A program made the position numbers and the translations under genes. A stretch of 64,000 nucleotides of DNA from Candidatus Heimdallarchaeota archaeon (GTDB taxonomy: Archaea > Asgardarchaeota > Heimdallarchaeia > Heimdallarchaeales > Heimdallarchaeaceae). The stretch is taken from contig JAEOSZ010000026.1 of the NCBI GenBank assembly GCA_016840095.1, forward strand, positions 17,920 through 81,919, read 5' to 3'. Every line of letters starts with the position of its first letter. The stretch's first letter is position 1. The notes under the pieces were generated by a model. That model saw only the letters and a list, made by a program, of their open reading frames with translations. It ran no database searches and was not told the origin of the DNA. Positions 1 through 64,000 of this stretch are shown piece after piece.

Positions 1-62
1 CGTAAATAGAATACTGCATTTACGACTTAGAAAAAGATTAACTAGGATGAATAAGCAATATT

Positions 63-476
63 CTATCCAGAGCTCTTTATTCTCATAATCTTGCTTTTAC
101 CAATAGCTTTCCAATATTCGACTTCTGCTCCTTCTTGAATTTGAGCTTTCATCTCTTCATCATCTGGTAGTGCTGTCTCAAATGTTTCATATGATTCAAG
201 ATCCATTATTTGAACACTATCTCCACCAACAGAAATAACTTGGGCATTTCTTTTATCAATAATAGGAGATTGGAGCTTTAAGTCACCAGGAATGGAGATT
301 TCAGTTTTACTTCCTGTAAATATATTCTCAATTTTCATCCTACATTTAGTGTGTCCATGTTTGCCACTTTTTGATTTTTCAATCGAACGTACAAGGAATA
401 CTTCATCATTTTGAATTATATGATTGCCTTCCTTTATTTGGCTAGCTCTAACAGGTGTAATATCAAATTCTGACAT
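63..476 (-). CDS. eif5a: Translation factor aIF5A/eIF5A
   Basis: Hypusine loop KSGKHGHTK; C-terminal QIMDLESYETFE OB fold. Confidence 0.97.
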   Translation of the reverse strand: MSEFDITPVRASQIKEGNHIIQNDEVFLVRSIEKSKSGKHGHTKCRMKIENIFTGSKTEISIPGDLKLQSPIIDKRNAQVISVGGDSVQIMDLESYETFETALPDDEEMKAQIQEGAEVEYWKAIGKSKIMRIKSSG

Positions 477-655
477 TTTTTGATCCTCTTTGAAAGTTCT
501 ATTCTAATTATATGTATGTTCATTTGATGTTCTATATTTAAAGGATTTTGGTAACCAATTTTGTTTTAATTGATGCACATAGTAGTTTAATGTAAAAACC
601 AACTAAAAACTAAAAGTATGTATAAAGAATAAAAAGAAGAACCAATCAAGAAAAT

Positions 656-1099
656 TTATCTTTGTGGTTTTGGCTTCCTACCGATGACAATCTGTTTTAA
701 GGCAACTCCATTAACATGAGTAACTTGCCATTTAACACCAGGAATGTCTCCCATAGCTCCCTTCTGAGCTCCACCAATACTGCAAACAATAACTTCATCA
801 TGTTCGTCAATGTATAATAACCCACCATCGTGAGGGACAAAAGCACCTACTTGTTTACCATTCTTAGCAAGTCTGACTCTTACACATTTTCTCAAAGCTG
901 AATTTGGTTGTTTGCTCTCAACACCGTATTTTTCAACAACAATACCTCTTGCAGCTGGAGCTCCCTCTAATGGATCTGTTTTCTTATCCAATCTTAACAT
1001 TCGTCTTTTATACTGCATATCTTTCCATCTGAAGTGTTTTCTCTTATTCTTCAGTTTTCTTGCAGCGAATTCGCCTTTCGGACTTTTTGAACCTGTCAT
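656..1099 (-). CDS. rps12: 30S ribosomal protein uS12 (archaeal type)
   Basis: [13 protein letters not shown] and GDIPGVKW motifs; archaeal N-terminus GEFAARKL. Confidence 0.98.
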
Positions 1100-1320
1100 T
1101 TAATCACTTTGATTTGTTAATACTTCAAAGGTAAACCCGAAGTAAGTCATTTCTTCAAGTGTTTCCTCTTGGATTTCATTAAAAAACTTTTGATGTTAAA
1201 CATCATTTGAATTTATTGGGTTTACTTGATTATTAACTGCTTTTATGAGAAAATAGAGTGTGTTTGATGAAGGATATAATTTCTGTGGTGTATATAAGTT
1301 ATATTTTCTTTAAATGAGTA

Positions 1321-2541
1321 ATGGGGAAAAGAGCTCTGCTGGTATTAGTACTAGCTATTCTGTTTGCAAGTCAAATTGCAGAAGGATCGGTAAACGAAAT
1401 AGAAATAGATGAAATTAGGGTATTAGAAAGAGAAAAAGAAGTATTTGTATATCTAAGAAACCTACCAAGACCATTAGGTTTTCGTGTATGGATAAATAGT
1501 GAGGAAGTAACAGAAAATTGTAGAGTACGTTTCGATTCCAAACTATTAAATACGGAAAGTATTTTATTAATAGGTTTACCTCAGAATGTTCTAAATACAT
1601 CTAATGAGCTGTTCATCACTTTTTATGATGAAACGTTCTCTAAGAATTTCACGGAAACATTTGACTTCTTACCAAAGAAATGGTTTGATATGAATTGGCC
1701 TTTAACAATTGGTGTTATTGTTGGATTAATAGTTTTATTCTTTGTTGGTTCGCGAAAAATGATCAAAAAAGGAAAATCAGCTGATGGTATAACTGCAAAC
1801 CCAATAACAAAAACAACAACTTATAATGAAATGATGGTAAAAACAGTTTTAGTTCTCATAATTTCTATAGGTTTATTCATTTATGTTTCGTACCATCCAT
1901 ATTTCCGTTATCCTCAATTAATTTCTTCTAGCTGGGGATTATTCTATGATATATTACATTTCTTTTCGTTAGGGTGCTTTTATGTTGCCATTGCTGGTTT
2001 TTCCTATCATGTTCTTCGTTTTGCTTTTGGTTTAGAAAGAAAACCAGCACCTAATTCTTCAATTAAACAGATTGGATCTTTTCACTATTATTTTAGGAAG
2101 ATATTAGGTGGAACAGATCAGATTAATGAAAAATTGAATAAAGAGAAACATCCATCAATTGTAGTTATAAGTAAAACACTACTCATTATCACAGTATTCT
2201 TTACACTGCGGATTATACTATTGTTGCTTCTAAATACTCTCTACACATATTACCCATCAAATTTCATGTTAGTATTAAATAATGAAGGAATCAATACACA
2301 CTCAATATATGGATGGCTAGGAGTACTTCTTCAGGTTTTAACTATAGTCTTTCTAATAAGTATGGCAATAAGCTTCTTTGTTTCTTTAAACACCATATAT
2401 ACCATTTATTTCAGAAATACATCAAAGAAAAAGAAAACCAAGAGATATAATCAGATTTTCCGGATAATTCTACCATTGATATTCTATGGTCTTTATCAAT
2501 TAACGGAGACTATTCTCTCGAATACTAATTTTCAGATTTAA
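1321..2541 (+). CDS. Hypothetical membrane protein (signal peptide, soluble domain, ~6 TM helices)
   Basis: 406-aa ORF with a hydrophobic N-terminal leader and several hydrophobic segments; no family recognised. Confidence 0.7.
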   Translation: MGKRALLVLVLAILFASQIAEGSVNEIEIDEIRVLEREKEVFVYLRNLPRPLGFRVWINSEEVTENCRVRFDSKLLNTESILLIGLPQNVLNTSNELFITFYDETFSKNFTETFDFLPKKWFDMNWPLTIGVIVGLIVLFFVGSRKMIKKGKSADGITANPITKTTTYNEMMVKTVLVLIISIGLFIYVSYHPYFRYPQLISSSWGLFYDILHFFSLGCFYVAIAGFSYHVLRFAFGLERKPAPNSSIKQIGSFHYYFRKILGGTDQINEKLNKEKHPSIVVISKTLLIITVFFTLRIILLLLLNTLYTYYPSNFMLVLNNEGINTHSIYGWLGVLLQVLTIVFLISMAISFFVSLNTIYTIYFRNTSKKKKTKRYNQIFRIILPLIFYGLYQLTETILSNTNFQI

Positions 2542-3625
2542 TTACTTTAACCTTCTTAATATACTGATTAGTATGTTTCTTGCTTTCTTCTACATTTTCT
2601 GGTTGTATTGCATCAGCTACCTCAATAAGAAACTTTTCATTAGCTTGTTCTGACATTTTATTTCTTTTCTTTCTGTAAAATACGCCATAAAGTGCAAATA
2701 GAAAAGTAAAAACAGCCATACCTACGATTATATAATCTGTAGCACTCCCGAAAATACTATTATCAGGAACTTCCTCATTCTCATTTGCTATTTGATTGTC
2801 ATAACCAACCGATTGATCCAAATTTTCTATTTCTAGATGGTAATAACAGATCTCATGAACATCTTCTTCAATACTAGAAGTAAAATTGTAGTAATAATCG
2901 ATATCATAAGTATATAAGTATAGTAATCCTTTTTCTATATCAAAAACTGATTTAGTTACAAACTCAAGAGTCTCAAGTAAGCTTTCTTCTTCATTGATGA
3001 ATCTATTATCCTCAATGAATCTAAATTCGTTATAAGTTATAGTTACAGTAAAGAGTTTATCACTCAAGAAGTATCTACGAGATTCAGTGTTATTGACAAT
3101 GATTGAATAGTTATCCCCCATATCTGTATAATAATCAATTACGTTAAAGTACTCTTCTACTTCCCTTGCATACTTATAATATTCTTCTAATGTAATGAAT
3201 AGACCTGTACTATTTTCAAAAAGAGCAGGAAGTGTAAAAAAATCACCATAATGAAGATTTTTCTGCCCTAAATAGATATCATCCAAATTATAAATAATTG
3301 AGTCGTTGTTTAAAATGATATCAAACCAGTCTCCATCAGCTCTATAATTAATTTCAAAGTCATTCGGATTATTGGTAACTTTAAGTTGAACTAAATCTCC
3401 TTGAGAAACGTTTATTTCTCCGATTCGTGAATTATAATAATATTCAGGTTTATTACCCTTCCACTCAAGAGTGCTTACTTTCCAGTCAACTGTTGTTCCT
3501 ACAGAGAAAAAGTCTGAATAAAGCAAACCTTCCGATAAACTATAAGCTTTACTAGAAGGTGTAAAAGCTAAAAGTGCAATAATAAATAATACTGATAGTT
3601 CCCCATTTTTTTGAGTGAGTACCAT
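2525..3625 (-). CDS. Hypothetical secreted, C-terminally membrane-anchored protein
   Basis: Signal-like N-terminus, Tyr/Asp/Glu-rich ectodomain, TM helix YIIVGMAVFTFLFALYGVFY then RKKR; 17-bp convergent overlap with the previous gene. Confidence 0.7.
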   Translation of the reverse strand: MVLTQKNGELSVLFIIALLAFTPSSKAYSLSEGLLYSDFFSVGTTVDWKVSTLEWKGNKPEYYYNSRIGEINVSQGDLVQLKVTNNPNDFEINYRADGDWFDIILNNDSIIYNLDDIYLGQKNLHYGDFFTLPALFENSTGLFITLEEYYKYAREVEEYFNVIDYYTDMGDNYSIIVNNTESRRYFLSDKLFTVTITYNEFRFIEDNRFINEEESLLETLEFVTKSVFDIEKGLLYLYTYDIDYYYNFTSSIEEDVHEICYYHLEIENLDQSVGYDNQIANENEEVPDNSIFGSATDYIIVGMAVFTFLFALYGVFYRKKRNKMSEQANEKFLIEVADAIQPENVEESKKHTNQYIKKVKVIKSEN

Positions 3626-3760
3626 TTAACCACCCACTCTCTTCTTATCAAAACCATCCTATTTATAGCTAACAAAAATCTGAAGACTATCTAAACTTAA
3701 AGGGTTAAATAATGCTCTTTGATAAAAACAAACGAAAAATAGAAGTGAGATAAAGAATAA

Positions 3761-7659
<3,899 letters not shown>

Positions 7660-7879
7660 TTCATAACTCCAAAAACTTTGAATCTCCACACTAATGTGAT
7701 TACTCTTTACTCAATGCATTTTGTAATTGATAAAAAGCTTTTGATTACAAACCAATTCTTACAAGCTGAAATTCCATTCTAGATGTGTTTAATTAAGTTG
7801 AACAGAATTCTGTAAATCCTCATAATTTATTAAGTCATTTAAAAATTATTACACAAGAAAGTGAAACAAGAAAATCACG

Positions 7880-8815
7880 GTGATATTCATGATTATTGAT
7901 GGAAGAAAGTTTTCGCAAGAGTATACTGATAAAGTGCTTAAACCTCGTTGTGATATTTTCAAAGAAAAATACAAAAAAGTACCAAAGTTATCTACAATAA
8001 TTGTAGGTGAAGATCCTGCTTCAGAATCTTATCGAAGAATAAGAGAGAAGTTTTTTGCAAACCTTTGTGTTGATTCTCCTGCTCTTCAACTGCCAGAAGA
8101 AACAACAGAGAAGGAGCTTTTAGATATTATAGATAAACAGAATAACGATGACAGTATAGATGGAATACTTGTCCAATTACCTCTGCCTAAACACATGGAC
8201 GAAGATAAGATAATAGAAAGTATCTCTCCAGATAAAGATATTGAAGGTTTGTCTCCTGGAAATGTATATGCTTGGACAAAATCTACCCCTAACCTAATTC
8301 CCGCAACAGCTCTTGGCGCACTTGCCCTCTTGAAACATTACCAGATTCCTTTACATGGTAAGCATGCTGTTGTAGTTGGAAGAAGCATGATAATTGGCAA
8401 ACCTATAGCACATCTTCTTTTGAGAGAGCATGCTACAGTAACAATTTGTCATTCAAGATCAAAACCACTTGAGAAATATACTAAAGAAGCAGATATACTC
8501 ATTGCAGCTGTTGGTCGTGCTCATCTGATCAAGAAGGGTATGGTGAAAAAAGATGTTGCAATTATTGATGTGGGAGTTAATTTTGAAGATGGTAAACTAA
8601 TGGGAGATACAGACTTTGATGATTTAAAAGATGATGTAGACTATATTTCTCCTGTACCTGGAGGAAGTGGTCCCGCAACTGTAGCTATGTTAGCAAGCAA
8701 TTTACTTCTAGCTTTTGAACTTAAACAAGCAAAGGATGATGTCAATCTTCAGAAGTGTTTGAGAGAATACTACGCTGATTATGAGGCAAAAGGAGACAAA
8801 GATACTTGTATTTAG
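7880..8815 (+). CDS. folD: Methylene-THF dehydrogenase/cyclohydrolase family (FolD)
   Basis: DGILVQLPLP, VVGRSMIIGKP, ATVTICHS, IIDVGVN, SPVPGG motifs. Confidence 0.93.
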   Translation: MIFMIIDGRKFSQEYTDKVLKPRCDIFKEKYKKVPKLSTIIVGEDPASESYRRIREKFFANLCVDSPALQLPEETTEKELLDIIDKQNNDDSIDGILVQLPLPKHMDEDKIIESISPDKDIEGLSPGNVYAWTKSTPNLIPATALGALALLKHYQIPLHGKHAVVVGRSMIIGKPIAHLLLREHATVTICHSRSKPLEKYTKEADILIAAVGRAHLIKKGMVKKDVAIIDVGVNFEDGKLMGDTDFDDLKDDVDYISPVPGGSGPATVAMLASNLLLAFELKQAKDDVNLQKCLREYYADYEAKGDKDTCI

Positions 8816-8856
8816 TACAAGAAAACTATTTAGAGGAAAGCATCTAGATTATAGCA

Positions 8857-9207
8857 ATGAAAGAGCCTACACTCACTACCACTCTCGAAGTAGATGGTCA
8901 AGAGTATCATATAACTGCAGTTTTTTTGGAAAATGCAGTTTCTATTTTTATTTATGATGAAACTCCTAGACTGGGGACTTTGGCAATTTCTGTACCGGGT
9001 ACAGATATTATGCAAGCTTCAACGCTTTATGTTACTGGATCATCAGATGCACATTTTGTAAGAATGTTGGGTGAAAGATTTGCTTCACGAATTCAGAAAT
9101 TAGTTTTAATATCAATTAGTTTGAAAGAAATTTCAAACGATTTAATTCTGAAAATAATGCAACAAACAGAACAACTTCTTTTTGAAGAAAAAAGTGAAAA
9201 AGAGTAA
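8857..9207 (+). CDS. Proteasome assembly chaperone 4 (PAC4/PSMG4)-like protein
   Basis: Size and pattern (F-LENA-V-SIFIY...LGTLAISVP...STLYVTG...LGERFASR...LVLISISL) resemble the PAC3/PAC4 fold; recognised from memory. Confidence 0.6.
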   Translation: MKEPTLTTTLEVDGQEYHITAVFLENAVSIFIYDETPRLGTLAISVPGTDIMQASTLYVTGSSDAHFVRMLGERFASRIQKLVLISISLKEISNDLILKIMQQTEQLLFEEKSEKE

Positions 9208-9226
9208 AGGAAAAAACCCTTTACGA

Positions 9227-10555
9227 TTATTTTAGTATAGATAAACCCGGATACAATGGGAATTGCTTTGTTAGTTCAAGAATGTCTTCTTTAACTTTGT
9301 GAGCTACTTCTACACTTCCTTTTGCTTTAATTACCTTTGAAAGACCTTCTGCTATTACTTTCATTTCTGATTCTTTCATTCCTCTGGAGGTAATTGCAGG
9401 GGTTCCAAGTCTTAATCCAGATGGATGGAATGGACTTGAAGGTTCATATGGAACTGTATTCTTGTTTAAGGTTATACCTGCTTCATCTAAAGCTGTTTGA
9501 ATAGGGCCACCTTTACCAGTTAGGTCTTCAGGACGCAAATCTATGAGAATAAGGTGGTTATCTGTTCCATTTGTTACTAATTTTATATCAAGAGCCATTA
9601 GTTCATCTGCTAGTACAGCTGCATTCTTCACGATTTGTTTAGCATAATCCTTAAATTCGGGTTTCATGGCTTCTGCAAATGCAACAGCTTTTGCTGCAGT
9701 AGCATGGTCATGAGGTCCTCCTTGAAGACCAGGAAATACAGCTGAATCTATTAATCGAGCTAGAGTAAATGGTTCTCCTGCTTTGGTTTTCTTCTCAGGA
9801 TGGTGAATCTCGTGCAACCTATCTTCTATTTTACACATTATAATTGCACCACGTGGTCCTCTTAGACTTTTGTGGGTTGTAGTTGTTACAACATCAGTAA
9901 AAGGAAAAGGACTTTCATGAACACCACCAGCGATCAAACCCGAAATATGTGAAATATCAGCAAGTTGGTAAGCATCAACTTCTTCTGCAATTTCTTGGAA
10001 AGCTTTGAAGTCTATCTTTCTAGGATATGCAGTTAAACCGGAGATAATCATTTCTGGATTCTCTTTTTTAGCTAGCTCATGAATAACTCCCATATCTAGC
10101 ATTTCTGTCTCTTTATCAACATCATAGCTAACACAAGTATAGTTCTTACCTGAGAAATTCACATGGCTTCCATGGGTAAGATGACCACCTGATGTGAGGC
10201 TAAAACCTAGGAATTTATCCTTTAGGTTTAACAAAGCGAAGAAAACGGCCTGATTAGCTGGAGAACCAGAATAAGGTTGAACATTGACATGTTCAGCACC
10301 AAAGAGTTTCTTAGCACGTTCTATTGCTAGAATCTCTACTTCATCAACAATTTCATTACCACCATAATATCTCTTCTTAGGATAACCTTCAGAGTATTTA
10401 TTGGTAAAAACGCTACCCATGGTCTGAAGAACGGACCGATAGGTGTAATTTTCAGAAGGAATTAGTTCTATACCTTCTTCTTGTCGCTTTAGTTCTCGTA
10501 GAAGCATATCAGCTATTTCTGGATCGGAATTAGCAACATCATTCATTAAATTCAT
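9227..10555 (-). CDS. glyA: Serine hydroxymethyltransferase (bacterial type)
   Basis: ELIPSEN, NKYSEGYP..RYYGG, GGHLTHG, TTTTHKSLRGPRG, LRLGTPAITSRG. Confidence 0.98.
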   Translation of the reverse strand: MNLMNDVANSDPEIADMLLRELKRQEEGIELIPSENYTYRSVLQTMGSVFTNKYSEGYPKKRYYGGNEIVDEVEILAIERAKKLFGAEHVNVQPYSGSPANQAVFFALLNLKDKFLGFSLTSGGHLTHGSHVNFSGKNYTCVSYDVDKETEMLDMGVIHELAKKENPEMIISGLTAYPRKIDFKAFQEIAEEVDAYQLADISHISGLIAGGVHESPFPFTDVVTTTTHKSLRGPRGAIIMCKIEDRLHEIHHPEKKTKAGEPFTLARLIDSAVFPGLQGGPHDHATAAKAVAFAEAMKPEFKDYAKQIVKNAAVLADELMALDIKLVTNGTDNHLILIDLRPEDLTGKGGPIQTALDEAGITLNKNTVPYEPSSPFHPSGLRLGTPAITSRGMKESEMKVIAEGLSKVIKAKGSVEVAHKVKEDILELTKQFPLYPGLSILK

Positions 10556-10638
10556 AATTTATCCTCAGAAGAACAACAAAGCGTTTTCTTTAAATATCTT
10601 TTTCAATCGCACTACAACGCGAAAAAATAGTTTCTGAA

Positions 10639-10676
10639 AATCTTACCACAAGAATTTATTTTTGTGTGGTAAGATT
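10639..10676. repeat. Perfect 12-bp inverted repeat with 14-nt spacer
   Basis: AATCTTACCACA (10639-10650) / TGTGGTAAGATT (10665-10676) between divergent glyA and the M55 peptidase gene. Confidence 0.85.
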
Positions 10677-10780
10677 CCCACACCCTATGTCGCTTTGTTC
10701 ATCTATTCTGGTATTCATTTCTTTCTTGAATGACTCTTTTATTCTTTCTTTCTTCTCTTTTCTTACCTTAGAGTGATATT

Positions 10781-11605
10781 ATGAAAATTTACGTTGTTTG
10801 TGATTTAGAAGGTGTTGCTGGTGTTATTGATCACCGCTTGCAATGCTCTTGGGAACCCGAATCTTTTGTAGCCTTCAATGGTGAATACTATAAACAGGCT
10901 CGAAAGTTAGCTACTCTGGAACTCAATGCACTTATAGAAGGAGCATTGGAAGGAGGAGCTAAGGAAGTAGTTGCTTGGGATGGGCATGGACCTTTCCCTG
11001 GAGGACTAGATGTAGAACTGATACATCCTGAATGTAAACTGGTAATGGCAGCAGGAGATGGAGGACCAGAAGGACTAGATGAGAGTTATGATGCACTGTT
11101 CATGTGTGGACTACACGCAATGGCAGGTGTAGAAAAAGGAGTAATGGCACACAGTTTCTTTGGAGGAATAGAAGAGGTAGTAATAAACGGGATAAAAGTA
11201 GGAGAAGTAGGAATGAACAGCGCATTAGCAGGATCATATGGAGTACCAACAGTGTTTATAAGTGGAGACAAAGACGGAGCAGAGGAAGCAAAAGAACTAA
11301 TTCCGAATATAGTAACAGCAGTAGTGAAAGAAGGTATGAAACCAGCAGGAAAGAAACTGGGAAATATACCAACACTATCATTGACACCGCAGAAAGCAAG
11401 AGAAGTGATAAAGGAAAAGGCAAAGGAAGCAATGGAGAAGATAAAGGAAATTGAACCATTTGTAATAAAAGGTCCATATACAGTAAGAACAAAGTATGCG
11501 AAAAAGGAATTTGCTGACTGGAGTGCGAAAAAAACCAATATCAAGAGAATAGACGAATATACAGTGGAAGCAAAAGGAAAGAGCTTAGAAGAGCCTTTAT
11601 TCTAA
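10781..11605 (+). CDS. dppA: M55 family D-aminopeptidase (DppA-like)
   Basis: MKIYVVCDLEG, DGHG, GLHAMAG, MAHSF, GEVGMN, FISGD motifs. Confidence 0.92.
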   Translation: MKIYVVCDLEGVAGVIDHRLQCSWEPESFVAFNGEYYKQARKLATLELNALIEGALEGGAKEVVAWDGHGPFPGGLDVELIHPECKLVMAAGDGGPEGLDESYDALFMCGLHAMAGVEKGVMAHSFFGGIEEVVINGIKVGEVGMNSALAGSYGVPTVFISGDKDGAEEAKELIPNIVTAVVKEGMKPAGKKLGNIPTLSLTPQKAREVIKEKAKEAMEKIKEIEPFVIKGPYTVRTKYAKKEFADWSAKKTNIKRIDEYTVEAKGKSLEEPLF

Positions 11606-11611
11606 GAAAAA

Positions 11612-12892
11612 TCAGAAGGGTATGACGCGGTCATATCCTGTCTTATCCCTTTTTTTGGTAGCATCAATGATCACTTTGATGGAAGTATTGTCCCCTCTAC
11701 GTCGAGAAGGATCAAGAGAAGAACCACGCATGTTATCGAGAATAGTTATGTCGTTGGCCCCGGCTCTGGTTATTCTAGCCCACTCAACAGCTTTACTGTC
11801 ACAGATATCTATGTCTTCATCAACAACAGTGACCCATTTAAGAGAAGGATGAGCTTCAAAAGCTGTTAAACCCACTTTATGACCATCAACATCAGAATGG
11901 GTAGTAACAGAAATAACAGCACTTAACCAACCACACCCACTAGGGGTAAGATAGACACCATGAACCTTGGGTACAACCTTACTCACACGATTGTGAATCT
12001 CTGCTTCGCGAGGAAAACCCATAAGGATAAAATGCTCCTCATAAGCAGGAAGAATTGTTTGGAAAATAGGATCATCCCGATAAAAGATGTTTTCGAATTG
12101 AACGATAGGTTGGGACCGAACATCATCAGGAGTACCAGTAATATCAACAAATGGTCCTTCATCAACCTCTTCATTAGCAAGGATTTTTCCTTCCAAAATA
12201 AATTCAACATCAGATGGAACAGGGATACCATAACGAGGAGTTCGTGCAATGGATAGATTACCTCGCAGAAGAGAATTCGCAATAGAGAGTTCAGATTTAC
12301 CAGACGGAGTAGGAGAAGAAGCTGCTAATGCAAGAACAGGATGATAACCATTAACTACTGCAATAGGAGTATCCAAACCATTCTCTTTGTTTTCATGAAA
12401 GATTTTATACAGATTTCTAGGAACAATACGAATAGCTCCTTGTTGATTATTGAGAACCATGATTCTGTGAATACTCATGTTAGGAGCTTTGGTATCTGGA
12501 AACTGTGCAATAACGATTCCGGAAGTAAGGTACTTTCCCCCATCTACAGGAAAGAATTTTGGAATAGGGAGTTTAGAGAGATTGACTGAATCTTTGTTGG
12601 AAAAGGTTAAGCTGGATTCAACTGGTTTGGGTTGTTGAGGATTGAGAAGGGATTGTTGAAAGAAGTTGTAATAATTTTTATCTTTATTCAAAACAAGTTC
12701 AAGTTGATTTCGAGAAGAAAGACAGTTACCAAGTAAAGGAAAAGTAGAATCTTCTACATCTGAAAACAGAACAGCTTTGTTATGGTTTATTTGAAGATGT
12801 TCAGTAATCTCATATTCAAGCTTAACTTTATCCTTAATTTCCACAAGTAAATTCGATTGTTTGAGTGTATCAAGATAGGGTCTTAAACTCAT
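11612..12892 (-). CDS. UbiD family (prFMN) decarboxylase
   Basis: DGGKYLTSG, NMSIHR, EGPFVDITG, VVDEDIDI, GSSLDPS, IDATK. Start trimmed to MSLRPYL because the longer ORF runs into tRNA-Leu. Confidence 0.92.
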   Translation of the reverse strand: MSLRPYLDTLKQSNLLVEIKDKVKLEYEITEHLQINHNKAVLFSDVEDSTFPLLGNCLSSRNQLELVLNKDKNYYNFFQQSLLNPQQPKPVESSLTFSNKDSVNLSKLPIPKFFPVDGGKYLTSGIVIAQFPDTKAPNMSIHRIMVLNNQQGAIRIVPRNLYKIFHENKENGLDTPIAVVNGYHPVLALAASSPTPSGKSELSIANSLLRGNLSIARTPRYGIPVPSDVEFILEGKILANEEVDEGPFVDITGTPDDVRSQPIVQFENIFYRDDPIFQTILPAYEEHFILMGFPREAEIHNRVSKVVPKVHGVYLTPSGCGWLSAVISVTTHSDVDGHKVGLTAFEAHPSLKWVTVVDEDIDICDSKAVEWARITRAGANDITILDNMRGSSLDPSRRRGDNTSIKVIIDATKKRDKTGYDRVIPF

Positions 12893-12937
12893 AAAATCAC
12901 AGTTTCCATAGAATACAAAAGACATAAGATACAATGA

Positions 12938-12945
12938 TTTAAATA
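12938..12945 (+). promoter_or_regulatory. TATA box of tRNA-Leu
   Basis: TTTAAATA about 40 bp upstream of the mature tRNA 5' end. Confidence 0.6.
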
Positions 12946-12984
12946 TCTTGTTAGAGAGAAAACGATAGAAAATCTGATTGTTGT

Positions 12985-13069
12985 GCGGGGATTGCCGAGT
13001 GGACAAAGGCGCTAGATTCAGGTTCTAGTCCTTAGTGGTTCGGGAGTTCGAATCTCCCTTCCCGCACCA
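12985..13069 (+). tRNA. tRNA-Leu(CAG), CCA encoded
   Basis: Acceptor GCGGGGA/TTCCCGC, anticodon arm CTAGA-TTCAGGT-TCTAG, long variable arm, T arm GGGAG-TTCGAAT-CTCCC, A73-CCA. Confidence 0.97.
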
Positions 13070-13100
13070 ACTAATCCCTTTTAGCAAAAGATAGGTGTAA

Positions 13101-13610
13101 TTGATGAAAATAGGAATCATGAGTGATAGTCATGATCACAGACCAAACATACAAAGAGCTTTGGAATTGTTCAAGGAAAAAGAAGTTGAAGTGATTATAC
13201 ATGCAGGGGATTTAATATCTCCTTTCTGCGTAAAGATGTTTGAGGAATTTAAAGGAAAATTCTACTTATGTACCGGTAACAATCTAGGAGACACTGGAGT
13301 AATAAGTAATATGATGAAAGAGGTGGGATTTTTTTATGAGGATGTAGGAGAGTTTGAAATAGAAGGGAAAACATTTGCCTTATATCATGGAACTGATGAG
13401 CTGCAGCTGAATTCCCTGATTTACTCAAAAAAACCTTATGACTACATTATAACTGGTCATACTCATAAAAAACTCTTGAAGAAGATAGACAAAACAATTC
13501 TAATTAATCCCGGGGAGACATTTGATTTATACGAAGATCCAACTGTAGCTATCCTTAATCTTGAAAATAGAAAGGTAGAATTTCATTCATTGAAATACAA
13601 AGAGATTTGA
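13101..13610 (+). CDS. YfcE/MJ0936-type metallophosphoesterase
   Basis: SDSH, HAGD, GNN, YHG, GHTH, INPG motifs. Confidence 0.92.
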   Translation: MMKIGIMSDSHDHRPNIQRALELFKEKEVEVIIHAGDLISPFCVKMFEEFKGKFYLCTGNNLGDTGVISNMMKEVGFFYEDVGEFEIEGKTFALYHGTDELQLNSLIYSKKPYDYIITGHTHKKLLKKIDKTILINPGETFDLYEDPTVAILNLENRKVEFHSLKYKEI

Positions 13611-14791
13611 GAACAATGTTAGATTCTCTTCCAGTACCTCTGATTACTTCAGAATTGAGAAAATATCTAGAGGAGCTCCTTGGAAAAGAAACAGCTGAAA
13701 GTTACTTAAGAGCAATTTGTACACCAATGGAAGAATATACACTCCATATATTTAGGAAACAAGAACTTGCAGAAGACATTATAGAACACATTAAGAAATT
13801 TACTTTCAAAGCTTACCAACATTCTACTTTTACCAACTTAATAATTACAGAACCTAAAGGTCCTTTTGAAATAGATTTTACGGAAGAATTGAAGGAAATT
13901 GTAGTGGATAATGTTGCAGCAGAGATGATTTATCAAGGATCTGATGTTTTTGTTCCTGGAATTAAACGTGCAAATAAAGTAAAGGAGAACGATTTAGTAA
14001 TTGTAAAGAACCAGAAGGGAATTCCAGTGGCTAAAGCCAAAGCATTGATGAGTCATAACAAGATTTTGTCAAAGAAAAAGGGTATTGCAGCAATCAATTT
14101 GGAGTCAACATATAGGGTTCCCAGTGTTCCTCAATTGGGATTATATGAGTTTCCAGTTTATTTTCATAGTATGCCTGCTTACCTAGCAAGTTTAAATCTA
14201 GACCCTCAACCTGGAGAGAAAGTGTTGGATTGTTGTGCTGCACCAGGAAACAAAACTATACACTTGAGTGAACTAATGGGGAACAGAGGAGAGATAATAG
14301 CAATAGATAGATCCAAAAGAAGATTACAGAGTCTGGAAGAGAAGATAAAGAAATTTGAAATAAAAAACATCAAAACTGTTGTAGGAAGTATCATTGATTT
14401 GAGTAAGGAATGGAATTTGAAATTTGATAAAATACTAGTTGATCCCCCTTGCACTGCTCTTGGTTTGAGACCTAGACTTACTCTTGAAGTTAATCGCAGA
14501 ATAATTGAATCATCTGCAGATTACCAAAAAGCTATTCTATTTGCATGTAATAAATTATTGAAACCTAGTGGTGAATTAGTTTATTCTACCTGTACAATTA
14601 CAAAAGAAGAAAATGAAGATGTTGTAAATCATGCCTTGAAATTTGGCTTAGAAATAATTCATCAACCAAATAATGTTTCAACAATGGGATCTATTGGTAC
14701 TGAAATACCTATACCTGTGCAAAGGTTTGTTCCTGGACAAGATAAGACTTTGGGCTTTTTTATAGCCAAATTAAAGAAACCTGGGAGTTAA
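13607..14791 (+). CDS. PUA-domain RNA m5C methyltransferase (RsmB/NOP2/NSUN6-like)
   Basis: PUA domain (GSDVFVPGI), LDCCAAPGNKT, ILVDPPCTALG, LVYSTCT. Confidence 0.92.
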   Translation: MRTMLDSLPVPLITSELRKYLEELLGKETAESYLRAICTPMEEYTLHIFRKQELAEDIIEHIKKFTFKAYQHSTFTNLIITEPKGPFEIDFTEELKEIVVDNVAAEMIYQGSDVFVPGIKRANKVKENDLVIVKNQKGIPVAKAKALMSHNKILSKKKGIAAINLESTYRVPSVPQLGLYEFPVYFHSMPAYLASLNLDPQPGEKVLDCCAAPGNKTIHLSELMGNRGEIIAIDRSKRRLQSLEEKIKKFEIKNIKTVVGSIIDLSKEWNLKFDKILVDPPCTALGLRPRLTLEVNRRIIESSADYQKAILFACNKLLKPSGELVYSTCTITKEENEDVVNHALKFGLEIIHQPNNVSTMGSIGTEIPIPVQRFVPGQDKTLGFFIAKLKKPGS

Positions 14792-14832
14792 TACCGAACC
14801 TTTTTTAATTTCTGCACTTTCTTTTACATGAA

Positions 14833-15687
14833 ATGAGTTTTTTGAAGAAAGACGCATGTATTTTGATTACTAGTTCAAGACACAAGGATAGTATAGAACT
14901 AGCTTTATCTTTTCATGAAAAATTATTGGAAAAGGGGTATACTTCATTCCTAGATATATTCCTAGCAGAGAAAATTAAGAAACCTGAGTTTGCATGTTCT
15001 GATGAAGAACCCACAATAATCTTCGTTTTTGGAGGAGATGGAACTATTCTCAAAACCCATGAGTTGTGGAGAAATTCTCCTATTTTTGGGATTAATTGTG
15101 GAAAAGTTGGTTTTCTTACAGAAATTGATCCGGAGGAAATTGATCAAGCATTGGTTTCTCTCGAAAAAGGTGAAGGTTTTGTTGAAAGTTACAGCACAAT
15201 TAAGATATCCTCAAAGAACTCATCAACAACCTCAGCAGTCAATGATGTAGTTGTAACTGCTGATAAAATAGGTCAATCTATAAGCCTGAAACTGCATGTA
15301 GATAATCAGTATGTCTACACTCTTGATGGTGACGGTCTAATTGTAGCAACTAGTATAGGATCAAGTGCTTATGGTCTTTCAGCAGGGGGTTCATTAATCG
15401 TTCCAGCAGTTGAAGCAATAATAACAGTTCCAATATGTCCTTTTTCTAGAAGAGTGGTTCCCATGGTTTTTCCTTTAAGCTCTAAGTTGGAAGTAACAAA
15501 TCTGAGCAAATCCAAAAATGGGAGTGTTGTAGTAGATGGAAAAGTAATCTATGAGATTGGGTATAAAGAATCAATCGAGATTGAGAAATCGGAAGAAAAA
15601 ATAAATTTCATTCGATTTTCAGAGAATTACATAACTAGAGTTAGAGAAAAACTTCTACGATTCAATCCTGATGATACAGATGAATGA
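14833..15687 (+). CDS. nadK: NAD kinase
   Basis: GGDGTIL, GINCGKVGFL, ND, DGLIVATSIGSSAYGLSAGG. Confidence 0.93.
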   Translation: MSFLKKDACILITSSRHKDSIELALSFHEKLLEKGYTSFLDIFLAEKIKKPEFACSDEEPTIIFVFGGDGTILKTHELWRNSPIFGINCGKVGFLTEIDPEEIDQALVSLEKGEGFVESYSTIKISSKNSSTTSAVNDVVVTADKIGQSISLKLHVDNQYVYTLDGDGLIVATSIGSSAYGLSAGGSLIVPAVEAIITVPICPFSRRVVPMVFPLSSKLEVTNLSKSKNGSVVVDGKVIYEIGYKESIEIEKSEEKINFIRFSENYITRVREKLLRFNPDDTDE

Positions 15688-16198
15688 AGACAATAACAAT
15701 AAAAAGCTAAATTATTTCATAGTTGATTCTACTGCGATAATTCATCATTTTGTACTTGAAAATGAGCTACAGAATAACGATATTCTTCTTATTCCTGAAT
15801 TATTGGTAGATGAATTAAAATCATCAGTTTCAAAAGCAGTTTTAACAGTATTAGAAGCAGAGGATAAGATAATACACATTGATCCATCTTCGAAATCTAT
15901 TGAAAAAATTACCGGAATAGCAAAAGAAACTGGGGATTTTACAGCATTATCTGAAATTGATCTTCAAGTACTAGCTTTATCATTAGATTTTCCTGGTTCT
16001 GTAATCTATAGTGATGATAATGCAGTTCAAAATGTTTGTAAGAAGTTAGATATAAAATTTGAAACCTTTCAATTCAAAATAAAACATCAACGTGAATACT
16101 TTTGGAAATGTACTGTTTGTAAAAGTAAATTTACACGTAAATTTGAAAACTGTCCTGATTGCGGGAGTCCCATAAAACGATATTTCAAGAAGAAATGA
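15680..16198 (+). CDS. nob1: Nob1 rRNA-processing endonuclease (PIN domain + zinc ribbon)
   Basis: VDSTA, TGDFTALSEID, SDDNAVQNV, C-terminal CxxC...CPDCGS. Confidence 0.92.
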   Translation: MNEDNNNKKLNYFIVDSTAIIHHFVLENELQNNDILLIPELLVDELKSSVSKAVLTVLEAEDKIIHIDPSSKSIEKITGIAKETGDFTALSEIDLQVLALSLDFPGSVIYSDDNAVQNVCKKLDIKFETFQFKIKHQREYFWKCTVCKSKFTRKFENCPDCGSPIKRYFKKK

Positions 16199-16215
16199 AG
16201 GAAAAGCTATTTTTC

Positions 16216-17328
16216 TTAATGCATGGTTTCTAGAGCTTCTATTATAGCTAGTATAAATCTCTCATTTGTAGGTGTGTCCCCTAAAGTAACAAGAAAAGAT
16301 TTTTTCCTATCCTTGAAAGTATGGCCTTCTCTGAATATTTTAACTATTATCCCCTTACTACAAAGCTGTTCAAAAAGATCAGTTATATCCTCCTTGTATC
16401 TTATGAAAAGGAAGTTGGCATCTGTTCGGAAAACTGTTAATCCGTTAACCATCTTCAAATGTTCAATTACTCGTTTTCTTTCTACAATGAAGTTGTTTAT
16501 TAATTCAACAAATTTATACGGTGCTTGAAGGATATGAGTAGTTGCTAAGATGTGGATTGGGGGGATCTCTTCCAAAATATATTGTTTCTTCAGCAAATTA
16601 ATATATTTTGAATCCGATACAAGATAAGCAGAAGAGGTTGCTCCTAGTCCCCATGCTTTTGCAAAAGATCGAATAACTGTTAGATTATCAAAGTACTTAA
16701 CTTGATTTATCAGACTATATTTTCCAAATTCAACGTACGATTCATCTACAATAATAGGTATTTTGAGTTCTCTTGTAAGTGTAAGAACATCTCCTTCATC
16801 AAATTGATTTGCAGTAGGATAGTGTGGCGAAGAAAAAACAATAGCCTTTGGAGATATTTCCTCTGTTAGTTCTATTATAGCATTCACATCTAGTTCAAAA
16901 TTATCAATCAAACTGACTTTGTGAATGTTAAGTTTCTGATTTTGAGCGATTTCATCATAAATACCCTTATCAGGAGAAAGTAGAATGATATCGTTTTTTC
17001 TCTTTGTTGTAATAGATATAATTCTTTGTAGGAGTTGAGTATGGGTCACTCCAGGATAGATTGTAGATGCTTCAACACCTGCAAATCGTGAAATTTCTTC
17101 GATGAAGGAATAATAATCTATTGGATAACTGTCTCTTGGATCTATGGAATCAATTGTTTTTGTTATGATTTTCTGAACATGAGAAGGAGGAACAAATAAA
17201 TTATCACCTAAACTAAGGTCAAGTATTTGATCAATGTTTAAATCGAATTTTTCAACAATTTCCTGATGTCTCTTCAAACGATCAAGAGCATTCTTAGTTA
17301 TGGAAATCCTGTTAGACAGTTGTTTCAC
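16216..17328 (-). CDS. Class I/II PLP aminotransferase, HisC/CobD-like (divergent)
   Basis: IVDESYVEF, RSFAKAWGL (PLP Lys), DANFLF. Confidence 0.8.
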   Translation of the reverse strand: MKQLSNRISITKNALDRLKRHQEIVEKFDLNIDQILDLSLGDNLFVPPSHVQKIITKTIDSIDPRDSYPIDYYSFIEEISRFAGVEASTIYPGVTHTQLLQRIISITTKRKNDIILLSPDKGIYDEIAQNQKLNIHKVSLIDNFELDVNAIIELTEEISPKAIVFSSPHYPTANQFDEGDVLTLTRELKIPIIVDESYVEFGKYSLINQVKYFDNLTVIRSFAKAWGLGATSSAYLVSDSKYINLLKKQYILEEIPPIHILATTHILQAPYKFVELINNFIVERKRVIEHLKMVNGLTVFRTDANFLFIRYKEDITDLFEQLCSKGIIVKIFREGHTFKDRKKSFLVTLGDTPTNERFILAIIEALETMH

Positions 17329-17486
17329 CTATTTTTCTCACAATAAATAGTTAAAGTTGAGAAATAGAAAAATTCACTCATTATAAAAGTATCCTTCAAA
17401 TTTGAGTTAATATTTTTGGGGAAAACTAAAAAAGAAAGATAGAATAAAAGAGTTACATAGAGAATTTGCTAAGATGGTGACAGAAA

Positions 17487-18377
17487 ATGGTTCACAAATT
17501 TACAGTTGAATTCCCAGAAAGAATATGGAATGCTATCCAAGAAAAGAAAGGAGCTGGCTCAATAAAGGATTTTTTAATTAGATTAATAGAAAAGGAATTT
17601 GAATTGAGAAAAAACAAAGTTCTGATATTAGCTGGTGGTGAAGGAGCTCGTTTAAAACCACTAACAGAAACCATTCCAAAAGCAATGATTCCTGTAGGAT
17701 ACCGACCTTTACTAGAATACAATCTTGACTTAATTGCTAAAAGCGGAATAACTGATGTTGTTTTGTTGATAGGAAAATTAGGTAGCAGAATTATGAAACA
17801 CTTTGGTCAAAACTGGAATGGTGTGGATATAAGCTATGTAAGTGAATCTGCAAATTTAGATACAGCAGGGGCAATATATAATGCTCGAAATCTTGTTTCT
17901 GATACTTTTGTTGTTATGAATTCCGATATTTTAACAGACATAAATCTAGTAAACTTAATTGATTATCATAAGAGCCACAAAAAAGATATAATTGCAACAG
18001 TTTGTGGAATTGGAGTAAATGACTACTATCAAGCAATGGGAAAAACTGCAGATAAAGGACTTTTTTCTGATTATGGAGTGTTCTATATAGATGATGCAAT
18101 TAACAAACAGGTCATAAGATTTGAAGAACCTCCTACAAAATCACAACAAAGTGGTTATATTAATACTGGAATTTATGTTTTTGAACCAGAGATTATTGAT
18201 TATCTCTCTGAATCAGAAGGCAAATCAATTTCAGGAGATACATTACCATTTCTGATAGATGATAATAAAGTGAAAGCTTTTCTCTGTCCTAAGAATGTGT
18301 TTTGGATAGATGTTGCACATCCTGAACGATGGAGCAAAGCATGGGATGTCTTATTTTCTGGAGCATTTGAAATATAG
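17487..18377 (+). CDS. Sugar-phosphate nucleotidyltransferase-like protein with N-terminal ribbon-helix-helix
   Basis: ILAGGEGARLKPLT..PKAMIPV; LDTAGA; NSDI; INTGIY; 40-aa N-terminal beta-alpha-alpha extension. Confidence 0.85.
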   Translation: MVHKFTVEFPERIWNAIQEKKGAGSIKDFLIRLIEKEFELRKNKVLILAGGEGARLKPLTETIPKAMIPVGYRPLLEYNLDLIAKSGITDVVLLIGKLGSRIMKHFGQNWNGVDISYVSESANLDTAGAIYNARNLVSDTFVVMNSDILTDINLVNLIDYHKSHKKDIIATVCGIGVNDYYQAMGKTADKGLFSDYGVFYIDDAINKQVIRFEEPPTKSQQSGYINTGIYVFEPEIIDYLSESEGKSISGDTLPFLIDDNKVKAFLCPKNVFWIDVAHPERWSKAWDVLFSGAFEI

Positions 18378-18465
18378 ATTGAGGTATAAAGAAAGAAAAC
18401 TCAAAAGTGCAAATCTTTAATAATTTGAGTTGAAAGACAGCACAAGTAATAAAGGTGACTGACTT

Positions 18466-18768
18466 ATGGACCTTAATCGAAGTATTAGAATAGCAGTAGA
18501 CACTGGTAAAGTTTCTTATGGCGCAGACTCTGCAAGAACAGCACTATTAAACAAACAAGCTAAACTAGTAATATTATCAAACAACGCTCCTCAAGATATT
18601 AGAGACGATGTATATACATACGCAAATCTTTCTGAAATACCAATTTTGGAATTCACAGGTTCATCATTAGATTTAGGTGCAATTTGTGGGAGACCACACT
18701 TTGTTGCAGCTGTAACAATCTATGAGATGGGAGATAGTGATATACTCAAAGCAGTTAAAAAGAAATAA
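18466..18768 (+). CDS. rpl30e: 50S ribosomal protein eL30
   Basis: AVDTGKV.YG, KLVILSNNAP, LGAICGRPH, GDSDIL. Confidence 0.97.
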   Translation: MDLNRSIRIAVDTGKVSYGADSARTALLNKQAKLVILSNNAPQDIRDDVYTYANLSEIPILEFTGSSLDLGAICGRPHFVAAVTIYEMGDSDILKAVKKK

Positions 18769-18777
18769 ATACTAGTG

Positions 18778-18897
18778 ATTGACGTAGAAGAGTATCTCAA
18801 CTTATGTTTAAATAGACTTTTAAACATTCAAACCATAAAGATTACTTGAATCGCACTGAAAGACGAATTAAGTCTTTCGAGATAAAATCATGTCAAT
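18778..18897 (+). ncRNA. Candidate structured RNA (multi-branch) in the rpl30e-nusA spacer
   Basis: Nested complementary segments ATTGACGT/ATGTCAAT, TATCTC/GAGATA, ATGTTTAAA/TTTAAACAT, GAAAGAC/GTCTTTC. Confidence 0.4.
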
Positions 18898-18934
18898 AAA
18901 TACAAACACGACTTCACAAATTGGATGAAATAAA

Positions 18935-19369
18935 ATGCCTTCAGTAAAATTATCACAAACAGAAATGCAATATATAACTATCCTTCAAGGAATTGTTAAC
19001 GTAACTATAAAAGACTGTATTGTTGATGAAGATGATAACAAAGTCGTTTTTGTTGTTTCTGAGGGACAAGCAGGAATGGCTATTGGGAAAAGAGGGATGA
19101 ATATTAACAAGTTAAAGGAAATGATCTCAAAAGATGTTGAGATAATTGAACATTCATCAGATCCTGCTAAATTCATTAGAAATTGTTTCCTACCCATTAT
19201 CATAAGAGAGATTATCTTTCTAGATAGAAAAAATGGAAAAGCCGCAACAGTTGAAGTTGATAACAAAGACAAAGGACGAGCTATTGGAAGAAATGGAAAA
19301 AACATTAACAAAGTGAAAAATCTTGTTCTTCGTCAATTTGATATCATAGATGTTATGATTAAACAATAA
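18935..19369 (+). CDS. nusA: Archaeal NusA (two KH domains)
   Basis: GMAIGKRGMNI and GRAIGRNGKNI KH GxxG loops. Confidence 0.95.
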   Translation: MPSVKLSQTEMQYITILQGIVNVTIKDCIVDEDDNKVVFVVSEGQAGMAIGKRGMNINKLKEMISKDVEIIEHSSDPAKFIRNCFLPIIIREIIFLDRKNGKAATVEVDNKDKGRAIGRNGKNINKVKNLVLRQFDIIDVMIKQ

Positions 19370-19461
19370 TAATCAAACATTCCTAAATTTCTATTTTATA
19401 CTTAATTTTGGAAAAAATTAAAGTAGAATATTAAATACAAAGAATTAGAGAAAGTGATAGC

Positions 19462-19869
19462 ATGTTGAACACATCAATATCAGATGATGATAAATTGAGC
19501 AAACTGCTTAAGTTGATTAAAGCAGAAGGAAATTTATCTGAAATTGCAGAAAATGAAATTATCTCATCTTTTGAATCTCGAGGTGAAAAAGCCGCAAAAA
19601 CTTTACGTGAGAATAAATTGCATAAATTGATTCTTAATGAAAGAATTGCAATATGGGAGGTTGAGGGAACTAGTGGTAGTTATATCTTGATTGATAATAA
19701 TTATTGTGAGTGTAAAGATTTTCAAATTAGAGTTCTAAGGAGAGGAGAAAAAACACTATGCTATCATTTATTAGCGAAAATAATAGGGGAAGAATTACAA
19801 CTTTATAACCTAAGGAAGATCTCTAACGAGGATTATGATAACTTAATAAAATCTAAAATCTCAGATTAG
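19462..19869 (+). CDS. SWIM zinc-finger protein
   Basis: CxC(ECKDF)...CYH SWIM signature. Confidence 0.8.
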   Translation: MLNTSISDDDKLSKLLKLIKAEGNLSEIAENEIISSFESRGEKAAKTLRENKLHKLILNERIAIWEVEGTSGSYILIDNNYCECKDFQIRVLRRGEKTLCYHLLAKIIGEELQLYNLRKISNEDYDNLIKSKISD

Positions 19870-19898
19870 TTTTAAAAATAATAAAATGGAAGAAATTG

Positions 19899-22800
19899 CT
19901 ACGCAATGTCTTCAAGTTCTATATGTGGTGCAATTCCCAAACTCATTAATTCTTGTAAAAGAAGTTTGAATGCATAACTAATAATTACTCTAGCTACAGT
20001 AGTTTCCTCTTTGCAAATTGGACAATGATACCTGTCTCTATTTCTATCATACATGGCTAAGAAACCACATTTTGAGCAGATTAAAGCATCAGTTTTATCA
20101 GATTCATCAAGTAATCTCTCTTTAAGTAAAATAGATGTTCCATGTCCAATAAGACAATCTCTTTCCATTTCACCAAACCTTAATCCTCCTTCTCTAGCTC
20201 TTCCTTCAGTTGGTTGCCTTGTAAGCATTTGAATTGGACCTCGAGCTCTAGCATGGATTTTGTCTTGTACTAAATGGTGAAGTTTTTGATAAAATTGAGA
20301 ACCTACAAAAATTGTCCCTTCTAATCTTTTACCTGTTTTACCATCATACATAACTTCCCTACCCAGAGGATGCATGCCTTGAGTTTTTAATGTATTATGC
20401 AAATCAGTTAAACTAGTTTTACTGAATGCTGTACCATAAATTGATTCTCCTGCATAAGCAGAAACCTTACCCGCTAACAATTCCATTAACATTCCTATTG
20501 TCATTCTTGAAGGAACAGCATGAGGATTGATAATGATATCAGGAACAACGCCTGATTCTGTGAAAGGCATATCTTCTTGAGGAATAATTAGACCAATAAC
20601 ACCTTTTTGTCCATGTCTTGATGCAAATTTATCTCCAATTTCAGGAATTCTCTCTGATCTAACTTTAACTTTTACAAGTCTATTTCCTTCGTTTGTGTCA
20701 GTTAAGATAACAATATCAGATAATCCGCTTTCTCCATGTCTCATAGCTTTACTAGTTTCTCTTCTGTTTTGAGGTGGCACATCGAATTCTGTATATTCCT
20801 CTAAAAATCTAGGAGGACTAGTTCTACCAATTAAAACCTCTCCTCTATTTCCATCAACAGCAATTTCTGGTTCAATGATTCCATCTTCACCAAGATGAAC
20901 ATATTGAGATTCGTCCTTATAACCTCTAACTGTGTCGTCAGGTATTTCAAAGGTATCTTCTTGACCATTTGGATACTTTCTTTCTTCAGCATCATAGGTT
21001 CGGTAAAAAGTACTTCTTCCTAAACCTCTTTCAATAGCAGCTTTATTTATTAGAAGAGCATCTTCCATATTGTAACCTTCATAAGATAGCACTGCAACAA
21101 TGAAGTTTTGCCCTGCTGGACGACTCTCAAAACCAATGGAATCCATTCCATGAGTTTTAACTAAAGGCTTTTGTGGATAATGTAGGACATGTGCTCTAGT
21201 ATCCATTCGGTTTCTAAAATTAGCAGCAAAAATTCCTAGTGCTTGCTTTGCCATTCCAGCTTCGTAGACGTTACGATCAGAACGGTTGTGTTCAGGGAAC
21301 GGAATTAATGAGGCACATATTCCAAGAATTGTACTTGGAGTAATTTCCATGTGAGTTATATCAGGATTTAAAGCATCTTCATCAATGGCAATATAGAGAT
21401 TTTCTTCTTCTTCTGCATCAACATATTCAACAACTTGATTTCGAACCAAATCGCTCCATGTCCACTTCCCGCTCTTAATCCAAGAATACATTTCCTTGGT
21501 GAGTTGTGGTTCTCCTTCTTTGACAATGATAAGAGGACGACGCACTCTACCTGCATCACAATTGACCATAATTTCATTAGTATCGTCATAATAGGAAACG
21601 TTAACCTTGTTATCAAGTTCTCCTAATCTTCGTTTTTCAATTAGTTTTTCTTTGAAATCTACAGCGTCTTGAATTACTCCTAAGAAACTTCCATTTAAGA
21701 ATACTTTGCAGTATTTTGGATCAGCAACTTGCTTTGCGAGAACAGAAGTAGATTCCACTAAATCTGCGGGTTTAATCTTATTTAATCCTAAACTTTGAAC
21801 AAGTTTTTTCTCCACATCTTTACTATTCAAATCAACACTAATATAGGCTTGAAGGGCAAGATTTTTTACTAGACCACAATTTGGTCCTTCTGGAGTTTCA
21901 TTTGGACATATCTTACCAAAATGAGTGGGGTGCAAATCTCTTGCTTCGAAGTGAGGTTGACTTCTACTTAAAGGACTTACAACTCTTCGTAAATGGCTTA
22001 AGGCTGACATATAATTTGTTCTATCTAGAAGTTGACTTACTCCTGATTTACCTCCAGTCCAGTTTCCAGTTGCTAAAGCATGACGAAGTCTTTCTGTTAT
22101 TAAGTCTGCGCGGACAGCTGTTTTAAGATTTGGTTTTCGACCTCTAACAGTAACTCTTTCAAGTTGGTATTTGATGTCTCTGCAAAGAGCATGAAATGCA
22201 ACACGATACAGCATTAGAATGAGATCTCCTGCTAATTTCAATCTTTTATTAGCATAATGATCTTTATCGTCTTCTGGTCTAATTCCAGCTTCTAATTCAA
22301 GAAGTCTTTGAGCCATTCTAGCTAAGAAGAATGCTTTCTTTAATCGTGATTCCTCATCACTTCCAAGATGAGGTAATAGATATTTATCCAGAACTTGCAT
22401 AGCTCTGTTTATACGATATTCCTTGGTTTGTCCAACAGCTACTCTTTTACCAATGTAATCTAGAGATTCTTCTGTAGTATCAATTTCTGAAGATTCACGC
22501 ATTAAGATTGACATTACTCGAGCACGTAGTTTGGGGGTTGGACTTATGGCCATTGCAATCATATCATCTCTTTCTATACCTAATGCTCTCATTAGTAAGA
22601 TGAGTGATATTTTTCTTGGCATACTTGGAAAACTAACTCTTAATTGACCATCATTGGTGTGTTCAACTGTAACTGGTGCTCTAAAACCATGAATAACACT
22701 GAAAACTTTAGCCTCACTAGTTACGTTTCCTTTACTTGTTAGTTTTTCAATCAAAATTCGATTTGGAGCTAAATCCTCTTGAGTGACTATTACTCTTTCA

Positions 22801-23297
22801 CTTCCATTAACTAGGAAGTAACCACCAGGATCTCTAGGATCTTCACCTAGTTTAACAAGCGATTCTGGAGATTGATTATATAATTGACACTTTTTAGATT
22901 TCAGCATCACAGGAAGATACCCAATAAAGACGCTTATAGGTTCTAGAGGAATTTCAACTCCATCTTCCCCACCTTTTCTAATTGGTTTCATGTGAAGATT
23001 TAACCTTGAAGCGTAAGTAAGATTTCGAATTCTTGCTTCCATGGGATAAATAGTACTTTGAGAACCATCAGCTTCTCTGATTGTTGGTTCTTCTACCTCA
23101 ACTTTTTCAAGTTTAACATAAAATTCAGAATCTTCTGGCTCAATAACTTTGATTTCTTCAATTACTGATTGAAGACCCTTTTCAATAAAATCATTGAAAG
23201 AATCCAAATGTTGGCGAACTAATCCTAATTCATCAAACATAGAATTGACTAGTATCCACCGACTATTAGCATCTGCTTTACCTTTTTTCTTGGCCAT
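19899..23297 (-). CDS. rpoB: RNA polymerase subunit B (Rpo2, unsplit)
   Basis: GDKFASRHGQKG, ETPEGPNCGL, GGLRFGEMERD, C-terminal zinc ribbon. Confidence 0.99.
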   Translation of the reverse strand: MAKKKGKADANSRWILVNSMFDELGLVRQHLDSFNDFIEKGLQSVIEEIKVIEPEDSEFYVKLEKVEVEEPTIREADGSQSTIYPMEARIRNLTYASRLNLHMKPIRKGGEDGVEIPLEPISVFIGYLPVMLKSKKCQLYNQSPESLVKLGEDPRDPGGYFLVNGSERVIVTQEDLAPNRILIEKLTSKGNVTSEAKVFSVIHGFRAPVTVEHTNDGQLRVSFPSMPRKISLILLMRALGIERDDMIAMAISPTPKLRARVMSILMRESSEIDTTEESLDYIGKRVAVGQTKEYRINRAMQVLDKYLLPHLGSDEESRLKKAFFLARMAQRLLELEAGIRPEDDKDHYANKRLKLAGDLILMLYRVAFHALCRDIKYQLERVTVRGRKPNLKTAVRADLITERLRHALATGNWTGGKSGVSQLLDRTNYMSALSHLRRVVSPLSRSQPHFEARDLHPTHFGKICPNETPEGPNCGLVKNLALQAYISVDLNSKDVEKKLVQSLGLNKIKPADLVESTSVLAKQVADPKYCKVFLNGSFLGVIQDAVDFKEKLIEKRRLGELDNKVNVSYYDDTNEIMVNCDAGRVRRPLIIVKEGEPQLTKEMYSWIKSGKWTWSDLVRNQVVEYVDAEEEENLYIAIDEDALNPDITHMEITPSTILGICASLIPFPEHNRSDRNVYEAGMAKQALGIFAANFRNRMDTRAHVLHYPQKPLVKTHGMDSIGFESRPAGQNFIVAVLSYEGYNMEDALLINKAAIERGLGRSTFYRTYDAEERKYPNGQEDTFEIPDDTVRGYKDESQYVHLGEDGIIEPEIAVDGNRGEVLIGRTSPPRFLEEYTEFDVPPQNRRETSKAMRHGESGLSDIVILTDTNEGNRLVKVKVRSERIPEIGDKFASRHGQKGVIGLIIPQEDMPFTESGVVPDIIINPHAVPSRMTIGMLMELLAGKVSAYAGESIYGTAFSKTSLTDLHNTLKTQGMHPLGREVMYDGKTGKRLEGTIFVGSQFYQKLHHLVQDKIHARARGPIQMLTRQPTEGRAREGGLRFGEMERDCLIGHGTSILLKERLLDESDKTDALICSKCGFLAMYDRNRDRYHCPICKEETTVARVIISYAFKLLLQELMSLGIAPHIELEDIA

Positions 23298-23391
23298 ATG
23301 AACACCTATACAGCAAATAAAAATTAATGTCCTCGCATTATGAGGGTTTTATGATATATTAAAAAGCTTATGAATCACGACTAACAATCAT

Positions 23392-24801
23392 CTACTTTTT
23401 CTTATCTTTGACAAAGAAAATTAGAGACCAAGGATAGCGAACTGCAATTTTGTCAATAACACCTTTGACTTTTGTTTTTTCAGAAGTATCATCATAAAAA
23501 AGAAGAACAACCTTTCCCCCTCGTCCTCTTCTCATCTTTTGGTAGACTGTTTTTGGAGAATTAACTAAGTCGTAAACAATTATTGCTTCAGTGTGGGGAA
23601 TATCTATATCTCTCTCTCCAACAGGAGACATGACAAGAACAGATCGTTTATCTGTCAACTTAAAGTTTTCAAGAATTTCACCCTTATTCTTGATCTTACC
23701 TGTTATATTGAAGATTTCAAAACCTTCCTTTGTTAAGAGTTGAGATAATGTTTCAACTGTAGAAAGAAACGAACATAGAACAGTGGTTTTCTGGTGTTGT
23801 TTTGCTATACTAACGACTTCTAATTCTTTGCCACTGATTTCTGGGAGACTATCTAGTTCATTTTTTTCAATTCCATATCTCATCAAGTAGTTGCGATAAG
23901 TGTGTGCAGGCATAGAATAAACATATTTTCGAAGAAGAAGGAGTCTGTTTAGTTTTTCAACAAGTTCTGTTTCAACAGAAAGTAGAGGAAGATTATGGTA
24001 GAAGTTCTCTTTTAACTTATTAACATCTTTAGGTGATGTTTCACTTACATCTTGAATGATTTGTTCCCTAATCTCTTCAATTTTTCCGGTTAATAGATTG
24101 ATTATCCTTGCAGTTTTTTCATCTTCTACAGGCTGAATGATGACTTCTGTTTCTTGTATATGGTCCTTGATATCGGTATCAATGAAGTCTTCAATAGTAA
24201 TAACCTCACTATCTGGAATAAATTCTGTAAGTGTTTTCAGCTCATTCCTTAATTGCAGTTGATTGTCATCAAGAACCAGATGTTCATCTCTTAAAGTACC
24301 ACTCATTCCAATTATCTTAGCATTTTCTAGGTTTGGTATTAGTTTACTCCATGGAACACATAAAATTCTTCGGTGAGATACTCTCTTTACAATTTGATCG
24401 ACTTCATTAATTATGATAATATCAATCTCTTCACCTATTTCAGGAAATTTCTGAAGCGTATTCTGAAAAACGATAGGAAGAGACAAAACTACTCTACTGT
24501 TCTCAATGAGATATTTTCTGTATTGGGAATTAGATCCACTTTTGATAATACCTAATCCGTCAATCCCACCGTATTCTTTTTCGATGTACTTGGCAGTTTC
24601 TTCCAATGATGAGTGGGTTTGTAGGAAAACAACTACTTTTTGCTTGTCGAAAATCTCCGTAAGAAGACGGTACATTAAAACTCGTTTGCCCATTCCACAG
24701 TCTAGCTCTAGAATAACACTGTGATTTGATTCAATTAGTGATGATATTTTATCAACAATGAAATTCTGATACTCTCGTGATTCTATGGCCAAACCAATCA
24801 C
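23392..24801 (-). CDS. SF2 (Hef/FANCM-like) helicase homologue with degenerate motifs
   Basis: REYQ Q-motif, LDCGMGKR (I), INEVD (II), MSGT (III), VGERDIDIP (V), YQKMRRGRGG (VI). Confidence 0.75.
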   Translation of the reverse strand: MIGLAIESREYQNFIVDKISSLIESNHSVILELDCGMGKRVLMYRLLTEIFDKQKVVVFLQTHSSLEETAKYIEKEYGGIDGLGIIKSGSNSQYRKYLIENSRVVLSLPIVFQNTLQKFPEIGEEIDIIIINEVDQIVKRVSHRRILCVPWSKLIPNLENAKIIGMSGTLRDEHLVLDDNQLQLRNELKTLTEFIPDSEVITIEDFIDTDIKDHIQETEVIIQPVEDEKTARIINLLTGKIEEIREQIIQDVSETSPKDVNKLKENFYHNLPLLSVETELVEKLNRLLLLRKYVYSMPAHTYRNYLMRYGIEKNELDSLPEISGKELEVVSIAKQHQKTTVLCSFLSTVETLSQLLTKEGFEIFNITGKIKNKGEILENFKLTDKRSVLVMSPVGERDIDIPHTEAIIVYDLVNSPKTVYQKMRRGRGGKVVLLFYDDTSEKTKVKGVIDKIAVRYPWSLIFFVKDKKK

Positions 24802-24857
24802 TTTCTTATCAAGATATTAGTATTTAAAGGGATGATTAACTTACCTATAAATCGAAT

Positions 24858-25673
24858 TTAGTAAAGCATGTTATCCTTAATCTGTTGTTGAAGACCATTA
24901 ATTAGTTTCGATGAAGAATCCGATGTAGCATGCAAATTCAAACCAATAGGCGTGATACTGATACTGTTTTGATTAACCACGGCCCAAGTATCTGTGTTCT
25001 CTGGAAAAGATTCCTTCTTTTCTCCCCATAACCAGAAATATGTTAGATTACGTGGATCTTTCTTCTCAACCATGAAATTATTGTATTTGTAAAGAGCCGG
25101 TGAGGTTATGAACACTTTAGTTTCTTCTGTAATCTGCTGTGGATAATTAACATTAAGAAAAGCTAAATCCTCTGGCCATTCTAATTCTAGAACAATATTG
25201 GCAATTGCAGATGAGATTTTAGCCATTTTATCGAAATTGATACCTTTTTGAATAAACATCTGTGTATCATCTGCAAGATCAGCAGAGAAAGCTATGGCAG
25301 GAACTTTGTTAAAATACGCTTCAAATGCAGCAGCGCATGTACCACTAGTGAGAATAGAATGTATTGAGGAATTATCACCATAGTTTATACCACTAACAAC
25401 GAGATCGGGTTTTCTTTTTAGTAAATGAAACCCAACTAATACATTATCGGCCGGAGAACCAGTTGTACTATATCCCTTTGTACCATCTTCATAAGCTACA
25501 GTAGAGTAAGTAATTGGTTTATGAAAAGTTAGAGCTTTTGAAATCGCTGAACTAGCCTCAGCAGGAGCAAAACATACAACTTTCGCAATTTGGCTTAATT
25601 CAGATCTTAATGCATTTAGTCCTACAGATTTTATGCCATCGTCGTTTGTAAGTAAAATAAGTTTGTTTTTCAC
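24858..25673 (-). CDS. surE: 5'/3'-nucleotidase SurE
   Basis: LLTNDDG, GSPAD, VVSGINYGDN, SGTCAAA. Confidence 0.95.
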   Translation of the reverse strand: MKNKLILLTNDDGIKSVGLNALRSELSQIAKVVCFAPAEASSAISKALTFHKPITYSTVAYEDGTKGYSTTGSPADNVLVGFHLLKRKPDLVVSGINYGDNSSIHSILTSGTCAAAFEAYFNKVPAIAFSADLADDTQMFIQKGINFDKMAKISSAIANIVLELEWPEDLAFLNVNYPQQITEETKVFITSPALYKYNNFMVEKKDPRNLTYFWLWGEKKESFPENTDTWAVVNQNSISITPIGLNLHATSDSSSKLINGLQQQIKDNMLY

Positions 25674-25784
25674 ATTTTTGTTTTTGTTAGATATTTGTTA
25701 AATTTTGTCCTTAAGGGGAAATTTTGATAAATGATAAGGTTAAAAATGTGAACGTTCGAAGTTTATGACGAAGGTGTCAGTTCA

Positions 25785-28487
25785 ATGACAGAAAAATACG
25801 TTTACAAATTTTTCAATAAAGAAGTCTGCGAAGGAAGCGCAGATATGAAGAACTTACTTGGAGGTAAAGGTGCTAATTTATCAGAAATGACCTCATTAGG
25901 TTTACCAATACCCCCAGGATTTGTTGTTTCTACCCAAGCTTGCCTTCATTATTTAGATAATAATGAAGAATACCCTCAAGGATTAAAGGAAGAAGTAGAT
26001 GAAACATTAACTGCTTTAGAGAATCTTATGGGTAAAAAACTGGGAGATAACGAAGACCCATTACTTGTATCTGTTAGATCAGGAGCAAGAATTTCAATGC
26101 CAGGTATGATGGATACAGTACTAAATCTAGGTCTCAATGATGACTCTGTTGAAGGATTAGCAAGAGTATCTGACGATCCAAGGTTTGCTTATGATTCTTA
26201 TAGACGATTCATGTATATGTATGCGGATGTTGTAAAAGGTGTAAGTAAAGAGTATTTCGAAAAAGAATTACAAAAGCTCAAACATGAGCTTGGTATAGAA
26301 AATGATACTGAGATACCAGCTGAAGAGCTTAAGAAACTAATACAGAAATACAAAGAAATTTACAAAGAACACATGGGAGAAGAATTTCCTCAGGACCCAA
26401 GACAACAACTAGATGATGCTATACGTGCTGTTTTCAGAAGTTGGAATACAAAAAGAGCTATAGATTACAGAAATCATCAAGGTATAGCTCATGATTTAGG
26501 CACTGCTGTAAATGTTATGACAATGATTTATGGTAATCTTGGAGAGACATCAGCTACTGGAGTTGCATTCACACGAAATCCATCTGACGGAGAGAAAAAA
26601 CTTTACGGTGAATATTTAGTTAATGCACAAGGGGAAGATGTTGTAGCTGGAATTCGAACTCCCGAACCAATAGAAAATCTGAAAGCTACAATGCCAGAAT
26701 TGTATAATGAATTGGATAAAATCTCTCTACTATTAGAAGATAGATACCGTGATATGCAAGATACAGAATTTACAATTCAACAAGGAAAGCTCTACATGCT
26801 TCAAACAAGAAATGGTAAAAGGACAGGTATTGCTGCAGGTCAAATTGCTTATGATTTAGTCCAAGAAGGAGTAATTACAAAAGAAGAAGCAATTCTCAGA
26901 ATAGGACCAAGTGATGTAGAGAATGCTCTGTTCCCATCAGTAGATTGGGGACAAATAGATCCAAATGCACCAGTTAAACAAATCAAGGAACATCTAAAAG
27001 ATAAGTTTCTTGGGGCAGGATTACCTGCTGGAGCTGCTGCTGCAACAGGCAAAGCAATATTTAATGCTGATAAAGCAGAAGAAGTTGCTAAACAGGGTCA
27101 AGATGTGATTTTGGTAAGAGTTGAAACAACTCCTGAAGATTTCCATGGGATGGCAGCAAGTAAAGGTATCCTAACAATGAAAGGTGGTTTAACCAGTCAT
27201 GCTGCAATTGTTGCAAGACAAATAGGTAAAGCCTGTATTGTAGGCAGTGAAAAAGGTGGAATTTCTGTTGACGTAGAAAAGAAAGAGCTTTCTGCTAATG
27301 GTTTGATAGTAAATGAAGGAGATTGGATTACAATAGACGGAGAAGATGGATCAGTTTATGCAGATAAATTGCCAACACGTCCAGCAGAATTGCCTGAATC
27401 AATGAGGACTATTTTAAACTGGTGTGATCAAACTGCAAAAATTGGTGTCAGAGCTAATGCTGATAAACCAGATCAATTCAAAAAAGCACTTGAGTTTGGT
27501 GCAAAAGGAATTGGTTTGTGTAGAACAGAACATATGTTCTTTGACAATCTAGATTTGGTAAGAGGTATGATCTTAGCTAAAAACGATGAAGACCGTAAGC
27601 ACTATGTTGATCAACTTGAACCTGTTCAACAAAAGGATTTTGAAGGTATTTTTGATGTATCAGAAGGTCACCCTGTCATTATTCGATTGATTGACCCACC
27701 ACTTCATGAGTTCTTACCAAGTGAAGAGGAACTGCTGATTGAAATCTACGAAGAGAAATTACAAGGAAAAACTGATGACGATTTGAAAGAGCAACTAGAC
27801 ATGCTAGATGTTGTTCGTGAAATGAAAGAACAAAATCCAATGCTTGGTCTCAGAGGTTGTAGATTGGGTATCACTATGCCTATTGTAACTGAAATGCAAG
27901 CTCGTGCAATATTCAAAGCATCTGCTAAAATTCTAAAGAGTGGCAAACCAGTTTATCCTGAAGTAATGGTTCCACTTGTTGGATTTGAGAAAGAATTTCT
28001 TAATCAAAGAGTAATTATTGATCGTGTAGCTAAAGAAGTAATGCTCGAAGAGGCTATTGATTTCAAATACCTTGTTGGAACAATGATAGAAGTTCCAAGA
28101 GCATCTCTAACAAGCAAGGAGATTGCTGGTGGAGATCAAGGGGCACAATTTTTCAGTTTTGGTACAAACGACCTTCATCAAATGACACTTGGTTTTAGTA
28201 GAGATGATGCTGGACCATTCATTTCAAAATATATGGAAATGGGTATTCTAAAGTCAGATCCATTTGTTTCCATTGAAGAAACAGGTGTAGGTCGTCTGAT
28301 GAAGATGACTGTAGATGAAGGGAAAGAAGCAAATCCAAACCTTGAATTGGGAATTTGCGGAGAACAGGGCGGGGATCCCAAATCTATTGATTTCTGTTAC
28401 AGAATTGGTTTAGACTATGTCTCTTGCAGTCCATTTAGGGTGCCAATAGCTCGTTTAGCCGCAGCTCACGCTACACTGAAGAACTAA
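25785..28487 (+). CDS. ppdK: Pyruvate, phosphate dikinase
   Basis: LGGKGANL, SVRSGA..SMPGMMDT, GGLTSHAA (phospho-His), FSFGTNDL, YVSCSPFRVP. Confidence 0.98.
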   Translation: MTEKYVYKFFNKEVCEGSADMKNLLGGKGANLSEMTSLGLPIPPGFVVSTQACLHYLDNNEEYPQGLKEEVDETLTALENLMGKKLGDNEDPLLVSVRSGARISMPGMMDTVLNLGLNDDSVEGLARVSDDPRFAYDSYRRFMYMYADVVKGVSKEYFEKELQKLKHELGIENDTEIPAEELKKLIQKYKEIYKEHMGEEFPQDPRQQLDDAIRAVFRSWNTKRAIDYRNHQGIAHDLGTAVNVMTMIYGNLGETSATGVAFTRNPSDGEKKLYGEYLVNAQGEDVVAGIRTPEPIENLKATMPELYNELDKISLLLEDRYRDMQDTEFTIQQGKLYMLQTRNGKRTGIAAGQIAYDLVQEGVITKEEAILRIGPSDVENALFPSVDWGQIDPNAPVKQIKEHLKDKFLGAGLPAGAAAATGKAIFNADKAEEVAKQGQDVILVRVETTPEDFHGMAASKGILTMKGGLTSHAAIVARQIGKACIVGSEKGGISVDVEKKELSANGLIVNEGDWITIDGEDGSVYADKLPTRPAELPESMRTILNWCDQTAKIGVRANADKPDQFKKALEFGAKGIGLCRTEHMFFDNLDLVRGMILAKNDEDRKHYVDQLEPVQQKDFEGIFDVSEGHPVIIRLIDPPLHEFLPSEEELLIEIYEEKLQGKTDDDLKEQLDMLDVVREMKEQNPMLGLRGCRLGITMPIVTEMQARAIFKASAKILKSGKPVYPEVMVPLVGFEKEFLNQRVIIDRVAKEVMLEEAIDFKYLVGTMIEVPRASLTSKEIAGGDQGAQFFSFGTNDLHQMTLGFSRDDAGPFISKYMEMGILKSDPFVSIEETGVGRLMKMTVDEGKEANPNLELGICGEQGGDPKSIDFCYRIGLDYVSCSPFRVPIARLAAAHATLKN

Positions 28488-28491
28488 CACT

Positions 28492-28518
28492 CTTCTTTTT
28501 TCCTATTTTTTTAATTTT
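28492..28518 (+). terminator. T-rich archaeal terminator tract after ppdK
   Basis: Pyrimidine tract CTTCTTTTTTCCTATTTTTTTAATTTT immediately after the stop, at a convergent junction. Confidence 0.5.
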
Positions 28519-29468
28519 CAAAGTGAAATTATTCTATCAATACTGTCTAAGAAGAATCCTACATCTTCAATAAATTCGAATAAAAGTCTTACAAGATCTG
28601 ATTTCAGTGATGTTCTATGCAGTGCAATAAGTTCATCTAGCATTTGGATATTGGTTTTAGTATTAGAAAACTCTGTGTAAATGCCAATAATATCTTTTTC
28701 TTGAAGAGTGCTAAGTAGAGTTTCAAGAATTTCTAAAATGAAATATATCTTGTTATTGATGTCCCCTGATTCACCATAACTCTCCAACATTATTTTTGTA
28801 GATATCTCTTGAGCTTTTGTTGCTATGTCTTCATAAGCAATATCTAGCATTTCAACAACTAGATCATCAATTAGGAGTTCATCTGCTTTCTCCTCAGTAG
28901 GAACGTCTGAAACATCAAGTCTTTTTGTGGTTTCTTTAATTTCCTCATCTAACCATTTAACAAAAGAAGGAGTGATAATTGGTTTTCTCTCAAGGAGTGT
29001 ATCTGCAGAAGTGAAATCTTCTTGTTTTGGTTTTAGATTAAAATATTCTTCTTTGATTTGAGAATGAGTTGTATATTCAGGATAATTATCATACACATAT
29101 TCAATTAATTGACGTAAACTGTAATTTTTGAAATCATAGCAAAGATCTTGAATAACTTGATCATATATCTCTCCAAAGTCGTTTTCAAGCAAATATTGTT
29201 CTCCATACTCAGTAATTTGATAACGGTGGAAAACCTCTGCACTTGCTTTTTCAACTTCTTCGTGTTCAATGTACCCGTAGTCTATAAGGTGCTGAATGTC
29301 TTGTTGTACAACTTGACAATAAGGACCAAATTTAAACGGAATGAAATCATATTCTGTTTTGATGTGGTAATTCTTTTCTAAAAGGAAGATTAATTTTTGA
29401 AACTGTACTCTCCCATTAACGAATCCCATGTGTTTTAACAGCAGAAGCAACGTTGCATAACGGGACAT
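28518..29468 (-). CDS. YwgA/SocA(DUF4065, Panacea)-like N-terminal domain fused to an acidic helical domain
   Basis: GRVQFQKLIFLL...YDFIPFKFGPY...YQITEYG...YVYDNYPEY pattern. Confidence 0.6.
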   Translation of the reverse strand: MSRYATLLLLLKHMGFVNGRVQFQKLIFLLEKNYHIKTEYDFIPFKFGPYCQVVQQDIQHLIDYGYIEHEEVEKASAEVFHRYQITEYGEQYLLENDFGEIYDQVIQDLCYDFKNYSLRQLIEYVYDNYPEYTTHSQIKEEYFNLKPKQEDFTSADTLLERKPIITPSFVKWLDEEIKETTKRLDVSDVPTEEKADELLIDDLVVEMLDIAYEDIATKAQEISTKIMLESYGESGDINNKIYFILEILETLLSTLQEKDIIGIYTEFSNTKTNIQMLDELIALHRTSLKSDLVRLLFEFIEDVGFFLDSIDRIISL

Positions 29469-29540
29469 CTTAATATATTAACTTGAAATTAGTATTTAAA
29501 CTCATAAAAACATAAAGGACATGATTTTGAGGTCTATTTT

Positions 29541-30656
29541 TCAAGAAATTACCCTATAAACAATGCTTTCATGATATCCTGTGATGACAACGACATAACC
29601 ACTTAACAGCTGATTTATTTCGTTTTCTCCTGAATCTACCAATAGGGGGGCACCATATAGTGAGTTTATTTTGTGGCTTGTTGCGATTATAATTATATTC
29701 TCTCTTCCAACTTCTCTAATTATCTCTGGGCTTATTTGTTGATTACCTCTTCCAAACAAAAAACCTTGTCCCCCAATTGGGGTAACTATTATCTTAGTTT
29801 TCTTTCCTCTTATATGTTCAAGTAATTTCTCTTCATTTAGATCCGCCCCTAGTAAGTTTCTTCCATATAGAAGATCTACACCTAATAGTGAAAAATCAAG
29901 TTGTAATTTCTCCATGATGGTTCTAGTTGTTGTTCCAGGACCTAAAATGTAGAAGCATTCTTCCTCTAACTCATCAATTATTTTTTGAGCTATTGCTTCT
30001 TGATAGTATCTCTCAGTTGGAGGACTCCCCATTTTCAACCCTTGAACGTGTCTTCTAGCAAAAGGTACTTTCAAATAACCCAATAGTTTTGCAGAAACAA
30101 ATCCTTCTCTAAAAGCTTCTTCATCAACATCCATAACTTCAGCCTCTCTTAGCTCTCTTGTTCTACCTTGAAGATAAAGTAAAGATAAGTCACCAGCCCT
30201 CATTGGATTTTGAGCAAAAACAGCCGAATGGATTTTAACGCCAGTTGGAATTCCTAAAACGACCATTTCATCTCCAATAATATCATAGATGTCTTTTGCT
30301 GTGCCATCTCCTCCTGAGAAAAGAAGGAGATCTATTTTCAAACTGAGTAAATCTCTACAAGCTTGTTTGGTGTCTTCACCTGTGGTTTTTCCTGTAACTA
30401 TAGTACCTATGACCTTTGTATTAAACCCACATTGTTTTGCTACATCCTCCCCCATCTCCTTGGGGTAAGTTATTATTTCAATAAAATCCTTGAATGAAGT
30501 GAGTCTTTCTAAAGCCTCAAGTGTACGTTGGGGTGATTCTTGTTCTGCACCTAATAATTTAGCTTTCTCTAATATTGTCTGACCATCAGTTCCTTTAAGT
30601 CCAACTTTTCCACCCATACCCGCAATAGGGTTTACTATCAAACCAACTTTTTTCAT
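29541..30656 (-). CDS. ATP-NAD kinase/AcoX-like family protein
   Basis: GLIVNPIAGMGG, GGDGTA, LGIPTGVKIHS, GGQGFLFGRGNQQ. Confidence 0.88.
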   Translation of the reverse strand: MKKVGLIVNPIAGMGGKVGLKGTDGQTILEKAKLLGAEQESPQRTLEALERLTSFKDFIEIITYPKEMGEDVAKQCGFNTKVIGTIVTGKTTGEDTKQACRDLLSLKIDLLLFSGGDGTAKDIYDIIGDEMVVLGIPTGVKIHSAVFAQNPMRAGDLSLLYLQGRTRELREAEVMDVDEEAFREGFVSAKLLGYLKVPFARRHVQGLKMGSPPTERYYQEAIAQKIIDELEEECFYILGPGTTTRTIMEKLQLDFSLLGVDLLYGRNLLGADLNEEKLLEHIRGKKTKIIVTPIGGQGFLFGRGNQQISPEIIREVGRENIIIIATSHKINSLYGAPLLVDSGENEINQLLSGYVVVITGYHESIVYRVIS

Positions 30657-30672
30657 TCAAACCAACCATTTG

Positions 30673-32226
30673 TTATTTCTTTTTATTTTTCCTTAAATGT
30701 GCTCTCCAAGTTATAGCCCATCTGTCTGGATCATCTAGTGGTTCATAGTCAATTTTATGTACTACACTTCTGTGAGGAGCGGTCTTAACTAACTCTGGAT
30801 TTTCATATGCTTCATTTACGACCTTCTTCAAGCCTGCAATATATTCATCAATCTCAGCTTTGGAATAAGATTCTGTAGGTTCTAGAGTGAAAGGTTGAGG
30901 AACAATGAAAGGATGATGACTAGACCACATGTGAAAACCGAAATCAACCATTCGACATGTTACATCTTCTGTTGTAATTCCTGTTTCTTTGTAAAGTTCC
31001 TCCCAACTATAACGAACTTGTTCAATTCTGTGTCTTCCTTCTGCATAAGGTGCACTAGCACCTCGAAGTTCTAGAACTTTCTTTAAAAGATAATTATTGT
31101 TGAGTACAGCGATTTCAGCTACTTCTCGTAATCCTTCACCACCTAAACTCATTATCCATGAATAAGCTTTCAGAATAGCTGGAACAACTCCATGAAAAGC
31201 TCTAACTTTACCAATGCTTTTTGGAACTTCATTATTCAGGTAGTATTTATCTCCATCAAACTCGACTAAGGGTATTGGAAGATATTTTACAAATTCCTCT
31301 GTAGTTCCAAGAGCTCCCGCAGACGGACCACCGCATCCATGAGGGGAAGAGAATGTTTTATGTAGATTGAAGAAACAGAGATCAAATCCAGCTTCTTTTG
31401 CTCTAGTAATTCCTAAGATGCCATTAGCATTAGCTTGATCATAACCACAAACACCACCAGCTTCATGAACTATTCTTGTAAATTCCTTTATCTTAGGATT
31501 GAAAATACCTGTGTCTTCAGGATTGGTAATCAATAGTCCTGCAGTACGCTCTGAAATAGCTGTTTCTAGGGCTTCTACAGCAGGTAACCCATCCTCATTT
31601 GGATAAATGTTAATTATCTTATATCCTTTTACAATTGGTGCAGCAGCATCTGAAGGATGAGAAAACATGGTAGTTATGATTTCATTGCGTTTTTCAGCTT
31701 CACCATTAACCTCATGATGAGCATGTATAATAGAAGCAATAGCAAATATTGCTTGACTTCCGCTAGCTGGTTGGAAAGAGAATTTATCTAAGCCTGAAAT
31801 TTCTCTTAGATATAAATCTAACTTGTAAATTATTTCTAGAATTCCTTGAACTGTAGATTCATCTTGTGAAGGGTGAAGCTCTGTAAACCTTAAATCTGTA
31901 GCAAATTTTTCATTTATTTTAGGGCTATACTTCATTGTACATGTTCCTTGACCAATATCAACATTGAAGTCGGCACCTAATGTTTGTTGTGACATTCGGA
32001 GGTAGTGCTTGAGTACTTGCATTTGAGAGAGTTCTGGGAGTTTAGGAGGTTGATCTCTTATCATATTTTGGGGAAGACTAGATATTCCGTCACCCACAAG
32101 TTCTTCTATTTCTTTTTCAATCTCAGGAAATAGAATACCTCGTTCTCCTTTGTTACTTAATTCAAAAATTACTGGTTCGTCCCATTTAGCTTGATGGAAA
32201 TTTCTTACTTTGATCTCCCTACTCAT
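30673..32226 (-). CDS. gcvPB: Glycine-cleavage P-protein beta-subunit homologue (divergent GcvPB)
   Basis: GTCTMKYSP, NLHKTFSSPHGCGGP (PLP Lys), EPTES. Confidence 0.88.
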   Translation of the reverse strand: MSREIKVRNFHQAKWDEPVIFELSNKGERGILFPEIEKEIEELVGDGISSLPQNMIRDQPPKLPELSQMQVLKHYLRMSQQTLGADFNVDIGQGTCTMKYSPKINEKFATDLRFTELHPSQDESTVQGILEIIYKLDLYLREISGLDKFSFQPASGSQAIFAIASIIHAHHEVNGEAEKRNEIITTMFSHPSDAAAPIVKGYKIINIYPNEDGLPAVEALETAISERTAGLLITNPEDTGIFNPKIKEFTRIVHEAGGVCGYDQANANGILGITRAKEAGFDLCFFNLHKTFSSPHGCGGPSAGALGTTEEFVKYLPIPLVEFDGDKYYLNNEVPKSIGKVRAFHGVVPAILKAYSWIMSLGGEGLREVAEIAVLNNNYLLKKVLELRGASAPYAEGRHRIEQVRYSWEELYKETGITTEDVTCRMVDFGFHMWSSHHPFIVPQPFTLEPTESYSKAEIDEYIAGLKKVVNEAYENPELVKTAPHRSVVHKIDYEPLDDPDRWAITWRAHLRKNKKK

Positions 32227-33629
32227 TTTAATCCCTCCTTATTCAATATCACGTTTATCGTCTGAACAAGTCTGTCAATGTCTTCTTTAGAATGAACTTC
32301 AGTTATACAGTAAACAGCACAGTTTCCTAAATCAGGAAAGTCTCTAGAAATATCTTTTCCACCAAAAATCCCCTTTTCTAGTAAATCTTTGTTCACTTCT
32401 TCAATTGTTTTTCCAGTGCTACTAAAATCTACAACAAATTCCTTAAAATGAGATGAATTAGCAAACGGAATGTTTATCCCTTCGATTTCTGAAATTCTTT
32501 TGATTGCATATTGAGATTTTTGTAGAATTAATTGACCTAAGTCTTTCATTCCTTGTGGACCAGTAAGAGCCAGATATACACCAGCAGTTATTCCCCAAAG
32601 TGCTGCAGCAGTACCAACAAATTCTTTACCTTCAATTCTATCATGAAAAGATGTTCTGTCATAAGTAACATCGCCAAATCCATGTTCTCCCTCAACAGCT
32701 GTTGTTGTTATACCAAAAAGACGTGAAGGGTACTCCATTACATATTGCTCTTCATCTCTAGTAGCAATAAAACCTGCTAAGCTTCCTCCATATTGCATAT
32801 GCATACCTAATCCTTGGATATCACCACAGACAATATCTGCACCATAGTTGCTTGGAGGAGTTAATACCCCTAAGGAAACAGGATCAATTCCTACAATACT
32901 TAGAGCACCATTTGTATGAGCAATGTCTGAGATAATCTTGCCTTGGTCTTCTATACAACCAAGATATGAAGGATTCTCAAAATAGATGGCAGCTGTATTA
33001 GATGATATCTTTTCCTTTAAATCATTGATATCAATCTTTCCAGTTTCTTTATCAAACTTAATCAACTGAACTCTGATTATAGGTTTACAATAGTTTCTGA
33101 TTATAGAAAGTCTATCAGGTGAGATAGATTCTGCGATTAATACTTCTGTACGTCTTGTAATTCTAGCTGCCATTCTCATTGAAGTGCTAGCAGCTTGACC
33201 CCAATCATATGTTGGCACATTGACTACATCCATTTCTAGAAGTTCTCCCATCATACTTGCATACTCAAATAATGCTTGAAATCTTCCATGATCTTCATAG
33301 GGTTCTCCCGCATAAGCAGTTAGAAATTCTGAACGTTGATTAATTTCATCACATATTGCAGGAACAAAGTGTTGCCAACAACCCCCTCCTAAGAAACTTA
33401 AATTCTCTTGGCAAGTTTGGTTTTTTGCAAGAATTTGGTCAACATGTCTTTTGAGCTCATATTCTGAGAGCAGAGGTTCTGGTAAATTCAGCTCACCCTT
33501 AAATCTCAAATCTTCAGGAATGTCTTCATATAATTCTTCTATACTACTTACTCCGATTTCATCTAGCATTTGTTTTTTTATTTCTGGAACTGAATTAGGA
33601 ATGTAAGGATGAACTGTTTTTTTGCTCAT
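32223..33629 (-). CDS. gcvPA: Glycine-cleavage P-protein alpha-subunit homologue (divergent GcvPA)
   Basis: HPYIP..MLDEIG, SFLGGG, EFLTAY, GADIVCGD.Q.LG, CITEVH; 4-bp overlap with gcvPB. Confidence 0.88.
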   Translation of the reverse strand: MSKKTVHPYIPNSVPEIKKQMLDEIGVSSIEELYEDIPEDLRFKGELNLPEPLLSEYELKRHVDQILAKNQTCQENLSFLGGGCWQHFVPAICDEINQRSEFLTAYAGEPYEDHGRFQALFEYASMMGELLEMDVVNVPTYDWGQAASTSMRMAARITRRTEVLIAESISPDRLSIIRNYCKPIIRVQLIKFDKETGKIDINDLKEKISSNTAAIYFENPSYLGCIEDQGKIISDIAHTNGALSIVGIDPVSLGVLTPPSNYGADIVCGDIQGLGMHMQYGGSLAGFIATRDEEQYVMEYPSRLFGITTTAVEGEHGFGDVTYDRTSFHDRIEGKEFVGTAAALWGITAGVYLALTGPQGMKDLGQLILQKSQYAIKRISEIEGINIPFANSSHFKEFVVDFSSTGKTIEEVNKDLLEKGIFGGKDISRDFPDLGNCAVYCITEVHSKEDIDRLVQTINVILNKEGLK

Positions 33630-34420
33630 TAAGCTATTCCTCCTCCATCAACAACAATTGATACACCCGTTACCCAACTTGAAAGATCACTAGCTAAGTA
33701 AAGAACTGTTTTAGCTACATCTAATGGTTCACCTACACGATTGAGAGGACGATCTGCAGCTTCTTTCATGAACTCTTCTTCATCAACACCTAATTGCTTT
33801 GCTTCTCCTCTTAGAAGTGGAGTATCTATATCTCCTGGACAAACACAATTGACTCTAATTTCATGTTTTCCATGATCAATAGCCATTGCACGAGTCATAT
33901 TTACAACGCCACCTTTAGCTGCACAGTAAGCTACTGCATCTGGACCCCCCTTGATTCCCCAGCCAGATCCTGTATTAATTATACTCCCTCCGTTCCCTTT
34001 AATCATTATTGGAATAACATATCGTGAAAGAAGATAAATTGATTTTAGATTAACATCAATTGATAAATCCCATTCTTCTTCTTTCAAGTCCAAAACAGTT
34101 TTTCGACGAATTACACCTGCATTATTGAATAGAATATCTATTCTCCCATATTCCTCATAAACTGCTTCAACTGTACTCTTACATGCAGAATCAGAAGTAA
34201 CATCACACAAAAAGAATTTAGCTCTTCCTCCAGAATCATTAATATCTTCTGCAGCTTTAGCACCTTTTGCTTCATCAATATCTATCATTGCTATACTTGC
34301 TCCTGCATCTGACAACAATTTTGCAGTAGCTAAACCAATACCTGATGCTGCACCTGTGACTAGTGCAACTTTATTCTCCAACGAAATCATATTTATGATA
34401 TTATTTTTTACATTAACCAT
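33629..34420 (-). CDS. Short-chain dehydrogenase/reductase
   Basis: TGAASGIG, NNAG, YCAAK, VCPGDIDT; start may be a downstream Met. Confidence 0.95.
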   Translation of the reverse strand: MVNVKNNIINMISLENKVALVTGAASGIGLATAKLLSDAGASIAMIDIDEAKGAKAAEDINDSGGRAKFFLCDVTSDSACKSTVEAVYEEYGRIDILFNNAGVIRRKTVLDLKEEEWDLSIDVNLKSIYLLSRYVIPIMIKGNGGSIINTGSGWGIKGGPDAVAYCAAKGGVVNMTRAMAIDHGKHEIRVNCVCPGDIDTPLLRGEAKQLGVDEEEFMKEAADRPLNRVGEPLDVAKTVLYLASDLSSWVTGVSIVVDGGGIA

Positions 34421-34440
34421 ATTATTCTACATCCTACTGG

Positions 34441-35208
34441 TTACTCCTCTAGAGGTGAATAAGGTCCTGCTGTTTCTCCACCATCAATGGCTATTGCTTG
34501 CCCTGTAATATATGCTGCTTCTGATGAAGCGAGGAAAGCAAACAGACTAGCAACTTCTTTTGGTTCTGCATGACGATTCAATGGTATTTTTGAATTAACC
34601 TCTTCTAGCATTTCAGGAGTATATTCTGCTTTTTGCATAGGTGTAAGAACATAACCTGGGCAAATAGCATTTACTCTTAACCATGGAGCAAATTCTAGAG
34701 CTAATGATTTAGCTAATAAAATGACGCCTGCTTTAGAACTGTTATAGTCTGTATATAGAGGATGACCTTCAATACCATTTGTTGATGCTGTTAAAAGAAT
34801 TACTCCCGACTGTTGTTCTATCATTCTTGTTATTGCTTCCTTAGCACAAAGAAACATACCATCTAGATTTACTCGAAGAACTTTAGACCATTGTTCATAA
34901 TCAATTTTCAAAAATGGGTTTCGAAAGCTGATTCCTGCATTGGAGATTAAAATATCTAAACCACCTAAAATAGAATCAATTTCTTCAAAAACAGCTTTAA
35001 CATCTTCTGGTTTACTAACATCAGCATAAATACATCCTTTGAACTCCGGATTATTTGAAAGTACCTTGTTTAACTCTTCTTTGTTCCAGTCAATAATGAG
35101 GACCCTTGATCCTTCGTTAACAAAACGTTGAGCTGTAGCTAAACCAATACCACTAGCTCCTCCAGTAATAACAACTCTCTTATCTTCAAGATCTTTATAC
35201 ATGCCCAT
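34441..35208 (-). CDS. Short-chain dehydrogenase/reductase
   Basis: TGGASGIG, SNAG, YNSSK, ICPGYVLT; start trimmed to MGMYKDL. Confidence 0.95.
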   Translation of the reverse strand: MGMYKDLEDKRVVITGGASGIGLATAQRFVNEGSRVLIIDWNKEELNKVLSNNPEFKGCIYADVSKPEDVKAVFEEIDSILGGLDILISNAGISFRNPFLKIDYEQWSKVLRVNLDGMFLCAKEAITRMIEQQSGVILLTASTNGIEGHPLYTDYNSSKAGVILLAKSLALEFAPWLRVNAICPGYVLTPMQKAEYTPEMLEEVNSKIPLNRHAEPKEVASLFAFLASSEAAYITGQAIAIDGGETAGPYSPLEE

Positions 35209-35355
35209 TTTGATCACTGTTCTGTACTTTAGATAATCATATTTTATCTTTTCCCACAAATAATTATGCTCAAAAGTGAACAAATGGATTGAAGTCTGAT
35301 TCTTAATTTAATCGTTTGATAAAAGCAGAGAAAAAAGCTACCAGAAGCTCCAACA

Positions 35356-35412
35356 AAAATATATACGGAAATAATGTCGGAAAATATATCACGAAAATAA
35401 TACGAAAATAAT
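35356..35412. repeat. Four short direct repeats CG(G/A)AAA(A)TA(A)T in a divergent promoter region
   Basis: CGGAAATAAT 35366, CGGAAAATAT 35378, CGAAAATAAT 35392 and 35403. Confidence 0.65.
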
Positions 35413-35470
35413 GCGTTTATTATAATGATTGCATAAAGTTTAATTATATCTATACATCTAATTACGCATT

Positions 35471-36466
35471 ATGAAAAAGCGAAATTTAATTGCAATCATA
35501 ATGTCAGTAATAGGTGTAGCTTTCATTATTGCAGCAATGGTGCTTGTCTATGTCTACGGAAGAGGAGCTACAACTATTGATTACATGATATCTGACTTCT
35601 TCTTGAATAATAGTTCGAGTACAGGTAATACTATTTTTGGTATAATTACGTATTTGGGAGAAGCAATAATTTACATCGCAATTCTAGTAATATTGTATTA
35701 TGTATGGGATAAGAAGAAAGCATTTAGAGCAATTGTTGCATTGGTTTCAGCAACAGTAGTAAATGCTTCAACAAAAGCAGCTTTCAAATTACCACGACCA
35801 GATGATACATTTGGACATACAATAGATGAAACAAGCTATGGTTTACCAAGTGGACACACTCAAATAAGTACAACCTTCTGGGGTGTTCTTGGATCCTTTG
35901 TTGTTAAATGGGGAATGTTGATCGTTTCCATTGTGCTTCCATTGTTGATTGCATTCTCTAGAATTTATCTAGTTGTTCATTGGTTTACTGATGTTCTAAT
36001 GGGATTTGGAATAGGATTAATAATATTGGCTATTTTCCTAGTAGTTCTCAAACCCATAGAGAATTATTTTGAGAATAAATCAACAACAGCAAAAATAGTA
36101 TGGAGCATTATAACTGGTATAGTATTTGCAACCCCTATAGTATTACTGCAGCTATTTCCTGTTCTAGAATTGGAAGCAATGTTTAGTAATCTGAGATACA
36201 TTGTTGTTTTCATAACTGTTTCAATATCTTATGCAATAGAAGGTAAGGTTGTAGACTTTGATAACAAAATGGACAAATGGTGGAAAGGAATACTAAGAAT
36301 TCTATTGGCAGTAATTGTTCTTGCAGGAGTTTTTCTATATGATATGTTCTTTGATCCTGATCCAGTAACAAATCTGAAAATGATACTAGATTTAGTTGTT
36401 TATGCATTACTTGGACCAATAATTGTTCTATTACTACCTTGGATTATGAAGAAACTTAACCTATAA
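35471..36466 (+). CDS. PAP2 family membrane phosphatase
   Basis: K....PRP, PSGH, SRIYLVVHWFTDV motifs; multiple TM helices. Confidence 0.93.
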   Translation: MKKRNLIAIIMSVIGVAFIIAAMVLVYVYGRGATTIDYMISDFFLNNSSSTGNTIFGIITYLGEAIIYIAILVILYYVWDKKKAFRAIVALVSATVVNASTKAAFKLPRPDDTFGHTIDETSYGLPSGHTQISTTFWGVLGSFVVKWGMLIVSIVLPLLIAFSRIYLVVHWFTDVLMGFGIGLIILAIFLVVLKPIENYFENKSTTAKIVWSIITGIVFATPIVLLQLFPVLELEAMFSNLRYIVVFITVSISYAIEGKVVDFDNKMDKWWKGILRILLAVIVLAGVFLYDMFFDPDPVTNLKMILDLVVYALLGPIIVLLLPWIMKKLNL

Positions 36467-36510
36467 TTCTAAATTTTCTCTTTTTTTTTTCTTTTCTTAT
36501 TTTTAGAAAA

Positions 36511-37521
36511 TCAATCTTCAGAAGCTGATGTTTCTTCTTTAGTTTTTTTCTTTGGAAATATTCTGGGAAACCATGGAACCATAGCACTAACTTCTTCCAT
36601 AACTTGCTTGTAATGAGGTCTTCTTTCAAGTGAGCGAACATCCATAAGCCATGAACTGAAACGGAAAAAAGCAGCCATGAATGCAGGTCCAACAAAAACG
36701 AGAACAACGGTTGGATACGATTTGTGAAAGCCTGCTGAAATGCCGAAGAACATAATGCCTATCCAGAACAAAACTTCTCCAAAGTAATTTGGGTGTCGAG
36801 AATATTTCCAGAGACCACCGCGAAAAATGCCACCCTTCTTGTATTCTTCTGTTGAGCGAAATCTTTTCAGTTGGATATCTGCAAAGAATTGAATTACAAC
36901 AGCTGAAAGCGCTGCAATAATACCTAGAACGTCAAAGACGGAGAAAGGATTCTGTAGTCCTGCAGGAACATTAAGAGCAAGAATTCCAGGTGCCAAAGCA
37001 AAATAAACGAGAACTGTAGGGAATAGATGCATACCGAGGAGAGAATTTAACCAATAAGGTACTGGAAAGTCGCGCATTTTTTCATATCGCCAGTCTTCAT
37101 GTTGTAATCCTGTACGCCATCCAGTCCACCTGTAGAAAATGTGATAACGAGCAGCCCATAAGAACAGACATACAACAATGATTATGTGCCTGAAAGACCA
37201 AGGATTTGTAACTCCACCAGAGAACATTATTCCTAAAGCTAGTAAGGGCGGTGCAATGACCCAATAAGGATCATAAATTGATGAATTGTTATTAATAATG
37301 GAGAAAATCCATATTACTGTGGTAGCTATGCAATTGGCAATTAAAGCAGTGTAAAAAGGGTTCGAAACCAGATTGTATCTCTGGAACAACCACCAAGTTA
37401 GTATTCCTACTGCAAGAGCTGAGATATAAGCACCATAACAATGAAGTGCAGAAACCTGTCTTACTGGAGGTTGCTTTAAACTATGGTTTATTTCTGATGA
37501 AGTCATATAGGACTTTTTCAA
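36511..37521 (-). CDS. DUF1295 (steroid 5-alpha-reductase-like) membrane protein
   Basis: NSSIYDPYW, EDWRY, ADIQL, GLWKYSRHPNYFGE. Confidence 0.88.
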   Translation of the reverse strand: MKKSYMTSSEINHSLKQPPVRQVSALHCYGAYISALAVGILTWWLFQRYNLVSNPFYTALIANCIATTVIWIFSIINNNSSIYDPYWVIAPPLLALGIMFSGGVTNPWSFRHIIIVVCLFLWAARYHIFYRWTGWRTGLQHEDWRYEKMRDFPVPYWLNSLLGMHLFPTVLVYFALAPGILALNVPAGLQNPFSVFDVLGIIAALSAVVIQFFADIQLKRFRSTEEYKKGGIFRGGLWKYSRHPNYFGEVLFWIGIMFFGISAGFHKSYPTVVLVFVGPAFMAAFFRFSSWLMDVRSLERRPHYKQVMEEVSAMVPWFPRIFPKKKTKEETSASED

Positions 37522-37671
37522 TGTGTGCTGTATAAAAAACTTAAGTGCACAGAATCTGTTAAACTTTAGAATAGTAAATACAAATTTTTAGAAATACTTG
37601 GGATTTCCTTTTAAAACCAATTTACAAGTTAAACACTTAATTCTAATTCAAGTTTTCTCCCGTTTTCCTTT

Positions 37672-38736
37672 TTATGTTTGCACTACTTCCAATCCTCTAT
37701 CCTGTTTGAGAATGTAAGCTTCGCCTCCCCCATCTTTAATGGCTTTTGCAACTTCTATCTCTTTTCCCGGAGAATAAGCCAAGAATGACCCTCCGTTACC
37801 ACTCCCTAAAAGTTTACAACCTAATGATCCTGCATTCCTTGCTATTTGGATTAAGTCTTGCATTTTCTGTGTAACATTTTCAAAATAATTTTGTTGAAAG
37901 TGATGATGACGATTAATCAAATCAGCAAACCCTTCTGTTTTCAATACATGATTTTTCATTTTGTGATATCCACTTCTTACTATATCTCTAATGCCCATTA
38001 TTGCAACAAGCTTCTGTAATCCTGTATCTTTAGATTCCTGAAATACTTGAAGTACATCATTAAAAGGTGAAGATTTCAAATCAAATGAATTATCTCTCTC
38101 TTTCATTATCCTTATCCCTAAATATATTTCTTCCTTCCTTCTTCTAATTGTTTGAAGAGTTTCCTTCTTTGTCAGAGTATCCCCTATTACTATTCCTTGT
38201 AATTTAGAACTAAGTCTTTCCAAGTTGTAAGGTTCTCTGCATTCAAGATAAAGCATTTCTCCAAAAACACTTGCATATTGATCCATCATTCCTCCTGGTT
38301 CTCCTAAATTAACAACTTCTGCTAGATAAGCATTCCATGCTAGTTCATTAGTTTTTAAATTTAGATTTGCAGCTTTATCAAAAAAGCCAACCAAAGCAGA
38401 GCAAAAGGCTGAAGAGGAAGATATTCCTTTTCCAATTAGTATATCAGAAGTGACTTTAATATTTGCACCAAAATCTTTGGGCAAGTGTTCTTGAAACAAA
38501 TTGAAAACAGAACGGATATAATCTCTTTTTTCTTTTAGTAGTTGTTTTTCATTCTTAAAATGTAATTTTTCTTGTAAATCAACCAAATCAAAGTAAATTG
38601 ATCCACTATTATTTATCTCTCCTTTAACTTCTATTCTCTGGTTGATTGCAATTGTGATAACTTCCAGATTCATATAATCTACATCCTCACCAAAAAGGCA
38701 GACTCGTCCTGGTGAAGAAGAAATTATCTCTTTCAT
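37672..38736 (-). CDS. GHMP kinase, galactokinase-like
   Basis: PGRVCLFGEDVDY, GKGISSSSA, GMMDQ, GSGNGGS. Confidence 0.85.
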   Translation of the reverse strand: MKEIISSSPGRVCLFGEDVDYMNLEVITIAINQRIEVKGEINNSGSIYFDLVDLQEKLHFKNEKQLLKEKRDYIRSVFNLFQEHLPKDFGANIKVTSDILIGKGISSSSAFCSALVGFFDKAANLNLKTNELAWNAYLAEVVNLGEPGGMMDQYASVFGEMLYLECREPYNLERLSSKLQGIVIGDTLTKKETLQTIRRRKEEIYLGIRIMKERDNSFDLKSSPFNDVLQVFQESKDTGLQKLVAIMGIRDIVRSGYHKMKNHVLKTEGFADLINRHHHFQQNYFENVTQKMQDLIQIARNAGSLGCKLLGSGNGGSFLAYSPGKEIEVAKAIKDGGGEAYILKQDRGLEVVQT

Positions 38737-38738
38737 CC

Positions 38739-40079
38739 CTATTCATTCCATTTTTTCTGATATTTTACTGCTGCTCTCTTTACCTTCTCAATGTCAATAG
38801 TTAGATAGTTACCATCTTGATATACGATCTTTCCATCTATCATGGTCATGGTTACATCTTTTCCACTGGCTGAATAGATCAAATGAGAAATTGGGTTGTA
38901 AAATGGATATGAATTAACTTCATTGGTATCAACCAAGATTAGATCAGCTTTCTTACCTACTTCGACAGAACCTATTTCGTTTTCCCAATTTATAGCTTGG
39001 GCCCCTTCAATTGTAGCCATTTTTAGAACCTTCTCTGCAGGAAGAGCAAGTTCATCTAGATGTTTTACTTTCTGCAAGAATGTAGCTAAACGCATATCGT
39101 GAAACATATCAAAATTATTATTGCAGGGAGGTCCATCAGTTCCAATTCCTACAATGACTCCCATATCTTGATATCTTAACACATCACATATTCCAGATGC
39201 CAGTTTACAATTGCTACTTGGATTATGTGTTATCCTAGTTTCTGTTTGTTTAACAATTTCATATTCTTCATCATCTAACCAAATTCCATGAGCTAGAATG
39301 GTTTCAGGACCTAATGCATTTAGTTTTTTTAGAGATCTGAAATAGCTTTCTCCGTACATCTTTACAACTGCATCACATTCCGCTTGTGATTCAGACGCAT
39401 GAGAATGAATCATTAAGTCGTCATATTCGTCTCTAGTTTCAACAATCATTTTCATTAATTTGGGAGAACAAGAAAGGAGAAACCTTGCATTCAATGTATA
39501 TTTTATCCTACCATTTTGTGTTTGATGATATTCATCTATCTGCTTTCTAGTGCTTTCAATGACAGTTTCAGCATCTTCACGAACAATCTCAGCAAAATCA
39601 TTATTATAATCCATTAGCATTTTTCCAATTCTTGCTCTAATTCCAATTTCCTTTGCTGCTTTAATTCCCTTAATTGAATCATGAGTTGTAAGCATATCAT
39701 TTGTAGTAGTTGTACCAGTTCTTATCATCTCTGCAAAACCAAGAAGTGATGAATTATATACCTCTTCAGAAGTGAAACGTGCTTCTCCAGGTAAGACCAC
39801 TTTTTTTAACCAATCTAGTAGTGCATAATCATCAGCTTTACCTCTCAAAAATGTTTGAATACTGTGACTATGAGTATTAACTAAACCAGGAAGTAATATT
39901 TTGTTTGAACCTTCTATTATCTTTGAAGCTGAATAATCTTGGTTTATTTCTTTCTTTGTTCCTACGCCTTGAATTATACCGTTGGAAATGAAAATTGCTG
40001 CATCTTTGATAACCCTATTTGAAGGGTCACAAGTAACTAATGTATCTGCTTCTAAAATAGTATCTTTCAACTTGACCAT
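38739..40079 (-). CDS. Metal-dependent amidohydrolase (MTA/SAH/5'-deoxyadenosine deaminase-like)
   Basis: PGLVNTHSH, HSHASE, HNPSSNCKLASG, GTDG, GKKADL; start trimmed to MVKLK. Confidence 0.9.
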   Translation of the reverse strand: MVKLKDTILEADTLVTCDPSNRVIKDAAIFISNGIIQGVGTKKEINQDYSASKIIEGSNKILLPGLVNTHSHSIQTFLRGKADDYALLDWLKKVVLPGEARFTSEEVYNSSLLGFAEMIRTGTTTTNDMLTTHDSIKGIKAAKEIGIRARIGKMLMDYNNDFAEIVREDAETVIESTRKQIDEYHQTQNGRIKYTLNARFLLSCSPKLMKMIVETRDEYDDLMIHSHASESQAECDAVVKMYGESYFRSLKKLNALGPETILAHGIWLDDEEYEIVKQTETRITHNPSSNCKLASGICDVLRYQDMGVIVGIGTDGPPCNNNFDMFHDMRLATFLQKVKHLDELALPAEKVLKMATIEGAQAINWENEIGSVEVGKKADLILVDTNEVNSYPFYNPISHLIYSASGKDVTMTMIDGKIVYQDGNYLTIDIEKVKRAAVKYQKKWNE

Positions 40080-40138
40080 TTTTTTAATAGGGCATAGCTT
40101 AATAAATCCTCTTTTTTTTGTATTTTTGTAGAAAAAAA

Positions 40139-40780
40139 ATGTTAGATGATGAATTAGCAAAACTGACTGAGGAAATCATCATATGTGAATCTTGTCATCT
40201 TAAAGACAGCCGAACTAAAGTTGTTCCAGGTATCTATGGTCCAAAGAATGGACTTTGTATTATAGGGGAAGCACCTGGGTTTAATGAAGATAAACAAGGA
40301 GAACCTTTTGTTGGTAGATCAGGAAAACTGTTAGATAGTATGCTGACAGATATTGGTCTAGAAAGAAAAAGAGACGTCAGTATTCTTAATGTAGTTAAAT
40401 GTCGACCAACAACAGAGAATAAAGAAAACAGAACCCCCACAAACTCTGAATTGAAATTTTGTGGTGAGAGATGGTTGTTTAAGCAACTGAAGTTGCTCTC
40501 GCCTAAATTAATTGTAACAATTGGGTCTATAGCTTTGAGATTTTTCATTCCTTCAGCTGCAGTTACTAAATACGTTGGAAAATCTTATGACACTGATTAT
40601 GGAATAAAATTATTTGTTACTTATCATCCTGCATATATTCTGCGCAATTATAATCTAATGGAAGTTTATAATCAACATTTTGAAGATATGAAGAAAATCT
40701 ACATTGATATCTTAAACCAAGATGGGATAACCTTTAAGGAAAAACCAAGTGAACAAAAATCTTTGACAGACTTTCTGTAG
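40139..40780 (+). CDS. udg: Family 4 uracil-DNA glycosylase
   Basis: CxxC, GEAPG, PFVGRSG, NVVKCRP, TYHPA. Confidence 0.95.
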   Translation: MLDDELAKLTEEIIICESCHLKDSRTKVVPGIYGPKNGLCIIGEAPGFNEDKQGEPFVGRSGKLLDSMLTDIGLERKRDVSILNVVKCRPTTENKENRTPTNSELKFCGERWLFKQLKLLSPKLIVTIGSIALRFFIPSAAVTKYVGKSYDTDYGIKLFVTYHPAYILRNYNLMEVYNQHFEDMKKIYIDILNQDGITFKEKPSEQKSLTDFL

Positions 40781-40853
40781 ATTTCTTTGAGCTTCACACC
40801 GATTTTTTTCAAAGAGAGAATCATTTATAATTAGAATAAAGACCAATTAAGTA

Positions 40854-42242
40854 ATGAGTAAAAAGTCTAAATTATTTGGGACTGCTGGAATAAGAGGTCG
40901 TTTTGGAACCAAAGTTACTGCTGGGCTTGTCATTCAAGTAAGTCAGGCAGTTGCGCAAATCTATTCTTCAGAGGGAATTCTTGTTGGTCATGATGCAAGG
41001 ACTTCATCTGAAGCTTTAAGCCAATTTGCTACTGCGTCTCTTTCATTAGCAGGAGCTAAGGTTCATAAAATTGGTTTGTGCACATTTCCTGTTATTGCCA
41101 ACTTAACATTAAGCACTAAACATACTGTAGCTATCTATATTACAGCATCTCACAACCCACCAACTGATAATGGAATTAAGGTACTTAGAAACGGGAGAGA
41201 ATTTACTCTTCAAGAACAAGATCAAATAGAAGAATCAATTTTCAAAAGTGGGAAAAGTTTAGATCGAATCAATCACGAAGAGTGGAATAAAATTATTCCA
41301 CAATTTGGAGTACTTGATGCAAACAATCAATATTTCAAGAGAATCACTCAAAAGATTAAAATGGATGGAAGCGGAAGAAGAGTAATTCTAGATTGTGCAA
41401 ACGGTCCAATGGCAGAGCTTGCACCACTAATATTAACACATTATGGCTTTTCACCAACAACGATTAATTCACATATAGACGGTTCTTTTCCAGGAAGGCT
41501 TGCAGAACCTAGTCCAGAAAATCTTACAACACTAATAGATCTTTGTAAGAAAGAAAGGGTTCTGGGAGTAGCTTTTGACGGTGATGGCGATAGGTTAGCT
41601 ATTATAGATGAATTAGGTCAATTTGTTGAACTATCAAGAATCAACGCTCTATTGGCAACTTATGCTATTGAAGAAGAAGGACCAGGAAAAGTAATTGTTA
41701 GTATTGATTCATCAACTACAATTGATAAAACTGTTGAAAAAATCGGGGGAGAAGTCATAAGAACAAATTTAGGTGAGCTTCACACAAAAGGTAAAGAACT
41801 TCTTGAAGCTAATGAGAAAGTTGTTTTTGCAGCTGAACCCTGGAAACCTATTTTTCCTAAATGGGGTTTTTGGATAGATGGTTTATATTCACTAATTAAA
41901 ATTTTGAAAGTGATTACAAGTGCTCAAACTACTGTTTCTGAAATAATTAAAGCTATTCCATTACATATTGCAAAGAGAACAGCATATATGGTAGATCAGG
42001 AAAGAGCTGAGGTTATTTTTGATGAATGTAAAGCTAAGCTCAAAGTTTCTCTTGAAAATGAAAGAAAAAGAGAACTAACCATTGATGGTTTGCGCTATGA
42101 TATGGATGACAGCACATGGGTCTTGATAAGAAAGTCAGGAACAGAACCTAAGATTAGAATTTATTATGAAGCTCCTACTGAAGAACGTTTTGAGTGGATT
42201 GAAAATATTGTTAAAGACTTAGAGAAAATAATCAAAGATTAG
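40854..42242 (+). CDS. Alpha-D-phosphohexomutase (PGM/PMM/GlmM family)
   Basis: LFGTAGIRG, TASHNP, FDGDGDR, RKSGTEPKIRIY. Confidence 0.92.
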   Translation: MSKKSKLFGTAGIRGRFGTKVTAGLVIQVSQAVAQIYSSEGILVGHDARTSSEALSQFATASLSLAGAKVHKIGLCTFPVIANLTLSTKHTVAIYITASHNPPTDNGIKVLRNGREFTLQEQDQIEESIFKSGKSLDRINHEEWNKIIPQFGVLDANNQYFKRITQKIKMDGSGRRVILDCANGPMAELAPLILTHYGFSPTTINSHIDGSFPGRLAEPSPENLTTLIDLCKKERVLGVAFDGDGDRLAIIDELGQFVELSRINALLATYAIEEEGPGKVIVSIDSSTTIDKTVEKIGGEVIRTNLGELHTKGKELLEANEKVVFAAEPWKPIFPKWGFWIDGLYSLIKILKVITSAQTTVSEIIKAIPLHIAKRTAYMVDQERAEVIFDECKAKLKVSLENERKRELTIDGLRYDMDDSTWVLIRKSGTEPKIRIYYEAPTEERFEWIENIVKDLEKIIKD

Positions 42243-42628
42243 TGAGATATATGGTATCAGAAATAATAAACGAGGAATTGAGACTAACTTATGAAAGGCT
42301 TAGAATGACTTTAGTAATTCTGTTCTTTTGGGTTATTCTAACTACTTTGGATATAACAGGAATAATAAACTTAGAAGGAAACGGAAATAACTTTCTGGTC
42401 TATGCTATTATGGCAGCTTCAGCTATCATTTTCCTAATACTTGCTTTAGGTATCCAAGCAGAACCACTTATCAAACAAGTGATAAAAAATAGAAAAGAAA
42501 TCGATAAGTTTTGGGAATCTGAAGAAAAACTAAAACCAAGTATAGAAAAGCGAACAAAAATTAGTGAAATAATTTTGATTTTTGCTATATTAATAATGAT
42601 GGTATCTTTACTGTTTATAACAGTGTAA
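42242..42628 (+). CDS. Hypothetical membrane protein (3 TM)
   Basis: Three hydrophobic segments; abuts the mutase stop codon. Confidence 0.6.
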   Translation: MRYMVSEIINEELRLTYERLRMTLVILFFWVILTTLDITGIINLEGNGNNFLVYAIMAASAIIFLILALGIQAEPLIKQVIKNRKEIDKFWESEEKLKPSIEKRTKISEIILIFAILIMMVSLLFITV

Positions 42629-42746
42629 ACTCGGTAATCTTTACCTATCAAGGTGAGGCGATTCTAGCTAAACAAACCAACTTTTTTTCCTTTAAAGAGT
42701 CAATCAATTAATTAATAAACCACCTTCTTGGAAGTTCTAGTAAATC

Positions 42747-42767
42747 TTCCAGTCGAAAAAGAGGGGT
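42747..42767 (+). promoter_or_regulatory. ORB-like (Orc1/Cdc6 origin-recognition box) motif
   Basis: TTCCAGTCGAAAAAGAGGGGT fits TTCCA-N3-GAAA-N4-GGGGT with a G-string; AT-rich tract at 42701-42720. Confidence 0.45.
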
Positions 42768-42877
42768 TTTGAAAGAACCAGAGGTCACTGAAAGTATTTA
42801 GCACCTTATTAGAAGGATTTATTGTGACCTAGGTGAAGGAAATATCTTTATTTACTATTAGATTTTGATATACTTGA

Positions 42878-43639
42878 ATGGCTAAAAATAATCCCTCAGA
42901 TTTTGCTATTTTTTTTGATGATGGAGGAGTAATGAATGATAATAAATTACGAGGTATTCAATGGCAAAAGCTAGTGGGAGAATATTTCTCACCCAAGTAT
43001 AGTGGTGAACCACATAGGTGGGCTGAAGCAAACTTCGTATTTATTACTGATTTTATTGCTGAGGAAAGTATCTCTATTGAAAAAGGAGAGATAACTGACT
43101 ACAATGATTATTATTCCAAATTTCAAAGCAGATGGGTAACTAACATGTTTGATTATGTAGGTGTAAAAATACCTCCTAAAGAGATCCACTCAAAAATTTA
43201 TTTCGAAGCTATTAATTTTATTACTCCAAATGTAAAAGCTTCTTTTCCAGGAGTTGTTGAAGTTATTAAGCATCTGCACAAACTTGGATTTAGACTATTT
43301 ACAGCTTCAGCTGAACATTCAACTGAGCTAAAAGGATACCTAAGGGGGATGAGAGTAATAGACAATTTTGAAAACTACTATGGACCAGATTTGATAAATA
43401 CTCACAAAAGTATGGATAATTTCTATAAGAACATGTTCGCTGACATCAACCTAGATCCCAACAAAGCAATAATTATAGAAGATAATCCTAGATATTTGGA
43501 AACTGCTGAACAAAGTGGTGCTAATGTGATTCAAGCATGTTTGGCAAGGGAGTATGAACCAAAATACCAATATTTCTTTGAATTTATGCAAGAATTACCA
43601 GAATTAATAATAAAAATAATCAAAAAAATAAAAAAATAA
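42878..43639 (+). CDS. HAD-superfamily hydrolase
   Basis: FFDDGGV motif I, FPGV, TAS, IIEDNP. Confidence 0.85.
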   Translation: MAKNNPSDFAIFFDDGGVMNDNKLRGIQWQKLVGEYFSPKYSGEPHRWAEANFVFITDFIAEESISIEKGEITDYNDYYSKFQSRWVTNMFDYVGVKIPPKEIHSKIYFEAINFITPNVKASFPGVVEVIKHLHKLGFRLFTASAEHSTELKGYLRGMRVIDNFENYYGPDLINTHKSMDNFYKNMFADINLDPNKAIIIEDNPRYLETAEQSGANVIQACLAREYEPKYQYFFEFMQELPELIIKIIKKIKK

Positions 43640-43649
43640 AGAAAAGGAA

Positions 43650-45119
43650 TTATTCTTTATCATAAATTCCTGTGTAAGGTGCTCTTTCTCCTTTCATATA
43701 TCTCTCATGAGGATCCTTGATAAACAGGGTAATAATTATACCTAATGAGAAAAGTACCAGCAGACTAGCAAGAGCGACTCTCATTGGATTAGGTGGAACT
43801 AGTCCTTCAGCTAGAAAGATCACCAAGCCAAATAGGAGGGGAGATACTATTGCACTTACTCTCCCAGCTATTTTTTGAAAACCACCATACTGTGCGAGTC
43901 GTGAAGGTGGAGCCAAAACCATAATAAATTGCCTTCCTACGATCCATATTCCTCCAAAACCTAAACCAATGAATATTGCACCAAACCATATTATCCAGGC
44001 AGGAATTGTGATTGAACCAACTGTCCATCCTCCTAGAACAAATATAACTATTGCAATAAACCAAGATATACCAATCATAAGGAACAGTTTCTTAGGACCG
44101 TATTTGTTTATGAATTTTCCAATTATGATTCCAGATATTATTGAGAATACTATACCTCCTAGAATAACATATTCTACTATTCCTTCAAACATTGAACCGC
44201 CTACTGTTGAAATCACAGGTACCATATAGAGAATCGTCGTATTTGCTGCATCAGTTATGAAAAACCAAGCTAAAAAGAATAACCAGGAATTTCTATCTAG
44301 AACAATTGCTTTCAAGGATGTCTTAAAATCACCCAATGAAGCTTTCCAATAATCTCCTGCAGTCATCTTTTCTGCAGGTGGATTTTCTACTTCTTTGTGG
44401 AACAGATATGGAATGCTCATTAATATTATGATTATTGCAGATATTAAGAATAGCCATCTCAGACCACCAAAATTAATATCCCCTGGATTAATAACTACTT
44501 CACCTACTTGCCAAATTCCTGTGTCTACATGAGTTGCCTTTCCGAATAGAGAATCAAGACCTACAACAATACTTAGAACTACTGCTATTATTGATCCAAG
44601 AGGTGCAAGAGCACCACCAAGGGCTTGAATAAATCCTCTATCTTCTGTTTCTGTGATGAAAGGAATTTGAGCGTCGTAAAACATTCTTCCTGCTTGATAG
44701 CAGAAATTTGCAACAACGAATAGTATGCATGCCCACCAGAAGTTTTGCCAAATTGTAATCATTGCTGTTGTAGTTACCATTATTCCAGCAACTATCAGTA
44801 CAGCTGGTTTTCTTTTCCCAGCTCTATCCGAAATAGCACCAAGAATTGGTCCGAAAATAGCAATTAAGAGATTTGAACCAGCCATGAAAACTGACATTAC
44901 AATAAAAACTGTTGAGAATTTCCATCCCATTTGAACACCTAAAAGTAACACAAATGGAGTAAATGCTAAGCTTATAACAGATTGTGAGAAGAAGGTATCT
45001 GCTGCATCATAGCTGTACCACAGCCATGCATTTCTTCGATTTGATACTTTTGATTCTAATGAAATTTCTCTAGCATCATCTTTATCTAAAATTTCTTCTA
45101 ATTTTGACATATTTTTCAC
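43650..45119 (-). CDS. MFS transporter (UMF1/Atg22-like)
   Basis: AWLWYSYDAA, GPILGAISDRAGKRK, FYDAQIP, ~12 TM. Confidence 0.9.
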   Translation of the reverse strand: MKNMSKLEEILDKDDAREISLESKVSNRRNAWLWYSYDAADTFFSQSVISLAFTPFVLLLGVQMGWKFSTVFIVMSVFMAGSNLLIAIFGPILGAISDRAGKRKPAVLIVAGIMVTTTAMITIWQNFWWACILFVVANFCYQAGRMFYDAQIPFITETEDRGFIQALGGALAPLGSIIAVVLSIVVGLDSLFGKATHVDTGIWQVGEVVINPGDINFGGLRWLFLISAIIIILMSIPYLFHKEVENPPAEKMTAGDYWKASLGDFKTSLKAIVLDRNSWLFFLAWFFITDAANTTILYMVPVISTVGGSMFEGIVEYVILGGIVFSIISGIIIGKFINKYGPKKLFLMIGISWFIAIVIFVLGGWTVGSITIPAWIIWFGAIFIGLGFGGIWIVGRQFIMVLAPPSRLAQYGGFQKIAGRVSAIVSPLLFGLVIFLAEGLVPPNPMRVALASLLVLFSLGIIITLFIKDPHERYMKGERAPYTGIYDKE

Positions 45120-45218
45120 CTTAAATCGTTTCTTAAAGAGAATTTTGCTTAAAACTGTACTGGTTTATTTTAAAGATTCACCTAAAAATCGAAAAAAGAA
45201 AAGGTTTTTCACTATTTT

Positions 45219-46203
45219 CTAACGAGGAATATTTACTTCAAATTCTCTTAGAGATGGAGGAACACTATCGATTTTTGTGATTTTGCTGAATTCTAATCCA
45301 ATTAAACCCATTAACCTTTCTCTTCTAGATTCATCTGTTTTCATGAAAATAAACCTTCCATTAGGCAATTCTGAAGCTATTTTTGGATATGTAATTTGAT
45401 TATGAACTTTATCTTTAGTGCCATTTGTTACAAATATTTCCTTTGTTATTCCAGAAACATTACCAAAGAGTTCAAAATCAATCACTGAATCTGCAACCCT
45501 CTTCCATTTCCAAAGTTCAGCATCAACCACAACATCTTCTGCTCTTCTTCTTTGGACTTCTTCATTCATACCTCTTAGTTGTAGTCTTTTAAGTATAGGT
45601 TTAATCATTTTAACTACAAATACAGGTAGTATAGGGGACACGTACCTTAGAAACCACTTTGGAAACCATAGTGTGTGCATAGGATCATGTGCAATTATTG
45701 TTGGAGCATCAATTACCTCTTCAACCAAACCTTGTAATATTATTGCACTTCCCCAGCAAGTTCCTTGAAGAACAAAGTCTTTTTTATCCAATTCAAAATA
45801 ATTAATAACATCCTGGATATCCTTGGCTTTTTGATACATCCCCATTTTTGCTCTTTTTCTATCCAGTTTACTACTACTCTTCTCACGGGTTTCTACATAA
45901 TAACACTCGACTTTATCATGGATAACTTCGTAGAAATCCACAAAACCAATTCCACTTGTTCCCCACCCTGGAATAAAAACTAAAGGTCGCTTTGAAACAG
46001 GATTTTGGGGTTTGATGTGATATACTTTAATTTCTCCATCATCAACCGGAACGTAAAAGCTCTCTGTTGTATCAATCTCCCAAAAATTAGGAACTTCTCT
46101 CTCAGTATCTGTAAGTATGTCATGAACTTTTTTTTCTAACTCAGGAGTTATATCTAGTAGAGATTTATCCTCTTGTTGAGCTTTGTTATTGGCTTTTCCC
46201 ATT
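45219..46203 (-). CDS. Alpha/beta hydrolase fold protein
   Basis: FIPGW oxyanion loop, GTCWG elbow, GTKDKVH; start uncertain. Confidence 0.75.
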
Positions 46204-46324
46204 AATCTTCTCAAAAATTTTCTATTCTTAAAGTTACTTCTACCTAAGTTTTTTATGCAAGGTAAAAGAGATATCCACCTTATTAGAAGAGTTAAGATTT
46301 ACAAAAACAACCTTGTTGTTTAGG

Positions 46325-46810
46325 TCACTTTCCAGTCAAGGGACCTTTCTGCAAGGTTTTCCTATTCCTTATAATTCTAGTTACGAATAACGAAAGAAAT
46401 CCAAAGCAAATGGAAATTGAAGTCAAAATTACAATATAATAAAAATCTGCTCTAGCGTTATTTAAAAAGGAAGTATAATTTAAGATAATGAAATAAATGA
46501 TCATGCCAATTATCCCAATTCCTGTAGCTGAAGATAGAAATGCCAAAGTATTCAAACTTCTTCTTTGACTATGTTGAGCATTATAATAAAATAACATAGT
46601 GCAAATTATTGGAATAGGGATTTCTAGGAACCATAAGAAATTAGGATTCTGTTCAAAGAGGTTTTCAACAAAACTAAAAGCTGATTCCATGCTTGAAAGA
46701 AGAAGAAATAACAAAGCTACTGAAGAAATAAGTGCTAAAAGTGCAGAAATCCAAGGAGGAGTTTTAATTTTAGATTTCGGTTTTAGAGTTTGTATTTCTT
46801 CTGCATTCAT
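46325..46810 (-). CDS. Hypothetical membrane protein (4 TM)
   Basis: Four hydrophobic segments. Confidence 0.6.
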   Translation of the reverse strand: MNAEEIQTLKPKSKIKTPPWISALLALISSVALLFLLLSSMESAFSFVENLFEQNPNFLWFLEIPIPIICTMLFYYNAQHSQRRSLNTLAFLSSATGIGIIGMIIYFIILNYTSFLNNARADFYYIVILTSISICFGFLSLFVTRIIRNRKTLQKGPLTGK

Positions 46811-46926
46811 GTTCTCTCACTGATTTCATTTAGGATAGTGATTGATTGGTTAAAATACTTATGCTGATTGTTGACTCATCACTATGTATATAAAACACAA
46901 ATTACGAATAAGTTTTGGAGATTTAT

Positions 46927-47400
46927 ATGACTAAAGCAAAAGTTGAAACCAATAAAGGTACTTTTACAATAGAATTTTATGATGAACATACTCCTAACAC
47001 TGTCAAGAACTTCGTTTCATTAGCACAAGATGGTTATTATGATGGAGTTGTATTCCACAGAGTTATACCAGAATTTGTTGTTCAAGGCGGAGATCCCACA
47101 GGAACAGGAAGAGGTGGACCAGGATACCAGATTGCAGATGAAGTTAACAATCCTGTCCAACAACATGAACTAGGAGCATTAAGTATGGCTAATGCTGGAC
47201 CAAATACCAATGGTTCACAATTCTTTGTTGTTCTCAATCCAGCAAATTGTAAACATCTAAATAAGAAACACACTGTTTTTGGAAAAGTAGTTGATGGTAT
47301 GAAAGTTATCAATATGATAAATCAGGGAGACAAAATGATCAAGGTCACAATTGAAGAAGAATCTGATCTAATTAAAAACCATCAATTGAAAAAACACTAG
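46927..47400 (+). CDS. ppiA: Cyclophilin-type peptidyl-prolyl isomerase
   Basis: FHRVIPEFVVQGGDP, LSMANAGPNTNGSQFF, HTVFGKV. Confidence 0.97.
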   Translation: MTKAKVETNKGTFTIEFYDEHTPNTVKNFVSLAQDGYYDGVVFHRVIPEFVVQGGDPTGTGRGGPGYQIADEVNNPVQQHELGALSMANAGPNTNGSQFFVVLNPANCKHLNKKHTVFGKVVDGMKVINMINQGDKMIKVTIEEESDLIKNHQLKKH

Positions 47401-47464
47401 AGCATTCAAGAAAGACTAAATTTTTCATTTCTTTTTATTGAGTTTTTTGAATAAAAGTAGAGGA

Positions 47465-47589
47465 TGGTGGCTCGGGGGGGACTCGATCCCCCGACCTCAA
47501 GATTTCTCATCTGAGGTTCACGTTTGCAGTTCTAACCCTTATTTCTGAAGACTATGAGTCTTGCGCTCTGCCAACTGAGCTACCGAGCC
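47465..47589 (-). tRNA. tRNA-Met(CAT), elongator type (Ile2 not excluded), 49-nt intron at 37/38 (47504-47552)
   Basis: Acceptor GGCTCGG/CCGAGCC, A73-CCA; perfect BHB CTCA-TAG-TCT...AGA-TGAG-AAA; spliced length 76 nt; lacks initiator A1-U72 and the GGG stem. Confidence 0.93.
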
Positions 47590-47679
47590 ATTTCTAAAAT
47601 TGAACATGACATCTTGTTTTTAATTCTTTTGTTCTTAATCATTGAAATATTTATTATACTACCTTATCAAAGTTAATCC

Positions 47680-47934
47680 ATGCCTAAAGAAGGATATACC
47701 ACAGGTTCAGAAAATAAAATTGTCAAGGAAAAGGGAGTTAGTGACTATTATGTTATTGTAACTCGGGTAGAAAGAAGAGATTATCATTATAGAGTTGTAG
47801 CCACTAATGAGGAACAGGCAATTGAGTTTGCTGTTGATGAATATAATCCTATTACTGAAAAAGATATTATTTCACTTGAAGATCAATTTGTTGAGACACT
47901 TGACTGGGAAGCTAGAGTTGAAGAAAATCTCTAA
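47680..47934 (+). CDS. Small acidic hypothetical protein
   Basis: 84-aa ORF with plausible composition. Confidence 0.55.
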   Translation: MPKEGYTTGSENKIVKEKGVSDYYVIVTRVERRDYHYRVVATNEEQAIEFAVDEYNPITEKDIISLEDQFVETLDWEARVEENL

Positions 47935-47950
47935 AATCAAATTTTCTTAA

Positions 47951-48145
47951 TCATAACCACTTATTCAGAACTTCTTGTGCTCCTTGTAATAAATCCCCGA
48001 GCACTTTTTTGTCTTCGTCTTCTTCTAGTTTTACTTTTCTGTTCTCAAGCCATCTAAAGAGCGTGGAACTTAGCTGTTCTTCTAGTTCAGATATAATTCC
48101 AAACTTGATTCCATAGTCTGATTCTTCTGTCATTATTATCAACAA
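47951..48145 (-). CDS. Small hypothetical protein
   Basis: 60-64 aa helical acidic ORF filling the gap. Confidence 0.5.
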   Translation of the reverse strand: MLIIMTEESDYGIKFGIISELEEQLSSTLFRWLENRKVKLEEDEDKKVLGDLLQGAQEVLNKWL

Positions 48146-48290
48146 TTATCTTTTACAATATATTCTCTTGTAATTCCCCAATAGTATTGAGAAATAACCT
48201 ATTTATTGCTTATTTAATAATTGAGAAATTAATTAATAAAGGCAAGTTTTGGATTTTATAAAGTAAAATAATAAAAACAATAAGAGAAGA

Positions 48291-48968
48291 TTAATCTTCT
48301 TCTTCAGTAGTTTCTCCATCAGCTAGTTCTTCTTCAGCTAGTTCTCTTTCAGCTACTCTTTCAGCTAGTTCTTCTTCAGATAACTCGTCATCTGCAAGTT
48401 TTTTAACCTTTGCAATTCCTTTAGAGAATCCTATAGTTCTTCGCAGTTCTTGTACTAGTTCTTCTCCTTTGCCAATCTTATATGTACAAGGAGTTGGAAA
48501 TCTGTCAGATGCTCTTTTCAAAGCATCTATTGCTATTGGATAATGTTGAGGATTTAGTCTTACTGTAACTAATTCTTGTCCTTCTTTTACTCTTGCAGCT
48601 CTATCTGTAGGTTTTCCAAAAGATCTTCGCATTCCATCTTGAATTCTATCAGCACCTGCTACAGCCATCATTTTGTTTTCTCTTAAAATATGATGGGGGT
48701 GTATTCTTATTGTCATGTGATAGTTTTCTATTCCAACCTTTCTTTGTAGATGTCTATTGACTGCAATTCTTGCAGCTTCTAAAGCGGTGTGTCTGATTTG
48801 ACATCTTTCCTTTGAAACAAGGTGAACATGTACTGGGAAATCTCCTTTTCTGTTTCCAGCATCATAAGCCCTAATTCTAGAATCAGGTACACCTCTTACA
48901 TATTTACCTACTCTAGTATTTGCTGGTCCTCTAACATATCTGTAACATCTTGCTGGTCTTTTACCCAT
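48291..48968 (-). CDS. rpl10e: 50S ribosomal protein uL16 (L10e) with acidic C-terminal tail
   Basis: MGKRPARCYR, ALEAARI, RENKMMAVAGADRIQDGMRRSFGKP. Confidence 0.97.
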   Translation of the reverse strand: MGKRPARCYRYVRGPANTRVGKYVRGVPDSRIRAYDAGNRKGDFPVHVHLVSKERCQIRHTALEAARIAVNRHLQRKVGIENYHMTIRIHPHHILRENKMMAVAGADRIQDGMRRSFGKPTDRAARVKEGQELVTVRLNPQHYPIAIDALKRASDRFPTPCTYKIGKGEELVQELRRTIGFSKGIAKVKKLADDELSEEELAERVAERELAEEELADGETTEEED

Positions 48969-48983
48969 CTTTATCAACTTACC

Positions 48984-49553
48984 TTATCTTGCTGACAGAG
49001 CGATTCTCTCTATCTCTTGTTTCTTTTTAACAGCTGCGCTTCCTTGATCACCTGTTGATGCAACAATCAATTCTTCAGCGACAACTTCATCAACACTTTT
49101 GATGTTATTGAAACTTTTTTGTTTTATTGCGTTAGCTAAGAATCTTAATGCTAGATCAACTCTTCTACTTGGTGCAACATCAACGGATATGTGTTGAGCT
49201 ACTCCACCATAGGTTAAACGAGTTGTTTCTTCTCTTGGTGCTACTTTGCAAATTGCATCTACAAGAACTTGAACAGGATTCTTTCCAGTTCTCTCATTAA
49301 TAATTTCAAATGCAACTCTGACTATATTTATTGCTTTTTGTTTCTTTCCAGCGTTTTTTCCCTTTTTCATCAGTTTATTAACGAATCTTTCAACAATATT
49401 CATTTCTGCTTTTTTGAAACGTTGATCCTGGTATCTTCCACCAGAATGTGGGAAGTATACTGGTTTAAGAGAAATGTATCTTTGTAAACCTAAGTCGGAT
49501 ACTTGTACTTCGCTTAAATCCCATTTACCGAAGAGTTTGATTTCGTCACTCAT
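48984..49553 (-). CDS. rps7: 30S ribosomal protein uS7 (archaeal type)
   Basis: KLFGKW, PHSGGR, NPVQVLVDAI, SVDVAPSRR, ERIALSAR. Confidence 0.98.
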   Translation of the reverse strand: MSDEIKLFGKWDLSEVQVSDLGLQRYISLKPVYFPHSGGRYQDQRFKKAEMNIVERFVNKLMKKGKNAGKKQKAINIVRVAFEIINERTGKNPVQVLVDAICKVAPREETTRLTYGGVAQHISVDVAPSRRVDLALRFLANAIKQKSFNNIKSVDEVVAEELIVASTGDQGSAAVKKKQEIERIALSAR

Positions 49554-49726
49554 TTTGATTCCTCTTCAACTAATTTAGCAAAACCAGCTACGTTTAAAAA
49601 TCTAATGTTGAACGACAGAATGATTCACACATCTATAGTCATTAAATGTTATTTTATCAAAAATCATACAAAAAACTGAAAAACTTGGTAGGTAAACCTC
49701 TAGGAAAAGAAGAGAACTTGATTTGT

Positions 49727-50131
49727 ATGGTAGAAGATTGTCTTATTTGTAAAATAGTAGCAGGAGAAATGCCGAGCTTTACATTGTATGAGGATGAGGA
49801 AATCAAAGTGTTTCTAGATATATATCCTATATCCAAAGGTCACAGTTTGATTGTACCTAAGAAGCACTTTGAAGATATATTTGATATTCCTGAAACTGAC
49901 ATGAGTTTCACAAAGAAGATACCTGAAATTGCTACTAAACTAAAAAGAATAACAGAGGCAACAGGGATGAATATCGTTCAAAATAATGGTAGGGACGCTG
50001 GACAAATACTAAATCATATACACTTTCATCTAATACCACGATTTCCAGAAGATGGTATAAATATGATTCCGCCTAAATCAGAACTAGCAGAAGAAACAGC
50101 AAAAGAGCTAGTTGAAATGTATAATAGGTAG
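49727..50131 (+). CDS. HIT family nucleotide hydrolase
   Basis: CLICKI, GHSLIVPKKH, HIHFHLIPR. Confidence 0.95.
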   Translation: MVEDCLICKIVAGEMPSFTLYEDEEIKVFLDIYPISKGHSLIVPKKHFEDIFDIPETDMSFTKKIPEIATKLKRITEATGMNIVQNNGRDAGQILNHIHFHLIPRFPEDGINMIPPKSELAEETAKELVEMYNR

Positions 50132-50199
50132 AAAAAACAAGCAATGACAAGCACAAACTTAATAAAAAATGAGAAAAGAGAACTTACAAGGGGAAAATA

Positions 50200-50769
50200 A
50201 TGGCAGAAGACGAGGGGCAAGGAAAAAAATACATCTTTAAAATAGTGTTATTGGGTGATCCAGGAGTAGGAAAAAGTTCCCTAATCACTAGATTTGTTCA
50301 CAATCGTTTCCAAGCATCATATCTTATGACTATAGGAGTCGATATTCTAAGCAAACAACTGTTTGTTGAAAAAGATGAGGTATTATTCCTAATAAGTGAT
50401 ATCGGAGGACAAGAAAGGTTTGCATCAGTTAGAGAAAAATTCTATCGTGGAGCAAGAGGATGTTTCTTAGTGTTTGATCTCTCTAGAAATAATACTTTGA
50501 GTTCATTAAAAGCTTGGAAGAAAGGATTGGAAGGTGTTGAAGAAGATGCTTTGTATTTCCTGATAGGTAACAAAGCAGACTTAAAGGAGCAAATTGCAGT
50601 TTCAGACGAAAATATTGAAGAAATGATTCAAGAGTTGGGAATATCAAAGGATTCATTCTTTATTACATCAGCGAAAACAGGTGAAAAAGTAGAAGATGCT
50701 TTCAGAACCTTTGCACAAGAATTAATGAAGGATGTAGAAAGAAAGAGAGTAGAATTTGGTTACGATTAA
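50200..50769 (+). CDS. Rab-like small GTPase (eukaryotic signature protein)
   Basis: G1 GDPGVGKS, G2 TIGVD, G3 DIGGQERF, FYRGA, G4 NKAD, G5 TSAK; no C-terminal Cys. Confidence 0.93.
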   Translation: MAEDEGQGKKYIFKIVLLGDPGVGKSSLITRFVHNRFQASYLMTIGVDILSKQLFVEKDEVLFLISDIGGQERFASVREKFYRGARGCFLVFDLSRNNTLSSLKAWKKGLEGVEEDALYFLIGNKADLKEQIAVSDENIEEMIQELGISKDSFFITSAKTGEKVEDAFRTFAQELMKDVERKRVEFGYD

Positions 50770-50837
50770 GAAATTGTAAATTATTCCTTTTGTTTTTGTG
50801 CTACTAGAATTATTAATACATAATACTAAACGACAAG

Positions 50838-50845
50838 TTTAAAAG
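50838..50845 (+). promoter_or_regulatory. TATA box of tRNA-Asp
   Basis: TTTAAAAG about 35-40 bp upstream of the tRNA. Confidence 0.55.
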
Positions 50846-50878
50846 AAGTAGTAAAAGAAAAAAGATGTCGAAAATCAC

Positions 50879-51018
50879 GGGGCAGTAGTTTAGCCTGGCC
50901 TAAAGAGACAGGTTGTGAACCACCTCTGGTTAATGATGGGGGACTGTCAAGTTCTTTGCAGTCTTGCATTGAGTGCCGAACTCCTTCGACCCGGGTTCAA
51001 ATCCCGGCTGCCTCGCCA
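50879..51018 (+). tRNA. tRNA-Asp(GTC) with two 31-nt introns (21/22: 50903-50933; 37/38: 50950-50980)
   Basis: Acceptor GGGGCAG/CTGCCTC, G73-CCA, T arm CCGGG-TTCAAAT-CCCGG; removing both introns gives a 78-nt archaeal-type tRNA-Asp; BHB-like motifs at both junctions. Confidence 0.88.
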
Positions 51019-51071
51019 AATTTTTCTTTTTATTCGATAGCTTTTTATTGCTTCGGAAATCAAAGGGCCTA

Positions 51072-51719
51072 ATGAAGAGGTATACTTTGTTATTTGTAAT
51101 GATTATACCAATAATTACAGGCATATCTATTGTCAGTACTCCGACTTTGGCAAATCAGTATACTATAGAAGATGGGGATTACATTGACTATGGTTATCAA
51201 ATGCTCGTTGATAGTGCTATCGTAGAAACTCGAACTGAAGCGAATCCCTTTCAGATAGTAATTATGGAAGACAATTGTGTCCCTCCAGGGCTATATATAC
51301 ATCTTATTGGCATGAATAATGGGGAGATAAAAACCAACATAATTATTCCTCCTGAAGAAGGATTTTTGCCAAGTGATCCTACTTATGGTGCTTATTCTGG
51401 TAAAGCTGTTACTTTTAATAATCTTCAAATTTACAAAATAAATGGATATCATTATACAGAACTTCCAACTCAACCTGAACCTAGATCCTTTGTATTTTGG
51501 ATTCTTACAATTGGTGGAACTATTTTAGGTTTGGCAGCTGCAGTTCTTCTAATTTATGGTGGTTATAGATATTATCCTAAACTCTTTGGTAAACGTTGTT
51601 TAACATGCAAGAGAAGTGCTGCGGGTTACTGTAAGAATTGTGGTAAATCTTTTTGCAATACTTGTTACTCAAATGGGTGCCCTAATTGTAAAGGCCGGTC
51701 TCTTATCAGATTTAGCTGA
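51072..51719 (+). CDS. Single-pass membrane protein: signal peptide, FKBP-like domain, TM, C8 zinc finger
   Basis: Start moved to MKRYTLL (the listed start lies inside the tRNA); DGDYIDYGY...PF...LIGMNNGE...IPPEEGF; TM; CxxC-x7-CxxC-x4-CxxC-x4-CxxC. Confidence 0.8.
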   Translation: MKRYTLLFVMIIPIITGISIVSTPTLANQYTIEDGDYIDYGYQMLVDSAIVETRTEANPFQIVIMEDNCVPPGLYIHLIGMNNGEIKTNIIIPPEEGFLPSDPTYGAYSGKAVTFNNLQIYKINGYHYTELPTQPEPRSFVFWILTIGGTILGLAAAVLLIYGGYRYYPKLFGKRCLTCKRSAAGYCKNCGKSFCNTCYSNGCPNCKGRSLIRFS

Positions 51720-51771
51720 AATAGTGTGTCTCTTCGAAATTCTTTTAAATTTTTTTACTTCTCTTTAATCA

Positions 51772-52365
51772 ATGAGACGCCAACTCTATATCTTGATCAT
51801 GCTATCAATTATGACTTCATTAGTTGTTACTCAATCTCTAACTGTTAAAGCATATGATAATCTATATGGAGTTGAATATGACGATGTAATTGATGTTGCG
51901 TTTGAAAGCTGGATAAATGGTATCTTCTCTAATAGTTATACAGCAGAAGGCCCTTTCAGACTTACTGTAAGTAATCAAGTAATCAACTCGAATTTTACTA
52001 GCGAACTCCTTGGGATGAAGGAAGGTGAAGTAAAACCCTATATTACTTGGATTAATTTGGATGAAGATGTAATAGAGTATTATGATACAACAATTGTGAG
52101 GTTAGTAAAAGATTCTACTCCTGATTCAACACTTGCATGGAGAATAATTCGTCCGATTCTCATTACTGTTGCTAGTCTAGGTATTGTTATTGGAGGAGCT
52201 TATGCTGGAGTTAAAATCAGTCAGCGCTTAGGAATCAAAGGATGTTCTACTTGTGATAATAAAGCAACCTCTAAATGCTCAAGATGTGGAGAAAACTATT
52301 GTGCTAGCTGCTCAAGTAAAGGATGCAATAGTTGTGGAAGTAGACAATTCGTTAGACGTCAGTAA
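51772..52365 (+). CDS. Paralogous single-pass membrane protein: FKBP-like domain, TM, C8 zinc finger
   Basis: DDVIDVAF...PFRLTV...F...LLGMKEGEVK; TM; identical 8-Cys spacing. Confidence 0.8.
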   Translation: MRRQLYILIMLSIMTSLVVTQSLTVKAYDNLYGVEYDDVIDVAFESWINGIFSNSYTAEGPFRLTVSNQVINSNFTSELLGMKEGEVKPYITWINLDEDVIEYYDTTIVRLVKDSTPDSTLAWRIIRPILITVASLGIVIGGAYAGVKISQRLGIKGCSTCDNKATSKCSRCGENYCASCSSKGCNSCGSRQFVRRQ

Positions 52366-52420
52366 TCTTAACTCATACAAAGATTTTTTTAATGATTTCA
52401 ATATATTATTTTACCTTTAT

Positions 52421-52503
52421 GCCAGGATAGCCAAGTGGTACGGCGGGGGTCTCGAAAACCTCTGGCATCAGCCTCCGGGGTTCAAATCCCCGTCCTGGCT
52501 CCA
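52421..52503 (+). tRNA. tRNA-Ser(CGA), CCA encoded, U73 discriminator
   Basis: Acceptor GCCAGGA/TCCTGGC, anticodon arm GGGGT-CTCGAAA-ACCTC, variable arm GGC-ATCA-GCC, T arm CGGGG-TTCAAAT-CCCCG. Confidence 0.95.
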
Positions 52504-52577
52504 AGGAATTCGCCATACTTTTATTTCATTAAGTTTTTATTGTGCTCAGCTAATCTCTGCCTATAGGTGACTTTGTA

Positions 52578-54008
52578 ATGGTATCTCCAACATTTCGTGT
52601 AAGAAGTATTTATGATGTTGCACTAATTAAATTAGTGTCAGAAAATCTAGATTTTGAACTTGTACAACCCGTTCCAGAGCAAATTATGTTGTTCAAAATT
52701 GAAGAAAAAATGGTCCCATATGATATTGAAATTCAAGATATCTTAGAAGGTTATGGAATTTCTATTGAAGGAGATGAAGAGTATGTTTCCTTGATCAGTA
52801 CTCTGTTTCATAAAAATATACCCAATTCAATTGTTCTTAAACATCCAGTTCAGCTTCATGCGGTCTATAATGGTAAAGTTGTCCACATTAATAACGAGAA
52901 AAATCTCTCTGTAATTGATATAGGAGAGAATGTTAATGCAATCTTATTTGGTTCAAATTTCCATAAGGGACAAAAAGTAGTTGTTCAGATTAAACAACTC
53001 AACATTTTTGAGGATCAACTACCTGTTTGTTCAACCGTTATTCATTTTCCAGGTCAATCTGTAATATTGGAAAGAGATGCAAATTTTGTTAGAGTTTCAA
53101 GAAAATTACCTAAGTTGGATAGAGATAAGCTATTTGAGTTAGGTAAAGGTATGAGACCGGAAGACCACGGATTAATAATGCGAACTAGCGCAACAAAAGC
53201 CTCACAAGAAGCTATCCAAGCTGATATTGATCAACTTGTTCAAAGAGCTGAAGAACTTGATTTGTTGATATCAGGTTCATCTTATGGTCCAGGAATACTA
53301 CAAGCAGGACAGACAGTTGCTCATGTATTATTAGTAAAGGATGCTAAGGAAAAGCTTACAGAACTTAGAAACAAAGTGGTTCCATCAATACCAATGTATC
53401 ATTGGTTCATGTCTTATTCAAAAGAATTGAAGCTTACTACAACTTTTGCTGAAAGAATTGCAAAAGAAATAGATGGAAACAAAATTTCTACTGTGCTAAA
53501 AGAAATTATTCTAGAAGCAGATTTTAGCGACAACTCTATTATGTATTTACAAGAGTACAAATTAACTTCTCCTCCACAAGAAAGGATTCTAGGCCAACTA
53601 AGTTGGTCAGATGATGTTTTAGTTATTAAGAGGAGTTTTAGATCTTCTCGAGGTGTTCACTATAGCTTAGATATTGATATTAGTCAAGGTGATACTTCCT
53701 CCATTCTTGCAAAAGAAGGTAGTTGGTCAGTACATATGAAAATCTTTCGAGATGACAAACAGTTAGGTGAAACAGTGAAAATCGTAACACCAATAGAGCT
53801 TTGCAATGGTGGAAAACTTAGATATATTGATTTAGGTTTACTACTTATTAAAAAAGAGGAAGAAATAAAGACTGTGGATGAAGGTCTAATAAATCACCTA
53901 ACCGATAAAGGAATAATTTCCAATCAACTAAGAGAGAAAATCTATTCAATTTTAGAAGAATGCCAAAAGCAATTAGCAGCTGGAAAAGATCAAATTCTAG
54001 TAATGTAA
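52578..54008 (+). CDS. fau-1: FAU-1 (RNase E/G-related AU-binding ribonuclease)
   Basis: N-terminal RVRSIYDVALIKL...FELVQP, S1-like region, GLIMRTSA, C-terminal TPIEL...YIDL. Confidence 0.75.
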   Translation: MVSPTFRVRSIYDVALIKLVSENLDFELVQPVPEQIMLFKIEEKMVPYDIEIQDILEGYGISIEGDEEYVSLISTLFHKNIPNSIVLKHPVQLHAVYNGKVVHINNEKNLSVIDIGENVNAILFGSNFHKGQKVVVQIKQLNIFEDQLPVCSTVIHFPGQSVILERDANFVRVSRKLPKLDRDKLFELGKGMRPEDHGLIMRTSATKASQEAIQADIDQLVQRAEELDLLISGSSYGPGILQAGQTVAHVLLVKDAKEKLTELRNKVVPSIPMYHWFMSYSKELKLTTTFAERIAKEIDGNKISTVLKEIILEADFSDNSIMYLQEYKLTSPPQERILGQLSWSDDVLVIKRSFRSSRGVHYSLDIDISQGDTSSILAKEGSWSVHMKIFRDDKQLGETVKIVTPIELCNGGKLRYIDLGLLLIKKEEEIKTVDEGLINHLTDKGIISNQLREKIYSILEECQKQLAAGKDQILVM

Positions 54009-54031
54009 GAATAATATGGAAGTTGTAATTG

Positions 54032-54937
54032 ATGGAACACTTAACAGCTGTTAAATGGGATCCTTCAACCTCTCCTTTTGTTTTTCTTTTTCTAAGAAAG
54101 CCAAATCAAGAAACGGAGGAGATAGTTAAGAAACCTCTTTTTCCTGGAGACCCTTTTAATGTTACAATATCTGAAGAAAAAGTGTGCATAGGACACTCAA
54201 TAAACAAGGAAGAGTATCATTTCTGTAATAGTACAGTTGACGGGCAATATAACAGATGTTATACTTGTGAACAACAAGATTTTGAACGTTGCTTTCTATT
54301 TTGTGACGCATCAAAGCCTTTTGGGAACTGCATAAATTCTGCAGCTTATGAATACTGTAAATCTCATAAAAGTTCAGTTTATCTTGCTTTGATTGCAAAT
54401 GATGTAAAAGTAGGTGTATCATTTACTCCATTGAAGAGATGGATGAATCAGGGAGCTGATATAGCAGTTGAAATACTGAAAGTAAAAGATGGATTTGAAG
54501 CACGAACAGTTGAAAAGATGATTTCATCTGATTTAGGAATATCTCAAACAATTAGAAAAGCTACTAAAGCTAGAAAGCTGAATTACAATCTTGAACGCTC
54601 CTTACCAGACTTTAGAAAATTATCTAAGGAGGTAATCTCTTATCTAGAAGGCAAATCACTGCTATCAGAACCCTCAGATATTCTCTTTAAAGAAACAAGC
54701 TTATCTTCATACTATGGGGATATACCTTCAATAAATGTAAATCCAATACTAAATGAAGTTGAAAAGACTTCTCAGATAACTGGTACAATTGTTGGTGTGA
54801 AAGGAAAGCTTCTAGTTTCTAAAGTAAACAACAGCTATTATGTAACAAATCTCTCAAAAATTGTAGGGCATTTACTGTCTTTTTCTGATAAACCTTTGAA
54901 ACTGAAGGGACAAAAATCTCTTTCTGAATTTTTCTAA
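54032..54937 (+). CDS. DUF2797-like zinc-binding protein
   Basis: CIG...C...CYTC, VYLA...KVGV, RWMNQGA, GTIVGVKGKLL. Confidence 0.75.
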   Translation: MEHLTAVKWDPSTSPFVFLFLRKPNQETEEIVKKPLFPGDPFNVTISEEKVCIGHSINKEEYHFCNSTVDGQYNRCYTCEQQDFERCFLFCDASKPFGNCINSAAYEYCKSHKSSVYLALIANDVKVGVSFTPLKRWMNQGADIAVEILKVKDGFEARTVEKMISSDLGISQTIRKATKARKLNYNLERSLPDFRKLSKEVISYLEGKSLLSEPSDILFKETSLSSYYGDIPSINVNPILNEVEKTSQITGTIVGVKGKLLVSKVNNSYYVTNLSKIVGHLLSFSDKPLKLKGQKSLSEFF

Positions 54938-55005
54938 GAATAATTAATTCATATTACAAGAGTAGAATAATTTAAATTCATAAGTAAAACTGACTATTTG
55001 ATACT

Positions 55006-55245
55006 ATGAGTGACTTCAAAGAACGCAATATCCAATGTATACTTGAAATACTAAAGAAAAAAAATCCAGCCACTACAAAGGATATTATGGCTATGAGAGA
55101 TCTTTTTCCAGATCTTTGTGCTGGCTGTTCCTCAGGTGGAGATGTAGTTTTAGCTGGAAAACAGTTAGTTGAAGAAGGAATGGTTCAAAGAAAATGGACT
55201 AATGAAGGATTTGAATGGAAGTTAATCTCAGATCCAGAAGAATAA
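55006..55245 (+). CDS. Small winged-helix-like protein with CxxC
   Basis: ILEILKK..PATTKDI...CAGC...LVEEGMV....EGFEWKL; 1 bp from the next gene. Confidence 0.6.
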   Translation: MSDFKERNIQCILEILKKKNPATTKDIMAMRDLFPDLCAGCSSGGDVVLAGKQLVEEGMVQRKWTNEGFEWKLISDPEE

Positions 55246-55246
55246 G

Positions 55247-56521
55247 GTGAATATGATGGTTGTTTGGTCTCGTATTAGAAGAGATTTTCCGGTTTTAAAT
55301 GAGCTTTACGAAGGTAAAAGCCTAATCTATTTTGATTCAGCATGTATGGCTCTCAAACCAGTTCAAGTTTGGGAAGCAATGGAATATTATTACAAATATC
55401 TAGGGGCTTGTGGTGGGGCAGGTAGGTCAACTCATAGTCTTGGTGTTGAGACAAGCTTACTTACTGAAGAATCGAGACAGAAGATTGCCTCGTTTATAAA
55501 TGCAAAAACCCCAAATGAAATAGTTTGGACACGAAATGCAACTGAAGGACTGAACATAGTTGCAGCTACTTTACCAATAAAAAAGGATGAGAATGTTGTC
55601 ACAACAACTTTAGAGCACCATAGTGGAATGCTCCCATTTTTCAAAAAGTGTCAAGAAACTGGAAGTGAATTGAGGATAGTAAATGCTAAACCTGATGGAA
55701 CCTTTGATCCAGCTGACTTCGAAGAAAAGATAGATGACAAAACAAAGATTGTTTCATTTGTCCACGCATCAAACCTAACAGGTACAATCGCACCTCTAGA
55801 AAACATAGTAGAAATTGCTCATGAACATGATGCTTGGGTAGTTTCTGATGAAGCTCAATTTGCACCCCATGATAAATTAGATGTGCAAAAATTGGATGTT
55901 GATTTTAGTGTTCTAAGTGTTCACAAAGCTTGTGGACCAACAGGTATAGGTGTATTATATGGTAAATATGAACGCCTTGAAGAACTAGAAATGTTCCTTG
56001 TAGGCGGTGATGTAATTGAAGATGTCGTCTATGAAAATGGCAAAATCACTCCGAAATATCTTCCACCACCTCATAAATTTGAAGCAGGTTTGCAAAATTA
56101 TGGTGGGATGTTAGGTGCTGGAGCAGCTGTTGATTACTTACAAGGAATAGGAATGGAAAACATACATAAAAGAGAACAAGCTTTCTCAAGAAGATTATTA
56201 GAAGGTGTTCTTGAATTAGAGAAATTCGAGGTTCTTGGTCCTCTTGATTATAAACAAAGAGCTGCTTTAGTATCATTTAGACCTAAATCAGATGCTATGA
56301 ATCACAATGATGTAACAGAGTATTTCAATGAAATGATTCCAAATCATAAAATTCTGATGCGTTCTGGGAATATGTGTGTGCACCCATTCCAATATCAGAT
56401 AGGGATAAATCCTGCTCAAGGAGAAGGAGTAACTCGTGCATCTCTCTATATCTACAATACAATGGATGAAGTTGATATATTCTTGACAGAACTTGAAAAC
56501 TTTGCTAAAGCAATTGATTAA
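55247..56521 (+). CDS. sufS: Cysteine desulfurase, SufS/CsdA type
   Basis: IYFDSA, NATEGLN, EHHS, SVHKACGPTGIG, RSGNMC (catalytic Cys), RASLYIYNT. Confidence 0.88.
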   Translation: MNMMVVWSRIRRDFPVLNELYEGKSLIYFDSACMALKPVQVWEAMEYYYKYLGACGGAGRSTHSLGVETSLLTEESRQKIASFINAKTPNEIVWTRNATEGLNIVAATLPIKKDENVVTTTLEHHSGMLPFFKKCQETGSELRIVNAKPDGTFDPADFEEKIDDKTKIVSFVHASNLTGTIAPLENIVEIAHEHDAWVVSDEAQFAPHDKLDVQKLDVDFSVLSVHKACGPTGIGVLYGKYERLEELEMFLVGGDVIEDVVYENGKITPKYLPPPHKFEAGLQNYGGMLGAGAAVDYLQGIGMENIHKREQAFSRRLLEGVLELEKFEVLGPLDYKQRAALVSFRPKSDAMNHNDVTEYFNEMIPNHKILMRSGNMCVHPFQYQIGINPAQGEGVTRASLYIYNTMDEVDIFLTELENFAKAID

Positions 56522-56527
56522 TTTCTA

Positions 56528-56534
56528 AGGAGGT
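56528..56534 (+). promoter_or_regulatory. Shine-Dalgarno AGGAGGT
   Basis: 6 nt upstream of the ATT at 56541. Confidence 0.7.
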
Positions 56535-56540
56535 TATCAT

Positions 56541-57482
56541 ATTTCAAAAAATATCTTACTAACTGGTGGGTGTGGTTTCATAGGATCACATCTGGTAGAT
56601 CTATTGGTAAAAAAAGGATTTCACATTACAGTAGTAGATGATTTATCTGCCAAGACTGATTTAAGATATCTTCAAAATTACATTGATAATGATTCTGTGA
56701 TTTTTAGTAAAACTGATGTAAGAGATTATGATAAACTGTTAGAATTTGAAAGAGATTTTGATTTTGTATTTCATCTAGCTGCGCAACCAGATGTAAAATT
56801 AAGCGTTACAGATCCTCGTTTTGATTTTGAAGTTAATGTACTAGGAACACTAAACATACTTGAATTTATGAGACAAAGAGACATTACCAAGTTTGTTTTT
56901 GCTAGTTCTCTTGGAACAGTATATGGTGAACCTGATGTTTATCCAACTCCAGAAAACTACCAATTAAAACCAATTAGTAACTATGGAGCAGCAAAAGCAG
57001 CTTCTGAAATGTATTGTTCCAGTTATTCTTCATTATATGACATTGACATAATTTCTTTGAGGTTAGGAAATATCTATGGACCTCGTTCTACACATGGAGT
57101 GATGTTTGATTTTTACAATAAATTGCTAAAAGATTCAGCAACTCTGGAAATTCTTGGTGATGGTTCTCAAACAAAAACCTATCTCCATATAAATGACACA
57201 ATAAACGCATTTGACATCACATTTGAAAATATGAAGGAAGGTTTTGATGTGTATAATGTAAGTTCAAGTGAGCAAACAACAGTAAAGCAAATAGCTAAAT
57301 TTATGTCAAAAACCCTAGGTTTAGAGAATGTAAACTATACTTTCACTGGTGGAAAAAGAGGTTGGAAGGGAGATGTAGTTTTTACATCAGTTGATACCTT
57401 GAAATTACATGCTTTAGGGTGGAATGCTAAGATTTCAATAGAAGAAGGCATCAGTGATTATGTTGATTGGCTAAAGAAGTAG
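56541..57482 (+). CDS. NAD-dependent epimerase/dehydratase (GalE-like), probable ATT start
   Basis: In-frame extension adds SKNILLTGGCGFIGSH (GxxGxxG); HLAA, YGAAK, GNIYGP. Confidence 0.9.
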   Translation: MSKNILLTGGCGFIGSHLVDLLVKKGFHITVVDDLSAKTDLRYLQNYIDNDSVIFSKTDVRDYDKLLEFERDFDFVFHLAAQPDVKLSVTDPRFDFEVNVLGTLNILEFMRQRDITKFVFASSLGTVYGEPDVYPTPENYQLKPISNYGAAKAASEMYCSSYSSLYDIDIISLRLGNIYGPRSTHGVMFDFYNKLLKDSATLEILGDGSQTKTYLHINDTINAFDITFENMKEGFDVYNVSSSEQTTVKQIAKFMSKTLGLENVNYTFTGGKRGWKGDVVFTSVDTLKLHALGWNAKISIEEGISDYVDWLKK

Positions 57483-57609
57483 ACCCATTAGAACAATTAT
57501 TTGAAAGAATATAGAATATTTTTATCTATTAATATCTTTTAAACCGAAATGATTAAAAAACAGATTGTAAGTCATGATAATGAATAGAACTTTTAATAGG
57601 GGTATTAAA

Positions 57610-57885
57610 ATGAGCGATGAGACCCTCGAACAAGTAGATGAAGCAGTACAGCTTTTGGAAAGAATAAGTGAGGATACAACAGTTCCAAGGAATATTAGAA
57701 GAGCAGCAACAAATTCGCTGGAAATAATAAGAGAACCAGATTCAGAATTAAGTTTAGCAGTTAAAGCTAACAATGCAATTGAAATCTTAGATGAAATTTC
57801 TCAAGATCCTAATTGCCCAGCTCATGCTAGAACCATGCTGTTGCAGATTATAACCCTGTTAGAAATTACTGATTTTGATTACTAA
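57610..57885 (+). CDS. UPF0147 family protein
   Basis: DTTVPRNIRRAA, LDEISQDPNCPAHART. Confidence 0.92.
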   Translation: MSDETLEQVDEAVQLLERISEDTTVPRNIRRAATNSLEIIREPDSELSLAVKANNAIEILDEISQDPNCPAHARTMLLQIITLLEITDFDY

Positions 57886-57946
57886 TAAATCAAAACAAGT
57901 AGATTCTCCCTACCTTCTCTTTCTTTCTTTTTGATTTTTTATTGAA

Positions 57947-59173
57947 TTAGCTCTGATCCTTAATATCAGATTTTACTGATGTTCCAGGAGAAACAACACT
58001 TTTTGAAGCAATTTTTCTTCCGGGAAAAATCAGACAGTTAACACCTATTTCACAACAATCACCTATTATGGCTCCAAGTTTTGTAAGGCCTGTAGGAAGC
58101 GATTTATCTCCAACATTCATTTCTATTTCTTTTCTAGGTGTTTCAGTATTTACAGTAATAACTCCAGAAGAGAGGATGGTGTTTTTTCCAATAACGCTGT
58201 CTCCAACATAGCACAAACCAAAAATCTTTGCACCTTCAAATAGTATAGAATTTTTCACCTCACTTCCAAAACCTACTATGGCACCTTCACCTATTGAGCA
58301 ATGGTCTCGAACTAGAACGTTATTGCCTATGTAGCTGTTGGGACCAATATAGAGAGGACCATTAAGAACCGCACCTGCACAGATTTCAGTCCCACTTTCG
58401 ATTATAACAGAGTTTTTCAATTCAACATTGGCACCTATAATAACATCATTAGCTATTCTGGTTTCCTTTACTTTCGATAAAAGAAGTTTGTTTGCTTCGA
58501 TTATGTTCCATGGCTTTCCTACGTCTATCCACTCCTTTTCCCAGATAGCGGCAACTACCTTATCTCCTTTATCTATTCGATTATTGATAGCTTGACCTAA
58601 AGATGCACCATTTCTTATTTCTTCAAAGATTTCTGTTTTAATGATGAAGCATCCAGCGTCAACATATTTACTTCTGGATGACAATTCAGCTTTTTTAATT
58701 CCTGCCTTCTTTACCATACCCATTGGGTCGATTTCAACAATACCAAAATCACCAGTATCTCCTTGAAGAGTGAGAGTCATAGTCATATCAGATTGAGTAT
58801 TTTCAAAAGCATTGAGAGCCCTTTGAATTAACCCTTTTTCAGATACTATATCTCCAAATAAAAGCAGAAAACTAGATTCATCACTTGTGAACTCCTCTGC
58901 AGCCAGTATTGCAGCAACAATACCCTCCTCCGCTCCTTGGTCAGCATACTGGATAGAAACACCTAAGTCTTTACCCTTCTTAAAATAATTTCTAATTTGA
59001 TCTCCCTTATATCCTGTAACAATTAAAATCTCAGTCAAACCAACTTCCTTCAATTCTTTGATAAGATATTCAAGAATAGGCTTACCCAGAAGGGTAATCA
59101 TTGGTTTGGGTCTAGTTTGAGTGAGTGGAAAAAGATCAATACCTTTTCCACCTGCGAGTATTACTGCTTTCAT
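57947..59173 (-). CDS. glmU: Bifunctional sugar-1-P nucleotidyltransferase/acetyltransferase (archaeal GlmU type)
   Basis: KAVILAGG, RPKPM, WIDVGKPW, C-terminal hexapeptide repeats, KLGAIIGD. Confidence 0.85.
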   Translation of the reverse strand: MKAVILAGGKGIDLFPLTQTRPKPMITLLGKPILEYLIKELKEVGLTEILIVTGYKGDQIRNYFKKGKDLGVSIQYADQGAEEGIVAAILAAEEFTSDESSFLLLFGDIVSEKGLIQRALNAFENTQSDMTMTLTLQGDTGDFGIVEIDPMGMVKKAGIKKAELSSRSKYVDAGCFIIKTEIFEEIRNGASLGQAINNRIDKGDKVVAAIWEKEWIDVGKPWNIIEANKLLLSKVKETRIANDVIIGANVELKNSVIIESGTEICAGAVLNGPLYIGPNSYIGNNVLVRDHCSIGEGAIVGFGSEVKNSILFEGAKIFGLCYVGDSVIGKNTILSSGVITVNTETPRKEIEMNVGDKSLPTGLTKLGAIIGDCCEIGVNCLIFPGRKIASKSVVSPGTSVKSDIKDQS

Positions 59174-59226
59174 TTTCTTTTACTCCTTTGTTTTTTCATA
59201 ATTATATTTCTTTTTAATAGGGAATT

Positions 59227-61053
59227 TTACAAAACCGTCACGCTCTTGGACAAGTTCCTAGGCATATCCGGCGATAGGTTTCTTCTTACTGCTGTATAAT
59301 ATGCTAGTAGCTGTAAAGGTATAACATAAGGTATTGTTGAGAACATCTCTGAATATCCTTGAGGTATTTCGAACTTCCATTTTGATAGTTCTTCTATTTC
59401 TCTATCTCCTTCTTCGATAACTACTGTTGCTGCTGCTCCTCTTGCTTTCATTTCCATAATATTCCCAATAATTCGATTGTGTGTATAATCTTGTGGTGTA
59501 ATGAAAACTACAGGATAATCTTCCTCAACAAGAGCAATTGGTCCATGTTTTGATTCTCCAGCTGGATATGATTCACTATGAATGTAAGCTATTTCTTTCA
59601 TTTTCAAAGCTCCTTCATTTGCCGTTTGAAGATTCAGTCCTCTTCCCAAATAGAAACTACTATTCTTCTTCGCAAACCAAGAAGCTACGTGATTGGCTCT
59701 TGCTTCATTTCTAACTATAGTTTGCTTAACTATGTTTGGAATTTGTTGATAGAGTTTTCGAGCTTCAGAATATTCAGAATTGTTGATTTCACCAGAAAGT
59801 TTACCAAGCTCTAAACCTATATCCCACATTGCAATAGTTTGAGCAGTGTAAGTTTTTGTGGCTGCTACACCTATTTCTGGGCCTGCATACAAATATAATA
59901 CTTCATCAGAATGTCGAGTAATTGTACTTCCTATAACATTTACAGCTGAAAGAATTGAGGCTCCCTGTTCTTTAGCACTTTTGATTGCCATTATAGTATC
60001 CATGGTTTCCCCACTCTGACTCACTGGCAAAATGATTGTATCTTCATCAATCAAACTGTTAACTGATTCAAACTCAGAAGCAATAATTGAACTACTAGAT
60101 TTTTTCGCAAATCTTCTAATGAGGTGCTCACCTGTTAGTGTGGAATAATGAGCTGTGCCTGCTGCTAGAAGAAAAATCTTCTCTGCATTATAGATTTTTT
60201 CAGCTATTCTTGTTAGTGAGGGCTGTTTTATTCTAACATAATCAGCTAGAGAGTGAGGTTGCTCATGTATCTCTTTTAACATGAAATGTGGGAAACCTGC
60301 TTTTTGTGCCATTTCTGGTTTCCATGAAACTATGTGTGGTTTTCTAATTACCTTTTCTAAGGTGTTGAAATTAATGATATCATAACCTTCTGAAGTTAGC
60401 GTAACAAATTCATCATCATGAAGTAGAACTACCTTTCTAGTTTTATTAAGGAATGCAGGAATATCTGATGCACAAAACATTCTATCAGTATTAATTCCAA
60501 TTACGAGAGGACTATCACGCTTCGCACAATAGATTCTATCTGGATTTAAATTTGATACAACACATATTGCAAATGTGCCTTCAAGTCTTTTAACAACTTG
60601 AATAATGGCTTCTTTTAATGCCAAACCTTCCTTCTTCACTTGTTGTTCAATCATGTGGGGAATAATTTCTGTATCTGTTTCTGATTGAAACACATGTCCC
60701 TGTTCCAATAATTCCTCTTTAAGTCTCTGAAAATTTTCTATAATTCCATTATGAATTACTGATATGTCCCCACTACAATCAACATGGGGATGTGCATTTT
60801 CTTTGCTGGGTGGACCATGAGTTGCCCAGCGTGTGTGCCCTATAGCTATTTTCCCTTTAATACTATTAACATCAATCCTTTCAGAAACCTCTGAAATTTT
60901 TCCTTGATCTTTGGTTATTATAACCTTATTATCATAAATAGAAGCAATTCCAACACTATCGTAACCTCTGTATTCGAGTTTGGTTAGCGCTTCAATAATG
61001 GCCTTTCCTATCTTTGTTTCTTGCTTCTGAACTATTCCAACAATCCCACACAT
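59227..61053 (-). CDS. glmS: Glutamine-fructose-6-phosphate transaminase
   Basis: MCGIVG, LEYRGYDS, GHTRWATHG, SQSGET, PRNLSKSVTV. Confidence 0.98.
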   Translation of the reverse strand: MCGIVGIVQKQETKIGKAIIEALTKLEYRGYDSVGIASIYDNKVIITKDQGKISEVSERIDVNSIKGKIAIGHTRWATHGPPSKENAHPHVDCSGDISVIHNGIIENFQRLKEELLEQGHVFQSETDTEIIPHMIEQQVKKEGLALKEAIIQVVKRLEGTFAICVVSNLNPDRIYCAKRDSPLVIGINTDRMFCASDIPAFLNKTRKVVLLHDDEFVTLTSEGYDIINFNTLEKVIRKPHIVSWKPEMAQKAGFPHFMLKEIHEQPHSLADYVRIKQPSLTRIAEKIYNAEKIFLLAAGTAHYSTLTGEHLIRRFAKKSSSSIIASEFESVNSLIDEDTIILPVSQSGETMDTIMAIKSAKEQGASILSAVNVIGSTITRHSDEVLYLYAGPEIGVAATKTYTAQTIAMWDIGLELGKLSGEINNSEYSEARKLYQQIPNIVKQTIVRNEARANHVASWFAKKNSSFYLGRGLNLQTANEGALKMKEIAYIHSESYPAGESKHGPIALVEEDYPVVFITPQDYTHNRIIGNIMEMKARGAAATVVIEEGDREIEELSKWKFEIPQGYSEMFSTIPYVIPLQLLAYYTAVRRNLSPDMPRNLSKSVTVL

Positions 61054-61160
61054 AAGCAACACTTGATGTTTTTAACTGCTTTTTACTCTAAATAAGTAAA
61101 AATGATTTCCTTATTAAAACTTTCTGTTGGATAACATGTGAAAAGGCAGTTTAGGGAGAT

Positions 61161-62258
61161 TTAACTCAATTCTTTTTCTATTATATCCTGAAGGTTTAAT
61201 TTCTTCTTTAACACTCCCTTTAGGTTATCAATACTTGGTGTAATAGATGGATCTACTTCATGCAACACTGCTAGATATATGCTTGTTATATCTATCAAAT
61301 ATGTTAAACTGATTTGTTTGGCTAATTTAGATTGACCTTGAGGATAGAGTTCTAGAACCTTTTCTGTTTTTTGATTAACTATCTTTTTCAATTGCTCCAT
61401 CCTAATTTTGATAGGTTTTGGTTCGTTTTCATCTCTAAACAAAATTACTACGACATCATTTAGAACAACATTAGGATTATCCCATGCTACAATACCATTA
61501 TGGTTTTGTTCTGGAACTTCCTCACTTATTGCAATTACCTTGCTATTTTCATTAAGTTCTGATTTAGCTCTGTAAGATAGAGGTGAATAGATTGTATGTC
61601 CAACAAAAAGAGGTAATTTGTTAAATAAACCATAAGCAATTTCTTTGGCAAAATTTTCCTCAGTTTTCTTTTCAGGAGAGTATTCTTCTGATAATTTAGC
61701 TAAAATCTTTTCCGTTTCTTCAAAATCCTTACTCATATCATTAATGAGTTTGAGTTTTTCTAATATAGTTAGAAGTGATGTGTAAATTAAGGGTAAACCT
61801 GTTCTAGGTGGTATTCCTTCTTTTATCTTTATGTGGGGAACTTTGGTCTTTTTAGCTAGTTTTTCCAAAAAACCTCCTGAAGAAATAGTAATAATCATAG
61901 TGTTTTTTGTATGTGCATCTTTGAAACAAGAGAGTGTTTCTTCTGTGTTACCAGAATAACTAACACATATGACTAGAGTTGATTTGTTACAGAAGGCAGG
62001 TAGATAATAATCTCTATTAACCAAAATTGGGATTTTGATATCAGATTTTAAAAGACTGCTAAGGTAGTCTCCTGCAATCGCTGAACCACCCATTCCACAA
62101 ATTACTATGTTGGAAGGCTCTTTGATGTTTTCAGGAAGAACAAACTCAAGGCTATTCTCTCTTGCTTCCTGAAATAGTGATGACCATTCCTTAAGAATTT
62201 CAAGTTGTTTGGATTTATCAATTTCAATAATATGGTTTTGCTCATCCAAATTTATCAT
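61161..62258 (-). CDS. Bifunctional phosphoglucose/phosphomannose isomerase (SIS)
   Basis: GMGGSAIAGD, SYSGNTEET, ELNENSK, PEQNHN; start trimmed to MINLDEQ. Confidence 0.93.
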   Translation of the reverse strand: MINLDEQNHIIEIDKSKQLEILKEWSSLFQEARENSLEFVLPENIKEPSNIVICGMGGSAIAGDYLSSLLKSDIKIPILVNRDYYLPAFCNKSTLVICVSYSGNTEETLSCFKDAHTKNTMIITISSGGFLEKLAKKTKVPHIKIKEGIPPRTGLPLIYTSLLTILEKLKLINDMSKDFEETEKILAKLSEEYSPEKKTEENFAKEIAYGLFNKLPLFVGHTIYSPLSYRAKSELNENSKVIAISEEVPEQNHNGIVAWDNPNVVLNDVVVILFRDENEPKPIKIRMEQLKKIVNQKTEKVLELYPQGQSKLAKQISLTYLIDITSIYLAVLHEVDPSITPSIDNLKGVLKKKLNLQDIIEKELS

Positions 62259-62277
62259 AATTTTCACTTCCAAAAAA

Positions 62278-63090
62278 TTAGTTGAAGGAAACTTCTTCAC
62301 CTTTTGCCCACAAATGTTCAAAATTATTAGAAAATATCTCAATAATTCCTGAGTTAGAGGAGAAATGTGGTCGATAGACAAACTTCTCGTCTTTGACAGG
62401 AGAAACCCAAATAACGAAAACAACCTGCTCTTGATCTACCAATGTTCCTCGAGCTAGAACATTTCCTTCAGGAATACTTCGAACTTGAGCCCCTAAATCT
62501 AACAGATTTTTTGCAACATCCTTGGATTTAGAATCATCAATACTCATTATGACTCTAACTTTAACTCCCTTATCAAGTGCATCTTTAATCTCTTTTTTCA
62601 CATCATTGTACCAATAAAAGACATTTGTAAAGATAGATATCTCCTTTGCTCCATTTTTGATAATATTCTTAGTTTTTACTTGCATGTCTTCAAGAGAAGA
62701 ATATGCCTCTAGAAGCTCATCAGGTTTGATAATAAGCTTTGATTGATATTCTGGATCACTCAAAAGAGTCATAATCTCTTGTGAGGCTGTTGCCATCTTA
62801 TCAAGTTGATCGTGATATTCTTGTTCTCTATATCGGAGAAGGTTATCTAATCCTTTCTTTAGATTAATTGCTTCAAACCTCATCGGTCTTCCTGAAATAG
62901 TTCGAACTAAGCCTTTTTTCTCTAAACTGTCGATTGTATCGTAAATTCTTGGGGTTGGAATATCTGTTTGTTTGTGAATTTCTTCAGCAGTAGAAGATGA
63001 AAGTGCTACTAAAGTTATCAAAGTTTTAACTTCATATTGAGTTAAACCAAGGGCTTTCAACTTCAAGGTTAGTTCCTCAGTGTCAGACAT
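62278..63090 (-). CDS. trmB: TrmB family transcriptional regulator
   Basis: LGLTQYE...IPTPRIYDTIDSLEKKGLV HTH plus sugar-binding/PLD-like C-terminal domain. Confidence 0.92.
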   Translation of the reverse strand: MSDTEELTLKLKALGLTQYEVKTLITLVALSSSTAEEIHKQTDIPTPRIYDTIDSLEKKGLVRTISGRPMRFEAINLKKGLDNLLRYREQEYHDQLDKMATASQEIMTLLSDPEYQSKLIIKPDELLEAYSSLEDMQVKTKNIIKNGAKEISIFTNVFYWYNDVKKEIKDALDKGVKVRVIMSIDDSKSKDVAKNLLDLGAQVRSIPEGNVLARGTLVDQEQVVFVIWVSPVKDEKFVYRPHFSSNSGIIEIFSNNFEHLWAKGEEVSFN

Positions 63091-63178
63091 GGTCTTTCTC
63101 CAGTTTCAAATCTATACGGAGAAATATATAAGTAAATCGTAAGAGTAGAAACAGAAAGTAAAATTAATTAACCAAAAG

Positions 63179-63186
63179 TTTAAAAT
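63179..63186 (+). promoter_or_regulatory. TATA box of tRNA-Val
   Basis: TTTAAAAT preceded by a purine-rich BRE-like tract, about 40 bp upstream. Confidence 0.55.
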
Positions 63187-63223
63187 GAAAACCACTAGCA
63201 CAGAAATGTAGCACACAAAACAA

Positions 63224-63301
63224 GGGGCAATGGTCTAGCCTGGTTATGACAACTCCCTTACACGGAGTAGGCCGGCGGTTCAAATCCGCTTTGCCCCACC
63301 A
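63224..63301 (+). tRNA. tRNA-Val(TAC), CCA encoded
   Basis: Acceptor GGGGCAA/TTGCCCC, anticodon arm ACTCC-CTTACAC-GGAGT, T arm GGCGG-TTCAAAT-CCGCT. Confidence 0.97.
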
Positions 63302-63372
63302 GTTTCTACACTATTTTTGTTCAATACCAGTCTTTAATTATTTTTAAAAGGTACTTTGTTTGGATAATTATA

Positions 63373-63924
63373 ATGAGTGCTGAAACTAATCTTGAGAACA
63401 TTACTTTAGGTGGAGGATGCTTCTGGTGTATAGAAGCTGTTTTTAGTGAATTAAAAGGTGTTCAAACAGCTGTATCGGGTTATTCAGGAGGAAAAGTTGT
63501 CAATCCAACATATGAACAGGTTTGTTCTGGAACTACTGGTCATGCCGAAGTTGTTCAAGTAAAATTCGATTCAGAAGTAATTTCATTTAAAGAAATACTT
63601 GAAGTGTTTTTTACAGTTCATGATCCAACTACTTTGAACCGTCAAGGTAATGATATTGGCAATCAATATAGATCTGCAATCTTTTATCATTCTGAGAATC
63701 AGAAACGAATAGCAAAAGAAGTAATTAATGAGTTGGAATTATCAAAGAAGTGGAGTAATCCAATAGTTACTGAACTAAAACCATTTGATAAATTCTATAA
63801 AGCAGAAGATTATCATCAGAATTATTTCAAACTCAATACTTCTCAACCGTACTGCAAGGTTGTAATTGAACCCAAAGTGAACAAATTTAGAAAATTATAT
63901 CTTAATCAATTGAAACAAGATTAG
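63373..63924 (+). CDS. msrA: Peptide methionine sulfoxide reductase A
   Basis: [30 protein letters not shown]. Confidence 0.98.
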
Positions 63925-64000
63925 TTACTTGGTTTTCGCAAATTCTCTGATTTGGGAAATGTCATCAAATATCTGCAATTTTACTCCTTTGTTCCTTAGA
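63925..64000 (-). CDS. Possible 3' end of a gene truncated by the window edge
   Basis: Open frame ...LRNKGVKLQIFDDISQIREFAKTK* ending right at the msrA stop. Confidence 0.45.
   Translation of the reverse strand, partial: LRNKGVKLQIFDDISQIREFAKTK

Follow-up and report, generated by a model that had tools for sequence, protein, structure and literature searches.

Eukaryotes have their closest known relatives in the Heimdallarchaeia, and to our knowledge little is known of post-export protein folding in archaea. Among the bacterial foldases, PpiD and PrsA are parvulins, that is, members of a PPIase family other than FKBP; the FKBPs of the SlyD/MjFKBP26 type reside in the cytosol and contain an IF insert with chaperone function, in SlyD together with a metal-binding tail. 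In B-box zinc fingers, the last two ligand positions are usually occupied by His. The eukaryotic secretory pathway offers a described counterpart of the proteins analyzed here, namely human FKBP11 (FKBP19; PDB 9n9j), a transmembrane FKBP belonging to the ER's secretory translocon in its ribosome-bound form, that consists of a signal peptide, a lumenal FKBP domain, one TM and a basic cytosolic tail, the positively charged C-terminal helix of which adjoins uL22 and 28S rRNA and acts as a ribosome-binding adaptor (PMC12804085). As for prokaryotic B-boxes, PMC4506424, citing Burroughs et al. 2011, links them to membrane proteins, with regard to their folding and stability and to their proteolysis.

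The locus described here lies in a window of 64,000 nucleotides (the whole stretch of DNA that was analyzed, to which all positions refer) from the genome of Candidatus Heimdallarchaeota archaeon, a Heimdall-group Asgard archaeon (GCA_016840095.1, contig JAEOSZ010000026.1). It comprises two tandem genes and the two tRNA genes that bracket them, with the following features:

50879..51015, + strand: tRNA on the 5' flank, interpreted as a two-intron tRNA-Asp(GTC) (Rfam RF00005, 31.3 bits); conserved 5' boundary of the locus
51072..51719, + strand: gene A (P0001), 215 aa; open reading frame and translation with a predicted signal peptide, FKBP-like ectodomain, TM helix and Cys8 finger (type-A tail)
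51072..51152, + strand: predicted signal peptide or signal anchor of gene A, residues 1-27 (MKR, hydrophobic core, TLA|N)
51153..51476, + strand: predicted FKBP-fold ectodomain of gene A, residues 28-135, without the IF insert
51489..51566, + strand: predicted TM helix and juxtamembrane basic stretch of gene A, residues 140-165
51591..51716, + strand: putative cytoplasmic Cys8 B-box-like finger of gene A, residues 174-215, spacing read from the sequence
51772..52365, + strand: gene B (P0002), 197 aa; open reading frame and translation with a predicted signal peptide, degenerate FKBP-like ectodomain without the 80s loop, TM helix and Cys8 finger (type-B tail)
51850..52131, + strand: predicted diverged FKBP-like ectodomain of gene B, residues 27-120
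52141..52215, + strand: predicted TM helix of gene B, residues 124-148
52237..52362, + strand: putative cytoplasmic Cys8 B-box-like finger of gene B, residues 156-197, with a spacing equal to that of gene A
52421..52503, + strand: flanking tRNA-Ser(CGA) (ARAGORN; Rfam 54.7 bits); conserved 3' boundary of the locus

A preliminary description of this DNA, made from the letters, had recognized two diverged paralogues bracketed by tRNA-Asp and tRNA-Ser, and both points stand: the two open reading frames occupy exactly the positions given above, and their products align in BLASTP with 25% identity (E 2e-19). The upstream tRNA was missed by ARAGORN with default settings and is identified as tRNA-Asp(GTC) through the Rfam match and through the relatives, in which the matching position is occupied by a tRNA-Asp(gtc) that has a single intron or lacks introns; tRNA-Ser(CGA) is also located 3' of the gene pair in relatives. 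The tandem pair consists of open frames in 24 of the 24 genomes of the genus and hence is not a chance occurrence. No conserved operon partner was detected among the neighbors, which include the genes for uL16, uS7, a HIT protein, a Ras-family GTPase and an RNase E/G-like protein as well as tRNAs; the idea of an operon partner was dropped given that these neighbors are housekeeping genes and tRNAs.

The FKBP fold previously suggested for both ectodomains, in which a sheet of five strands wraps a short helix, is borne out by structural comparison for gene A and, via gene A, by profile comparison for gene B. The gene A product scores 23.7 bits against the Pfam model FKBP_C (PF00254; cut-off 21.1), and its ectodomain is modeled by AF2 with a pLDDT of 88-93. 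The best PDB matches in a Foldseek search initiated with this model are all FKBP/SlyD proteins, with SlyD delta-IF as the top hit, FKBP11 at rank 3 and FKBP13 also among them (E down to 4.7e-5; TMt about 0.7 and up to 0.75), and the profile matches include MjFKBP26 (the best, E 5.5e-4) and FKBP11. The gene B product is below the FKBP_C cut-off (15.1 bits), and 8 of its 27 orthologues match this model at E<=0.1 (best 3.5e-4). Comparison of the ectodomain profiles of the two genes with hhalign, however, links them with a probability of 97.6% (E 3.3e-12) and reveals an 11-residue deletion at the 80s loop of gene B. In what we take to be the FKBP12 numbering, transferred via the alignments with FKBP11 and MjFKBP26, the pocket of gene A keeps Y26, F46 and F99, and presumably carries the replacements F36 to V, D37 to E, V55/I56 to C/V, W59 to L and Y82 to F. 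Because the pocket residues are only partly kept, enzymatic activity of the gene A product is uncertain, and it may retain residual PPIase or chaperone activity. The gene B product, which lost the 80s loop, is probably non-catalytic, and the alignment of its family displays a distinct set of invariant ectodomain residues. The more distant members of the family retain a more canonical FKBP pocket.

At the N-terminus, both proteins have a hydrophobic segment that includes a small-x-A site, followed, after the ectodomain, by a single TM segment and a K/R-rich sequence. For gene A, the Kyte-Doolittle profile peaks at residues 5-23 (2.21) and 143-161 (2.27), in line with AF2 helices at residues 3-20 and 140-172, and the 15 residues after the TM include 4 K/R and 0 D/E; for gene B, the TM peak (2.06) is at residues 129-147 and is likewise followed by basic residues. 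Hydropathy and the positive-inside pattern agree with the signal peptide, single TM helix and adjoining basic residues originally proposed for each protein. Cleavage of the signal peptide can be predicted in both cases, and these topology signals indicate that the gene products are type-I membrane proteins, with the FKBP-type domain outside and the finger on the cytoplasmic face.

The C-terminal tails of the two proteins share the pattern C-x2-C-x7-C-x2-C-G-x3-C-x2-C-x4-C-x2-C, and the eight Cys are invariant across 31 tails. Of the initial claim on the tails, the identical Cys8 spacing is confirmed by the sequences of both proteins, and the CPxC motif is not: it is present in gene A, where a K follows the last Cys, but gene B has CNSC, and the type-B tails carry a G after the last Cys. 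The tails are likely to bind zinc. The AF2 model of the gene A finger (50 residues; pLDDT about 90) contains just one 4-residue helix, at positions 31-34, and its best structural neighbors are without exception domains of the RING, B-box, ZZ and U-box types. These neighbors have a TMq of about 0.6 and a Z of 3-4.3, and none of the Foldseek matches reaches E <=0.001. The PML B1-box multimers appear among the structural neighbors as well, and the neighbor at Foldseek rank 7 is the DNA-binding cross-brace finger of a piggyBac transposase. The finger is modeled with good confidence, and its neighbors point to a probable cross-brace fold of the RING superfamily, as the RING/B-box-like assignment had anticipated; the double zinc ribbon was rejected on account of the cross-brace character of the neighbors.

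Within this superfamily, the ligand spacing and the weak Pfam and PDB matches point to a B-box of type 1 rather than a canonical RING or FYVE finger. Both tails fit the B-box-1 spacing, which we take to be C-x2-C-x7-10-C-x2-C-x4-5-C-x2-C-x3-6-(H/C)-x2-8-(H/C). The top Pfam families for the 31 tails are ANCHR-like_BBOX (PF22586; 31 of 31) and zf-B_box (PF00643; 30 of 31), all under the cut-offs (best scores of 18-19 bits, including 19.1 bits for the gene B finger against ANCHR-like_BBOX, vs cut-offs of 24.1 and 27), and among PDB sequences, the best matches come from the B-box of ZFYVE19 and from B-box 1 of PML. A search of the ESM Atlas with the tail sequence yielded no usable match. The matches of the tails to FYVE domains are weak and confined to the CG-x-FC-x2-C stretch, and the FYVE assignment was rejected given that the PI3P-binding motifs WxxD, R(R/K)HHCR and RVC are missing from both tails.

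The combination of type-I topology and a RING-superfamily finger had been taken to suggest a membrane E3 ligase or trans-membrane sensor. Under the first of these readings, the proteins would be membrane-anchored RING-type E3 ligases with the layout of RNF43/ZNRF3 or GRAIL; upon binding of a ligand by the ectodomain, they would attach ubiquitin to targets in the cytosol or the membrane, a reading that we consider very improbable. The RINGs of BIRC7 and of the TRIM37 type are indeed among the best neighbors of the finger model (TMq about 0.6, Z about 4), the gene A finger has the CPxC motif with the subsequent K, and the source genome has four E2-like genes, in keeping with the preliminary description. 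Nevertheless, the tails depart from the canonical RING, which has His at ligand 4 or 5 and a central helix after ligand 6, in that loop 1 consists of 7 residues, ligands 4 and 5 are spaced by 4, His is absent and C6 and C7 are separated by just 4 residues, too few to accommodate the central helix that binds E2; RING models of Pfam match merely 1-3 of the 31 tails at E<1; and the G after the last Cys of the type-B tails takes the place of the K. Furthermore, E2 genes are present in all 83 genomes of the class, including the 28 that lack the finger, compared to 55 genomes with the finger; the latter therefore has no specific link to the ubiquitin system, and the co-occurrence of the two, suggested earlier as a check, is uninformative. 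The source genome also encodes separate RING-H2-like proteins, namely P0020 and at least six other matches. The gene for P0020, a small RING-like protein, is adjacent to or within 6 kb of the gene for a third carrier of the finger (P0019, below) in 4 genomes and is located on a separate contig in another; P0020 was dropped as a component of the system, the linkage being merely partial.

Three proteins with such fingers are encoded in the source genome, the third being P0019, which combines an exported thioredoxin-type ectodomain (ResA/TlpA-like, with a WCPPC motif) with the same TM-finger tail. The thioredoxin-like domain scores over the Pfam cut-offs (AhpC-TSA 71.6 bits, Redoxin 61.9, Thioredoxin 31.3), and the match to the ResA subfamily model (E 9e-26) is under that model's own cut-off. 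The tails of P0002 and P0019 are 57% identical, compared to 34% between the two FKBP paralogues, and in three-copy arrays, the middle gene encodes a gene-B-type ectodomain joined to a gene-A-type tail. The two distinct tail types, A and B, are maintained side by side. Some paralogues lack any finger (e.g., L055:1340-1828), and accordingly, the finger is not essential for every member of the family. Given that the finger and TM are also attached to a ResA/TlpA-type oxidoreductase, the three proteins can be read as foldases or holdases that act on proteins of the cell surface and on secreted ones. This catalytic carrier, together with the B-box-1 spacing and the paucity of RING matches, argues against both functions, E3 ligase and sensor, that had been put forward for the pair.

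The finger is distributed more narrowly than the archaeal class in which it occurs: the 55 genomes that encode it belong to four families of the class, one of which has it only in part, three further families lack it, and elsewhere in Asgard families, just two marginal matches of 40-41 aa were detected. Orthologues of gene A in Heimdallarchaeota are 41-83% identical, and gene B has only 35 representatives among 1.84 billion. The sequencing runs that contain this DNA are marine sediment metagenomes, with no RNA runs among them.

The tails are strongly basic, with 10-11 K/R and 0-2 D/E in 50 residues each (net charge +8 to +11), and the finger starts about 10 residues past the TM helix. It is also the part of both genes with the lowest dN/dS (0.17 in gene A and 0.19 in gene B, vs 0.23-0.36 for the ectodomains and 0.45-0.48 for the TM; 0.25 for the finger without the Cys columns), these being values obtained with dS near saturation and from pairs that are not independent. 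This combination of charge and constraint is compatible with the second, signalling reading, that of a transmembrane one-component sensor, the ectodomain of which would sense unfolded, proline-rich or oxidized ligands. The basic finger would be the output, either by contacting DNA or a regulator in the cytosol or by being set free through intramembrane proteolysis; the piggyBac finger among the neighbors, and the gene B ectodomain that lacks the 80s loop yet has its own invariant residues, a pattern to be expected if the domain binds rather than catalyzes, fit this scenario as well. We nevertheless regard it as quite unlikely: the same tail is found on an enzyme with an intact WCPPC and full ResA-like similarity, the pocket of the distant FKBP members is more canonical, the finger starts about 10 residues from the membrane, there is no conserved transcription-factor domain or regulated neighbor, and 2-3 paralogues with near-identical tails would produce the same output.

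Alternatively, the tail might have no specific protein partner and instead serve as a plug that self-assembles (through B-box-type oligomerization) or binds lipids, and that gathers the foldases into clusters or, at an anionic membrane, fixes their topology. B-box 1 domains can multimerize, as seen in the PML B1-box multimers among the neighbors, the excess of K/R is located at the membrane surface, and the vicinity of the genes contains no conserved partner. A generic basic plug, however, would require less than the observed constraint on the non-Cys positions, which equals that of the ectodomains, and less than the retention of both tail types, and the lipid-binding motifs of FYVE fingers are missing; we consider this possibility fairly unlikely.

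The interpretation that we favor, and hold to be moderately probable, is that gene A, gene B and P0019 encode membrane-tethered extracytoplasmic foldases or holdases that share the cytosolic finger as a docking module. An FKBP-type folding or peptide-binding domain would be held outside, against the cytoplasmic membrane, and on the cytoplasmic face, some ten residues past the TM, the Zn2-Cys8 B-box-like finger would be the portable device that fixes or concentrates the foldases at a partner; both the docking role and any partner proposed for it are conjectural. In the most specific version of this model, the basic tail would bind the translating ribosome or the Sec translocon, in the manner of the basic C-terminal helix of FKBP11, such that the folding domains meet the emerging chains. 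The tail would then be a docking device by which exported FKBP and thioredoxin domains are brought, at the Sec channel of the archaeon, to nascent chains, and a Heimdallarchaeial zinc-finger counterpart, possibly a forerunner, of the ER factors of the FKBP11/TMX type; we offer this version tentatively, as a rather unlikely one.

A portable TM-zinc-finger tail that is shared by two classes of folding catalysts, and is more constrained than their catalytic domains, suggests that folding is organized in a station at the membrane's outer face, which is addressed from the inside. Should the tail bind ribosomes or the Sec translocon, it would become testable how co-translocational folding of the ER type arose, and under the ribosome- or translocon-docking version, machinery of this kind would predate eukaryotes. 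Even if the tail is merely a basic plug, the proteins represent a lineage-specific domain architecture that is worth a family entry. In agreement with the earlier impression that no described family has this architecture, a literature search identified no published description of it, nor any of a B-box fused to exported FKBP or thioredoxin domains.

Compared to the known systems, the likeness to RNF43/ZNRF3 and GRAIL is limited to the type-I topology and the presence of a RING-superfamily finger in the cytosol; the archaeal finger has B-box spacing, lacks the central helix and His and is located about 10 residues past the TM, and the ectodomains are of the folding-enzyme type rather than PA or receptor domains. 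With the B-box 1 of TRIM/PML and the B-box of ANCHR/ZFYVE19, the finger shares the C2C-7-C2C-4-C2C-4-C2C arrangement, a conserved Ala between ligands 2 and 3 and the predicted cross-brace fold, but all eight of its ligands are Cys, it is C-terminal and directly behind a TM helix, and its Pfam scores are under the cut-offs. The resemblance of gene A to SlyD and MjFKBP26 extends to the PPE-x-GF motif, the F of which stands in the place of Y82, as it does in MjFKBP26; unlike these proteins, gene A lacks the IF insert, is predicted to be exported and membrane-anchored, and has PPGL in place of V-I-R-G-W. PpiD, PrsA, ResA/TlpA and TMX similarly keep a PPIase or thioredoxin domain on the outside of a translocating membrane, and P0019 itself is ResA/TlpA-like, whereas the bacterial anchors are N-terminal TM helices or lipids, without a zinc-finger tail. 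In the case of FKBP11, the tail is a basic helix rather than a Zn2-Cys8 finger, the archaeal gene is duplicated in tandem and shares its tail with a thioredoxin-type enzyme, and the archaeal MjFKBP26 scores above FKBP11 for gene A; the likeness can be claimed for the layout rather than for specific orthology. That layout, nevertheless, is the same in FKBP11 and in both archaeal proteins, namely a signal peptide, a non-cytosolic FKBP domain, one TM and a short basic tail; FKBP11 ranks high among the matches of gene A, both by structure and by profile, and W59, in the FKBP12 numbering that we assume, is replaced by L in both.

Two adjacent open reading frames, P0001 and P0002, encode FKBP-like membrane proteins and are separated by 52 nt; their boundaries agree exactly with those in the preliminary description of this DNA. 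The locus includes, in window coordinates:

50879-51015, plus strand, tRNA of 137 nt upstream of the pair (Rfam, 31.3 bits)
51072-51719, plus strand, P0001, open reading frame of 215 aa
51772-52365, plus strand, P0002, open reading frame of 197 aa
52421-52503, tRNA-Ser(CGA) downstream of the pair

A TATA-like A/T-rich stretch is located 5' of each start, and a T-run 3' of P0002. Judging from the BLASTP alignment (25% identity, E 2e-19) and an ectodomain-only profile-profile alignment (97.6% probability, E 3.3e-12), P0001 and P0002 are paralogues. The upstream tRNA is not reported by ARAGORN at default settings and is miscalled with the intron option; its counterpart in related genomes is tRNA-Asp(GTC), either intronless or with a single 29-32-nt intron, and the window sequence is consistent with two introns. 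The proposed tRNA-Asp/tRNA-Ser bracket holds, and this gene order is maintained through the family. A further 122-nt Rfam tRNA match (47468-47589, minus strand, 58 bits), likewise unreported by ARAGORN, is probably another intron-bearing tRNA. Among the neighboring genes, which encode uL16, uS7, a HIT protein, a Ras-family GTPase, an RNase E/G-like protein, DUF2797, an aminotransferase and an epimerase, none stands out as an operon partner. The small GTPase (50200-50769, plus strand, Pfam Ras 144 bits) lies just 5' of tRNA-Asp and displays no sign of membership with the pair; immediately 3' of tRNA-Ser is a gene for a 476-aa FAU-1-like protein (52578-54008, plus strand, RNase E/G family match of 41.6 bits).

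At the N-terminus of both proteins a K/R start is followed by a hydrophobic core and then by a small-x-A site, and we infer that this signal peptide is cleaved. Each contains one additional hydrophobic segment followed by 15 residues with 3-4 K/R and at most one D/E, and AF2 modeled both segments as helices; this charge pattern and the modeled helices place the FKBP domain on the outer side of the membrane and the C-terminal finger in the cytoplasm. P0001 passes the Pfam FKBP_C cut-off (23.7 bits against 21.1), its ectodomain was modeled with pLDDT of 88-93 from 18 sequences, and the top Foldseek matches in the PDB are FKBPs throughout (SlyD delta-IF, FKBP13/FKBP2, FKBP11, MjFKBP26, FKBP12 and Mip), in agreement with the FKBP/SlyD-type domain originally proposed. 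The family profile also matches MjFKBP26 (E 5.5e-4) and FKBP11 (E 0.019), and the P0001 ectodomain is without the IF insert. Pocket positions, in FKBP12 numbering, were carried over via the FKBP11 alignment. The suggestion that the active-site aromatics are eroded is true only in part for P0001, because part of the pocket is retained: Y26, F46 and F99 are present, and the changes are D37 to E, Y82 to F (as in MjFKBP26), W59 to L (as in FKBP11) and F36 to V. P0002 scores below the FKBP_C cut-off (15.1 bits), is missing 11 residues at the 80s loop in the profile-profile alignment and belongs to an ectodomain family with its own set of invariant residues; it is probably a non-catalytic, binding-type FKBP-like domain. 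The family ancestor was probably an ordinary FKBP, given that distant members, from Kariarchaeaceae and others, retain a more canonical pocket in the same overall layout.

The two tails share the pattern C-x2-C-x7-C-x2-C-G-x3-C-x2-C-x4-C-x2-C, the identical spacing noted previously. The model of the finger alone, derived from 31 tails, reaches a pLDDT of about 90 across residues 11-50. A Foldseek search with this 50-residue model yielded no E-value of 0.001 or lower, and the ranked neighbors are mostly cross-brace zinc domains (best TMq about 0.6), including RING (TRIM37-type 3lrq, BIRC7), PML B-box 1, TRIM B-box 2, ZZ, FYVE and PHD. VIA-align against 48,161 chains placed RING, B-box, ZZ and U-box at Z 3-4.3, tied with some zinc-binding ribosomal proteins. 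The top Pfam families, all under their cut-offs, are ANCHR-like_BBOX (31/31 tails) and zf-B_box (30/31); the ZFYVE19 B-box and PML B-box 1 lead the PDB matches by sequence; and the spacing agrees with B-box 1 at every interval. On this combination of sequence and model matches, the finger appears to be a B-box-1-like, all-Cys member of the RING superfamily, as the "RING/B-box-like" label anticipated. The FYVE option was rejected, FYVE motifs being missing from the tails.

The rival interpretation of the finger as an E3 ligase has the presence of a ubiquitin system in its favor: the source genome contains four E2 (UQ_con) matches, and the refuting condition named in the preliminary description, a genome lacking the ubiquitin system, does not apply. 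Co-occurrence is uninformative on this point because E2 genes are universal in the class (83/83 genomes) and the finger is present in 55. Against E3 activity, the tail departs from a canonical RING: its loop 1 falls short, ligands 4 and 5 are too far apart, His is absent and the central helix would not fit into the four residues that separate C6 from C7; RING Pfam models matched only 1-3 of the 31 tails. The E3 reading is therefore unsupported. The genome encodes separate RING-H2-like proteins, namely P0020 (zf-RING_2, E 3.4e-4, under cut-off) and at least 6 other matches.

Each tail contains 10-11 K/R and 0-2 D/E per 50 residues, and the finger ranks as the most constrained segment.

Pairwise Nei-Gojobori dN/dS among 17 P0001-type and 16 P0002-type orthologues; only the ranking is to be trusted because dS approaches saturation (about 1.0-1.3) and pairs are non-independent
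Finger: P0001 type 0.17; P0002 type 0.19
Finger minus Cys columns: P0001 type 0.25; P0002 type 0.24
Ectodomain: P0001 type 0.36; P0002 type 0.23
TM helix: P0001 type 0.48; P0002 type 0.45
Signal peptide: P0001 type 0.49; P0002 type 0.88

This ranking favors a predicted binding surface over a merely structural plug, since a plug would not need such constraint at non-ligand positions. A rival explanation for this basic, constrained tail is self-assembly or lipid anchoring.

Scanning the entire genome for the motif identified only three finger bearers; a fourth regular-expression match was rejected as a CLLCSC repeat. The third bearer, beyond the pair, is:

L021:2580-3389 (G000:C11:66579-67388 in the source genome), plus strand, P0019, thioredoxin-type protein of 270 aa

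In P0019 a signal peptide precedes a ResA/TlpA/DsbE-like thioredoxin ectodomain with WCPPC (AhpC-TSA 71.6 bits, Redoxin 61.9 bits), which is joined through a TM helix to the Cys8 finger that the pair also has; a sister genus and at least 12 genomes of the genus itself have P0019 orthologues of 267-316 aa. Identity between the P0019 and P0002 tails is 57%, against only 34% between those of P0001 and P0002. Three genomes contain three tandem copies, in which the ectodomain of the middle gene is of P0002 type and its tail of P0001 type, evidence of paralogue recombination, and some paralogues are without the finger:

G003:C5:18035-19994, G015:C18:4126-6082 and G021:C154:13266-15225 (L011-L013), three-copy tandem arrays
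L055:1340-1828 (G001:C9), plus strand, finger-less paralogue of 162 aa with signal peptide, P0002-type FKBP-like domain and TM helix

By these sequence comparisons the tail is a mobile unit, and the tail identities, array chimaeras and finger-less paralogues indicate that TM helix and finger move jointly from one exported folding catalyst to another, across two unrelated classes. The finger-less gene lies between a RING-like gene and a thioredoxin-tail gene. Two small genes (L021:2218-2523 and L021:1778-2137, both plus strand) are directly 5' of P0019; the products encoded directly upstream are P0020, which is small and basic, and P0021, which has two TM segments and a zinc module of DnaJ type, CxxCxGxG. 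Orthologues of P0020 adjoin the thioredoxin-tail gene or lie within 6 kb of it in 4 genomes, not in all. A 120-aa frame at G000:C157:1854-1931 (minus strand) encodes a small soluble protein with half of a B-box-like motif, C-x2-C-x7-C-x2-C-x4-C-x2-C, that weakly matches the tail profile (E 6.5e-4).

Within the genus, 24/24 genomes carry both tandem genes as open frames; a single copy occurs in the sister families f2 and f3, and none was found in the 3 f4 genomes searched. With the finger-only profile, the 55 positive genomes of the class include 29/30 in f1, 1/1 in f2, 12/12 in f3 and 12/22 in f5, with no tail found in f4 (0/3), f6 (0/2) or f7 (0/12), nor in any other Asgard family of a 151-genome phylum sample except for two marginal 40-41-aa matches in f8. 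A phmmer search with P0002 against 1.84 billion representatives retrieved only 35 proteins; named homologues come from MAGs of Candidatus Heimdallarchaeota, Heimdallarchaeaceae and Kariarchaeaceae, and the DNA occurs in marine sediment metagenomes. Other Heimdall families contain variant fingers (distant members P0043, P0046, P0047, P0054 and P0042; f5 loci L052, L054 and L056), with the sixth Cys replaced by S or D or with altered spacing (C-x2-C-x11-C..., C-x7-C-x4-C), in the same layout of signal peptide, FKBP, TM and finger.

The best-supported reading, from sequence and models, is that the pair are type-I membrane-tethered extracytoplasmic foldases or holdases; a rival is a sensor or regulator, which has the probable binding-type domain of P0002 in its favor and the thioredoxin-type tail bearer against it. 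Under the foldase or holdase reading, the putative oxidoreductase P0019 would share the basic B-box-like tail of the pair, and the tail would dock all three to something at the cytoplasmic face. Our preferred specific version, docking at the ribosome or translocon, is on its own rather unlikely. Human FKBP11, which works at the secretory translocon as an adaptor that binds ribosomes, is laid out likewise, from signal peptide through FKBP and TM helix to a basic tail, and its positively charged C-terminal helix adjoins uL22 and 28S rRNA (PMC12804085), which fits docking. A passage in PMC4506424, citing Burroughs et al. 2011, links prokaryotic B-boxes to membrane-protein folding, stability and proteolysis, which also fits the foldase and docking reading. 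Homologues are publicly annotated as FKBP-type isomerases or hypothetical proteins, and our literature search found no description of an FKBP-TM-B-box or thioredoxin-TM-B-box architecture, in line with the earlier statement that no such family had been described. The FKBP/thioredoxin-TM-finger set does not amount to a novel type of system; it is a lineage-restricted new combination of known parts, namely the FKBP fold, a ResA-like thioredoxin and a B-box-like finger.
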